Shown: positions 1-64,000 of the stretch, piece after piece
How the letters are laid out: every line of letters starts with the position of its first letter
Numbering within the stretch: position 1 is the stretch's first letter
DNA from: Octopus sinensis
Taxonomy: Eukaryota
DNA: 64,000 bases
Direction of reading: 5' to 3'
Assembly (NCBI RefSeq): GCF_006345805.1
Contig: NC_042998.1
Location: forward strand, 196,044,001-196,108,000
Position numbers and translations under genes: made by a program
Notes under the pieces: generated by a model
Seen by the model: the letters and a program-made list of their open reading frames with translations, nothing else
What the model was told of the DNA's origin: nothing
Database searches by the model: none

Positions 1-60
1 AATGTTTGGGATTGATTCATAAGAAGAAGTATACTTAACGGTAATGTGGCTAAGGTCAGG

Positions 61-478
61 TGTAGGTGTGGCTGTGTGGTAAGAAGCTTGCTTCCCAATT
101 ATATTGTTCCGGGTTCAGTCCCACTGTGTGGCACCTTGGGCAAGTGCCTTCTACTAGAGTCTCGGGCCGAACAAAGCTTTGAGTGGATTTGGTAGACAGA
201 AACTGAAAGATCCTCATCCTCTGTGTGTGGTGTGTGTATCGCATATGTGTGTGCGTATCGCGCATGTGTGTGTGTCTATGTTTGTCCTCTACCACCGCTT
301 GACAACCGGTGTTGGTGTGTTTATGTCCCTGCAACTTAACGGTTCAGCAAAAGACAAAGAGAGAATAAGTACCAGTTAAAAAAAAACAAAAGTACCGGTG
401 TCGATTCATTCGACTAAAAACTCCTCTAGATGGTGCCCCAGCATGGTCGCAGTCTAATGACCGAAACAAGTAAAAGAT
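61..478 (+). mobile_element. tRNA-headed SINE family A copy
   Basis: Head ggtgtggctgtgtggtaag...gggttcagtcccac (A/B-box-like), internal (TG)n, 3' tail ggtgccccagcatggtcgcagtctaatgaccgaaacaagtaaaag; more than 20 related copies in the window. Confidence 0.85.
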
Positions 479-690
479 TTTAAAAAAAAAACTAATCTGG
501 AATACTTCAATCCTTTGGTGATGTTCCAAAAACCCTTTCCCTCCACCCCGTTCTTTGTTTTTTCCAACTTAGCAACATTTAAAAGCCCCATTCGTAACCA
601 TACAGAAGTTTACCCTAATTTCAAACCATGTTCTATATTTGCTCCAAAGGATATTGATGTATCCTTTCTCTAGAATACATTTATAATTTA

Positions 691-1086
691 ACTAGCAGTA
701 TCGCCCGGCGTTGCTCGGGTTTGTTTTTCGACCCTTTAGAATTGGAATTTTTGACAAGTAAAAATTTTGCATTATATCGCTTGTTATTCTCTTTAAGTGA
801 ACATTTTTCTGGTTGAAATACACCGAAAAATGGCGACACAGCAGTCAAAAAATCATTAAAAATAGGGATTTTCATAGAAAATAAGCACCCTTTTGATGTA
901 AATAATTTTTGGTGTTAACATGGTCCGATTTGAATTTTATCTTCTACGGAAGGGAGAGCAAGCCTTCTTCTATCATACTCTCAATTTTGGTCAACTTGCG
1001 CCGCAGGGTCTCGGAGGAGATAGTGTTAGTTGAAGGCTACCAAACCTGCCACACGCAGACAACTTCAGCTTTATATAGAGAGAGAT
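691..1086 (+). mobile_element. Non-autonomous Helitron/Helentron-type element (HINE, Lep1/DINE-1-like)
   Basis: 5' end actagcagtatcgcccggcgttgctcggg identical to that at 27399; 3' end cagctttatatagagagagat; no TSD or TIR. Confidence 0.6.
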
Positions 1087-2157
1087 TTCTTTTATAAGAA
1101 TTCTTATTAATAGTTAGAAACCTAACTTTTCTTTTTCTAAATATATTTTATTTAATGTAATTTTATTGAACGCTAACAAAACCAACTTTCGCTATTAATA
1201 CAAACAGAAAATGGTTTAACTGTTCGTTCTGTTTTATGCTGTGAATTGATTTGTACTCAGTGAACTTAAGAATTCAAACGCCAAATTTACTTTGACATTA
1301 AGCAGTCATTGCCATTTATTTTCTCTTCACATGGAACTTTAATTTGCTCGAGTCTGATAAAGAAATACATCCCAATATAGGGTAATGAATTATGGGAAGA
1401 AATCTGATACGTCTGCTTTCAATTAGAATCCTCCATTAGCACTGGTGGTGAATAGAATCAAGTACATACTCTTAGAACTTTGAGAAGAATGGCTCAGGAA
1501 ATAGCACTGCCGTGAAATTGGTTGGTTAACTGATCGATTGATAGATCGATTAAATGTGCAAACTACTAAATATAATGGATTCGATTTGTCGAGTCATTTG
1601 AAACGTACGTAAGGGAATAAATCATCGCATGAACAGAATTCTTCATTGTTTATTTCTTTGCCATAAAGTTTGATAAGAGCCAACACACGATGTCTCGGAC
1701 TTTGAGTCACTGTTGCTTCTGATATATATATATAATATATATATATATACCACTATGTAAGTTAGGGGTTGTGGATCCAACCCACTAAGAGATAATACTT
1801 ATCCTATTTACTGTTGGTATAATACACAAGTGTTTTTAATTGCAATGCAATAAACTTACTTATTGTATTAAATAGGTGAAGTTAGAGAAATATTTTACCA
1901 TTAATTTATATTGCAAATAAGAAAACGGAAAAGCACATTAGTTGGTTCATCAACTTTAGGATATTAAAATGTTGACTTAATAATTTATATTCATGTTTTT
2001 TTAATAACTGCTTGTATTCTTATATTATATGCATTGACTAGTATACTATATGTATGTATGGTATTATGGTTGTCGTTTTGATAAATAAATAAGTCAGCAT
2101 TTTAATGTCCTAAAGCTGATAAACCAACTAATGTGCTTCTCCATTTTCTTATTTGTA

Positions 2158-2227
<70 letters not shown>

Positions 2228-2269
2228 GTATATATATATATAATATACATAATATATAATATATAAAAA

Positions 2270-3550
2270 TTACAAAATGGGACAAGAACGCAAAACATCC
2301 AGAGAGTTAGGTGATACAAAAAAGGGGACAACAAAACATTCAGATAGACGATACAAAGAAAACAAGGACGGGTCATTCGGAGTTTTCTTTCCTCAGTCGA
2401 ATTCCAGATTATCTTTGCAATTTCGGCTGGTTATACTCGAGATTGCTCCGATCTGGCCTGCCCCAAGGAAAAACTAAGCTAAGAGCATTAGATTCCTTGG
2501 AAGAAAGTAGCGAATGTACACGAAAACAAGGACGGAAAAAAACGGAGAATGTTACACAAATACAAATAACAGGAAATAACAACAGGTGTCTTTCGACTAA
2601 GGACGAATTATATATATATATTATATATATATATAATATATATATATATATATTACAAAAAAACAAAAGACAAAGACAGATGTGTAAACATCAAACAGAT
2701 GTATTAGTTTAACACTCGGGAAGTGAGAAAGTCTTTTACGTTACGAGCCTACACTCTTCGACAGAAAGGAGCACAGTTAGAAACAAGGAAAGAAAATAGA
2801 AAAAGGTTTGGTGGCTATCGATCTATAATGGCGAATACTGGACAGAGGGGGTCATACAGGAAAGCTAGGAAGAAGGGGAGATGATAAAGTAGTGGTGATC
2901 CCAAAACGAAGGCGTGTGTGCGTGTGTATGTGAGAGCGTGTATGTGCGTGAGGAAACAAAGAGAAAGGGGAAGAAGGGGAGGAGAGAAGACAAAAGGAAA
3001 AAGAAAGTGAGGGAGAGAGAGAGGCAAGGTAACAAGTGCGGATTGAGAGAAACGATAATTAGAATAGAGATAGAATTAATTAATACCAAAAAGGCAATCT
3101 TTATCTCCAACTTAACTTGCATGTTGTGTTAGACCGTAGAATACTGAGGACCTCTCATATGGACTGGTGATGCATATAAGCAAGGAGAATGGAGTGGGTG
3201 ATTCGTTTTATTGCATAATTTTACTAAGGTTTCGTCGACATTTTACCATAATATTGCTGCTGTCCTGTTATTTGTATTTGTGTAATATTCTCCGTTTTTT
3301 TCCGTCTTTGTTTTCGTGTACATTCGCTACTTTCTTCCAAGGCTTAGTTTTTCCTTGGGGCAGGCCAGATCGGAGCAATCTCGACTATAACCAGCCGAAA
3401 TTGCAAAGATAATCTTGAACTCGACTGAGGAAAGAAAACTCCGAATGACCCGTCCTTGTTTTCTTTGTATCGTCTATCTGAATGTTTTGTTGTCCCCTTT
3501 TTTGTATCACCTAACTCTCTGGATGTTTTGCGTTCTTGTCCCATTTTGTA
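2270..3550. mobile_element. Penelope-like element fragments with ~300-bp inverted arms
   Basis: About 2270-2600 is the reverse complement of about 3240-3550 (one ~20-bp indel); the centre carries a pLTR-like gaagag...gctcgtaacgt motif on the minus strand (2715-2766). Confidence 0.5.
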
Positions 3551-3564
3551 TTTTATATATATAT

Positions 3565-3625
<61 letters not shown>

Positions 3626-3634
3626 TATATATAT

Positions 3635-3726
<92 letters not shown>

Positions 3727-3959
3727 ATAAGCGAAATGATACATAGTATCGGTATTACTGTACCAATACTGGAAAATATCGACTCATCAGATTTATGTAT
3801 AAAATCGATTTGCTGAATGAACCTATATTTCATAGAACATAAAACCCCTCGTTGAAGATGTTTATATTATTTCATTAGCATATAATAGTTAAAACAAAAT
3901 GACAAATACACAATAAATACAAATTCGGACCAACTAATCAAAGAAAATAAATAAATGAC

Positions 3960-4322
3960 TAATATATTGCCATCAAGATGTAGGACAAGATACTGTGATA
4001 GCCTGGGCTTCCGAGGCCCACAGCTCTTCAATATCCTCCTGAAGAACCTAAGAGACCTGCATGGGGTGGATGCAGATGTCTTTAAAATGAAACTGGATCT
4101 TTTCTTGTCAGGTGTCCCGGATGAACCAACTTTGCGGCAGGAGGTGCAGATGAGGGCAGCTGCATCGAACTCTCTCATGCACCAAATGGCAGTTGCTAAA
4201 AAGCATTCGTGAAGTAAAACCATGTAGCAACACCAGATGGCGGTGCCCTAGCATAGCCACAGCTCGTGAGCTGAAACTAGATAAAATAAAATAAAATAAA
4301 ATAAAATAAAAAATATAAAATA
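3960..4322 (+). mobile_element. 5'-truncated CR1-group LINE 3' end with (TAAAA)n tail
   Basis: ORF 3955-4212 reads GPQLFNILLKNLR...FKMKLDLFLSGVPDEP, typical of the C-terminus of CR1-group ORF2; short 3' UTR with hairpin, then (TAAAA)n. Confidence 0.75.
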
Positions 4323-4987
4323 ATATCCTTTGGGGACCTAGTCTTTCTCATTCGCAAGATGAGCCCACCCACCCCCACTTAATTTTGCTCAGATTGCAGT
4401 TATTTCGATTTTTAAACCTCTGTAACATTTTTCTCCAATTTTTTCTCCACAACATCATACCTTCAAAGCAATGAGACTGGAATGCTACATTATTATAGCT
4501 GATTTCCAGATATTTTACTTCCTTTTAAAAAAAAATGCATATTTTGTGAATGAAAAAGAACAAACTAGATCTAATTCTTCTTTCTGGAATCGTACGTCTG
4601 TTTATAGCTTGTATCTTCTCTAAAACCATTCAGGTGGTTGACAGCACAATCTTTGCATTCAACTGTTTATATACTCATGATACATATGCATGTGTGTGTG
4701 TGTGTGTGTGTGTGTGTCTTCTCTGTAACCACAACCCCTTGATACTATTACAAAGACCCGTACAGTGTGGTGCAGAGAAAGGGTCAGTCAATGGCTATCC
4801 AAAATGGCAGGGTCAACGTAGACACGTTTCTTTCACTGCACTCCTCTGAAGATGGGCCTTTGCACCCGAAATATATATATAAATATTTCTCAACTTTCAT
4901 CTCTGGATTGTTAGAAACTTTCTTCATTTCATTTCATTTATTATTCTACTACTGTGCTACAACACATCAAGCGAACCACACCGCTCT

Positions 4988-5026
<39 letters not shown>

Positions 5027-5617
5027 GTGTGTGTGTATGTGTGTGTGCGTGTGTGTGTGTGTGCGTGTGTGTTGTGCGTGTGTGTGTGTAGGTGTGTGTG
5101 TGTCTGTATGTATGTATATATGTGTGTGTGTATATATATATATATATATGTACATATCCTATCAGATCCCCCTTTCCCCTACTTAAACTTTATCTCTCCC
5201 TCTCTCTCTCTCTCTCCTCTCTCTCTCCCTCCCTCCCTCTCTCACTCCTTCCCTCCCTCTCTCACTCTTTCTTTTTCCTCTGTTGCCTGATCCACTTTTA
5301 TCTGCTGCTACCATCCCACCTTCAACTCACATCAACACCCCACCCAATCAGCCAAACACACACACATATACACGCATACATACACACACACACACGTACA
5401 CACACACGATTTTTTTCTCTCTCTCCCTTCAGTTAGGACGTGGAGAAATGTGAAGATTTATATTTCGATGACACGAAGGAATTTAGAAAAAAGATTTTAA
5501 ATACAACCTTTAATGGATGATGAAAATTTTCAAAGGAAATTTTATTAAACGGGTGCGACGGGTAGGACCTGTTGTAGCAGCAACAGCAACATCAGATGCC
5601 TTAATGCAACTGGTCCT

Positions 5618-5762
5618 CCGTCCGTCACGACGACGAGTGTTCCAGTTGATCCGATCAACGGAATAGCCTGTTCATGAAATTAACGAACAAGTCGCTCAGC
5701 GCTCTTCATATACATATATACCCATAACGGAGTTCTCAGGGAGATCCAGCGTGATATCACAT
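5618..5762 (-). mobile_element. SINE family D 3' portion
   Basis: Reverse complement of the ...gctgttccgttgatcggatcaactggaac...gtcgtcg...gacgga tail also seen at 38100-38190 and 53873-54060. Confidence 0.7.
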
Positions 5763-5799
5763 GCTATATATATGTGTGTGTGAATCGTTGGCGATTATT

Positions 5800-5910
5800 T
5801 TTTTCCTCCGTCTTCCTTTTCTATTGGACTTTCCTCTGTTTCTGAAGAAGAGCGTTTACTCGAAACGTTAAACCAACTTTCTTTCCTTCCCTGAGCGTCT
5901 GCTAATACTT
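5800..5910 (+). mobile_element. Penelope-type pLTR fragment with hammerhead-like core
   Basis: CTGAAGA-agagc...actc-GAAACG...CGTC; related to 9180-9300, 23170-23365 and 27160-27370; stem I not evident. Confidence 0.5.
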
Positions 5911-5917
5911 TAAAAGT

Positions 5918-5974
<57 letters not shown>

Positions 5975-6089
5975 TGTGTATGTGTGTGTGTGTGTGTGTG
6001 TATGTGTGTGTGTGTGTGTATGCGTGTGTGTGTGTGTGTGTGTGTGCGTGTGGTGTGTGTGTGTGGTGTGTGTGTGTGTGTGTGTGTGT

Positions 6090-6290
6090 ATCTTTTTGTC
6101 CCTCTACCATCACTTGACAACCGATGCTGATGTGTTTATGTCCCCGAAACTTAGCGTTTCGGCAAAAGAGACCGATAGAATAAATAATAGGCTTACAAAG
6201 AATAAGCGCTGGGGTCGATTTCTTCGACCTTTAGGTGGCGCTCCAGCATAGCCGCAGTCAAGTGACTGAAACGTGTAAAAGAGTTAAAGG
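6090..6290 (+). mobile_element. SINE family A 3' half following a (TG)n tract
   Basis: cttgacaaccgatgctg...ggcgctccagcatagccgcagtcaagtgactgaaac. Confidence 0.8.
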
Positions 6291-6427
6291 GTGTATACGT
6301 GCGTGTCTTAGTGTTTTGTCACGCCACCCGCAGTTGCTTGACAAATTTACAACCGCTGTTGGTTTGTATGCGTCCCCGTAACCCGTAACTACTAACTTTG
6401 AGCGATCCGGAACAAAAAAAAAAGAAC

Positions 6428-6620
6428 GGCGTAACTTCGGTATAGGTACCGGAAGTACCGGATACATTTCAAGAAAGTGTTTTTTTACATATATGAGGGG
6501 TTAGAGTTAGGGTTAGGGTTTGTGTTAGGGTTAGGGGTGGGAGAAAAGGGTTTCTGTTATCTTCAGAAATGTAAACAAAGCCACTTCCGGTACTTACGGT
6601 ACCTATACCGAAGGATCGCC
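6428..6620. mobile_element. MITE with ~35-bp TIRs (GGCG ends), 8-bp TSD and internal TTAGGG-like repeats
   Basis: TIR ggcgtaacttcggtataggtaccggaagtaccgga / tccggtacttacggtacctataccgaaggatcgcc; TSD aaaagaac at 6420-6427 and 6621-6628; splits an older SINE-A copy. Confidence 0.85.
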
Positions 6621-7197
6621 AAAAGAACGATAGAATAAGAGCACTAAGCTTTAAAATAAGTAAGTACTGGGGGAGATTTGATCAAGTGAACCTTTCAACG
6701 CGATGATCCAGCATGGCCGCAGCCCGGTGAGTGAAACAAGTAATATTAAGACTAAACACCGTCTTGATCTACGGATTAAAGCGAGCGATTAATAATAATC
6801 GTGTCAGCTGTAAAAGTTACATCACCTGAACCGACGCAAAGAAGCCCCGACAGCCATCACATGGTAACCATGTTCGCGAGCACACGTCGAGCCTCGAGCT
6901 ATGTTTTTAGTCTTTTGTATGGCTTCGTTTGCTGGAAATACTCTTCAAAAACGTTGTACCACTTCAGCTGCTATCTCTGTAACACTTAATACTTCACTTA
7001 CAAGATACAATAAACGTGGGTGTTTGTCGATATCTGCTTTCATCGTTCGCAGCACGTTAATGAAACGTTTATGCATTTTTTTCTTTTCTTTTCTTTTCTC
7101 TTCTCATCTGTGTTACTGTCGTCACTTCCGGTCTATTCTTTCATTTCTTTTGCATTTAACCCCACTTTTTTAAAGATTTAATTCAATAGTTTACTCA

Positions 7198-7235
<38 letters not shown>

Positions 7236-7524
7236 CACACATAAACGCGTATGTAATCCCATGTATATATACTCTACCACCTACACCACCAAATGGTATA
7301 TACAGGTGCTTACAATTATCAAGTATTCACCCTGAATTTTTGTACCCAACTTATATATATAGCAAAAACTATCCGATGAACGGCAACGGGAAACTCAGAG
7401 TAACAGGTTTTGTTGAATTTTCTGCTGCTTTAAATAAAGCATATTACTCTACCACTGGTATTTGAGTACTCTTTTTTCCACCTTGCTTCTCATTTATGTG
7501 TCTACTCCGGTATATATATATTTA

Positions 7525-7757
7525 TATTTCTTTATTGCCCACAAGGAGCTAAACACAGAGGAGACTAACAAAAACAGACAAACGGATTAAGTCAACTACA
7601 TCGACCCCAGTGCGTAACTGGTACTTTATTTATCGACCCCGAAAGGATGAACGGCATAGTCGACCTCGGCGGAATTTGAACTCAGAACATAAAGACAGAC
7701 GAAATACCGCTAAGCATTTCGCCCGGCGGGCTAACGACTCTGCCAGCTCGCCGCCCT
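7525..7757 (-). mobile_element. SINE family B (Deu/Nin-domain) monomer ending in the Tx1-like tail
   Basis: tRNA-like head ggcggcgagctggcag..., B-box gagttcaaattcc, core ctttcggggtcgataaataaagtaccag, tail ...ccttgtgggcaataaagaaat. Confidence 0.85.
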
Positions 7758-8440
7758 TAAATAATTAATATACCAACTCTACTGAGAAATATACGATCAC
7801 GGTGGTAAGTCCAATGACTGAAACAAAGGATGGACGAGAGATTTGACCCGAATACTTACTACAACAGACTAGAATCCATTAACAAAAACACACGAGAGCC
7901 CGTTGGTGGCGTTAAATCAAGCGACGGAGTAATGGCGGCGAGAGATAGATCGTCTGTTGTTCTACTTGATAATAATTCCAGTTCATCTAAATGATAGCTC
8001 GTTATCTGTTAAAACAACATGTTTACTGCATGCATTATTTACAATGGCTTCACCCCTGCATACCTTTCTTTACATTTTGCCTTTCCTCGTTTTATTGTTT
8101 CCATCTTTCCGACGAGAAACGTTCCGTTAACACTTCACCTCTTCTTCATCTTCTGTTCCGTCTCCCCCTTTCCCTCTCTTCCTTTACCTCTGTCACTCTC
8201 TCTTCCACCACCGCCACTACATATATATATATTATCCTATCTGCTTATTATCTTTATATATTCGGGCGAGGCTCCTAGTGATGACAGTTAATTAGTTATA
8301 AATATTTGTTTTTCACAGGAAATAAAATAAATGTTGAAAGCCTTAAAGTCAAGATGGCGGTACCTTACCTTCTTTAATCTGATGAATCTAGCTTCCTTCT
8401 TGTCGACAGTTCCGGCGTCTTTAACTTCTCGCTATCTTTA

Positions 8441-8835
8441 GCGGCGAGCTGGCAGAAACGTTAGCGCGCCGGGCGAAATACTTAGCAGTATTTCGTCTGC
8501 CGCTACGTTATGAGTTCAAATTCCGCCGAGGTCGACTTTGCCTTTCATGCTTTCAGGGTCGATTAAATAAGTACCAGTTACGCACTGGGGTCGATATAAT
8601 CGACTTAATCAGTTTGTCTGTCCTTGTTTGTCCCCTCTGTGTTTAGCCCCTTGTGGGCAGTAAAGAAATAGGTATTTCGCCCGTCGCTACGTTCTGAGTT
8701 CAAATTCCGCCGAGGTCAACTTTGCCTTTCATTCTTTCGGGGGTCAATAAAATAAGTACCAGCTGAGTACTGGGTTGATTTGATGGTCTTATTCCCCCCC
8801 CCAAATTGATGGCCTTGTGTCAAATTTTGAAACCA
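8441..8835 (+). mobile_element. SINE family B dimer with alternative terminal tail
   Basis: Head + unit with Tx1-like tail + headless second unit ending ccccaaattgatggccttgtgtcaaattttgaaacc. Confidence 0.85.
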
Positions 8836-9179
8836 ATATTTTGATGGGGCGTGTTACTTCAAAATGGGGTGGGGAGTAAGAGAATAAAACTTGTAACACA
8901 TATATGTATATATATATATATATAATACACTTCTAAATATCTCAGAGATATATATGCAGTAGTGGTACGATAGAGTAGTTGTATACTGTCAACTTAATCT
9001 GACAGTCCCATGAAGGAATCACACCACTGCTATTTAGCCCTAGGCAGTATCAACGCTTCCTCTCGGCCTTGACACATTTGCTGTGTCCTTATGTTTACAA
9101 GGGGGAGACAAGCACCTCCACCCGATGCAGGCTTAGCTGGGTGGAGGTGCTACACACATTTTTTCTCTCCTTTTTTTTT

Positions 9180-9305
9180 TCTGTGTCCCTTTCTGTAGAA
9201 GAGCGTAGGCTCGAAACGTAAAAGACTTTTCCTATTCCTGAGCGTTATACTAATACATCCGTTTGTTTTCTACACCGCCTGTCTTCGTCTTTCGTTTTTT
9301 TCGTA
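9180..9305 (+). mobile_element. Penelope-type pLTR fragment with hammerhead-like motif
   Basis: CTGTAGA-agagc gtag gctc-GAAACG...CGTTA; same family as 2715-2766 on the minus strand. Confidence 0.5.
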
Positions 9306-9723
9306 AACTCTCCCTATATATATACATACATACACACGCACATATATTCACTCACACACATACACACACATTTATATATACACACGCACATATATATATA
9401 TATGTATTTTCATTTGGTCCATCACGTTGAGAGCGAATGAAAAATTCAGCTTGTTTTTTGTTTGTTTTTACAGAATTAATAACTATAATGGAGATTGTTT
9501 TCCCGGTGAAAACAATTCGGTTGATAAAGCGATTGTGATCCCGTTTGTGATCTGTTATAGTCAGAGAGGGAAGCTACAGAGATGAGTAGGGAAATCTATT
9601 GGGATACCACTTGTTGATGTATATTATGTAATCTGATGTGGGGGAGGCTGCATGCGTGCTGGAGGAGAGAGAACAAAGTGGAAAGAGTGGTTAGGGAAGA
9701 GAAAATTATAAATACAAACAGAA

Positions 9724-9793
<70 letters not shown>

Positions 9794-10168
9794 CACGTTG
9801 GGGGCGACAATGGACCGACCATTTGCTATTACAGAAAGAGGGAGAGATGAAGAGGAGGAAACGGACGTTGCAACCGAGAGATGTAGAAACACTAAACGTA
9901 ACCATGCTGTATCATGACCAGTCAACGAGGAGGGCCTCTCGGGTGACAATGCGTCTGTCCATTCGTGCATATAAAGGCACTTAGAATAATTAGCGAAAGC
10001 ATGGCACGCAATCTCGAGTCACACTCGCTCGCGCGTGACGGCTGTGTTTTGCCTTGCGTTTATGTTTAATACAAGCGCAGGTACGGCGATGTGGTTAAGA
10101 AGTTCGCTTTGCAACCACGTGGTTTCGGGGTCAGTCCCACCACGCAGCATCTTAGGCAAGTGTTTTCT

Positions 10169-10829
10169 GGTACTACTTAAGAAGAGTGGTCCCGGTGCGC
10201 GCCCTCGCGTATTTGCGCATCCGCGCTAGCCAGTCGTGACTAGTCGATCCTACAACGACTACCTAGCAAAGTAAATAAAATACAAAATGAATAATTTAAG
10301 CGTAGGAGTGGCTGTGTGGTAAGTAGCTTACTTATGAACCACATGGTTCCGGGTTCAGTCCCACTGCGTGGCACCTTGGGCAAGTGTCTTCTACTATAGC
10401 CTCGGGCAGACCAAAGCCTTGTGAGTGGATTTGGTAGACGGAAACTGAAAGAAGCCCGTCGTATGTATGTATATATATATGTATGTATGTGTGTGTATAT
10501 GTTTGTGTGTCTGTGTTTGTCCCCTCAACATCGCTTGACAACCGATGCTGGTGTGTTTACGTCCCGTAACTTAGCGGTTCGGCAAAAGAGACCGATATAA
10601 TAAGTACTAGGCTTACAAAGGATAAGTTCTGGGGTCGATTTTCTCGACTAAAGGCGGTGCTCCAGCATGGCAGCAGTCAAATGACTGAAACAAAAAAAAA
10701 AAAAATTTTTTTACACAAAGTAAATAAAACACAAAAGCACAAAGTAAGGATCGACTAGTCACGACTAGCTAGCGCGGATGTGCGAGTACGCGAGTGCACG
10801 CATCGGGACCACTCTTCTTAAATAGTACC
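10169..10829. mobile_element. MITE with 83-bp TIRs (GGTAC ends) and 9-bp TSD, itself containing a SINE-A
   Basis: TIRs 10169-10251 and 10747-10829; TSD gtgttttct (10160-10168) / gtgtttttt (10830-10838), matching the SINE-A consensus gtgtcttct that it interrupts. Confidence 0.85.
10303..10692 (+). mobile_element. SINE family A copy nested in the MITE
   Basis: Complete head, microsatellite and tail. Confidence 0.9.
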
Positions 10830-10894
10830 GTGTTTTTTATTATAGCCCCGGGCCGACCTAAGCCTTGTGAGTAAATTTGGGAACCTTAGGAAAT

Positions 10895-11106
10895 CGTGTC
10901 GTACTGACTGGCCCTCGTGCCGATGGCACGTAAAAGCACCCACTACACTCTCGGAGTGGTTGGCATTAGGAAAGGCATCCAGCTGTAGAAACCCTGCCAG
11001 ATCAAGATTGGAGACTGGTGCAGCCATCTGGTTCGCCATCCCTCAATCAAATCGTCCAACCCATGCCAGCATGGAAAGTGGACGTTAAACGATGATGATG
11101 ATGATG
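10895..11106 (+). mobile_element. RTE-clade LINE 3' UTR fragment with (ATG)n tail
   Basis: ...ggaaaggcatccagctgtagaaac...cccatgccagcatggaaagtggacgttaaac(gat)n; same family as 60405-60905, which retains the ORF end. Confidence 0.7.
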
Positions 11107-11414
11107 TAGCTACGGGCCGACCGATGCTGGGAGAGTGAATTTGGTAGAAGGAAACTATAAGGAAGCCCCTCGTATATGTGTATCTGTGCTTATTTGTGTC
11201 TGCGTTTGTCACCCCCCACCGCTTGACAACCAGTCGGTGTTGGTTTGTTTATGTTTCCGTAGCTTAGCTTTTCTGCTAGTACTAGACATATAAAAGGGAA
11301 AGAAAACAGGACTTAAGTACAGGGTCGAGTTGTTCGACTAAAACCCTTTCAAGCGGTGCCCCAGCATGGCCGCAGTTCGGTGACTGACAGTAGTAAAAAG
11401 TAAAAGACACACAC

Positions 11415-11471
<57 letters not shown>

Positions 11472-11705
11472 GAGGGAGAGAGAGAGAGAGAAAACAGGGG
11501 TTCATAGTGACCCCCCCCCCATGCAAAGATGCATAGCGACGGTGGTTCATATTGCCCCCATAAATGTATACCATAGGTTCTCTTGATGGCCGCTGAGAGG
11601 GTCCGGATAGTCGGTGGTGTTTAAAGGGGGGCGCAGTAGAGAAAAAGGAGGCGTTTGGAGGAAATCAGTGGATTGGGGGGGAACACTATGAATTTATATT
11701 ATTAC

Positions 11706-12076
11706 AGTATTCTCTTTTACTCTTTTACTTGTTTCAGTCATTTGACTGCGGCCATGCTGGAGCACCGCCTTTAGTCGAGCAAATCGACCCCGGGACTTAT
11801 TCTTTGTAAGCCCAGTACTTATTCTATCGGTCTCTTTTGCCGAACCGCTAAGTGACGGGGACGTAAACACACCAGCATCGGTTGTCAAGCATTGCTAGGG
11901 GGACAAACACAGACACACAGGCTTCTTTCAGTTTCCGTCTACCAAATCCACTCACAAGGCATTGGTCGGCCCGGGCTATAGCAGAAGACACTTGCCCAAG
12001 ATGCCACGCAGTGGGACTGAACCCGGAACCATGTGGTTGGTTAGCAAGCTACTTACCACACAGCCACTCCTGCGCC
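11706..12076 (-). mobile_element. SINE family A, young subfamily
   Basis: Head nearly identical to that at 44980-45138; shares variants (gcattgg, and cccaagatgcc in most) with copies at 16100 and 30061. Confidence 0.9.
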
Positions 12077-12171
12077 CTGTATACAAATTATGTAATACAA
12101 ATTATGTAATATTATATGAAATATCAAATGATTCATAGTATATATATAAATTAGTAAAATACAAAATACAC

Positions 12172-12976
12172 AAGACGTTAATGATGATACAATATCGTGG
12201 GCATGGTTTGAGCGAGGTGATTTGTAGCATACCACCGAAAGCTTGATCATTACTGCACAAGACCAGGTTTTTGCAACCAATTCAGTGAAGTATAACATCT
12301 ATAAAACTTCTGACACCCAGAAATGCAGACTCTATGGTAAGAGTGTGGAAAATGCGACCCACTTGGTAAGGGGATGTGAGAGCCTTGCACGAAAAGAATA
12401 CAAGCGCCGCCACGATAAAGTGTGTGTGTATCTTCATTGGCTCTTATGCCCTAAATATCAATATGAAGTAACAGAGAACTGGTATGATCATGTACCAAGT
12501 AAAGTTATGCAGGAGGATGGAAAAGTAACAATACTCTGGGACTGTGATTTTCAGACGGATCGTGTAATTGAACACCGTCGGGTGGATATTGTCATATTGA
12601 ATAAGAGAGACAAATACTGTCAGATTATTTGATGCAGCCATACCGAATGACATGAATGTTGTGAGTAAAGAGGCTGAAAAAATCACCAAGTACTCCGAAT
12701 TGAAAGTGGAAATGGCAAGACTGTATGGAATGCGAGAGGGTAATGTAAAAGTGATATCAGTGGTGATCGGAGCGTTGGGTTCAATCCCATTGAAACTTAA
12801 AGACTTCTTAAGGGAACTCCAAATCCCATACAAGATTGGTGTCTTGCAAAAAGCAGACTTATTGGGCACAGCGCACATCTCAAGGAAAGTATTATGTCTG
12901 AGGTCCATTTTGTGATTTGACAGATGACTAAAGACTCCAGTGCATTTTTACCTACACTGTGTTATGAAGGGATAAC

Positions 12977-13012
<36 letters not shown>

Positions 13013-13030
13013 TAAATCATAATAATAAAT
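12172..13030 (+). pseudogene. 5'-truncated RLE-type non-LTR retrotransposon (R2 superfamily, Hero/NeSL-like): zinc knuckle + restriction-like endonuclease, (AAT)n tail
   Basis: Peptide IITAQDQ...CRLYGKSVENATHLVRGC...RHDKV...WDCDFQTDR...RVDIV...(D)AAIP...EKITKYSEL...VVIGALG...LLGTAHISRKVL, broken by frameshifts. Confidence 0.85.
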
Positions 13031-13656
13031 CATATTATCTCTAGCTGCCCAGCCTGGCTAAGAAGGAATATATTCACAGACATGACAGAGTTGGAACCTA
13101 CATACATTGGAAGCTATGCCAACATTATGGAATAACAACAGAAAAAAGATGGTATAGGCACACACCAGAAAAGGTCACAGAAAACGAGAAAGCAACCATA
13201 CTCTGGGATATGCCGATACACACAGATAGAGAAATTAAGGCCAACAGACCAGATATAGTTGTCAGAGATCATGAAGAAAAAAAATGCTTTCTAATTGATG
13301 TATCAATACCGGCAGATGACAACGTGTCTCTAAAAGAAATGGAGAAACTCTCAAAATACAAGACCTGGAAATAGAGGTAACTAGAATGTGGAACCTGAAA
13401 ACAGAAACAATTCCTATCATAGTAGGTGCATTAGGCATGATAAAAAAATATTCAGACAAATACATAACAAAAACACCAGGACTTACAAACACATATAACA
13501 TACAGAAAATTGCACTACTAGGCACTGCACACATCCTACGCAGAACACTTTCCATACAATAACCATCAGAGCATCACAACAAATCACAGCACATACCCAA
13601 GGCACACAGAGCTGCGCTCGGTAGTGAAGTGAAAGCACGCTATAAAAATAAAACTA

Positions 13657-13702
<46 letters not shown>

Positions 13703-13724
13703 TAATAATAATAATAATAATAAT
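13030..13724 (+). pseudogene. Second, distinct RLE-type retrotransposon 3' end with (AAT)n tail
   Basis: Hand translation NHIISSCP..KKEYIHRHDRV...WDMPIHTDREIKANRPDIV...IDVSIP...EKLSKY...IIVGALG...LLGTAHILRRTL, with frameshifts. Confidence 0.85.
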
Positions 13725-14294
13725 TGCCCTGATGCAGTACCAGGCAGTGGCTCTCATGGCTTCTGATCTTAACTGATTGGAAGTGTTATCATGTACATTG
13801 TTTTGTCTTGGTATAAAAGATGGGCTACAGCAAATATTCTGCTCAATACCACAGATTTGCTTGTCGGTTGTTTGACCGTAACCAGTTGAGCACGTCCCTT
13901 GGTGGCTGACGATATGTGCATCTCTGATCACGAGCAGAAGTAGCGAGGGAACACCATAGCCATGTGTTGAGAGGGATTCTTTGGGGTTTGAATAATTCAC
14001 CTCTGGAAACATGGGTGGTTTGTTCAACATCCTTAAACAATCCTTATTTAGGGACCTTTTGAGCGGGATGGGCTACTTGACCTGAAGAAAATTCTAACTG
14101 GGCTCCACCTGCAAGGTCATGCGTTGTTTATCTTGATATGAGATCACCATGTCGCGCACAAATGGTTGTGATGCATGTGCCTGGTGTACCCTTATCAGAC
14201 GGGTAGTCATGATGGGTATACTGGGCTTCGTATATTTTACCCCAGTGTCACTTTGATGGCATGCACTGCTCTCTCACTCAATAATAATAATAAT
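13725..14294 (+). repeat. Unclassified ~555-bp non-coding segment bounded by (AAT)n runs
   Basis: Begins directly after one (AAT)n run and ends ...ctctctcactc(aat)n; no recognisable ORF. Confidence 0.45.
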
Positions 14295-14476
14295 ACATCG
14301 AACAAATAGGGGCTTCAATAAGTGTGGAGCACTTGCAGAAAACAGCACTGCTTGGAACCGCTCGAATACTCCGGAAGGTGCTCGAAAAATAAGGGGTGTT
14401 ACTTCAGTTCACTGGTAGTGAACAGCTGACACTGTAGTACATCTCCAGCGTTAGAAGCTGTCAGATGATGATGATG

Positions 14477-14532
<56 letters not shown>
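14295..14532 (+). pseudogene. Third RLE-type retrotransposon extreme 3' end with (ATG)n(AAT)n tail
   Basis: Translates IEQIGASISVEHLQKTALLGTARILRKVLEK*, homologous to the two upstream C-termini. Confidence 0.75.
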
Positions 14533-14912
14533 CCCTCTTTTACTCTTTAACTTGTTTCAGTCATTTGACTACAGCCATGCTGGAGCACCGCCTTTAGTCG
14601 AGCAAATCGACCCCAGGACTTATTCTTTGTAAGCCTAGTACTTATTCTATCGGTCACTTTTGCCGAACCGCTAAGTTACGGGGACACACCAGCATCAGTT
14701 GTCATGCGATGTTGGGAGGATAGACACACAAACATATACACACACACACATACATATATACGATGGGCTTCTTCTAGTTTCCGTCTACCAAATCCACTCA
14801 CAAGGCTTTGGTCGGCCCGAGGCTATAGTAGAAGACACTTGCCCAAAGTGCCATGCAGTGGGACTGAACCCGGAACCATGTGGTTGGGATGCAAGCCACT
14901 TACCACACAGCC
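14533..14912 (-). mobile_element. SINE family A copy inserted in an (AAT)n tract
   Basis: (AAT)n on both sides; family sequence on the minus strand. Confidence 0.9.
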
Positions 14913-15015
14913 AATAATAATAATAATAATAATAATAAAGTAAAACAGAATTCGCAAGTTTCAATTTTTTTTCCATCTCACTGCCGATTGCTTCCGCTAA
15001 ATTTTTCACTTTCAG

Positions 15016-15125
15016 TTTGTGATCATCAATTTGATGATGAAATCCAAGATATAATGATGATAAAAAAAGAATTAAAAGCTCGGCTGCCCACGTCTTTCAA
15101 TATGGATCCACTCAATCAAAACTAG
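15016..15125 (+). CDS. Candidate terminal coding exon of an unknown host gene (CDHQFDDEIQDIMMIKKELKARLPTSFNMDPLNQN*)
   Basis: Acceptor tttttcactttcag at 15002-15015, open frame to TAG at 15123-15125, non-repetitive, AATAAA at 15300; protein not recognised. Confidence 0.3.
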
Positions 15126-15424
15126 TCTGGAGCTAATCAACGCCAACGGCTACGACCACCAATATGTAGCACTTAATGTCAATATTGACGTTTGACATTT
15201 TAAAAATATCTCAAGACTGTTTTTAGATTATTCTCCTCTGAGCAGTCATAACTGAATACCAACCGATGATCACTCAATTCGTTGGAAGACATTGCCACAA
15301 ATAAAAAAACAAAAAGAAAAGGTAAAAATAGAGAAAGAAAAGTTACAACTTTTCAGATTCGCTCTTCTTGATAAACGTTTCAGCACCAAACACGATGTGT
15401 GTCGATTTAAACCCTGGTGGATAC

Positions 15425-15650
15425 TCTCTTACTCTTTTACTTGTTTCAGTCATTTGACTGTGGCCATGCTGGAGCACCGCCTTTAGTCGAGCAAATCGAC
15501 CCTAGGACTTATTCTTTGTAAGCCTAGTACTTATTCTATTGGTCTCTTTTGCCGAACCGCTAAGTTACGGGGACGTAAACTTACCAGCATCGGTTGTCAA
15601 GCGATGTTGGGGGGACAAACACAGACACACAAACACGCACACACACACAC

Positions 15651-15694
<44 letters not shown>

Positions 15695-15851
15695 GACGGG
15701 CTTCTTTCAGTTTCCGTCTACCAAATCCACTCACAAGGCTTTAGTCGGCCCGAGGCTATAGTAGAATACACTTACCCACGGTGCCACGCAGTGGGACTGA
15801 ACCCAGAACCATGTGGTTGGTAAGCAAGCTACTTACCACACAGCCACTCCT
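15425..15851 (-). mobile_element. SINE family A copy
   Basis: Full family sequence on the minus strand. Confidence 0.9.
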
Positions 15852-16099
15852 GTTCCTACTGAATAAAAAAAAAGAGACGAAAAAACATTGATCTACTTCA
15901 CCGTGTCACGCTGAATCTTCCCCGAGAACTAAAGAGTACTTGTGTGTCTGTGGAGTGCTCAGCCACTTGCATGTTAATTTCACGAGCAGGCTGTTCCGTT
16001 GATCGGATCAACTGGGACCCTCGTCGCCGTAACCGACGGAGCGCCACGAATATTATATAATTTGTATACAATACTGTAATGATCTCATAATAAATTCAT

Positions 16100-16497
16100 A
16101 GTGGCTGTGTGGTAAGTAGCTTGCTAACCAACCACATGGTTCCGGGTTCAGTCCCACTGCGTGGCTTCTTGGGCAAGTGTCTTCTGCTATAGCCCCGGGC
16201 CGACCAATGCCTTGTGAGTGGATTTGGTAGACGGAAAGAAGCCTGTCGTATATATGTATATATATATAAGTGTGTGTGTATATGTTTGTGTGTCTGTGTT
16301 TGTCCCCCTAGCATCGCTTGACAACCGATGCTGGTGTGTTTATGTCCCCGTCACTTAGCGGTTCGGCAAAAGAGACCGACAGAATAAGTACTGGGCTTAC
16401 AAAGAATAAGTCCCGGGGTCGATTTGCTCGACTAAAGGCGGTGCTCCAGCATGGCCGCAGTCAAATGACTGAAACAAGTAAAAGAGTAAAAGAGAGT
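16100..16497 (+). mobile_element. SINE family A copy (young subfamily)
   Basis: Full family sequence with tail gcggtgctccagcatggccgcagtcaaatgactgaaacaagtaaaagag. Confidence 0.9.
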
Positions 16498-16715
16498 ATA
16501 AAGTGTCCCCCAATCCACTGCCTTCCTGCCAACACCTCCTTTTTCTCTGCTGCCGTCCCCTTAGGCACCAGTGCCCATCTGGACCGGCTCAATTTGAGAA
16601 CCCATGATCTACATGAAGACAACCGTCGCACATCAATGGGAAGTTTTTGTCTCACTGTATATCTTTATGCGTACACACACGAGTGTGTAGAAAGCTATAT
16701 ATATATATTTTTTTT

Positions 16716-17048
16716 GAGACCCCCTTCGGTCATGTGTGACCATGGGTTTGCACCTAGAGAGTTACCCTCTGAGGCACAAGTCCGGGCAAGGTTGTTTTTA
16801 TGGAAGACCAGCAGTCGCCCATGCATACCGGCCTCCCCTCTCCACGCCACCAGTGTTATCCAAGGGAAACACAAAGGTCGATACAGCTTGGCACCAGTGA
16901 CGTCGCAACTCATTTCTACAGCTGAGTGAACTGGAGCAACGTGAAATAAAGTGCTTTGCTCAAGAACACAACACGCAGCCCGGTCCGGGATTCGAGCTCA
17001 CAACCTCACGATTGTAAGCTCGACGCTCTAACCACTGAGCCATGCGCC
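16716..17048 (-). mobile_element. SINE family E (tRNA head + CORE-like segment)
   Basis: Reverse complement of the 46873-47210 family; ttgagcaa...ctttatttcacgttgctccagttcactcagctgtagaaatgag. Confidence 0.8.
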
Positions 17049-17049
17049 T

Positions 17050-17352
17050 CCTATTACTGGCATTCCGTCGGTTTCGACGACGAGTGTCCCAGTTGATCCG
17101 ATGAAAGGAACACTTTACTCGTTAAATTAACGGGCAAGTGGCTGAGTACTCCACAGACACGCGTACCCTTCACGTAGTTCTCTGGGAGATCCAGCGTGTC
17201 ACAGAATGTGATATGGCTGGTCCCTTTAAATTGCCGGTACAGCTCATCTTTGCCATCTGAGTGGACTGTAGCAACGTGAAATGAAGTGTCTTGTTCAAGG
17301 ACTCAACGCAATGCCGGAAATTGAACTCGTGACCTTACGACTGTGTTCCACG
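17050..17352 (-). mobile_element. SINE family D copy, tandem with SINE-E
   Basis: Diverged D head, body and tail on the minus strand. Confidence 0.7.
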
Positions 17353-18320
17353 TGCCTTTACAGATGTTAGATCTTCCAACAGTAAAGGCACAATATGCAC
17401 CAGACCAAACCATAACGGTTTCTGAAACAAAAGAAAAAGGGTAAAATATTAACTATATGATAATACCATTACCGCTTGTCCAGCCTCACTAACGCCATGG
17501 TAAGGGTCGTGTTAAATATGGGAGGTTTTTCTGCCGCATCCTGTATCTTGGTAGAAACTGATCATTCACTGGAACATCTATATATGACATCTAATGAAAT
17601 GTCTAACCGCACGATTTCAATGTAAACCCCTACTTCCGCTACCTGATACACAGGTACAATGGGGCTTTCCAAATATAGGTGAATGATCTGAGGGTAAAAT
17701 CTAAATTATGCATCAAGTGATCGGCTGTTACGTTTGCTATCGTCTGCTCAGACTTGTAGGGTGCGGCAAAAAAACATCCCTTATTTTACACGGCTATTAA
17801 TGAGATGCTAGCGATGTTAAACAGATTATAATGGTGTTTTGGTGCAGATAATGTTTTACCGTTTACTTTTCAATTACCATCATGGTTGAAATTGGGGTAT
17901 ATTGTTCCTTTGGTTGTTGAAACGGTTGTCAACCTTATAAACTGTGAGAATATTTTCTTTGCGCGCTGTCGTCTGAGTGGATAAAACAGACGATAGCAAA
18001 CAGATAAAAATCAGTTGTTGTTTGTTCAGTGAAAAAGGTTCATGCGAGGTTCCCAATGTTTGTTCAATTATTAAAAAGGAAGCAAAATGCTCTAATTTCG
18101 GCCACCATTTCCTATCCAACCTATTTATTTCTCTTATAAGAATACTTTAAATTCCGGTCATTTATCATAGCTTTTTTTTCTTTTTTTACTTCTGACGATA
18201 TCTTGTCTAATTTACGATAACCACACCCTTTATTACTCTAAACACACACACACACACACACTTTGTAATTCACTGAGGCATCTTTTGTGACACATTCTTT
18301 CGCTCACTTACTCACTAATT

Positions 18321-19125
<805 letters not shown>

Positions 19126-19180
19126 GGTGATGTACGTAATAGCAACGATGATGATACATTGATAGATAGGTAGATAGATA

Positions 19181-19515
19181 TTTCTTTATTAGCCACACAG
19201 GGCTGCACACAGATAGAACAAATTACAGGTAGAGCTTTTCTTTTGAAGGTATTAAAAAAAAAAAAAAAAAAAAAAAAAGGAAGGGGGAGGTTCGATCAAA
19301 AGGGATCGTAAAAGGAGAAAAGAGGACAAAAATAAGGGGGGTTAAAAAAAAAAAAAAAAAAAAAAAGGGGGGGAGAGGAAAAAAAAATGATCAATAGGGA
19401 TCGTTATCACAGAAATGTCAATATGAAGTGTAAAGGGGAGGACAGGTGAGGTTTACCCGTGGAAAGAAAAGCCTGCGGAAAAGACCACGGTAACCTCGGT
19501 CAATGAAGTCACATT

Positions 19516-19546
<31 letters not shown>

Positions 19547-21860
19547 GCAAATAAGCAACTCTCTGTTTTCGATTTCTGGGTTCATAGGACTATGCTCAAG
19601 GTGGCTTCGTCATTCATACGTGCCATTCTTGCTACATTCACCCATCTTTTTTAAAACATTCGCTAGACAAAACTTGCCTCTCTACTCTCACTTTCCTTTT
19701 CAAGTGGTACTTGAAGAAGTTGATGAGAGATTGACCAGAGAGGAAAGTGTTTGTCTCCAATCCTTTCAGACGCGTCCACCAGATACATTCTTTCGCCATA
19801 GCCACAAGGATGATGAAAATAGCTCTTCCTTCCCGTTTGAAGGAAGGAGGCGTGACAATATTGACGATAGACTCAGCTGATAAACCGACTCGTCCCACAC
19901 GTGACAGCAGTTGTTCGACATAAGCCCACAGGTCGGAAATTGTTGGACACTGAACGAGTGCGTGCAGAACGGTTTCGTCGCTCTGACCGCATCTCGGGCA
20001 GGTCGGCCCCGTGTTTCTCGAGCCGTGTCTGTAGAGCTTATCCCGAACGGGTAGCGCTTCTCGGTAGCACTGCCAGGCCAGGGATCTCTGGAAGTTGTCC
20101 ATGGGCCCTGGCCCGAAAGTCGTCCCGAACAGGCGGGTCAGGTACTCCTCGTCGACGTCCAGGTTCGCCCCGAGCTCGTCGTCGTACCTCCCCTCCACTA
20201 AACCCCTATAGAATGCTTTGGTTGTGTTGAAGTCACTTAAGGTCGACCCAGGACGGCAGAGTTGCTTGAGAGCAACGCGACACTCGCGGTGCCATTCGCC
20301 CTTCCTCGGCCTCTTTTTGATCCACGACTGCAGTTCGGTCATGGAGACGAGCTGCGGGAAAGCGTGCCTCACAAACGGCGACCACACCTGTTCACCGTCG
20401 TCTACATAGAGCCAGAGATGTCGCAGTCTCAGCGCGTGTCTGCGCATCATCAACCACGGCATGCCCAGCCCTCCTTTTAACGGGTGTTGACAGCAAATGG
20501 ATCGCCTGACCATCGGGACGCATCCTTTCCACAAGAAGCGAAAGAGGATGGTTGTAGTTTGGTGATGGTAGGGTCGGGACAAGGTACGACGGTCAGGCGG
20601 TAGTAGATGACGGACGCGATGTACGTGTTCGCCACCTCCGCTCGACCTTTTAGGGACAGTTTCCTCTCGGCCCATTGCCGGGCGAGAGTGACCACCCTAC
20701 TCGTTATCTCGTTCCAGTTCTTCTCCACTTGGAGGTCCGGACCAAACCAGACCCCGAGCAACTCAACCGGGCCGTCGGTCCAGCGTCCCACGACGGAGGC
20801 GCTGGTGGACGGCATGGGCTTGCTTCTCCAGGTGCCTAGTCGCAAGCCCACTGACTTTTCCCGGTTGATTTTCGCTCCTGTCACCGCTTCGTAGTTTTTC
20901 AGTGTCTCGCCGACCAGCTCGATGTGCTCGTGGCTAGACACTATGACGGTGACGTCGTCCGCGTATGCAGACACGCTCGTCCCGCATCCCAATTCTCGCG
21001 GGATGCCCCTTAGAGTCGCCAGCTTCCGCAGTAGTGGCTCAAGAGTCAATACGTATAGAAGCGCCGAGAGGGGGCATCCCTGACGGACCGAACGTGCAAT
21101 GTCGAAAGGTCTCGATAGATGTCCATTTACGCGAATTACCGAACGGATGCCTCTGTACAAGGCAGCTATCCAGCCGCGGAAGACGGGACCGAAACCAGCC
21201 GCTCTCAGGACTGCCTCCAAGTATCGATGGTCTACCCTATCAAAGGCTTTTGATTGATCCAAGTTGATCAGGGCCCCACCCATGCCAGGTTCGTTAACTA
21301 CCCTGTCTATGATGTAGCGCATCAGATGGAGGTTGTCATGGATGGTCCGGCCTGGCACGGCGCATGTTTGCGCCTTGTCGACCAGTTTCTCGATGACAAG
21401 CGCCAACCTCTTGGCTAGCACCTTGGCCAAAATTTTCAAGTCTGCATTAAGCAGAGTGATGGGCCTAAAGTTATCTATTACATTTCCCTTGTTTAGATCT
21501 TTCTTCAGCAGTGTTACGGCTCCTCGGCTCCGACTAAAACCAGGAATGCTCCCGTTTTGCTGCCAGTTGCAGTACACCGCCGCCAAGAGATCTCCAAACA
21601 AGTCTGGCATACAATTGTAAAGCTCGTAGGGTAGACCATCCAAACCCGGTGATTTGTCCCTCGAGCATTCTGCCATCGCTTCCCGCACTTCCGCCGCCGT
21701 GATGGCACCTTCGCAGCACCCTGCCTTTCTTGTCGAGAGTCGTGGTAGGCTATGTAGGTAGGCACTGAAGTCCACCCTACGTTCTTGCCCTCCACTCGTT
21801 CCGAACAGTCGGGCAAAATGCTGCTGAAAGGCCTCACACATTTTACTTGGCTCGAGCAAA
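19181..21860 (-). mobile_element. 5'-truncated Tx1/L1-clade LINE inserted in (GATA)n, ~21-bp TSD
   Basis: GC-rich; flanks tgatagataggtagatagata (19160-19180) and tgatagatagatagatagata (21861-21881); 3' end ...gccctgtgtggctaataaagaaa. Confidence 0.9.
19582..21859 (-). pseudogene. Tx1/L1 ORF2 remnant: reverse transcriptase + zf-RVT C-terminus
   Basis: Motifs FRPITLLNADLKILAKVLAKRL, LDQSKAFDRVDH, SVRQGCPLS, YADD, CPRCGQSDETVLHALVQC; only two apparent 1-nt frameshifts (about 20550, and an A-run near 19640). Confidence 0.9.
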
Positions 21861-21952
21861 TGATAGATAGATAGATAGATACAAACACACCCATATATAC
21901 ATACATATTCAATTTCATTGTAGTTATAATGTTAGCTCATTAAAAAGTCTTG

Positions 21953-22017
21953 GGCAATCTTTCGGTATTAGTAGACGCAACGTGAATGACGTTGTCTACC
22001 AATACCGAAAGATTGCC
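21953..22017. mobile_element. 65-bp hairpin, minimal MITE of the GGCG/GGCA-TIR family
   Basis: ggcaatctttcggtattagtagac...gtctaccaataccgaaagattgcc; termini resemble those of 6428-6620 and 38355-38572; degenerate 8-bp flanks (5/8 match). Confidence 0.55.
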
Positions 22018-22369
22018 AAATTTCGGGCCTAACTTAACTAAATATCCTTCATGTAGAAGGCCGCACTGAGAAATTTCCACATTGCCCTCCCATTTGTCAA
22101 TATATTTGTTAATTAGTTTTGTCTGGAGAAATGTTATCAGTGTTGAGTGGTACTGTTGAGTGTCGAGTGGAACTATCGGGTGTTGAGTGATAGTGTTGAG
22201 TGTAGAGTTGGTACGTCAAGTGTGGTTAATTTCTAGGTCGCCGCTGAACGAACAAATCTTTGATCAAAGGCTTTGCTGTCGCTGACATGTCTGTCTGTCT
22301 GTCTGTCTGTCTATTTATTTATTAAACTACATTATTCAGTGAACCATTCTATGTTTGAGACAACAGTGA

Positions 22370-22790
22370 TTTGACGCAGATTTGGCTGTTTCTAGCTGAC
22401 CCTTCGGTCACATAGGCTACCCCCTCGATGGAGTGGTGTTGCCTGCTGTTCCAAGCATGCCCTGTGATTATTTGCCAACACTACCCTACCAATGAGAATT
22501 GGTAAGGTGTTGGCTGCTGTTTCTAGTGAGCCTTAAGATCACACAGAAACACCCGCATTCTTAGGATGCTGGCTGCCGTTTCTAGCAAGTCCTGTGATCA
22601 AATAGAGACACTCTTGTTGGTAGGATATCGACTGCTGTTTCTGGCACCCTCTTTGGTAAGGTGTTGACTGTTGCTTCTAGTAGGTCTAGCGACCATATAG
22701 AAGCACTTACGTTTGTAAGTTGTTGGCTGCTGTTTTTAGCATACCTCATGATCACATAGACACCTTTATTAGAAGAAGACCTATGATGAA
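22370..22790. repeat. Degenerate ~60-bp tandem array (ggctgctgtttctag...gatcacatag core)
   Basis: About 7 imperfect units visible. Confidence 0.6.
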
Positions 22791-23169
22791 AGACGTTCCA
22801 CCCATGGTCATCACGTTTTTTTCTTCTCAGACAGCATTAACCAGTGTGTTCCAGCGGAGTTTTGGAATAGCTGTCCTTCGAAGTCACTAGTCTTATGAAA
22901 AAGGAATAAGGGTACAAAACTGGGGAACAAAAATGTAAAACAAAAATTGAAATTTTCGAAAGATTTTGATAATTCCATTTGTATGAATAATTGAAGAGAT
23001 GGCGGCGTGGGTTTCCGCCCCGACATCCGAAACTCGGAGTTTTATCATGGCTACCGAATAATTGCCACATATTACATTTACAGATAAATTCCTCTAATTA
23101 CATAATATCGAGGTCTCTTTCATTCTTTTGTTGTCTTACCATTTCTATCAATATATATATATATATATA

Positions 23170-23365
23170 TAAATGTGACCTCGTGTGTACCGTTTTCCTC
23201 TGTCTTCCCTTCTCTGGATCTTTCCTTCTCCTATGTTTCCGACGAAGAGCTCCGCTCGAAACGTTAAACCCTCCTTCTTCCCTTCCTTCCTGAGCGTCCA
23301 ATAATACTAGATTTGTTCCACGTCCTCGCGTTGTTGTGTTTTTTTTGTGCTTTCTGTTTTGATAA
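23170..23365 (+). mobile_element. Penelope-type pLTR fragment (inverted copy at 27160-27370)
   Basis: ccgacgaagagctccgctcgaaacgtt...cgtc hammerhead-like motif. Confidence 0.55.
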
Positions 23366-23445
23366 CTATATATATATATATGTATGTATGTATATATGTA
23401 TGTGTGTGTGGGTGTGGTGTGTATATATATATATAATATATATAT

Positions 23446-23476
<31 letters not shown>

Positions 23477-23485
23477 TGTGTGTGT

Positions 23486-23535
<50 letters not shown>

Positions 23536-23814
23536 GGACGAGCTTCTTCCAGTTTCCGTCTACCAAATCCACACACGGGCCATAATAGAAGACACTTGCC
23601 CAAGGTGCAACACAGTGGGACTGAACCCGGAACCATGTAGTTGGAAAGCGAGCTTCTTAGCACATAGGCACACCTGCGTCTATTTACGAAGTTTTATTCT
23701 AGGAAAAAAAAGTTGAAGATGAATGGACGACAGACATTCCTTTACATAAGATCGAAGGGTTCGCCGACATATTTAATTATACGAAACAGTATGACATACC
23801 TTGACAGATTTTAT

Positions 23815-24260
23815 TTCCACCACCACCACCAGCACCACCATTACTATGAACCATTGAATCCCATTACAAACACCGATAGCATTAGGATGAACACCCAGCA
23901 CCACCAGCACCACCACCATCATCATCACCACCACCACCACCACCGCCGCCGCCACCACCACCACCACCACCATCATCATCACCACCACCACCACCACCAC
24001 CACCGCCGCCGCCACCACCACAATCACCACCACCACCACCACCACCACCACCACAACCGTCGCCGCCGCCGCCATCGCGCCGCCGCCACCATTATGATTC
24101 CGCTATCATTTGCTTCCTTCATTTCTACCCCTCACCCCCGATACCCATTATTACTTTACTGTCATTACTAAAGCTCCTACCCCCGTTAATAGCCTTCACG
24201 GCACACACACAGCACACACACATACACACACAGCACACAGCACACTCACACACACACAGT

Positions 24261-24292
<32 letters not shown>

Positions 24293-24665
24293 ATATGCAC
24301 ACAAAACACAGATTATCAATGAACACCGCCACCTCTAACCTCACGACCACTAAAACCCCGCCATCTCCACCACTACCACCACCACCATCATCATAGAAAC
24401 AGTCACCTACACTATCACCGCCACCAACACCACCATCAACACCACAGTTTCCATCACCACCGCCACCACCAACACTATCATATCAACGCTACACCACCGC
24501 CACCATCATAACATCGCCACTCAACACTACAACTCCAACCACCATCACCACCACCACCACTACCACCACCATCGCCACCACCACCACCGTATCACTACAC
24601 TACCACTTAACCCAGCACCACCACCACCACCACCACCACCACCACCACCACCACCACCATCCCAT
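23815..24665. repeat. (CAC/CAT)n and (CA)n low-complexity region
   Basis: Direct reading. Confidence 0.9.
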
Positions 24666-25307
24666 CAGCCTTCTAACTTCACAGTTGACCTTTCTCTAAA
24701 CCTCCTCCCGCCACATCAATATAATTTATGCCAGATTTTATTCTCTCGCCTCCATTAGACTCCCCCTCCCCGCACCCCCCACCCCCGCCACATTCTTTTA
24801 CCGTTTCCTCAGACGGCTCCAGTTCTTCATTAAACCATAAAACACCTCAACCAGAAACACTTAAACAACCTACCATCACCGTTAAAGCGTGTTAGAAACA
24901 GCAGTCAAATCAATTTTTTTTTTGGCCGTAGCTGTGTAGTAAAAAACTTGCTTCCCAACCACATGGTCCCGGTTCAGTCCCACTGCGAGGCACATCGGGC
25001 AAGTGTCTTCTACTATAACCCCGGGCCGACTAAAGCGTTAATAGATTTGGTAGACAGAAACCGAAAGATGAGTGTGTGTGTGTGTGCGTATGTGCCCTCC
25101 ACCGCCGCTTGACACTCGGCCCTGGTGTATTTATGCCCCGTAACTTGGCGGTCCGGCAGAAGAGAACGATAAAATAAGTACTAGATTTTAAAAAATAAAT
25201 AATAAATACTGGGGTGGATTCATTTGACTAAAATTTTTCTGGGCGGTGCTCCAGCATGGCCGCAATCTTACGCGGGAAACAAGTAAAAGATAAGAAATAC
25301 TAACATT

Positions 25308-25537
25308 AGGTGTAGGAGTCGCTGTGTGGTAAGTAGCTTGCTTACGAACCACATGATTCCGGGTTCAGTCCCATTGCGTGACACCTTGGGCAAGTATCTT
25401 CTACTATAGCATCGTACCGACCAAAGTCTTGTGAGTGGATTTGGTTGGCGGAAACTGAAAGAAGTCCGTCGTATATATGTATATATATATATATATGTGT
25501 GTGTGTGTATGTGTGTGTGTGTGTATGTGTGTGTGTG

Positions 25538-25568
<31 letters not shown>

Positions 25569-25765
25569 CTGTGTTTGTCCCCCCAACATCGCTTGACAAC
25601 CGATGCTGGTGTGTTTACGTCCCCGTAACTTAGCGGTTCGGCAAAAGACACCGATAGAATAAGTACTAGGCTTACAAAGAATAAGTCTTTGGGGCCGATT
25701 TACTCGACTAAAGGCAGTGCTCCAGCATGGCCACAGTCAAATGACTGAAACAAGTAAAAGAGGGA
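25308..25765 (+). mobile_element. SINE family A copy (preceded by an older variant at about 24925-25290)
   Basis: Family sequence. Confidence 0.9.
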
Positions 25766-25955
25766 GTACACGTATTTTGCTAAATAAAACTCGAAACCTA
25801 GGTATAACCGTTAAACAATAACAAGGTAAAAGTTTTTATTTTTCCTTCCCTTCAAAATTACTCTTAAATGTGGTTTGGTAATTTTGACTGCTTCTTCTAG
25901 CATGTAAAACTACCTGTTAAAGATAGTCTCTCTTCTGTTTAAATGTACACTATTA

Positions 25956-26041
<86 letters not shown>

Positions 26042-26400
26042 AATATTTAAGTAGGTGAATTCCTTCGAAATTAAGAATATGCCGTCTTCGAAACATATGT
26101 TGAGAGTAAGGAATTTTGTTAAAATCGTCGTTTGACTCCATTCTTTCATTTATATATATATATATATGTAGCTGGTGGATATGTGAGCGCGTGATTCTGT
26201 GGAAATATATGTGAACGTATAAAGTATCTTATACACACACACATACACACACACAACTGGAAATGGAAAAAAAACCCAATTTTATAAGGAGAGTCATAGA
26301 GTGACGTCGCTTGTAATGAGCCTTTCAGTTTAAATGTATCAAAGAATGTTCTCCAGTTACGTATCGAGTTCTGTAACTTATCGCTTCTCGGTTAATCAAG

Positions 26401-26432
<32 letters not shown>

Positions 26433-26469
26433 CATATATACATAGGTATATGTACATCATCTATACGTG

Positions 26470-26517
<48 letters not shown>

Positions 26518-26616
26518 TTATTATAATTAATTAATCAATATAAGCGTAGCAAAAATTCAAGAAAAATTTACCGCCACCAGCGGTCTAGTTAGAAAGAAAA
26601 ATAGTCACAGACTAAT

Positions 26617-27091
26617 ATATATAATTTTCAACAATATTAAGGAATGGCCCTGATAGGCCATTCGACTCACCAGAAAGAGCAGCCAAACTCAAGCGCTAAA
26701 TAGTTGTAATTCTGAAACCAAAGGAGAAATAAAAACATTTACCCTAATCATCTTTGGCTATTCATAGTTCGACACTTTGGTAACCAATTTAATTAAATTA
26801 AATTAATTTGTTTACTCTGCCTGTCTCGTCAGCAAAGAAGCTGGTGTCGCCTCGTGGATATATATTTTCCTTGGCTTCTTTGCTGATGAGACAGGCCAGA
26901 TGTAACAAATTTAATTTAATTTAATTAAATTGGTTTACCAAAGTGTCGAAACAATGCATAGTCCAAAGATGATTAGGGTAAATGTTTTTATTTCTCTTAG
27001 GTTTCAGAATTACACTATTTAGCGGTTTGAGTTTGGCTGCTCTTTCTTGTGAGTCGAATGGCCTATCAGGGCCATTCCTTAATATTGTGTG

Positions 27092-27100
<9 letters not shown>
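26617..27100. repeat. ~480-bp fold-back palindrome (arms ~225 bp, loop ~32 nt)
   Basis: 26617-26841 is the reverse complement of 26874-27100 with scattered small indels. Confidence 0.85.
26877..26969 (+). ncRNA. Type I hammerhead ribozyme candidate
   Basis: Stem I tctttg/caaaga; core CTGATGA 26883-26889; stem II gaca/tgtc with AT-rich insert; GAAA 26948-26951; near-palindromic stem III acaatgcatagt; GUC site at 26961-26963. Confidence 0.65.
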
Positions 27101-27156
<56 letters not shown>

Positions 27157-27159
27157 GTT

Positions 27160-27370
27160 AATCCAAACAATAAAGCACAAAAAAAACACACAACGCGAGG
27201 ACGTGGACGGCGAACGATATAATGTATGGAATTGCAGCGTCAGAAAGAAGGAAAGAAGGAGGGTTTAACGTTTCGAGCGGAGCTCTTCGTCCGAAACATA
27301 GGAGAAGGAAAGATCCCGAGAAGGGAAGACAGAAGAAAAAAAATTGCCAACTGTACACACGAAGTTACAT
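27160..27370 (-). mobile_element. Penelope-type pLTR fragment
   Basis: Reverse complement of the 23170-23365 family. Confidence 0.55.
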
Positions 27371-27398
27371 TTTGATACATACATATATATATATAACT

Positions 27399-27893
27399 AC
27401 TAGCAGTATCGCCCGGCGTTGCTCGGGTTGTAAGGAAAAACTATATAAGCATTTTTAGAGAGTTACTTCCCGTATAGATGCCAATTCGTGCTTTCTTAGC
27501 CGTTCTGTTTTGGTGTCTTCAAGCCATGAAGTCGTTGTTCTAAAAGAACGCTGGTCCCCTTGACACGCTTTTACGACGTTGATTTCCTTACACTCCCTTC
27601 CCCACACTAGCTTCACGGTGCAAACAGGTGCAGGGTGTGACCATGGACGCCAACTTCGCCGCCATCGACACACGAAAAATTATGCATTAAAATGGAATAA
27701 AAAATGATGTTAAATTATTTTTAAAATCGTAGACTCATCGTAGACGCGCGCTAATACTCAGACGGGCTCGATATGAATCACGACTATAAGATACCCGGTT
27801 TTGGTTAAACTGCACCGCAAAATGTGGGAGTAGTTAGGAATCTAAATCGAAGGGGACAGACACTCACACAACTACAGTTTTATATATATAGAT
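27399..27893 (+). mobile_element. HINE-like element, same 5' end as 691-1086 but a different interior
   Basis: actagcagtatcgcccggcgttgctcggg...ctacagttttatatatatagat. Confidence 0.6.
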
Positions 27894-28616
27894 ATATATA
27901 TATGCATATGTGGGCATATTACGTCACGAAAGGTGTACAACATAAAATACGAAGTATGAGTACATGGAATATGAACTATTTTTTCGAACAACAAAAGACA
28001 CAACTGGAAAACAAGACAAACAACATAAAGAACGACCCTTCATCAGTTGTTGGCTGTTTTGCTAGTCTCGTATTTCGAGCATTTAACAACAATATACGCT
28101 TTCGATAAAACAGTTGCTCCCGCAAAGCAAATTGAATAAAATTTGGGATTTTGCGGAGGGTAAAAATTGGTCACACAAACAGGACAGTGAAAACAAACAG
28201 GAAGAGCTGCTAAGCCTAAACGAGGTTGTGGTGGCATACGCGTAAATGAAGCTTGGACAGGAGACAGACAAGAACACATCTTCCTTATTCCAGCTGTGTG
28301 TGTGTTTGTGCGTGCGCGCGTGTGTGTATGGTATATTAGCGAGCAAAAAAGAGAACGTTTTATAATGTTTTAAATTTCGGAAAAGCTAGTGAATGTACAA
28401 ATTCGCAATGGTTTCGTCAATACGGTTAGCCATTAGCCAAATTCTGTGAAAAATCTAAATTTGTACAATGGACTTAATAAAAGTTAATAACACTTATACT
28501 AGCTTCATCCAAATGTCTCATGTGCAAAATAAGAGAACGATCAAACCAAAAAATGCTTCAATTGACTCAAAACCATAAAAATGATTGAAAGAAATGTAAA
28601 TACGAACTGAACACAC

Positions 28617-29867
28617 TCAGTATGATGTTTGTAGACCTTGATTGGAGATCACCTCTGCACATCGATTGCCACAGGACATAACAAGTTTCCGGCACAAGTC
28701 AGGTGTTACTTTCTTCCATTCCTCTTCCAAAATCTCCCATAAATTCATCGTAGTAGTTGGTGTCCTTTGTGTTACTTTGTCTCCAAGTATTTTCCAAAGG
28801 TTTTCAATTGGATTTAAGTCTGACTTTGTGCTGGCCACTTCTATACTTGGATATTTTGTTCACTAAAGAATCCAGTAACACGTTTTGCTGTACGACAAGG
28901 GGCCGTTATTTTGCATGAAAATTCACGGTTGATTCGGAAATGCTCGTAATGATGGGACCACAAGCTGTTTAACCAAACTCAAATACATATTAGCATTAAT
29001 AGTTCCTTTAATCTGCACTAGAGGGCCAACTCCTTCAGAAGAAATCATTCCCCACACCATGACGCTTCGTCTTTCAAACTCGGCAGATTTCTTCAGGTTC
29101 TCTGGATTTTAGCCGATCTCCTGTGAATCGCCAAACATACTCTCTAACTTCTGAACCTACAAAATTGAATTTGCTTTCATCGCTAAAATGAACGTTTGAC
29201 CAATTTTCATCCCTCCAGTTCACATGAGCTTCTTCAAATGAAAGTCTTTCCAATTTATTGTCCTTCTTGCTGATGGTAGGGTTCGTTGCCGGGGAAGAAG
29301 TCTTTAATCCAAATTCTTTCAGACGACGAGACACTGGAAAGCGGCTCACTTCCGTACCATTATGTACTTTTATTTTCTTAGAAATTCCAGTCTCAGTCTC
29401 GAAAGGATCCTTCAATACGCACGCACGCACAAACACACAAACACACACACAGCTGGAATAAGGAAGATGTATTCTTGTCTGTCTCCTGCCCAAGCTTCAT
29501 TTACGCGTATGCCACCACAACCTCGTTTAGGCTTAGCAGCTCTTCCTGTTTTTTTTCACTGTCCTGTTTGTGTTACCAATTTTGACCCTCCGCAAAATCC
29601 CAAATTTTATTCAATTTGCTTTGCGGGAGCAACTGTTTTATCGAAAGCGTTTCATGGCTCCATTATCTCGCATGGTGGTTTTGCGTGGTCTACCAGTTGC
29701 CTCGTCTGGTTCAAATCCTTTAGTTTCTTCATAGAGCTTAAGAATACGTGAAACTACACTTTTAGATCTCCTTAGGTCTCGTGAAATACCGAGAGAGTCA
29801 TTCCTCAAACTTTCATCCTGACAACTTCTTTTCGGAGATCGGGAGTAAATTTAACGTGGTGTGCCAT
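28617..29867 (-). pseudogene. Tc1 transposase remnant
   Basis: GRPRKTT motif, FSDESKF, IFMQ(N)N, SDLNPIENLW...EEEW; stops, frameshifts and a 235-bp insertion at 29415-29650. Confidence 0.85.
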
Positions 29868-30060
29868 GTTCGGAAGCTAGCACAATACTGAGACGGTAGT
29901 AACGTTGAGCCTTGTAGACAATGTTTGAAATTTTCAGAAATTTCTGAAGGAAACAAATCTTTCTCTTATTTTGCCCATGAGACATTTGGAAGGAACTGGT
30001 GTTAGTGTTATTAAATTTTATTAAGATCATTGTACAAAGTTAGAATTTTTCAGAGAATTT

Positions 30061-30440
30061 AGGAGTGGCTGTGTGGTAAGTAACTTGCTAACCAACCACA
30101 TGGTTCCGGGTTCAGTCCCACTGCGTGGCATCTTGGGCAAGTGTCTTCTTCTATAGCCTCGGGCCGACCAATGCCTTGTGAGTGGATTTGGTAGACGGAA
30201 ACTGAAAGAAGCCTGTCGTATATATGTATATATATATATATGTGTATGTGTGTGTTTGTGTGTCTGGTGTGTTTACGTCCCCGTCACTTAGCGGTTCGGC
30301 TAAAGAGACCGATAGAATAAGTACTGGGCTTACAAAGAATAAGTCCTGGGGTCGATTTGCTCGACTAAAGGCGGTGCTCTAGCATGGCCGCAGTCAAATG
30401 ACTGAAACAAGTAACAGAGTAAAAGAGAGAGAGTAAGAGT
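30061..30440 (+). mobile_element. SINE family A copy inside the Tc1 TIR
   Basis: Family sequence interrupting the TIR homology. Confidence 0.9.
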
Positions 30441-31170
30441 AATGCTTAACCATGTTTATGAAACCAATTCCGGATCTGTTCGTTCTCTAGCATTTCCGAC
30501 ATTTAAAAAAAATATTATTCGTTCTCCATTTTTGCTCGCTACTGGACACTATTATTACAGGGAAAAAAATTCAAAGTCTTACAGTTGTTTCCGGGATATC
30601 CCAGAGCATGGAATATTCCGTCATCAGAGATAAATAGGGGAAATGAGAAGGGTGGAGATTAATGAAATGACGACGTAGAGGACAAGAGAAAAAGGGATAA
30701 GGAGATGGAGAAAGAGAAGAAAAAAGAAATTCTTTTATTGGTTTTATTCTTTTACTTGTTTCAGTCACATGACTGCGGCCATGCTGGAGCACAACCTTTA
30801 ATCGAACAAACCGACCCCAGAACTTATACTGCACGCAGGCAAAGAGAAGAAAATAACGAATCCAAGCCGGGTGGATTCAATTTTTTTTTCTCTTTGCCTA
30901 CGTGCGCTGTTGAGTATTGTTGTCCGGGAGATTTTCTTATGGTAGAGAAATAGCTAGTTTTGGCTGCTATTTCCGGTTTGTGGTGAAGCAAATTTTTTTT
31001 GCTGAACCCTAATTATAATTATACTCATAATTATAAAAAAAACTTTTGTTTAAGTTTACCGATAATGGTTCTTTTAACATACCGAACTACTTGGTAAAAT
31101 TATTAATTAATTAATTAATTAATCTTACCCTTTATAATTATTATTGTTATTATATATATATGTGTGTACA

Positions 31171-31221
<51 letters not shown>

Positions 31222-31399
31222 GCATATATGCATATATATATATAATCTTACCCTTTATAATTATTATTGTTATTATATATATATATGTGTGTACATATAT
31301 ATATTGTTTATATTGTATTATTGTGTATATATATATGTGTGTAGAATTATGAGTGTCTATGCATACATATTTATATTTATATGTAAATTTTTTTCATAC

Positions 31400-31530
31400 T
31401 TACATTAAATTCTCTGAAGAGGCCGTGAGACATTCTTGTTAATGTCTCATTTATACCTGCTTTATATGGCTAATAGGTTAAATGGGACATACCTGTCTTC
31501 ACGGCCGAAACAGCTGTCAGCTACAATGTA
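31400..31530 (+). ncRNA. Type I hammerhead ribozyme candidate with extended stem II
   Basis: CTGAAGA 31414-31420; stem II ggccgtga/tcacggcc; GAAA 31507-31510; palindromic stem III acagctgt; GUC at 31516-31518; stem I ct/ag plus tacatt/aatgta across an internal loop. Confidence 0.55.
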
Positions 31531-31735
31531 AATGTATGTTCTATTTCTATGTCTTGTTATATTTGTAATATATTATGTATAATATCATTGCTGTTGTGTA
31601 ATGGTTTAATAAAGTATTGATTGGGTATTATCTGATGGTTGATGATTGATTTTAGATATATTTTCTCCATTTTCTCATTTTGTATATATATATATATATG
31701 TGTGTATATATATGCATATATGCATATATATATAT

Positions 31736-31767
<32 letters not shown>

Positions 31768-31932
31768 ATATATATATATATAATCTTACCCTTTATAATT
31801 ATTATTGTTATTAAATATATATATGTGTGTACACATATATATATATGCATATATGCATATATATATATGTGTGTGTGTGTGTGTATATATATGCATATAT
31901 ATACATGCATATATATATATATATATATATAG

Positions 31933-31974
<42 letters not shown>

Positions 31975-32259
31975 TACACATACATATATACATACGAAAC
32001 TTGCATGCATATATATGTATGGTGTGGTAGGGTTAAGACAGAGGAGGGTTAAGGAGATAACCGAGATAAAACAGGTAAAGTTTTTCAGATTTTCTCACAC
32101 AGAAGAGAAGATTGGACGGAAATCAGATAACGGGTTCAATCATAGTTTATTGACATAACAACGGTGTGTTTGTGTGTGTATGCGTGTGTGTGTCTATAAT
32201 ACAGGCATATTTGTATGTATGTGTGTGTGTGTGCATATTACTTACATATATTTATGCAT

Positions 32260-32567
32260 GTGGAGGCGCAATGGCCCAGTGGTTAGGGCAGCGGACTCGC
32301 GGTCGCAGGATCGCGGTTTCGATTCCCAGACCGGGCGTTGTGAGTGTTTATTGAGCGAAAACACCTAAAAGCTCCACGAGGTTCCGGCAGGGGATGGTGG
32401 TGACCCCTGCTGTACTCTTTCACCACTCTTTCTCCCACTCTTTCTTTTGTTGGCCTGCTCGCTTAGCCAGTGGGGTGGCGTCATTCGAAGGCTAAAACAA
32501 TGCGAACGCATTGTGACCAGCGATGTGTAACAGCATCTGATGGTCTGGTCGGTCACGTGATCACGTG
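32260..32567 (+). mobile_element. SINE family F (tRNA-Arg-like head), 12-bp TSD
   Basis: ggaggcgcaatggcccagtggttagggcagcggactcgcgg...gtttcgattcc; TSD atatttatgcat at 32248-32259 and 32568-32579. Confidence 0.85.
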
Positions 32568-32689
32568 ATATTTATGCATATATAATCACATAAATGCATA
32601 TATATATATATGTATGTAAGCACACACGTATATATGTATGTGTGTGTGTGTATAATCCATCACATCTTCCTAAATATTTATGTATTCTT

Positions 32690-33110
32690 TTATTCTTCTA
32701 CTTGTTTTAGTAATTTGACTGCGGCCATGCTGGAGCACCGCCTTTAGTCGAACAGATAGCCCCAACCGGACTTATTCTTTGTAAACCAAGTATTTAGTAT
32801 ATCGGTCTCTTTCGACGAACCGCTAAGCTACGGAGAGGTAAACACACCAACATCGGTTGTCAAGCGATTGTGGTGGTGGTGGTGGTGGGGCAAACACAGA
32901 TACACAAGCATACACACACATACACACACATACATATATATACATACAAGGGGCTTCTTTCAGTTTCCGTTTACCAAATCTACTCAAAAGGCTTTGGTCG
33001 ACCCGAGGCTAGAGTAGAAGACACTTGCCCAAGGTGCCAGGAAGTGGGACTGAACCCGGAACCATGTGGTTGGTAAGCAAGCTTCTTGTCACACAGCCAC
33101 GCCTGCGCCT
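32690..33110 (-). mobile_element. SINE family A copy
   Basis: Family sequence. Confidence 0.85.
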
Positions 33111-33125
33111 GTATACAAAAATCAC

Positions 33126-33226
<101 letters not shown>

Positions 33227-33409
33227 AAGTTAGATAGGCAGACAGACTGTCGTACCTGCACACGAACGCGCGCACACACACACACACACACACATACAGG
33301 TGGTTTGTTTGTTAGATAGGTAGGTAGGTAGTTGGTGAACCTGTTTGCAAGATTACAATCTTCTAAGGAAACCAGAGAAGTCACCACCAGGTAAGTAACA
33401 AAATATTGA

Positions 33410-34010
33410 CTTCATATTTTGGCACAAAGCCAGCAGTTTCGGGGGTTGGGGGAGAGGGCTAAGTGTATTACATCGACCTCCAGTGTTCAGCTGGTACTTA
33501 CTTTATTGATCCCGAAAGGATGAAGGGCAAAGTTGATCTCAACGGAATTCGAACTCAGAACGCAAATACGGACGAAATGCTGGTAAGCTTTATCCCCGTG
33601 GTGCTAACGGTTCTTCTCTACTCTAGGCACAAGGCCCGAAATTTTTGGGGAGGGGGCCAATCGATTAGATCGACCCCAGTACGCAACTGGTACTCAATTT
33701 ATCGACCTCGAAAGGATAAAAGGCAAAGTCGACCTCGGCGGAATTTGAACTCAGAACGTAGAGGCAGACGAAATACCTATTTCTTTACTACCCACAAGCG
33801 GTTAAACACAGAGGGGACAAACAAGGACAGACAAACGGATTAAGTCGATTATATCGAGCCCAGTGTGTAACTGGTACTTAATTTATCGACCCCCGAAAGG
33901 ATGAAAGGCAAAGTTGACCTCGGCGGAATTTGAACTCAGAACATAAAGATAGACGAAATCCCGCTAAGCATTTCGCCCGGCGTGCTAACGTTTCTGCCAG
34001 CTCGCCGCCT
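33410..34010 (-). mobile_element. Two adjacent SINE-B copies (an old monomer and a dimer with terminal tail 0)
   Basis: Deu/Nin core repeated; head at about 34008. Confidence 0.8.
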
Positions 34011-34483
34011 TCTGGTGCGTACGACTACTGGCTGCGGTTCAGCTAAACGGTATTTCCAGATTTAAACTTTTATCTCGTATCTTATGCAACTGGATTCGAT
34101 AATGGTGGGGATAAATAGTGTTGGCCCTGTACTTTTGTGTGATGATTACCCTAAGGATACCCTTAATGATACCCGGAAGATATCCCTTAGGATACGAAAC
34201 ATGAGGTAACGAGATGTTTAACGCTATAGGTAACACATTGCACACACACACACATGTTTGCGCGCGCGCGCGTAAGTGTGTGTGTGTGTGTAGTAAAAGC
34301 ACGTGGCTTAGTGGTAAAGGTATTCGGCTTACGATCGCAAGGTCGTGAGTTCGATTCCCAGCGGCGCATTGTGTCTTTGAGCAAGACGTTTTATTTCACT
34401 TCATTTGCTCCACTCCTCTCAGCTGACCAAAATGAGTAGTACCTGTAATTCACTGGGCCAGCCTTGTCACATTCCGTGTCACG

Positions 34484-34583
34484 NNNNNNNNNNNNNNNNN
34501 NNNNNNNNNNNNNNNNNNNNNNNNNNNNNNNNNNNNNNNNNNNNNNNNNNNNNNNNNNNNNNNNNNNNNNNNNNNNNNNNNNN
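34484..34583. other. Assembly gap (100 N)
   Basis: Run of N; truncates a SINE-D copy starting at about 34300. Confidence 1.
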
Positions 34584-35469
34584 CTCTCTATCCCTCCTCC
34601 CCTCTCTCTCTCTGTTTCTACATCTGACTGATTTGATTATCATCATTGTACTATTAATTTCCGTTTGCTCCCTACCTCCCTCCAATCTCCCCCCCCCTCT
34701 CCTCCCTCCCTCCTCTCTTCTCTCTCTCCGATCTCTCCTCTTTCTCTCTCTCTGTATCTTACCCATCTGTTATTTTTTACTCTTTCTTTCCCCCCTTCCA
34801 TCTTCCTCCTCCTCCTCACACTCTTACACCTTTTCTCCAGCCTCTCTTTATCTTCTCCACTTTCTCTCTCTCTCCCTCTCTTCTCTCTCCTCCAATCTCC
34901 CTCTCTTCTCTCTCCCTCTCTTCTCCTCTCTTCTCCTCTCTCCCTCTCCTCCGCTCTCCCTCTCTTCTATCTCCCTCTCCTCCGCTCTCCCTCTCTTCTC
35001 TCTCCCTCTCCTCCGCTCTCCCTCTCTTCTCTCTCTCTTTCTTCTCTCCCTCTCTTCTCCTCTCCCTCTCTCTCTCTCTCTCTCTGTATCTTACCCATCT
35101 GTTATTTTTTACTCTTTCTTTCTCCTTCCATCTTCCTCCTCCTCCTCACACTCTTACACCTTTTCTCCATCGTCTCTCTCTCTCTCTCCTCTCTCTCTCT
35201 TCTCACACACGTGTACTTTTGGTGCGGGGGTATCTTCTAATAATATCGTCTGCTTGACACCATCAGATCGCATCGTTCGTTGCTATAGCAACAGTAGCAA
35301 CAACAGCCATCACTTTTACTACCATCATCATCACCACCACCACCTCCACCCTTACTAGCAGCAGTAGCATTAGTAGTAGTAGTGGTCGTGGTGGTGGTGG
35401 TGGTGGTAGTGGTAGTAGTAGTAGTGGTGGTGGTGGTGGTGGTGGTAGTAGTAGTAGTGGTGGTAGTAT

Positions 35470-35509
<40 letters not shown>

Positions 35510-35525
35510 GGTGGTAGTGGTGGTG

Positions 35526-35580
<55 letters not shown>

Positions 35581-35615
35581 TGGTAATAGTAGTAGTAGTA
35601 GCAGCAAGTAGTAAG
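34584..35615. repeat. (CT)-rich and (TAG/TGG)n low-complexity block with an internal ~95-bp duplication
   Basis: About 34745-34840 repeated at about 35080-35170. Confidence 0.85.
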
Positions 35616-36046
35616 TAAAATTGATGACAAACATCATCTTGTTGGTCCAGAAACCCGGGTTGTTTACTTAAAGGAAGGAGCAAGTCCTGACAGGAAGCCG
35701 AGGCCAGTTTCGGGTTTTACTAGATCTGAACTAATCATTATCCGATCTGTTTGTCTGACGTCTGCCGCTAACAAGATGTCAGCCAGCAGCTTTTGTTTAA
35801 GATGAGAATCACTTGTTAAGGATGTGAAACAAAGCGCGCCATTGTGTCCAATGTCGCTCACACTTGTTTGGCTTAAAAAACTGCGCAAACCTATTCCGAG
35901 ACTTAATCTCGGTTTGTTTCGAGCCTGTGATTTACTTTTTTTCCCCACTCTTGGTTTTTTTTTTGTTTATCTCTTGGTCGCATCTTGAAGTGTATGATTA
36001 AACAATCACAAACACAAACGAATATATACACACACCACACACACAC

Positions 36047-36097
<51 letters not shown>

Positions 36098-36369
36098 CCT
36101 TGCATACATCACGCTCACGCGCTCTGTCTCTCACACACACACGCACACATGCACACACACACATACACATACCCTTGCATACACCACGCTCACGTGCTCT
36201 CTCTCTCTCTCACACACACACGAACACATGCACACACACACACACATACACATACCCTTGCATACACCACGCTCACGTGCTCTCTCTCTCTCACACACAC
36301 ACACATGCACGCCATATACACAGAATATAGACACACTATTTCACAGACGCAAGGACGCCCATCCTCGCT

Positions 36370-36416
<47 letters not shown>

Positions 36417-37821
36417 TCACACACACCACATTCACAGACACCCAGGTTTCAGTCATTTGCCTGCGGCCATGCTGGAGCACCGCCTTTAGACGTGCACACA
36501 CACACACACTCCCACACACCACATTCACAGACACCCAGGTTTCAGTCATTTGCCTGCGGTCATGCTAGAGCACCGCCTTTAGACGTGAACACACACACAC
36601 ACACACACACACGCACGCATTTCACGTGTGCACACAGACACACACATTCTCTCTCACACACCACAGACATAGACACACATTCATATGCACCCGCTTTCAC
36701 ACACCCACACACACACACTTTTACACACACACCATGTTTCGAGGAAATGGATTTGTCGTTTTGTTTCAACGATAAAATTATAATTCCAGTGAACACAAAT
36801 GTAAAATGTCTGAGTATTCCGTGGACAGAGTCAGTGTATGTACGTGATAAGGCTGGTGTTCGTTGAATTACAGTCCTGGGTCATCCAAGAACTTTCCCGA
36901 TTCCTGATTCTGTCTATCATGTGCTGTAAGACACTTTTTGCCAAAGATGCCACGCACTGGGAGCGAACTGGGAACCTCATGATCGCATTGCAATGCAGAA
37001 TCCTTAAGACACACACTTGTACACATACCTCCTCCTCCTCCTTCTTCTTCTTCTTCTTCTCTTTCTTCTCCCCCTTCTTCGTCTTTTTCTTCTTCTTGCT
37101 CTTTTTCTTCTTCTCCTTCTCCTGATTCTTCTCCTTCTTCTCCTCCTCCTTCTACTTCTTCTCCTCCTCCTCCTCCTCCATCATGTTCTTGTTCTTGCCC
37201 TTTTTCTTCTCCTCCTCCTCCTCCTCCTTCTTCTCTCTCTATCAAACCTGCATCATATATTTATAACGATTCTCTCCCCACCCCCCTGTCTTCGTCCCCA
37301 CTTATCTATTATATCTCACATAATATCTGCATAAAACTCACGCGCACGCGCGTACAACAATTAATTTTTTTTTCCCCCACATATGATGAGAGAGAGAAAA
37401 AAAAGAGCCACCTTAGGACATAGATCTACTTGATCAGGACTGATCCGAAACTAAACTATTTTCTCTTTCAAACACACACACACCCATACACTACCTGATC
37501 CCCCTCTCTCTCTTTCTCTAACTCACTCACTCAATCACATACATACACACACACGTTTTCCTGATGTCTAACAAGATAATGCATAGCTGTGGGGATAACA
37601 GATTCGCTTCACGGCTATGTGGAAAGGAGACCATCACAGATATCGCTAATTCTTTCGAATGTCCAACTTAAAGACGAATTTGTTCCTTCTAAGCCGCGAA
37701 TAATCAAAGCAAACTAAAAATAAACCTTCACTATTTCAAAGAAAATGTCTGCCAGTCATGTAATAAAGGTCGTCTGCAGAGCTACAGAGGAAGGCGCGTG
37801 GTCTAACGGTTAGAGTGTTGC

Positions 37822-38195
37822 GGAGGCGCAATGGCCCAGTGGTTAGGGCAGCGGACTCGCGGTCGTAGGATCGTGGTTTCGATTCCCAGACCTGGCGTTG
37901 TGAGTGTTTATTGAGCGAAAACACCTAAAAGCTCCACGAGGCTCCGGCAGGGATGGTGGTGATCCCGCTGTACTCTTTCACCACACTTTCTTACTTCCTG
38001 TTTCTGTTGTACCTGTATTTCAAAGGGCCGGCCTTGTCACTCTCTGTGTCACGCTGATATCCCCGAGAACTACGTTAAGGGTACACGTGTCTGTGGAGTG
38101 CTCAGCCACTTACACGTTAATTTCACGAGCAGGCTGTTCCGTTGGTCGGATCAACCGGAACCCTCATCGTCGTAACCGACGGAGTGCTTCCATCC
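37822..38195 (+). mobile_element. Chimeric SINE: F head + D tail, 10-bp TSD, inserted in another SINE head
   Basis: TSD agagtgttgc at 37812-37821 and 38196-38205. Confidence 0.85.
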
Positions 38196-38354
38196 AGAGT
38201 GTTGCACTCGTGACCGCAAGATTGTGGTTTCGATTCTTGGACCGGTGCAATTTTTTTTCTTGCGTAAAACACTCCATTTTATTTTGCTGCAGTCAACTCA
38301 CCTCTAAATAAATAACTCTGCGACGAATTGGCGCCTCATTCAGGGAGAATGTTG

Positions 38355-38572
38355 GGCGATCATTCGGTACTAGTTACATAGCTGTCACTTATAAACCCGC
38401 GTGGGTTTATTTACATTTCTGAAGAAAAAATAAGAAACCCTTCCCCCATCCCTAACCCTAACCTTAACCCCACATATATATATATATATATAAATACGGA
38501 AAGTGACGATCTTCTTCTTCAAATGTAAACAAATACACGTGATGTCAACGGGACTCATATCGAAAGAATGCC
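38355..38572. mobile_element. MITE with GGC ends, perfect 8-bp TSD and internal CCCTAA repeats
   Basis: ggcgatcattcggta...tatcgaaagaatgcc; TSD gaatgttg at 38347-38354 and 38573-38580; interior related to 6428-6620. Confidence 0.8.
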
Positions 38573-38847
38573 GAATGTTGTGGTTTCGGTTATTCATACG
38601 TCATAGATTTAAGGGCTCAAGACAGTCATATCCACGGGTTGGAGATGACGAGATACATATCTTTATAGGGCGTCGGTTGTCGTAATTCTGCATAGCATTT
38701 AACAGAGAAGAGACGTCTGTGTGATTGTTGTGTTAAAAGTGCAGCCCATTAGTTGATCTGAAAAAAAAAAAAAATCTTTGCTCTACAGCTCATTAAAAAA
38801 TGATAGATTCATAATTAAGTCATCGTCCATCGTGTGTGTGTGTGTGT

Positions 38848-38890
<43 letters not shown>

Positions 38891-38987
38891 TGTGTGTTTT
38901 ATACTGCTTAAAAACCGGTGGTCTTTTGGTTGTCTCATTATATCGCGTAACTTCGTGGTTTGGTTCGGCAATGGAGGTCGATAATAT

Positions 38988-39404
38988 ATTTCTTTACTAC
39001 CCACAAGGGGCCAAACACAGAGGGGACAAACAAGGACAGACAAAGGGATTAAGTCGATTACATCGACCCCAGTGCGAAACTGGTACTTTATTTATCGACC
39101 CCGAAAGGATGAAAGGCAAAGTCGACCTCGGCGGAATTTGAACTCAGAACGTAACGACAGACGAAATACCTATTTCTTTACTACCCACAAGGGGCTAAAC
39201 ACAGAGAGGAAAACAAGGACAGACAAAGGGATTGAGTCGATTATATTGACCTCAGTGTGTAACTGGTACTTATTTAATCGACCGCGAAAGGATGAAAGGC
39301 AAAGTCGACCTCGGCGGAATTTGAACCCAGAACGTAACGGCAGACGAAATACAGCTAAGCTTTTCGCCCGGCGTGCTAACGTTTCTGCCAGCTCGCCGCC
39401 TTTG
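38988..39404 (-). mobile_element. SINE-B dimer ending in the Tx1-like tail, 15-bp TSD
   Basis: TSD ggaggtcgataatat at 38973-38987 and 39405-39419. Confidence 0.9.
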
Positions 39405-39721
39405 GGAGGTCGATAATATGATTACCAGACCGATATTCGTAGTGTTCGGTATGATCGACTTAATCCCTTGAAAGCAGCATCCCCAGAATGGCCGCTGCCC
39501 TATAAATGAAACTATTGAGAGTGCAAAAGAAGCATATTTGGAAAGGTCGAGAGAAAAATGGTTTTGCTTTTATAATCCTGATTCCGTATGTATGAGATGT
39601 CTTTGAGTCTGTGTAGAAAGTACGTCTACAGACGTCAACAGATTTGACAGCGAAGGAGACAAAACAAAGTCTGTTTTGATTAGTTTCATAAATCAAATTG
39701 AAGTGTTTCAAAAGTGTATGT

Positions 39722-40410
39722 ATAGGCGCAGGCGTGGCTGTATGGCTAAGAAGCTTACTTTGTAACTACGTGGTTCTGGGTTCAGTCCCACTGCGTGGCA
39801 CCTTGCGCAAATGTCTTCCGCTATGGTCTCAGGACAATCAAGGACTTGTGAGTGGATTTGGTAGGCGGAAACTGAAAGAAGCCCGCCGTGGGTGTGTGTG
39901 AAAACACGTGGCTTAGTGGTAAGGGTATTCGGCTCACGATCGCAAAGTTGTGAGTTCGATTACCGGCGACGCTTTTGCCTCTTGAGCAAGACACTTTATT
40001 TCACGTTGCCCCAGTCCACTCAGCTGGCAAAAGTGAGTAGTACCTGTGTTTCAAAGGGCCAGTCTTATCACACTGAATCTCCCCCCGAGAACTACGTTAA
40101 GGGTGCATATGTCTGTGGAGTGCTCAGCCACATGTTAGTTTCACGAGCAGGCTGTTCCGTTGATCGAACCAACTGGAATCTTCGCCGTCGTAACCGACAG
40201 AGTACTGTGTGTGTGTGTGTGTCCACCGCCCGCTTGACAGGCGGTGTTAGTGTGTTTACGTCCCCGTGACCTAGCGGTTTGGCATAAGACACCGATAGAA
40301 TAAGTAGCAGGCTTAAACAAGCAAGTACTGGGGTCGATTCGTTTCCTTAAAATTCTTCAAAGTGGTGCCCCAGCTTGGCCGCAGTCTAATGACTGAAACA
40401 AGTAAACGAT
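39722..40410 (+). mobile_element. SINE-A variant with a SINE-D (about 39899-40204) nested in its (TG)n
   Basis: A head, complete D, then A 3' half. Confidence 0.8.
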
Positions 40411-41249
40411 AAAAAATAAATTTCACTAATTCTCATTGTGAAATTATGGGATGCCAGAATCACTACTTCCGGTCAATTTACCATCATTTTTTTTTTTGTC
40501 TTTAAACCCCTAAACTGCTTGTTATCCAAATCCTCCATTTTCGACATGGAACAAGCATCCCCGGGGCCCAGTGTGTGGGTGTTGTGACTCTCATCCTGTC
40601 GTAACCACAGAGTGTGTGTGTGCTTTTCCCTTTAATTGCCCTCCGGTAGTTTCTGACTCAATTTTCTTTTTACACTAAACACAATTTCCAATTTGCTTCT
40701 CCTTCGAAACTTAAAATAAAATTAACCAAAGAAGTGCTGCAAGGTCAATCAATTCGATTGTTAATTAATTGATATTACAGTTGGAAACTGAACAAAGCAA
40801 CTGCTAAGATAATTACACCCAGAATCAAGCGTAAATTGGTTGTCAAACCTAAATTCTTCATTCAATGTCACTTTATGTGATTAGAAAGACTCATTATCAT
40901 TTCGTTTCAGAACAGAAACACTATATTCGGGTTTCCCTGCGTTCAAGAAACTGTTTATGAAATAAGTTTAGTTCTCGTCACTTCACTGTTTGTCGTTGTA
41001 ATCACCAGTTTGACATGGTTCACGCTCATTCATCATTATAGCACCCACCTTCCTCTCTGTCACACTCTCCCGCTTTCGAAATAATTACCAGGACACTGTA
41101 CCGTCACTCTCTGCCTCTCTAATAGTGTGGAAGGCGCGTGGCGGAGTGGTTAGGGGTATTCGGTTCAAGCTCATAAGGACGCGAGTTCGATAGCTGAGGG
41201 TACATTCTGTTCTGGTTCACTCAGCTGGGGCAAAGACGAGTAATACCTG

Positions 41250-41620
41250 ACAGAAACGTTAGTGCGCCGGGCGAAATGCTTAGCGGTATTTCGTCTGCCG
41301 TTACGTTCTGAGTTCAAAGTCCACCGAGATCGACTTTGCCTTTCATCCTTTCGGGGTCGATAAATAAAGTACCAGCAACGCACTGGTGTCGATGTAACCG
41401 ACTTAATCCCTTTGTCTGTCCTTGTTTGTCCCCTCTGTGTTTCGCCCCTTGTGGGCAATAAAGAAATAGATATTTCGTCTGCCGTTACGTTCTGAGTTCA
41501 AATTCCGCCGAGGTCGACTTTGCCTTTCATCCTTTCGGGGTCGATTAAATAAATACCAGTTACGCACTGTCTTTGTTTGTCCCCTCTATGTTTAGCCCCT
41601 TGTGGGCAATAAAGAAATAT
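41250..41620 (+). mobile_element. 5'-truncated SINE-B dimer with Tx1-like tail inserted in a SINE-D
   Basis: TSD atacctg at 41243-41249 and 41621-41627; D sequence resumes after it. Confidence 0.8.
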
Positions 41621-42529
41621 ATACCTGTATTTCAAGGGGCCAGCCTTGTCACATTGTGTCACGCTGAATCTCCTTGAGAACTACGTTAAGGGTACGCGTG
41701 TCTGTGGAGTGCTCAGCCATTTGCGCATTAGTTTCTCCGAGCAGGCTGTTCCGTTGATCCGGATCATCTGGCATCATCATCGTCGCAACCGACGGAGTAC
41801 CAGTTAATAGTTGCTTTGTCAGCATGCTTTCCCTTCTCTTATCATTCTAATTATTCATGTAACCTTTAAATATAAAACCTTGTGTTAAATCCGCATAACA
41901 TATCCTCTGATAATTTCTGGGTAATTGTTCAGTTTGGTGATATTAAAAAAGTAAATAAAAATTAAGGGGGAGATAAGTAGTTAAAAAAGCGAAGGGACAT
42001 AACCAAGGAACAACTTAAAAGATGTGGTAAATTTTAATCCTTTCACCTGCAGGATTTTCACTAAGAAAAAAAGAAGAAAAAAACTCGGATTTTTGGCGTT
42101 GAATCAAGTACCCTGAGCTCCTTATATACTGCAAACTCCTTTTTTTTTTTCGAAAAAAGTGGGGGGAAACCGGATCCCCCCGCCTCCCATATCTCGGAAT
42201 CATTGGGAATCGTTCTTTTTTTTTCGTTGAATGAATTCCGGTGAGCTCCTGATATGCTACAAAACCCCTTTTGGGGTCCGGAAAACGGAGGTGGGGTGAG
42301 GTGGAAGCCTTTGTAAACCCCTCCCCCCCATTTCCATTTATCTCTTCACTCGCACGATTGGATTTTTTGCGTGGAACCACTTACCCTGACCTCATAATAT
42401 GCTGTAAACTCCTTATTTTTGTTCGGAAAAAAAAAACGTGGGGGTGGGAAACACATCCCCACCCCACGTCCATATCCCGGAATCATTGGAATTTTAAAAA
42501 AATTTTTGGGGTCATTCTTTACTTTGCGA

Positions 42530-42680
42530 TCGATCCTCATGATCAAGACGCCCACAGACAAAATGTGGAAAATATGTGGATTCGGGTGAAACGGAAGTTG
42601 AGGCGACAGTTTGGGTCATCGGACGAATTGTTTGTTTCATATCTGCAGGAGTTTCCCTGGCGTAATTCCACTGAGAAAAA
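42530..42680 (+). pseudogene. Merlin/IS1595-family transposase C-terminal fragment within a HINE-like element (about 42015-42945)
   Basis: AHRQNVENMWIRVKRKLRRQFGSSDELFVSYLQEFPWRN resembles the HTQNIE..W...K....YL.EF.WR motif of ISXO2/Merlin transposases; host ends ...ctgtttatatataggggagat. Confidence 0.6.
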
Positions 42681-43167
42681 CAAGACATTTGTGTACATGC
42701 GAGTACTGTCCAAATCTCCGACCAATCACATACAGCTAGCTGGCTTTCAATTGGCGTATCAAGTTTCGGGCATTTTGAGATGGTTTTGGATAGAAAATTC
42801 AGAAAAAAGTCACTTCTATTGATTTTTTAGTGGCTTTGGACGGTTTTGAATGACCATAGAAAATGCGAGCCCTCTAACTGAAAAATTGTGGATTTGTATA
42901 AAGGACACACACACAGACATTTTACTGTTTATATATAGGGAGATTTGTTTCGGTCATTTGACAGCGGTCATGCTGGAGCACCGCCTTTAGTCGAAGAAAC
43001 CAACCCCAGAACTTATTCTTTGTAAGCCTAGTACTTATTCTATCGGTCACTTTTGCCGAATCGCTAAGTTACGGGGGTCGTAAACACCAGCATCGCTTGT
43101 CAAGCGATGGTGGGGGAACAAACACAAACACAGAAGCATGCACACACACACACACACACACACACAC

Positions 43168-43203
<36 letters not shown>

Positions 43204-43219
43204 CATACATATATACGAC

Positions 43220-44004
43220 GAGCTTCTTTCAATTTCCGTCTACCAAATCCATTCACAAGGCTTTGGTTGCCCCGAGGCTATAGTAGAAGATACTTGCCCA
43301 AGGTGCCACGCAGTGGGACTGAACCCGGAACCATGTGGTTGGGAAGAAATCTACTTAACACTGCCACTCCTGCGCCTATAATAATTAACTAAAGAAATTC
43401 CAGCAGCTGTTATGTAAACAGTTATTCTGGTGTGTTGGTCATGGATTAGAGATAGGACAGTCGTATATTTAACGGGATAGAGGTAGAGTTTAATTAATGT
43501 TGCCTGGTCTCACTGGTCCCCATAAATATCTTGTTACAGCGTGTGTTTGTGTCGAGTTTTATATAAAATCAATTTAACATTAAACCGGAACATCACTGAA
43601 TACAGTTTAATGGAGGATATATTTTAAAAACATTTTACTCATAAACGCTTGACAGTGGCGTTGAAGTTTCAGTTTGCTCGCCTTTTATCAGACAGACTGC
43701 CGAAGGTATGTGTGTGTGCGTTTGTGTGCGTATTAAACTCACATACAGATACACGTGTGTGTCTGTCTGTGTAATATTGGCCGAGGATATAAATATTACT
43801 CTTTTACTTGTTTCAGTCATTTGACTGAGGCCATGCTGGAGCACCGCCTTTAGTCGAGCAACTCGACCCCGGGACTTATTCTTTGTAAGCCCAGTACTTA
43901 TTCTATCGGTCTCTTTTGCCGAACCGCTAAGTGACGGGGACGTAAACACACCAGCATCGGTTGTCAAGAAATGCTAGGGGGGACAAAGACAGACACACAA
44001 ACAT

Positions 44005-44035
<31 letters not shown>

Positions 44036-44912
44036 CACCACACACACACACATATATATATATATTATATATATATATATATATACGACAGGCTTCTTTC
44101 AGTTTCCGTCTACCAAATCCATTCACAAGGCTTTGGTTGCCCGAGGCTATAGTAGAAGATACTTGCCCAAGGTGCCACGCAGTGGGACTGAACCCGGAAC
44201 CATGTGGTTGGGAAGAAATCTACTTAACACTGCCACTCCTGCGCCTATAATAATTAACTAAAGAAATTCCAGCAGCTGTTATGTAAACAGTTATTCTGGT
44301 GTGTTGGTCATGGATTAGAGATAGGACAGTCGTATATTTAACGGGATAGAGGTAGAGTTTAATTAATGTTGCCTGGTCTCACTGGTCCCCATAAATATCT
44401 TGTTACAGCGTGTGTTTGTGTCGAGTTTTATATAAAATCAATTTAACATTAAACCGGAACATCACTGAATACAGTTTAATGGAGGATATATTTTAAAAAC
44501 ATTTTACTCATAAACGCTTGACAGTGGCGTTGAAGTTTCAGTTTGCTCGCCTTTTATCAGACAGACTGCCGAAGGTATGTGTGTGTGCGTTTGTGTGCGT
44601 ATTAAACTCACATACAGATACACGTGTGTGTCTGTCTGTGTAATATTGGCCGAGGATATAAATATTACTCTTTTACTTGTTTCAGTCATTTGACTGAGGC
44701 CATGCTGGAGCACCGCCTTTAGTCGAGCAACTCGACCCCGGGACTTATTCTTTGTAAGCCCAGTACTTATTCTATCGGTCTCTTTTGCCGAACCGCTAAG
44801 TGACGGGGACGTAAACACACCAGCATCGGTTGTCAAGAAATGCTAGGGGGGACAAAGACAGACACACAACATACCACACACACACACACACAACACACAC
44901 ACACACACACAC

Positions 44913-44960
<48 letters not shown>
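43220..44960. repeat. Tandem duplication, 869-bp period, breakpoints in SINE-A microsatellites
   Basis: Identical ORFs 43635-43967 and 44504-44836; non-SINE spacer duplicated essentially verbatim. Confidence 0.9.
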
Positions 44961-44967
<7 letters not shown>

Positions 44968-45339
44968 TATATACGACAGGCTTCTTTCAGTTTCCGTCTA
45001 CCAAATCCACTCACAAGGCATTGGTCGGCCCGGGGCTATAGCAGAAGACACTTGCCCAAGATGCCACGCAGTGGGACTGAACCCGGAACCATGTGGTTGG
45101 TTAGCAAGCTACTTACCACACAGCCACTCCTGCGCCTATATTGGTGATTAAAGCAAAATATTTTTTTTAAATGGTGTTCTTTGATACAGTCTTTGGCAGT
45201 ATTATTTATTCTGCACCGTTTGAGACACAATCCACGATACTCTCACCATTCAGAAATGCGATGACGGGAAACCAGTGATGGTTTGTTTGCTACCATTGCC
45301 CCCATTGTTTACTAATAACAAATAGAATGAAAATAAATA

Positions 45340-45729
45340 CAGTAGAACCTCGCAGTACGAGTGTCCCCATTGTACGAGTAATTTTTATGTACGAGCCGAG
45401 ACTCGTGCGAATTTTTGTCTCAAAGTACGAGCGGAAATTCGCAGTACAAGCACACAAATCGTCCCATCTTTAGGGTAATTCAGTTAATAAAACCAGTTTA
45501 CATATTTCCTTTGCATTTCCTTTTTTATAATTGCCATTTTACTTGTAATTATACCTTTTCTGTTTTTAAAACCCATAAGAAATTATTTTTGAGTGGGTTT
45601 TTTAGGGGCTGGAACGGATTAATTATATTTTAGTTAATTCCAATGGTAAAAATTGATTCGTAAAACGAGTAAATCGTAAAACGAGCTCGGTCATGGAACG
45701 AATTAAACTCGCACTGCGAGGTATCACTG
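45340..45729. mobile_element. Tc1/mariner (pogo/Tigger-like) MITE with TA TSD
   Basis: TA|cagtagaacctcgcagtacgag...ctcgcactgcgaggtatcactg|TA. Confidence 0.85.
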
Positions 45730-46091
45730 TAAATGAAAGTTGCGTTGTATTTACTTTGCAAGGCTCTTGGTGTGAAATCGTCTGTTAAAACAATTATTTT
45801 TGTAATTTTGGGAGGATCATATTGACAGCAAAACACGCACTGAATGTATCTTACATCAGTTTTATCAACAGTTAATTAAATAATTGATTTATAAAATAAA
45901 TAGCTTTGTCTCTCCCTTATATACTTACTCCTTATTTGTACACGTGCCTTGAAGCTTAATCTTCAATAACTTCAACTTTCTGCAATGTTTCTGGACTCAT
46001 ATCCAGGTGCGTTTTTCACCGCATTGCGATACTAGACGTACGAGAGTGTTTTGTGTGTTAAGGGGTTGTTGTTGTTGCATTGGAAAAGAGG

Positions 46092-46682
46092 GATCTTTTC
46101 ACTTTGAACGGTAGTTTTTTTAAATAATTTCTATGTAACTAAAAAATTTTAAACTTCATATACTGGTAGAATGTGTTTATAAAACATCTTTTTCTCTTGG
46201 CTTTCTTGAGAAAATTCTGTAGTTTTTAAGATATTTGTTGTTTAATTTCTTGCATTTCGGCAATTTCAACCAATCAATCATAATTACGACCCTAGTATCG
46301 ATCTATTGCATTTCAATCTGTTTTAGGATTAGGGTTAGTGTTAGGGGTGGGGGGAAGGGTATCTTTTTTTCTTCAGAAATGTAAATAAACCCAATCTGTT
46401 TCTTAAACGAATATATAGTATGTAAAAGGGACATTTTCATATGACGCCGCCAGAAAATGTTGCGGCAGAAATCGTTTTCATCTCAATAGATGTCGTTGAT
46501 TGGTTGAAATTGCCGAAATGCAAGAAATTAAAGACGAAATATCTTACAAACTACAGAATTTTCTCAAGAAAGCCAAGAGAAAAAAATTTTTCATAAACAC
46601 ATTCTACCAGTATACGAAGTTTAACATTTTTTAGTTACATAGAAATTATTTTAAAAATCTGCCGTTCAAAGCGAAAAGAGTC
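46092..46682. mobile_element. Fold-back element with ~180-bp TIRs; interior contains the TTAGGG-like MITE core
   Basis: About 46092-46275 is the reverse complement of about 46495-46682. Confidence 0.75.
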
Positions 46683-46872
46683 AAGCTGACATAGTTTCTT
46701 TATTATTTGATCATCTCACCTTTACAATCTGACGATGGCAGCAGGTGATTACCTGTTAAAATATTAACGAAGCTTGCGACAATGCTCATTTACATAATGC
46801 AAAGGTTACACCTCATTTGCATACGGTGAAGAGCAGTTCATTTTGCACACACGCGCGCGCGCGCACACATAG

Positions 46873-47210
46873 TGAAGGCACATGGCCCAGTGGTTAGAGC
46901 ATCGAACTTACGATCGTGAGGTTGTCAGTTCGAATCCCGGACTGGGCTTCGTGTTGTGTTCTTGAGCAAGACACTTTATTTCACGTTGCTCCAGTTCACT
47001 CAGCTGTAGAAAAGTGTTGCGACGTCACAGGTACCAAGCTGTATCGGCCCCTTTCCCTTTCCCTTGGGTAACGTCGTTGGCGTGGAGAGGGGAGGCCGGT
47101 ATGCATGGGTGACTGTTGGTCTTCGATAAACAACCTTGCTCGGACTTGTGCCTCGGAGGGTAACTTTCCAGGTGCAATCCCATGGTCATTTGTGACCGAA
47201 GGGGGTTTCT
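46873..47210 (+). mobile_element. SINE family E copy
   Basis: tRNA head aaggcacatggcccagtggttagagc...gttcgaatcc, CORE-like body. Confidence 0.8.
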
Positions 47211-47659
47211 GATAGTGTAGATATTATATTATATTATATATATACAATATAGATATACAACACCGTATGTATTTGTGTGTGTGTATATATGTAGGCGTAG
47301 GCATGGCTGCGTGACAAAGAGCTTGCATCCCACCACACGGTTCCGGGTTCAATCCTACTGCATGGTACCTTGGGTTGCAGTCGTCTACTAAGTCCAGGTT
47401 GACAAAAGCCTTGCGAGTGGATTTGGTAGAGGGAAACTGAAAGAATCCCGTTGTACATACTTACATATAAATGTATATACATATGTATATGTGGGTACTG
47501 GACGTCATAGAACGTAAACAACATGAAATACGAAAACCTGGAATACGAACTTTTTTGCGAGCAACGAAAGAAACAAATGGGAAACAAGACAAATAATATA
47601 AAGAACGACCCTTCATCAGTTGTCGACTGTTTTATCTACTCCGCATTTCCAGCATATGT

Positions 47660-48885
47660 GTATATATATATATATATATATACGACTGAAACAAGTAAAA
47701 GAGTAAATATATATTTACTCTTTTACTTGTTTCAGCCATTTGACTGTGGCTATGCTGGAGCACCACCTTTAGTCAAGCAAATCGACCCCAGGACTTATTC
47801 TTTGTACGCCTAGTACTTATTCTATCGGTTTCTTTTGCAATAACCGCTAAGTTACGGGGATGTAAGCACACCAGCATCGGTTGTCAAACGATGTTGGGGG
47901 ACAAACACAGACACACACGTACATACATATATATATATACGACGGGCTTCTTTCAGTTTCCGTCTACCAAATCCACTCACAAGGCTTTAGTCGGCCTGAG
48001 GCTATAGCAGAAGACACTTACCCAAGGTGCCACGCAGTGGGACTGAACCTGGAACCATGTGGTTGGTAAGCAAGCTACTTACCACACAGCCACTTCTAAT
48101 TATTTTATAATAACCAAAAAATAAAAGATACATACATACATGCATACATACATACACACACACACACAGAGATACTTACATGCATAGAAGCTGAACGAGA
48201 GAGAGAGATGTCTATATATAAATGTATCGTGAGTGAGTGAGCTGTATTCACATTCCTTTGAACGTGAAGGTGGCTTGTGTGAATCATGTATGTAACCTAT
48301 GCACGAAGAGTGCAGAGACTGGTACATCTTCCTTCTAAAAACAACTTCCATTATGATTATCAAAAGCATCGTTTGATGTAAGGGACAAAAAAAGTTAATA
48401 AACCTCCACGCAGATACGGTGGTGATATGGTAGACCATGCATGGCAGAACAATGTCATATTAGTGCTACAACATTTGTAATATGATAACCCGGTATGTTC
48501 CTTGTTGTTCAGATTCTAACTATTATTAAGTGTAATTGTACTAAGTTTTCTGTATTTTCTTTCTCCATTACAGGTAAAATCTGATTGGGTGACTGGTAAT
48601 TGTACGTTCCTGACCTTCAAATATTATTAACCTGTAAGGTAAGTAACGTTACCTTTCCACCCGAAGATATAAATATTCCGTTGCATCGTTTGTTCTCTGT
48701 TTAAAAAGAAGAAAAACAATGTTTAGAAATATAAAAGAAAAAAACGGAGACACGAATCAATAAAATGCATTTCTTCCTCCAAATAACGTTCCCCTCTCTT
48801 CGTAAAAGCTGTTCAGTCGACGAGTCTGGCTTCGCTAAAAGAACTGTTCTATAGCAGGTGCGCGAAAGCGTATGCATGTATGTAT

Positions 48886-48916
<31 letters not shown>

Positions 48917-50111
48917 CGACTGAAACAAGTAAAAGAGTAAATATATATTTACTCTTTTACTTGTTTCAGCCATTTGACTGTGGCTATGCTGGAGCACCAC
49001 CTTTAGTCAAGCAAATCGACCCCAGGACTTATTCTTTGTACGCCTAGTACTTATTCTATCGATTTCTTTTGCAATAACCGCTAAGTTACGGGGATGTAAG
49101 CACACCAGCATCGGTTGTCAAACGATGTTGGGGGACAAACACAGACACACACGTACATACATATATATATACGACGGGCTTCTTTCAGTTTCCGTCTACC
49201 AAATCCACTCACAAGGCTTTAGTCGGCCTGAGGTTATAGCAGAAGACACTTACCCAAGGTGCCACGCAGTGGGACTGAACCTGGAACCATGTGGTTGGTA
49301 AGCAAGCTTCTTACCACACAGCCACTCCTAATTATTTTATAATAACCAAAAAATAAAAGATACATACATACATGCATACATACATACACACACACACAGA
49401 GAGATACTTACATGCATAGAGCTGAACGAGAGAGAGAGATGTCTATATATAATGTATCGTGAGTGAGTGAGCTGTATTCACATTCCTTTGAACGTGAAGG
49501 TGGCTTGTGTGAATCATGTATGTAACCTATGCACGAAGAGTGCAGAGACTGGTACATCTTCCTTCTAAAAACAACTTCCATTATGATTATCAAAAGCATC
49601 GTTTGATGTAAGGGACAAAAAAAGTTAATAAACCTCCACGCAGATACGGTGGTGATATGGTAGACCATGCATGGCAGAACAATGTCATATTAGTGCTACA
49701 ACATTTGTAATATGATAACCCGGTATGTTCCTTGTTGTTCAGATTCTAACTATTATTAAGTGTAATTGTACTAAGTTTTCTGTATTTTCTTCTCCATTAC
49801 AGGTAAAATCTGATTGGGTGACTGGTAATTGTACGTTCCTGACCTTCAAATATTATTAACCTGTAAGGTAAGTAACGTTACCTTTCCACCCGAAGATATA
49901 AATATTCCGTTGCATCGTTTGTTCTCTGTTTAAAAAGAAAAAAAACAATGTTTAGAAATATAAAAGAAAAAAACGGAGACACGAATCAATAAAATGCATT
50001 TCTTCCTCCAAATAACGTCCCCCTCTCTTCGTAAAAGCTGTTCAGTCGACGAGTCTGGCTTCGCTAAAAGAACTGTTCTATAGCAGGTGCGCGAAAGCGT
50101 ATGCATGTATG

Positions 50112-50130
<19 letters not shown>
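47660..50130. repeat. Tandem duplication, ~1.23-kb period, breakpoints in (TA)n
   Basis: Near-identical units each containing a SINE-A (minus strand) and unique sequence; differences mostly indels in homopolymers and microsatellites. Confidence 0.9.
48493..48644 (+). other. Candidate 81-nt intron (48493-48573) + 65-nt exon (48574-48638), probably non-coding or UTR; duplicated at 49723-49873
   Basis: GTATGT donor, CTAAC/ACTAAG branch-like motifs, long polypyrimidine tract ending TACAG, downstream AG|GTAAGT; all three frames of the exon contain stops. Confidence 0.45.
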
Positions 50131-50186
<56 letters not shown>

Positions 50187-50488
50187 TGTATGTATAGGTA
50201 TAGATATATACACACATACACGTATGTATTGATTACTCAGTGTGTGTGTGTGTGTGTAATTAATTGTTTATATAAAGACATATATACAATTTATACAAAA
50301 TAATTTAACAGTAAACAGGTTTAGTCAATACTTTTCAGTAAAGTACATATTTAAAACTTTTACAGGGAAAAGGTTGATAGTGACTTTGAAGTGCCAACTT
50401 GTTCGTCTTCAAACGCGCGCGCACACGCACACACAAAATATATTATATACATTATTTTATGTGTGTATGTGTGTGCGTGTGTGTGTGT

Positions 50489-50765
50489 GGAGGCGCAATG
50501 GCCCAGTGGTTAGGGCAGCGGACACGCGGTTTCGATTCCCAGACCGGGCGTTGTGTGTGTTTATTGAGCGAAAACACCTGAAAACCCCACGAGGCCCTGG
50601 CAGAGGGGGGTGGCGACTTTCTAGCTCTCCCTCTTCCTGCTTCTTGAGTAACGCTGTGATGGACTGGCGTCCCGTCCAGCTGGGGGAGGGGGATCACATA
50701 CGCCACAGAAACCGGGAAACCGGGCCCATGAGCCTGGCTAGGCTTGAAAAAGGGCAACGTTTATC
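50489..50765 (+). mobile_element. SINE family F head with V-domain-like body
   Basis: gctgtgatggactggcgtcccgtccag...cagaaaccggg resembles V-SINE-type central domains. Confidence 0.55.
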
Positions 50766-52876
50766 GTTTATATATATATATAAGCAAACACACCCATTGC
50801 TGTGTGTATATTTCTCTGTTGCTTGTTTATCAAACCCATCGGGGAGGCGGGAGGGCAAGTGGTATGGCGTGGGTTTCAGTTGTCCCGGTGTTATCCGCAC
50901 ACCCACACCCATCATACCGCTACGCCACTGAAGGGAGATAAGCCTCGCTAACATGTAGCTTTTGTGTGTGTGTGTGTGTGTGTTTATAGTACTGTGAATT
51001 ATTATGAAGTAGATTGTGATTTTGATGTAAGCCTCATCGACAAGTCTTTGTGTAGTGTGTTGTGTGTGTGGATGTGAATGTGTGTGTGTGTGTGTGTGTG
51101 GATGTGAGTGTGTGTGTGTGTGTGGTGTGTGTGTGTGTGTATACTATCATTTAATTATTAGTTTTTTTTTTAAACATTCTTTTCAACTGTCTACAAACAG
51201 CCAGTTTGAAATAATCCATTCTTCGAGGAGTGAATAAAAAATACTAAAACTTGAGGGGATGGGCCCCCATATAGAGATTCAAATGGCGCAGGGGCCCGCT
51301 TGCCATCGGGCAAGCTGGCAACCTGGCCAGTCCCGCCGCTGCGTGAAAGCATGGGAAAGTGGACGTTAAAATGGTGGTGATGACGATAGCGATGACAACG
51401 ATGATGATGCTGACAGGTTTTGGGTTGGAGCCATACAGTAGCGATCCAATGTTATATAGTTTCTCTGGTTAGATCGATAAAGTGTTTGTATGATGTTGGG
51501 GCAAAATAGTTTTTAAGGCGGTGGATCGGCATCTCACAAAATGGCCCGTGGCTTTCGTTCCAGATCTTTATATTTCTGAGTCCAAATCCCATCAAGGTTT
51601 CTACTCTTTGCTTCTCAGCCTTCTTCTTTTTCCTTTGTTGGATAGCATCGCAGTGAACAATACCAGACTTTTTCAGATGACTCCTAGGTGAGGTTTAGCT
51701 ATGGTTTCTAGCAGATCAAGCGACCACATAGTGGCCCTGTCGTTTGGTTCGTTCAGACAAAGCTGAAATGCCGTGAAGTCGTGCTTTCGTTGTGATGTTA
51801 TGCAGCTTTCCACATTGGTTTCATGGCGCAGTTGTTGATGACCGAATTGGCTTTAATTGAAAGTTTGTTCAGCAAAGGACATCGATAGAATAAGTACGAG
51901 ACTTAAAAATAAAAATGCACTGGGTGTCGATTCATACAAATAAATTCTTCAAGCTGGTGCCCCAGCATGGCCGCAGTCTCTTGCCTGAAACAAATAAAAA
52001 CTAACAAGTAACAAATACATCTTGTAATAGAGCGCGGCAGAAAAACCTCCCATGTTTTATGTGACAATTGAATCGACTCTGGTGAACTTAGACCAGTGAT
52101 ATAATTCTTTAATTGTAGCAAATGTCTTACCGTTTTTTTCTCCTTCAATTACCTTCTTGTTTGTCCATTGTGCGTTTGCTGTTGAACCGCTTTATCACCA
52201 ACGGGGAATCGGAAGTTTTTCTTCATCTCTTATTGTCGCACAATGTATTTTCACAGCCTGATTGAGTTAAACGGTTAAGTGGAAATTTTAGCATCATCGT
52301 TTAACAACCGCTTTCCATGCTGGCATGGGTTGGACGATTTGACTGAGGACTGGCGAACCAGATGGCTGCACCAGGCTCCAGTCTGATCTGGCAGAGTTTT
52401 ATCGTCGTGATTATCAATAAGTGACCTTCAAATGTGATTCTATGCACCTATTTCCGATATTTAAAAAATCTTTTTTTCCAATTTTTTTTCGGATTTCTAT
52501 GTTTTCGATATAGGAGAATACTATTTTACCCCAGAACCACGTTTTCAAAATTTTTATTTACCCCTCCCCATTTTCTTAATTTAAACTTTTTTTCGAATTC
52601 TCTTTTTTAATCCTCGTATAAAAATACAGAGATTACGAATCAGGGAAATTTTTAAAAATTCTGAAAGGAACACTAAAGGCCCCTTCCCTCACGTCGTCCA
52701 CCCATCATCTGCTTGCTTTCAAAAAGCTAAAAATGTCGGATGTTTCCCTTTCGTCTAATGGATGGTGTGCACGCGATTTACCTTCACCGTATGTTCTAGG
52801 ACCAAGCAATAACTTTATTTCCTGGATAAATAATTGGTGATCAATGAGAATCGCTTTGAAGGTAAAACCAATCTCA

Positions 52877-53660
52877 AAGCGGCGAACTGGCAGAATCGTT
52901 AGCAGGTTGGGCGAAATGCTTAGCAGTATTTCGTCTGCCGTTACGTTCTGAGTTCAAATTCCACCGAAGTCGACTTTGCCTTTCATCCTGTCGGGATCGA
53001 TAAATTAAGTACTAGTTACGCACTGGGGTCGATATAATCGACTTAATCCCTTTGTCTGTCCTTGTTTGTCCTCTCTGTGTTTAGCCCCTTGTGGGTAGTA
53101 AAGAAATAGGTATTTCGTCTGCCGTTACGTTCTGAGTTCAAATTCCGCCGAGGTCGACTTTGCCTTTCATCCTTTCGGGATCGATTAAATAAGTACCAGT
53201 TGCGTACTGGGGTCGATCTAATCGACTTAATCCCTTTGTCTGTCCTTGTTTGTCCCCTCTCTGTGTTTAGCCCCTTGTGGGTAGTAAAGAAATAGGTATT
53301 CGTCTGCCGTTACGTTCTGAGTTCAAATTCCGCCGAGGTCGCTTTGCCTTTCATCCTTTCGGGATCGATTAATAAGTACCAGTTGCGTACTGGGGTCGAT
53401 CTAATCGACTTAATCCCTTTGTCTGTCCTTGTTTGTCCCTCTCTGTGTTTAAGCCCCTTGTGGGTAGTAAAGAAATAGGTATTTCGTCTGCCGTTACGTT
53501 CTGAGTTCAAATTCCGCCGAGGTCGACTTTGCCTTTCATCCTTTCGGGATCGATTAAATAAGTACCAGTTGCGTACTGGGGTCGATCTAATCGACTTAAT
53601 CCCTTTGTCTGTCCTTGTTTGTCCCCTCTGTGTTTAGCCCCTTGTGGGTAGTAAAGAAAT
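52877..53660 (+). mobile_element. SINE-B tetramer (~184-bp units) ending in the Tx1-like tail, 17-bp TSD
   Basis: TSD aggtaaaaccaatctca at 52860-52876 and 53661-53677; four B-boxes, four tails, one A-box head. Confidence 0.9.
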
Positions 53661-53872
53661 AGGTAAAACCAATCTCATTTTTAAGAGAAAAGGAGTTATT
53701 TCCCTTGAATAACAGTTCCGAATAGAAATGGATTTCTTTCACAGATTTCTGATCTCTGGGTCGATACTTCAATCTGAATATTTTCTACCAGTCTATCCAC
53801 CCCGCCCGTCACTTTCTTTCTTCTTACCAACTCTCACGTTGTGTGTGCGTATGTGTATGTATTATTTAATGG

Positions 53873-54120
53873 CACTCCGTCGGTTGCGACGACGAGGGTT
53901 CCAGTTGATCCGATCAACGGAACAGCCTGCTCATGAAATTAACGTGCAAGTGGCTGAGTACTCCACAGACACGTGTACACATAACGTAGTTCTCGGGGGA
54001 GATTCAGCGTGACACAGAGTGTGACAAGGCCGGCCCTTTGAAATACAGGTACAACTCATTTTTGTCAGCTGTGTGGGCTGGAGCGAACGCGAAACAAAGT
54101 GTCTCGCTCAAGCCATGAAC
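53873..54120 (-). mobile_element. SINE family D copy
   Basis: Family tail and body on the minus strand. Confidence 0.8.
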
Positions 54121-54504
54121 CGTACTCACATGAACCGTATAATCCTAATCACGAAGTGACGTGCTTCCACATATGTTATATATAGATGTGTGTGTGTGCT
54201 GTGTTGATATCTATCTATATATCTATCTAAAATTATAATTTAGGGTATCTAAGAGATACCACCACGCTAGAAATAGCAGCCAAAACTTGACTCTAAAACC
54301 ACATTAAAATGTTCATACAGCACCAGGAGAGAAGACAAAGTGACAAAATAAACTAGCCAAAAAATTACTGGATAATTCCAGATCCCGGATTTCTGGCTCT
54401 GCATAAGAAATGCTTTGCCTCTTCAGTGGAATATACACAGCACATAAATGCATATATATATATAACATAGGAATACTTACATATATGAACGTATACATAC
54501 ATAT

Positions 54505-54772
54505 ATTTGAACTCAGAACGTAAAAACAGACGAAATACCTATTTCTTTACTACCCACAAGGGGCTAAACACAGAGGGGACAGACAAGGACAGACAAACGG
54601 ATTAAGTCGATTATATCGACCCCAGTGCGAATCTGGTACTTAATTTATCGACCCCGAAAGGCTGAAAGGCAATGTCAACCTCGGCGGAATTTGAACTCAG
54701 AACGTAACGGCAGACGAAATACCGCTAAGCATTTTGCCCGGCGTGCTAACGTTTCTGCCAGCTCGCCACCTT
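54505..54772 (-). mobile_element. SINE-B: one unit plus a partial second unit
   Basis: Family sequence. Confidence 0.85.
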
Positions 54773-56516
54773 ACAATAAAGTTCGTTATTAATAAATCAC
54801 TATTTGTTCTTATAACGTTTATTTGAATAAGGTCGAGAGTTTGTCGGTTGCTATCTCAGTACTTATGTTGCTATCGAGATAAAAGTTCTTTTTGCCAGGT
54901 CACGAGAAGCAACAGAGTAGAACAAATCACTTGGAAAAGCCATTTTGATACAACGTTAATAAATTATGCAGCTTCAGGAAGTTTGGTCGTTAAAAATCAC
55001 TTAGACTGAACCCTAAGGTAGCGATTTCGAATCTTCACAAATCACCACCACCACCATCGCCCAAATTTTAATGAGATTAAATGAAGAGATAATGTGTTTT
55101 GGAGGAAGAGAATGTATTCATACATGTAATTTATGAATTATTTCTAATTCAGACACAAGGGCAAGAATTTTGAGGGACGGGGTTACTTAAAACGCGTCCA
55201 GTTCTTGGCTGTTACTTTATTCTATCGACCCTGGAAGGATGAAAGGTAAAGTTGTTCTCGGCAGGATTTGAACGCAGGAAGTTGATGAAAGCAGTTTTTT
55301 GTTTTAGGCAGTTTTCTTTATAGAGAAGGAAAGAAAGAAAAATAAAGTGTTAAAAGTATAAAAAATAAAATTATCGAGAGAAAAAAAAACCCATCAGTAC
55401 CCCCCCCCCCCCAAGGAAAAAAGTGGCTGGGGATTAAAGAGGGGAAATGGAGTAATGTGTTGTTATAGGGCAAATGGCACGTTCAGCCACACCACGGAGC
55501 CATGATTGCAAAGGTATTGCCGCAGGGAATGGTCAGTGACACTCACTGCAACCGCTACTCCAGCTCGCAGGACTCATTTCTCAAGCGGGCCGCAGCTATC
55601 CCGATTTTCAGAAGTGCAGGCCCGAGAAGATTTATCCCGCGTAATCCAGGGATTTGGACAATGAGGAAGCTTTGATTGGGTAACTCTAGCTGCTAGAAAT
55701 AACAGCCAGTATATCCCTGAAACCACACCTTGGTATAAAAAAAACAAAAAAAAACAAGGATGTGTTACAACCCTTAAAACATTAAATTAAGAAAGAAAAA
55801 AATCATGACTGGAAGTCTTTGATCATAAATTTGCTCCTTCAGAGTTAATCCTGGGCGAAACAAAACCCTTTCTCGTTGGTACAAAGCCTGAAATTTTGGT
55901 GGAAGAAACCAGTCGATTCCTTCGACTTCAGTACTCAACAGGTTCTTATTTCATCAACTCCAAAAGGATAAAAGGCAAAATCGACCTCGACGGAATTCGA
56001 ACTTAGAACATAAAGACTCACGAAACGCTGCTATGCAGTTTCTCCGGCGCGCTAACGATTCTGCCAACTCGCCGCCTCCATATACTCACGAGTGATTACA
56101 ATAACCGCCAAAATACAAGTTATCTCCCTTGCATTATATGGTTGCAGTGGTTATTCATACGAACTGATGAAGTTATCTCCCTTGTATTAAAAATTTCCTT
56201 TATCTCTGCTCGCCTAGTTTTTAGCTGTTCGTCACGGTTGATTGACGTTCCTGTGAATATATTTCTGCGATAGATATCTGAATCAAGTTTATTATATATT
56301 CTTTAATATTCACATTTAATCATGTACTTTATATGCACTTTCTGACAAGTTGTGGTGCATCTGAGCACTGTATACAATAATTTCATTATTATTATTATTA
56401 TTATAATCATGTTCACACCAGTTTCTTCTGTGGAGCATCATGTCCGCATTTCAGTTATTATTAAGGATCTTTTTCTTTAGGTTGCCTCAGTTTCATGAGA
56501 CTTTTTGGTGGAAGTC

Positions 56517-57446
56517 AAGGCGGCGAGCTGGCAGAATCGTTAGCACGCCGGGCGAAATGCTTCGCGATATTTCGTCTGCCGTTACGTTCTGAGTTCAAAT
56601 TCCGCCGAGGTCGACTTTGCCTTTCATCCTTTCGGGGTCGATAAATTAAGTACTAGTGAAACACTGGGTTCGATGTAATCGACTTAATCCGTTTGTCTGT
56701 CCTTGTTTGTCCTCTCTGTTTTTATCCCCTTGTGGGTAGTAAAGAAATAGGTATTTCGTCTGCCGTTACGTTTTGAGTTCAAACTCCGCCGAGGTCGACT
56801 TTGTCTTTCGTCCTTTCGGGGTCGATAAATTAAGTACCAGTTACGCACTGGGGTCGATGTAATCGACTTAATCCGTTTGTCTGTCCTTGTTTGTCCTCTC
56901 TGTTTTTAGACCCTTGTGGGTAGTAAAGGAATAGGTATTTCGTCTGTCTTTACGTTCTGAGTTCAAATTCCGCCGAGGTCGACTTTGCCTTTCATCCTTT
57001 CGGGGTCGATAAATTAAGTACCAGTTACGCACTGGGATCGATGTAATCGACTTAATCCGTTTGTCTGTCCTTGTTTGTCCCCTCTGTGTTTAGCCCCTTG
57101 TGGGTAGTGAAGAAATAGGTATTTCGTCTGCCGTTACGTTCTGAGTTCAAACTCCGCCGAGGTCGACTTTGTCTTTCGTCCTTTCGGGGTCGATAAATTA
57201 AGTACCAGTTACGCACTGGGGTCGATGTAATCGACTTAATCCGTTTGTCTGTCTTTGTTTAGCCCCTTTGTGGGTAGTAAAGAAATAGGTATTTCGTCTG
57301 CCGTCACGTTCTGAGTTCAAATTCGACTTTGCCTTTCATCCTTTCGGGGTCAATAAATTAAGGACCAGTTGCGAACTGGGGGCGATCCAATCGACTGGAC
57401 CCCTCCCTAAAAATTTCGGGTCTTGTGATTAGAGTAGAAAAGAATA
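56517..57446 (+). mobile_element. SINE-B pentamer with terminal tail 0, 13-bp TSD
   Basis: TSD tttggtggaagtc at 56504-56516 and 57447-57459; five B-boxes, four internal Tx1-like tails. Confidence 0.9.
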
Positions 57447-57669
57447 TTTGGTGGAAGTCGTTGTTGTTTAGTCCCACGTCTGACCTCACTGAACATAACT
57501 AGTCGCTCTAGCCGTGACCATCCTGTGTAATTTTAATTCTTAAGTTACAAATGTATGGGTGTGCTCCCTCCTACTTTGTTACCTCTTACTTTTCTTTAAA
57601 AAATGCATATTTTTTATAAAATTTTCCACAAATACATTTCAAATGATGTAGATTACAATTATATCGGAA

Positions 57670-58035
57670 TGTAAGTAGCTTGTTTACCAATCATATGGTC
57701 CCGGGTTCAGTCCCACTGCGTGACACCTTGAGCAAGTGTCTTCTACTATAGCCCTGGGCCGACCAAAGCCTTGTAGCGGATTTGGTAGATGGAAACTGGA
57801 AGAAGCCCATCGTATATATGTATATATATATGTGTGTGTTTGTGTTTGTTCCCCCAACACTGACTGACAACCAATGCTGGTGTGTTTACATCCCCGTAAC
57901 TTAGCGGTTCGGGAAAAGAGACCGATAGAATAAGTACTAGGCTTACAAATAATGAGTCCTGGGGTCGATTTTCTCGACTAAAGGCGGTGCTCCAGCATGG
58001 CCACAGGCACACGACTGAAACAAGTAAAAGAGTTG
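57670..58035 (+). mobile_element. SINE family A copy
   Basis: Family sequence. Confidence 0.85.
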
Positions 58036-58280
58036 CTAGTTACGTTTCACCGTTGCAGTCGTTTGAACCCCAGCATTGGTGGTTCCATGTGTATTTGGAT
58101 ACCTAACCTCAATGGATCTCTGAGTGCAATAACGTCTTCCCCTGGTGATCCATTGCGGTTAGGCATCTAAAAACACATGGAACCACCAATGCTGAGGTCC
58201 AAACAACTGGTGTGGAGAAACGTAAAGCAGGAACTAACAATTTATATTTGTGCTCCCTTTAATTCCCTCCCCCCACTAAA

Positions 58281-58630
58281 TCATCATCATCATCATCATC
58301 GTTTAACGTCAGCTTTCCATGCTAGCATGGGTTGGACGATTTTGACTGAGGTCTGGCGAACCAGACTCCAATCTGATCTGGCAGAGTTTCTACGGCTGGA
58401 TGCCTTTCCTAACGCCAACCACTCCGAGAGTGTAGTGGGTGCTTTTTACATGCCACCGGCACGAGGGCCAGTTTGGTGGTACTGGCAACAACCTCGCTCG
58501 AATGTTTTTCACGTGCCACCAGCACAGGTGCCAGTAAGGCGACACAGGTAACGATCACACTTGAATGGTGAGTTTAATGTGCTATCGGCACAAAGGCCAT
58601 CTTGTTGCTCTGGCAACGATCTCACTCACA
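58281..58630 (-). mobile_element. RTE LINE 3' UTR fragment
   Basis: (CAT)n tail plus family sequence with internal ~60-bp repeats. Confidence 0.7.
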
Positions 58631-58748
58631 GTGATAGACTATCCACCATACTGGGAACTGACTGGATAAGGATAATCCATGGCAGAACAAAACAAGGCAA
58701 AGAAAATTTGAATAAACTTTATTTTCGAAAATTACTAATTCTTAATTC

Positions 58749-59102
58749 CACAACGTGAGATATTCGGCAGCAGTACTTTGTAGTAAAGATTATTTGCCAA
58801 CATAACATGGTAGTCCTGGTTTAGGACAAATGTTGCTGTAATTTAGCCCCAGGAGACATCATCTCCAGCTGGCTATATGACACAATCTGTGTCCTTATAT
58901 TTTCAAACAAGGGAATCTAGCACCCCCATTCAGCTCAAAACAATATCCGTGTATCACGATTTCTGGGTTATTTTCCTTCATCAGCACGGAATAATTGTTC
59001 GGCTAGAGGTGGCGCTGCCAAATTCCCTGAACCAGGACTGCCGTGTTATGTTGGCAAACAATCTTTACTCCAAGATACTGTTGCTGAATATCTCTCGTTG
59101 TG
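58749..59102. mobile_element. MITE-like element with ~75-bp TIRs
   Basis: cacaacgtgagatattc...cctggttt versus gaaccagg...gaatatctctcgttgtg. Confidence 0.6.
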
Positions 59103-60404
59103 AGATTTTAAAAATAGTAATTTTCTAATTTACAGATCAGTGACTAGTTGTCACTTTGAAAACTATATATTTCGAACGGGAATTTGGCAGCGTAAGGATA
59201 CAGATCGTGTCATGTAGCCAGCTGAAATTAGGCGGGCCATTCAGAAAGCATCGTGGGCCGCAGTTTGCTCATGACTGATTTATGTGGAGCTATAACTCAT
59301 AAAGTTGTAGTCGTACACACACACACACACATGATTAAGATGCAGTGATTTTGCTGAAATGTAAAAAATCCTTAAAACTCGTTCAATTAAGTCCGTTTTC
59401 TTCTCACAATAACGAAGCATTTGAAGCGTTACGAATTATTAAACAACGGCGTTCAAGTGACATCGGAGTTAATAATGAAGGCGGAAATGCTTGACGGAAC
59501 CTTTTCAATGTGTGTCTGTGTCTTTAGAATTAAACAAGGAAGCTATGTTAATGTTGCGTTGAGTGACTAACAATGATCAGCTAGGCACCAACCGTATCAA
59601 ACATTACCAATCCTCGATGGCCACCTCATCGAGTCTTCTCTTCCTAAAAATCAACCGTTGACCAAATTATGTGAAATACTAAAAGTGTTACTCACATCAC
59701 TTATCAACTTTATCAGGGAGTTTCGTGACTCCTGTCAGATTCACGAAGGGCTTTATACATCGTCCTTCAACTGAGTCGTACGAGCTAGTAGATATAGCAG
59801 CTAAATCTCCCTCGAATCACACCCTACCATCTTATGTATATTGAGTGTGTTACCCGTCATATAACGATGGAAAACTTTGGAAGAATACTTTTGCCACTTT
59901 GATTGATATCAGGAAATATGGCAGCTATTATTATAATGATTATAATTTAACCTTTCTCTAATCACTTGGTGTTTAAACAAAAAATGGTGAAATAATTAAT
60001 ACTAATTTTCAAAAGGAAAACATTTATTACTTCAAAGTAAAACAAATTTTAACTGCTAAATTATGGGGACATAAACAAACCAACCCAGGTTTTCAAGGGA
60101 TAGAGTGGGTACAAATACAAACATCCACACGTATGCGATGGACTTCCATGCAGTTTCCGTCTGCCATATTCACTCACAACCTGAGGCTTTCAGTGAGATT
60201 GAACCTGAAACAATGTGGTTGGAAAGCGAGCTGCTTAACCACAACCTCACATGCACAGATTATATTTTGAGGAAGATTGGCAGCAGATGTCCATCGCTAC
60301 AAGACTCTCCACTCCATGCCATAACCTCTGGACCCCTTTCATTGCTGTTTTACTCTGGAGGACCCACCCACCCCATTTGTGGTTTAAAAACTAGTTTTAT
60401 AGAT

Positions 60405-60905
60405 ACATCATCATCATCATCGTTTAACGTCCGCTTTCCATGCTGGCATGGGTTGGACGGTTCGACCGGGGTCTGGGAAGCCAGGACGTTGCACCAAGCT
60501 CCAGTCTGATCTGGCAGTGTTTCTACAGCTGGATGCCCATCCTAACACCAACCACCCCATGAGTGTAGTGGGTGCTTTTTACATGCCACCGGCACAGAGG
60601 CCAGAGGGGTTGGTGCTTTTTACGTGCTACCGGCACGGAGGCCAGTCAAGGCGGCGCTGGCAACAGCCATGTTCGAATGGTTCTTTTATGTGCCACTGGC
60701 ACTGGTATCACAACTACAATTTCCATTGATTTTTTGATCGATTTCGATTTCATTTGCCTCAACAGGTCTTCGCAAGCAGAGTTTTGTGTCCAAAGAAGGA
60801 AAGGTATGCATAAGTGGACTGGCTACATCCCAGGTAAAGGCCACGGGCTATGGTCTCACTTGTCCTGCCGGGTCTTCTCACGCACAGCATATTTCCATAC
60901 CTCTT
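60405..60905 (-). mobile_element. 5'-truncated RTE-clade LINE
   Basis: ORF end KEVWKYAVREKTRQDK* on the minus strand, long 3' UTR, (ATG)n tail. Confidence 0.7.
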
Positions 60906-61184
60906 TCAAAATTGCTATTGTCTTGTTCCCCAGCATAGATTTGCAACGGCATTCTCTGAGAGAATATTTCCGTAGCTGGAAGCGTGTCGAACTATGTAAA
61001 ACATCAGAGAAAGAAATTTTGTTGCTTCTTGCAATTAATACATCGAAAGCAATTTGTTTTCATGGACCCTTAAAATACAGTAATCCCTTGCCATATCACG
61101 GTTCGCCTGTCACGGTTTATCATTTAAGCTTACGTCAGTTCCTCTATGTTGTTGTTCTGCATTTATAATAAAATAAATATATTC

Positions 61185-61530
61185 TTTTATTTGTTTCAGT
61201 CATTTGACTGCGGCCATGCTGGAGCACTGCCTTTAGTCAAAGAAATCGACTTATTCTATCAGTCTCTTTTGCCGAACCGCTAAGTTATAGGGGACGTAAA
61301 CACTCCAGCACCGGTTGTCAAATGATGTTGGAAGGGGGACAAACATAAACACACACACACACACATACGACAGGCTTCTGTCAGTTTCCGTCTACCAAAT
61401 CCACTCCCAAGGCTTTGGTCGGCCCGAGGCTATAGTAGAAGACATTTGCCCAAGGTGCAACACAGTGGGACTGAACCCAGAACCATGTGGTTGGGAAGCA
61501 AGCTTCTTACCACACAGCCACGCCTTTGCC
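61185..61530 (-). mobile_element. SINE family A copy
   Basis: Family sequence. Confidence 0.85.
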
Positions 61531-61979
61531 TGAGTATATTGACTCCATTTCAGTACTCGACTGCTAAGTTATTATTTTTATCGATGTCGGCAGGATGAGA
61601 GGCAAAGCTGACCTCAATGAACAGATGTCACTACATCACAGTGTACATAAGTGTGTGGGCGAGGGTTTTAAAAAATGAAGTTGGCCTAATAACCATGCAA
61701 CGGCAAATGTGTCTCCTGCATAAAACTATTTCATCAAACTTAGAAACCACCAAATCCAAAATACTGTAACCCTTCGACTATCATGGGTGTTACATTCGGA
61801 AAAAACCCTGCGATATAAGTGAAAATCTACAAAGTAGAAACAGTACTGCCCTGTATATGTTTTTTATTATTTTTATAATTTGTATATATTTATTTTATTA
61901 TAAATGCAAAACAGTGCCACAGAGGAATTGATGTAAGCTTAAATAATAAACCCAAATAATAATATGGCGTGGGATTATT

Positions 61980-62392
61980 GTCATCATCATCATCATCATC
62001 ATCATCGTTTAATGTCCGTTTTCTATGCTGGCATGGGTTGGACAGTTAGACTGAGCATTGGCAAGCCAGAAGGCCTGCACAAGGCCCCAATCTGATCTGG
62101 CAAAGTTTCTACAGCTTGATGCCCTTCCTAACGCCAACCACTCCGAGAGTGTAGAGGGTGCTTTTTACATGCTACCATTGGCAGTACTACCTGACTGGCC
62201 CCCGTGCCGGTGGCACGTAAAATCATCCACTACACTCTTGGACTGCTATGCATTAGGAAGGGCATCCAGCTGTAGAAGCTCTGCCAGACCAGGATTGGAG
62301 CCTGGTGCAGCCATCTGGTTCACCAGCCCTCAGTCAAATCGTCCAACCCATGCTTGAATGGAAAGCGGACGTTAAACGATGATGATGATAAT
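61980..62392. mobile_element. Head-to-head pair of RTE 3' ends
   Basis: (CAT)n-reverse copy, short spacer, forward copy-(ATG)n. Confidence 0.8.
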
Positions 62393-62429
62393 GTATGTAT
62401 ATATATATATATGTATGTATATATATATG

Positions 62430-62476
<47 letters not shown>

Positions 62477-62596
62477 GTGTGTGTGTATGCATATATATGT
62501 ATCTAGGTATATATATATATATATATTATATATATATATATGTATATGTATGTAGGTATATATATATTATATATATACACACACACACACACACAC

Positions 62597-62645
<49 letters not shown>

Positions 62646-63191
62646 CCTACATACATACATGTATGTCTTCACCACCGCTTGGGAACTGTTGCTGGTGTGT
62701 TGACGCCCCCCTTAACCTAGCGGTTCGGCAAAAGACACCGACAGAATAAGTACCAAAGTTTTTTCTTTGACTAAAAACAAAAACTCATCAAGGCATTGCC
62801 CCAGCATGGCCGTAGTCTACTGACGGGAACGAGTAAAAGATAAAAGATAACCAAATTACATTTTCATCGATTAATTATAATGGTGTTGTTCTCGTTAGTA
62901 ACTAAGACTTATCGATTAATTATTTTGCAGTTGTATATATTACTGTCAATTATTGTTGTTGTATACATTGCAATTAGTTTTTTATTGATTAAACAATATT
63001 ACTAGTTATTATTGATTAATTACTATGCAGTTATGCATATTACAATTAATTTTCATTGATTAATTATCATACAGCTGTGTATGTATATATATATATACAT
63101 ATATATACATATATATATATATATATACATATATATATTATATACATATATATATATATACATACATACATATATATACATACATATATAC

Positions 63192-63265
<74 letters not shown>

Positions 63266-63404
63266 ATATATTGTTATCGCCATATTAATATGGCAGTCTT
63301 ATAGATATAATTTCCAGTAACACTGCCGTAATCTCTTTTAGAGAGACTTAGTAATTTTAATATTTCTATTATATATATATATATACATATATATATATAC
63401 ATAT

Positions 63405-63566
63405 ATAGGAGTGGCTGTGTGGTAAGTAGCTTGTCTACCAACCACATGGTCCCGGGTTCAGTCCCACTCTGTGGCACCTTGGGTAAGTGTCTTCTACTAT
63501 AGCCTCGGGCCGACCAAAGCCTTGTGAGTGGATTTGGTAGATGGATACTGAAAGAAGCCCGTCGTA

Positions 63567-63622
<56 letters not shown>

Positions 63623-63835
63623 CTTGTGTGTCTGTGTTTGTCCCCCTAGCATTGCTTGACAACCGATGCTGGTGTGTTTATGTCCCCGTCACTTAGCGGT
63701 TCGGCAAAAGAGACCGATAGAATAAGTACTGGGCTTACAAAAGAATAAGTCCCGAGGTCGAGTTGTTCGATTAAAGGCGGTGCTCCAGCATGGCCACACT
63801 CAAATGACTGAAACAAGTAAAAGAGTAAAAGAGAT
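63405..63835 (+). mobile_element. SINE family A copy
   Basis: Family sequence. Confidence 0.9.
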
Positions 63836-64000
63836 ATACATATATAATATACATATATACATATACACAACATCATATATAACATATACATATACATATA
63901 TACATATACATATATATGTACATATACATATATACATATATATATAATATATATATATATTATATATATATTATTATATATATATATATAATATATATAT

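What the first reader, a model, noticed from the sequence alone, without database searches (positions are those of the whole stretch)
19181..19225. SINE-B carries the 3' tail of the Tx1 LINE sitting in the same window: a candidate SINE/Tx1 partnership
Seen: the LINE sense-strand end tttgttctatctgtgtgcagccctgtgtggctaataaagaaa(ta) aligns without gaps to the SINE-B unit end tttgtcccctctgtgtttagccccttgtgggcaataaagaaa(ta) at 35/44 positions against my by-eye consensus (a match or two fewer for single copies such as 8620-8670 and 41424-41467). Both end on the same AATAAAGAAA/AGTAAAGAAA terminus. SINE-B copies that stop exactly at this tail have TSDs (38988-39404, 41250-41620, 52877-53660). Known: SINEs borrow the 3' end of their partner LINE (CR1, L2 and RTE pairs are the classic cases); to my knowledge Tx1-partnered SINEs are much more rarely described. 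Inference: a Deu/Nin-domain tRNA SINE acquired a Tx1 tail and is mobilised by this young Tx1 family.
Basis: partly seen in the sequence, partly recalled or inferred. Interest (0 to 1): 0.8.

Follow-up and report, generated by a model that had tools for sequence, protein, structure and literature searches.

The report
Octopus SINE shares Tx1 LINE tail
An abundant short repeat (SINE-B) in this octopus-like genome ends in the same ~44-base sequence as a Tx1-type LINE in the same window, and as related LINEs in Octopus sinensis and Argonauta hians, so the SINE most likely copies itself using that LINE's enzyme; I found no published account of this pairing for octopus.

Summary
The last 44 nt of the minus-strand LINE (19179-19222) match the SINE-B tail consensus at 35/44 without gaps. 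No other 44-mer in the window, apart from SINE-B copies, reaches 28/44. Local alignment gives z=11.2, with 0 of 2000 shuffles as good.

The tail belongs to the LINE. It lies inside a 21-nt target-site duplication (TSD) that flanks the whole 5'-truncated copy (19181-21860). The same tail ends six further related LINE 3' UTRs: O. sinensis, three in Argonauta hians, and two unnamed samples. The O. sinensis LINE tail is closer to SINE-B (37/43). In Argonauta, local SINEs and a local LINE share a nearly identical tail (z=19).

The LINE groups with proteins NCBI labels 'transposon TX1' (259 and 236 bits; 82% bootstrap). Human L1 ORF2p scores 124 bits.

SINE-B copies end at ...AAAGAAATA without poly(A), with 13-17-nt TSDs. 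The tails can form a small hairpin with a CUUGU loop and one compensatory pair.

Best reading: a stringent-type SINE/LINE partnership with a Tx1-group LINE, shared across octopods. Trans-mobilisation, the hairpin's role and the exact driver subfamily are inferred. The Deu/Nin domain was not tested, and the tRNA origin of the head tested inconclusive. No paper in the searched library describes this pair; Repbase and Dfam could not be checked.

The parts
19179..19222 (-). 3' terminal tail of the LINE: TTTGTTCTATCTGTGTGCAGCCCTGTGTGGCTAATAAAGAAATA. The last TA overlaps the TSD. Shared with SINE-B.
   Evidence: 35/44 to the SINE-B consensus. The only non-SINE 44-mer in the window with 28 or more matches. 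blastn E=5e-7. z=11.2.
19181..21860 (-). 5'-truncated Tx1-group non-LTR retrotransposon (LINE) copy, 2.68 kb. Corresponds to about residues 397-1122 of a 1161-aa ORF2 plus the 3' UTR. ORF1 and the endonuclease (APE) domain are missing.
   Evidence: Only one copy in the window.
20477..21859 (-). Reverse-transcriptase ORF (460 aa), RVT_1 domain.
   Evidence: Pfam RVT_1 E=2e-31. 68% identity to an Argonauta hians LINE protein. Human L1 ORF2p 124 bits. Tx1-labelled alligator and Betta proteins 259 and 236 bits.
19638..20675 (-). C-terminal ORF2 segment with the CCHC zf-RVT motif. In a different frame from the RT ORF, through a single frameshift at about 20546-20564.
   Evidence: Pfam zf-RVT E=3.6e-8. 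tblastn frames -1 and -3 join at 20546-20564.
19181..19637 (-). LINE 3' UTR (457 nt), with one A26 tract and two long T tracts, ending in the shared tail.
   Evidence: Collinear with the 3' UTR of an independent copy, L007 (83% aa identity), into the first ~18 nt of the tail, where that contig ends.
21861..21881 (.). 5' copy of the LINE's target-site duplication (TATCTATCTATCTATCTATCA on the minus strand).
   Evidence: 20/21 identical to the 3' copy.
19160..19180 (.). 3' copy of the LINE's target-site duplication (TATCTATCTACCTATCTATCA on the minus strand), directly after ...AATAAAGAAA.
52877..53662 (+). SINE-B array F: one head plus four 184-nt units, each ending in the tail. One 17-nt TSD, AGGTAAAACCAATCTCA.
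38987..39404 (-). SINE-B array D: head plus two units, ending ...GGGTAGTAAAGAAATA. 15-nt TSD, ATATTATCGACCTCC.
41247..41619 (+). SINE-B array E: slightly 5'-truncated, two units (the second with an internal deletion), ending ...GGGCAATAAAGAAATA. Only 5-7 nt of flank identity.
7525..7756 (-). SINE-B monomer A, the oldest copy here (JC 0.087), ending ...GGGCAATAAAGAAATA. No TSD detectable.
54505..54769 (-). SINE-B copy G: one full unit with the tail, plus 34 nt of a second unit.
56518..57447 (+). Composite array I: head plus four SINE-B units with the shared tail, then a last partial unit carrying the different 'tail-A'. One 13-nt TSD, TTTGGTGGAAGTC.
8439..8849 (+). Composite array B: one SINE-B unit with the shared tail (8612-8671), then a partial unit ending in tail-A.
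33404..34010 (-). Composite array C: one SINE-B unit with the shared tail (33777-33836), then further units ending in tail-A.

Best explanation
The 44 nt at 19179-19222 (minus strand) are the true 3' end of a 5'-truncated, TSD-flanked LINE. The LINE belongs to the Tx1 group of the L1 superfamily.

A ~35-45-nt tail module, ...TCTGTGTTT-GGCCCTTGTGGCT-AATAAAGAAAT, is ancestral to this LINE clade in octopods. Short non-coding Pol III-type elements have copied it onto their 3' ends: SINE-B here, and several SINE families in Argonauta.

This is a stringent-type SINE/LINE partnership. The proposed cycle:
1. The LINE's ORF2 protein (endonuclease, reverse transcriptase, CCHC domain) recognises the tail on its own RNA. 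The recognised feature is probably a small hairpin: a 4-bp G/C stem with a CUUGU loop, sitting on a weaker lower stem that includes AAUAAA.
2. The same protein recognises the same tail on SINE RNA.
3. It nicks target DNA and starts reverse transcription at the terminal ...GAAAUA.
4. The result is insertions without poly(A), flanked by 13-21-bp duplications.

Shown: the homology, its position at both elements' termini, the TSDs, the absence of A-tails, the LINE clade, and co-occurrence of matching tails in two octopod lineages.

Inferred: RNA-structure recognition, trans-mobilisation, Pol III transcription of the SINE, and which LINE subfamily is the actual driver.
For: Homology and its significance:
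- 35/44 ungapped. The LINE tail is the only non-SINE 44-mer of the window above 28/44.
- blastn E=5e-7. z=11.2, 0 of 2000 shuffles.

The tail is part of the LINE:
- A 21-nt TSD (20/21 identical) encloses the RT ORF, the 3' UTR and the tail.
- Six further related LINE 3' UTRs end in the same module directly downstream of a zf-RVT ORF2: L009 O. sinensis; L001 (two copies) and L010 A. hians; L002 JGI; L011 ENA, a divergent variant.
- A seventh, L007, is collinear into the tail until its contig ends.

Other LINE tails are closer to SINE-B. O. sinensis is 37/43 (z=14.3) and A. hians L010 is 35/43.

In Argonauta, SINE tails (TTCTGTGTTCGGCCCTTGTGGCTAATAGAGAAATC) match the Argonauta LINE tail (TTCTGTGTCGGCCCTTGTGGCTAATAAAGAAATC). 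z=19.3, with a TSD on a SINE copy.

All 16 SINE-B tails are conserved. Four terminal copies stop at AAAGAAATA with no A-tail. TSDs are 13, 15 and 17 nt.

Clade:
- RVT_1 plus zf-RVT. A full-length relative, P0191, has APE + RT + zf-RVT.
- 259 and 236 bits to NCBI 'transposon TX1' proteins against 124 bits to human L1 ORF2p.
- The NJ tree groups the LINE with Tx1-labelled proteins at 82%. Human L1 and a plant sequence are split off at 100%.
- Mollusc RT phylogenies list Tx1 among the clades found and do not list L1 (PMC10294476).

Hairpin:
- RNAalifold and single-sequence folds find the same stem.
- 90% of cells are paired against 10-50% when the partner is slid. One G-C to C-G compensatory pair.

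Ages are compatible. SINE-B copies are at JC 0.02-0.09. The LINE has one frameshift and no stop codon in 2.2 kb.
Against: - No experiment and no genome-wide consensus. There is only one LINE copy in the window.
- That copy's tail is less similar to SINE-B (35/44) than the tails of sister subfamilies, so it may not be the driver.
- The hairpin is only 3-4 bp. Its covariation rests on one event (all SINE-B rows share it). L011 and L010 weaken the stem. Folding energies are not better than shuffles for most sequences.
- The Tx1 label rests on NCBI's automated names and a small NJ tree, not on curated Tx1 references.
- Target specificity, common in Tx1, is not seen.
- The SINE head is not called as tRNA by ARAGORN or Rfam.
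Confidence: 0.85

Rival explanations
1. The partnership is real, but the driver of SINE-B is a sister Tx1-group subfamily, like the O. sinensis L009 or A. hians L010 elements. The LINE copy in the window would then be only a relative carrying a diverged version of the same tail.
For: The O. sinensis L009 LINE tail matches SINE-B at 37/43, including the GTCCCC(C)TCT(A/G)TGTTT stretch. The A. hians L010 tail matches at 35/43. The window LINE matches at 35/44, with a changed loop (CTGTGT instead of CTTGT). The C-terminal domains of these subfamilies are only 47-60% identical to the window LINE.
Against: No L009-like copy was found in the window. Stringent LINEs can tolerate some tail divergence. 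No activity data exist for any subfamily.
Confidence: 0.35
2. The direction is reversed. An ancestral LINE of this clade captured its 3' end from a SINE, for example through a SINE insertion in the 3' UTR of a master copy. The tail would then be SINE-derived.
For: The data show shared ancestry of the tails, not direction. SINEs with this tail far outnumber LINEs in the loci examined.
Against: The tail sits at the end of LINE subfamilies that differ by 40-50% in protein sequence, in both Octopus and Argonauta. The SINEs that carry it have unrelated heads or bodies (window SINE-B, Ah SINE 1-3, Ah SINE2 4-5). One LINE-to-SINE origin followed by spread is the simpler account, and it is the rule in known pairs (PMC3747384).
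Confidence: 0.08
3. The tail is a relic. SINE-B once used this LINE, but its recent copies were made by another LINE clade (for example RTE or CR1, both abundant in octopus) or by a relaxed mechanism.
For: RTE, Dong-R4 and CR1 are reported as the most active octopus LINEs (PMC13282606). No direct activity link was tested.
Against: All 16 tails are well conserved to the very last base, including the youngest units (JC 0.02-0.03). Copies end exactly at the tail without A-tails or microsatellite ends. TSD lengths of 13-17 nt resemble the LINE's 21 nt.
Confidence: 0.05
4. Local artefact. A 5'-truncated SINE-B fragment happened to insert at, or be joined by template switching to, the end of this one LINE copy.
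For: Only one LINE copy is in the window. 5'-truncated SINE fragments are common.
Against: The TSD encloses the RT ORF and the tail as one insertion. The window tail differs from every SINE-B copy at 8-12 positions. Six further related LINE 3' UTRs from other genomes have the tail at the same place, and L007 is collinear into it.
Confidence: 0.02
5. Chance or low-complexity resemblance: a T/G-rich stretch plus a shared AATAAA signal.
For: The tail contains a poly(A)-signal-like AATAAA and TG-rich runs.
Against: z=11-19 against dinucleotide shuffles. No other 44-mer in 64 kb comes within 7 matches.
Confidence: 0.01

Closest known systems
Stringent-type SINE/LINE pairs of the L2/CR1/RTE clades (eel UnaSINE1/UnaL2, zebrafish ZfL2; Kajikawa & Okada 2002 and Hayashi et al. 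2014, PMC4176376; list of 58 pairs in PMC3747384)
   Same: The SINE's last ~40-60 nt are homologous to the LINE's 3' UTR end. Both stop at the same base without poly(A). A small stem-loop near the end is the presumed or proven recognition element.
   Different: The LINE clade is Tx1/L1 superfamily rather than L2, CR1 or RTE. No 3' microsatellite repeat is consistently present. Recognition is not tested experimentally here.
L1-clade stringent pairs: maize/sorghum LINE1-1_ZM with ZmSINE2/3, and Chlamydomonas L1-1_CR with SINEX-3_CR (Ohshima 2012, PMC3472496)
   Same: An L1-superfamily LINE shares a specific 3' end, with a stem-loop, with a SINE. This shows that L1-like elements are not always poly(A)-relaxed.
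   Different: Those pairs are in plants and algae, and several end in poly(A). This pair is in an animal, in the Tx1 branch, and has no poly(A). Ohshima found only three L1-tailed SINEs among 58 pairs. All three are in green plants or algae. Octopus, mollusc and squid do not occur in the review that reprints the table.
Tx1-Mar LINEs and SINEU in crocodilians (Kojima 2015, PMC4494074)
   Same: A Tx1-clade LINE is proposed as the mobiliser of a SINE.
   Different: That case rests on a shared target-site preference (Mariner-N4_AMi) and shared snRNA-derived 5' heads, not on a shared 3' tail. SINEU heads derive from snRNA. Here the link is the 3' tail, and insertion sites look dispersed.
Highly-conserved-domain (HCD) tRNA SINEs of bivalves and their LINE partners (Martelossi et al. 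2024, PMC11481361)
   Same: Mollusc SINEs with conserved central domains carry tails taken from LINE 3' UTRs. The same SINE body can carry different LINE tails. Tandem SINE arrays of the type TSD-(SINE)n-TSD are described there.
   Different: The authors report at least four partner LINE lineages, and the word Tx1 does not occur in the paper. Cephalopods are not covered.
Mammalian L1 with Alu/B1 (relaxed type)
   Same: Same superfamily of ORF2 protein. The closest solved structure is human L1 ORF2p, E=5e-35. TSDs are of similar length.
   Different: L1 recognises poly(A). The elements here have no A-tail and share a specific sequence instead.

Membership tests
Stringent-type SINE/LINE partnership (shared 3' tail) | The 3' end of the SINE is homologous to the 3' end of the LINE's 3' UTR | tested here: met
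   35/44 (window LINE), 37/43 (O. sinensis LINE) and a near-identical pair within Argonauta. z=11-19.
Stringent-type SINE/LINE partnership (shared 3' tail) | [quoted passage not shown] | tested here: met
   The LINE ends ...AATAAAGAAA(TA) followed by a 21-nt TSD. SINE-B ends ...AAAGAAATA followed by TSDs of 13, 15 and 17 nt. No A-tails.
Stringent-type SINE/LINE partnership (shared 3' tail) | SINE and LINE coexist in the same genome | tested here: met
   Both are in the window. Both are in Argonauta loci L001 and L010.
Stringent-type SINE/LINE partnership (shared 3' tail) | A conserved RNA stem-loop in the tail serves as the recognition element | tested here: inconclusive
   A 4-bp stem with a CUUGU loop is predicted by RNAalifold and single folds. 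90% of cells pair against 10-50% in slid controls. There is one compensatory pair. The stem is short, rests on one covariation event, and its energies are not better than shuffles.
Stringent-type SINE/LINE partnership (shared 3' tail) | The LINE protein mobilises the SINE in trans, dependent on the tail | not testable with these tools
   Needs a retrotransposition assay.
Stringent-type SINE/LINE partnership (shared 3' tail) | Overlapping periods of activity | tested here: inconclusive
   SINE-B copies are at JC 0.02-0.09 from the window consensus. The LINE copy has no stop codon and one frameshift in 2.2 kb, which argues for low divergence. No LINE family consensus was available.
Tx1 clade of non-LTR retrotransposons (L1 superfamily) | The RT groups with Tx1 reference elements rather than with L1 proper or other clades | tested here: met
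   259 and 236 bits to NCBI 'transposon TX1 uncharacterized 149 kDa protein' (Alligator, Betta), against 124 bits to human L1 ORF2p. NJ tree: 82% with the Tx1-labelled group; human L1 and a plant sequence outside at 100%. Caveat: the labels are automated names and no curated Tx1 set was used.
Tx1 clade of non-LTR retrotransposons (L1 superfamily) | ORF2 with an N-terminal APE endonuclease, an RT and a C-terminal CCHC motif | tested here: met
   The window copy has RVT_1 and zf-RVT. It is truncated upstream of APE. The full-length relative P0191 (1161 aa) has Exo_endo_phos + RVT_1 + zf-RVT.
Tx1 clade of non-LTR retrotransposons (L1 superfamily) | Target-sequence-specific insertion (frequent in the clade but not universal) | tested here: inconclusive
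   The window copy sits in a (TATC)5 run. L002 and L010 are followed by (ATT)n, and L011 by (CA)n. The others have unrelated flanks. SINE-B TSDs are unrelated to each other. Too few sites to judge.
tRNA-derived SINE with a Deu/Nin-DC core domain | tRNA-derived head with Pol III A and B boxes | tested here: inconclusive
   B-box-like AGTTCAAATTCC and A-box-like TGGCAGAAACG lie about 52 nt apart (sequence). There is no TTTT in the consensus, which holds for 6% of shuffles. ARAGORN and Rfam tRNA give no hit.
tRNA-derived SINE with a Deu/Nin-DC core domain | Central domain homologous to the Nin-DC/Deu consensus | not tested
   No reference Nin-DC or Deu sequence was available (SINEBase supplements are not held). 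The literature says octopus SINEs are mainly tRNA-Core and tRNA-Deu (PMC8967140). The motif ...CATCCTTTCGGGGTCGATAAATTAAGTACCAG... fits my memory of the domain, but that is a lead only.
Relaxed (poly(A)-dependent) L1-type mobilisation | SINE and LINE copies end in poly(A) or A-rich tails and share no specific tail | tested here: not met
   No A-tails on any terminal copy, and a specific shared tail is present.

The most novel reading that the evidence does not exclude
The dominant octopus SINEs (the tRNA-Deu-type elements behind the octopod SINE expansion) are driven by Tx1-group LINEs through a conserved 3' hairpin with a CUUGU loop. They would not be driven by the RTE or CR1 elements that have drawn attention. 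This would be the first animal example of an L1-superfamily LINE that recognises its template stringently and shares its 3' tail with a tRNA-type SINE. The partnership would date to before the Octopus/Argonauta split. A second SINE tail ('tail-A') may come from a sister lineage of the same LINE clade.
Probability: 0.45. Interest if true: 0.65.

Novelty: new member of a known kind. Interest (0 to 1): 0.5.

Why it matters
SINEs are the largest repeat class in Octopus genomes, and their bursts have been linked to genome rearrangement and neural expression. In the papers I could search, the enzyme source for these SINEs is not named. Attention has gone to an RTE element.

A Tx1-group partner gives a concrete, testable driver: tail-swap and hairpin mutants in a retrotransposition assay.

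It would also add an animal case to the very short list of L1-superfamily LINEs that recognise a specific 3' tail rather than poly(A). That bears on how template recognition evolved in the L1/Tx1 lineage.

In practice it lets annotators classify these 'unclassified' octopus SINEs by their LINE partner.

Tried and rejected
- Names for LINE relatives through cluster look-ups: none useful. Solved instead with a profile search that returned Tx1-labelled proteins.
- ARAGORN, and Rfam at both gathering and E<=10 thresholds, on the SINE head: no tRNA call.
- Pfam on the other long ORFs of the window, to find further LINEs for a cross-clade control: none found. 'Matched equally well by an unrelated LINE clade' could therefore only be tested against the window's own sequence.
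- SINEBase, Kojima 2015 and Ohshima 2012 supplements: not held. Identity with the published OK/OR1/OR2 octopus SINEs, or with Repbase entries, could not be checked.
It is an octopod: 97% identity over a short stretch to an O. bimaculoides protein.
- Extended 11-bp hairpin: 87% of cells paired, but no extra covariation. Kept only as a possibility.
- Link between 'tail-A' and the L005/L006 LINE tails: z of 5.1 and 3.4 across species. Kept as a lead, not a claim.
- Nested-insertion and chance explanations: rejected, as set out under the rival explanations.
Full report
**Observation**

The window is AT-rich, microsatellite-rich animal DNA. The LINE's closest protein relatives come from Argonauta hians, Octopus sinensis and O. 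bimaculoides, so it is octopod DNA.

Read on the minus strand, 19179-19222 is TTTGTTCTATCTGTGTGCAGCCCTGTGTGGCTAATAAAGAAATA. The window holds 16 copies of the SINE-B tail. Their majority consensus is TTTGTCCCCTCTGTGTTTAGCCCCTTGTGGGTAGTAAAGAAATA, with a common variant ...GGGCAATAAAGAAATA.

The two align end to end without gaps at 35/44. Against single copies the figure is 32-36/44.

- A blastn search with one SINE-B monomer picks out the LINE tail unaided (E=5e-7).
- Of all ~128,000 44-mers on both strands, the background is 11.3 +/- 3.0 matches. Only SINE-B copies and this site reach 28.
- The local alignment score is 43, against 15.3 +/- 2.5 in 2000 dinucleotide shuffles, and none reaches it.

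**The LINE**

The element runs from 21860 down to 19181 on the minus strand.

- It has a 460-aa ORF with RVT_1 (20477-21859).
- It has a 345-aa ORF with the CCHC zf-RVT motif (19638-20675).
- The two are joined by a single frameshift near 20546-20564.
- A 457-nt 3' UTR follows.
- The copy corresponds to residues ~397-1122 of a 1161-aa full-length ORF2 in a relative that also has the APE endonuclease. It is therefore 5'-truncated, as is usual for LINE insertions.
- It is flanked by TATCTATCTATCTATCTATCA (21881-21861) and TATCTATCTACCTATCTATCA (19180-19160), a 21-nt target-site duplication identical at 20/21 positions.

The 3' copy of the duplication starts right after ...AATAAAGAAA. The tail was therefore part of the same retrotransposed RNA as the RT gene.

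**The tail is a property of the LINE clade, not of this copy**

I fetched DNA around related ORF2 C-termini. Six LINE 3' UTRs end in the same module:

- O. sinensis L009: ...TTGTCCCCCTCTATGTTTGGGCCCTTGTGGCTAATAAAGAAAT
- A. hians L001, two copies: ...TTCTGTGTCGGCCCTTGTGGCTAATAAAGAAATC and ...TTCTGTGTCAGCCAGGTGGCTAAGAAAGAAAT
- A. hians L010: ...GTCCCCTCTATGTTTTTGCCCTTGTGGCTAATAAAAGAAATA, followed by (ATT)n
- A JGI sample, L002: ...GGGCCCTTGTGGCCAATAAAAGAAAT, followed by (ATT)n
- An ENA sample, L011: a divergent variant followed by (CA)n

L007, 83% identical in protein to the window LINE, is collinear with the window's 3' UTR into the first ~18 nt of the tail, where its contig ends.

These subfamilies differ by 17-53% in C-terminal protein sequence. 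The tail is therefore old within the clade. The O. sinensis and A. hians L010 tails are closer to SINE-B (37/43 and 35/43) than the window copy is.

**SINE-B**

A 233-nt consensus was built from 17 units. It has three parts:

- A ~49-nt head.
- A 184-nt body, with a B-box-like AGTTCAAATTCC and a conserved stretch ...CATCCTTTCGGGGTCGATAAATTAAGTACCAG...
- The tail.

Copies lie at JC 0.02-0.09 from the consensus. Terminal copies stop at ...AAAGAAATA with no A-tail. TSDs are 15 nt (38987-39404), 17 nt (52877-53662) and 13 nt (56518-57447). The copy at 41247-41619 has only 5-7 nt of flank identity, and 7525-7756 has none.

The consensus has seven TTT runs but no TTTT. That holds for only 6% of dinucleotide shuffles and fits Pol III transcription. 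ARAGORN and Rfam do not recognise the head as tRNA, so the tRNA origin stays unverified here. I could not test the Deu/Nin-DC assignment. The literature states that octopus SINEs are mostly tRNA-Core and tRNA-Deu (PMC8967140).

**The same pairing in a second lineage**

The Argonauta loci contain several SINE copies with different heads. Their tails are TTCTGTGTT(T/C)GGCCCTTGTGGCTAA(C/T)AGAGAAATC. The Argonauta LINE tail is TTCTGTGTCGGCCCTTGTGGCTAATAAAGAAATC. The two differ by one indel and one or two substitutions (z=19.3). One SINE copy has a clean TSD, CTATTTCAAGGAA.

Two further Argonauta repeats with another body carry the same tail.

A 15-sequence alignment of LINE and SINE tails shows a block of ~35 nearly invariant columns.

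So matching tails of a LINE and its co-resident SINEs are seen in two octopod lineages. The partnership probably predates their split.

**Clade of the LINE**

- The closest solved structure is human L1 ORF2p (124 bits, E=5e-35). R2 proteins score far lower.
- An exhaustive search of 50%-identity representatives gave hundreds of 1100-1300-aa relatives at 36-42% identity.
- A profile built from 42 of them retrieves proteins NCBI names 'transposon TX1 uncharacterized 149 kDa protein', from Betta, Alligator and Takifugu, at E down to 1e-277.
- The window RT scores 259 bits (Alligator) and 236 bits (Betta) against these.
- In an NJ tree of 401 columns, the window LINE, Argonauta, L005/L006 and a Patella element group with the Tx1-labelled vertebrate proteins at 82%. 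Human L1 ORF2p and a plant sequence fall outside a 100% split.
- Published RT phylogenies of molluscs list Tx1 among the LINE clades found, and L1 is not among those listed (PMC10294476). O. vulgaris has 13 recently active L1-Tx1 families (PMC13282606).

I accept the Tx1 assignment, with one caveat: my references are automated labels, not curated Tx1 consensus sequences.

**How it most likely works**

By established knowledge of stringent-type LINEs, the ORF2 protein binds a stem-loop in the 3' tail of its own RNA, and of SINE RNA carrying the same tail. It then primes reverse transcription at a nicked target (Kajikawa & Okada 2002 and Hayashi et al. 2014, PMC4176376; review PMC3747384).

Here every tail can form a 4-bp stem (GGCC/GGCY, or GCCC/GGGY in SINE-B) closed by a CUUGU loop. 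It lies just upstream of AAUAAAGAAAU. Single-sequence folds and RNAalifold find the same stem.

- 90% of cells pair, against 10-50% when partners are slid.
- The second pair switches from G-C to C-G in SINE-B.
- A lower stem that pairs UCUGUGU with AAUAAAGA raises the helix to 11 pairs at 87% paired, but adds no covariation.

This support is modest. The stem is short, the compensatory change is a single event, and most folding energies are no better than shuffles.

The absence of A-tails, the exact shared terminus and the 13-21-nt TSDs are shown directly. The protein-RNA recognition and trans-mobilisation are inferred.

**Ages**

The LINE copy has no in-frame stop codon in 2.2 kb and one frameshift.

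At 5% neutral divergence I would expect about five stops. This estimate is my own arithmetic and assumes ~4-5% of random substitutions create stops. On that basis the copy is probably no older than the SINE-B copies.

Ages are therefore compatible, but a real comparison needs genome-wide data.

**Which subfamily drives SINE-B is open**

The window LINE's tail has a different loop (CUGUGU) and is further from SINE-B than the L009-like tail. A sister subfamily is a serious candidate.

**Known or new**

The kind is classic. Within the papers I could search:

- Ohshima's survey of 58 tail-sharing pairs found only three with L1-clade tails, all in plants or algae (PMC3472496). Octopus, mollusc and squid do not occur in the review that reprints the table (PMC3747384).
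- Kojima proposed Tx1-Mar as the mobiliser of crocodilian SINEU from target preference and shared heads, not from a 3' tail (PMC4494074).
- The bivalve survey reports at least four partner lineages, and the word Tx1 does not occur in the paper (PMC11481361).
- The octopus repeat papers name no partner for the SINEs.

Repbase, Dfam and SINEBase could not be consulted. I rate it a new member of a known kind, with a rarely documented LINE clade as partner.

**Leads seen on the way**

- SINE-B forms arrays of one head plus up to five headless units. Every junction is at the same base, and the whole array sits inside one TSD. This suggests multimeric master copies or template jumps during reverse transcription.
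- Four arrays end in a different tail...CCCCnAAAnTTnnnGGCYTTGTGCCAAA...CAATATTT. It resembles the 3' ends of sister LINEs L005 and L006, again with a GGC/GCC stem and a (C/U)UUGU loop. Support is only z=5.1 and 3.4.

Noticed in passing
window 52877-53662, 56518-57447, 38987-39404, 33404-34010, 8439-8849: SINE-B occurs as one head followed by 2-5 headless 184-nt units in tandem. Every internal junction is at the same base (...AAAGAAATAG|GTATTTCGTCTGCC...). The whole array sits inside a single TSD. This implies multimeric source copies or repeated template jumps during reverse transcription. Bivalve TSD-(SINE)n-TSD arrays are described in PMC11481361.
   Followed up: partly
window 8797-8849, 33404-33460 (-), 55850-55910 (-), 57405-57447; loci L005 5870-5937, L006 8110-8180: A second SINE tail ('tail-A': ...CCCCnAAAnTTnnnGGCYTTGTGCCAAA..GAA..CAATATTT) replaces the shared tail at the end of four arrays. 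It resembles the 3' ends of sister Tx1-like LINEs from two ENA assemblies, and again has a GGC/GCC stem with a (C/U)UUGU loop. Significance is only moderate (z=5.1 and 3.4; 2 and 12 of 2000 shuffles).
   Followed up: partly
protein P0224: An NCBI protein labelled 'MAG: zinc-binding domain-containing protein [Herbaspirillum sp.]' is 61% identical over 99% of the octopod LINE C-terminal domain. This is probably cephalopod DNA contaminating a bacterial metagenome-assembled genome. The JGI and ENA 'metagenome' contigs L002, L004, L007, L008 and L011 are likewise host LINE fragments.
   Followed up: no
proteins P0245, P0388-P0397 (Patella caerulea KAK6191799-KAK6191823); locus L005: A related ORF2 is annotated at least 10 times in consecutive gene models on one Patella chromosome. 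L005 shows ORF1 reappearing ~1.7 kb after ORF2. Some members of this LINE group therefore form tandem arrays, as target-specific Tx1 elements inserted in tandem repeats would.
   Followed up: no
window 18322-19125 and 19160-19180: An 800-bp (TATC)n microsatellite lies 55 nt beyond the LINE's 3' end. The LINE's own TSD is a short run of the same repeat in the opposite orientation. Several related LINE copies are followed by microsatellites: (ATT)n in L002 and L010, (CA)n in L011. It is unclear whether this reflects target preference or tail slippage.
   Followed up: partly
window 19255-19280, 19340-19367, 19525-19552: The LINE 3' UTR contains one A26 tract and two T23-T28 tracts on the sense strand. 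L005's 3' UTR also has a T34 tract. Their function, if any, is unknown.
   Followed up: no
loci L005 490-1677 and 6884-8089; L006 1832-3142: The putative ORF1 proteins of the sister LINEs (395-436 aa) have a CCHC zinc knuckle (best E=4e-5) and no Transposase_22 (mammalian L1 ORF1) domain.
   Followed up: partly
window 36049-36612 and 23895-24660: There are 83- and 93-nt tandem repeats embedded in (CA)n, and long (CCA)n/(ACC)n arrays that create spurious His- and Val-rich ORFs. These look like ordinary satellite or microsatellite sequence.
   Followed up: no
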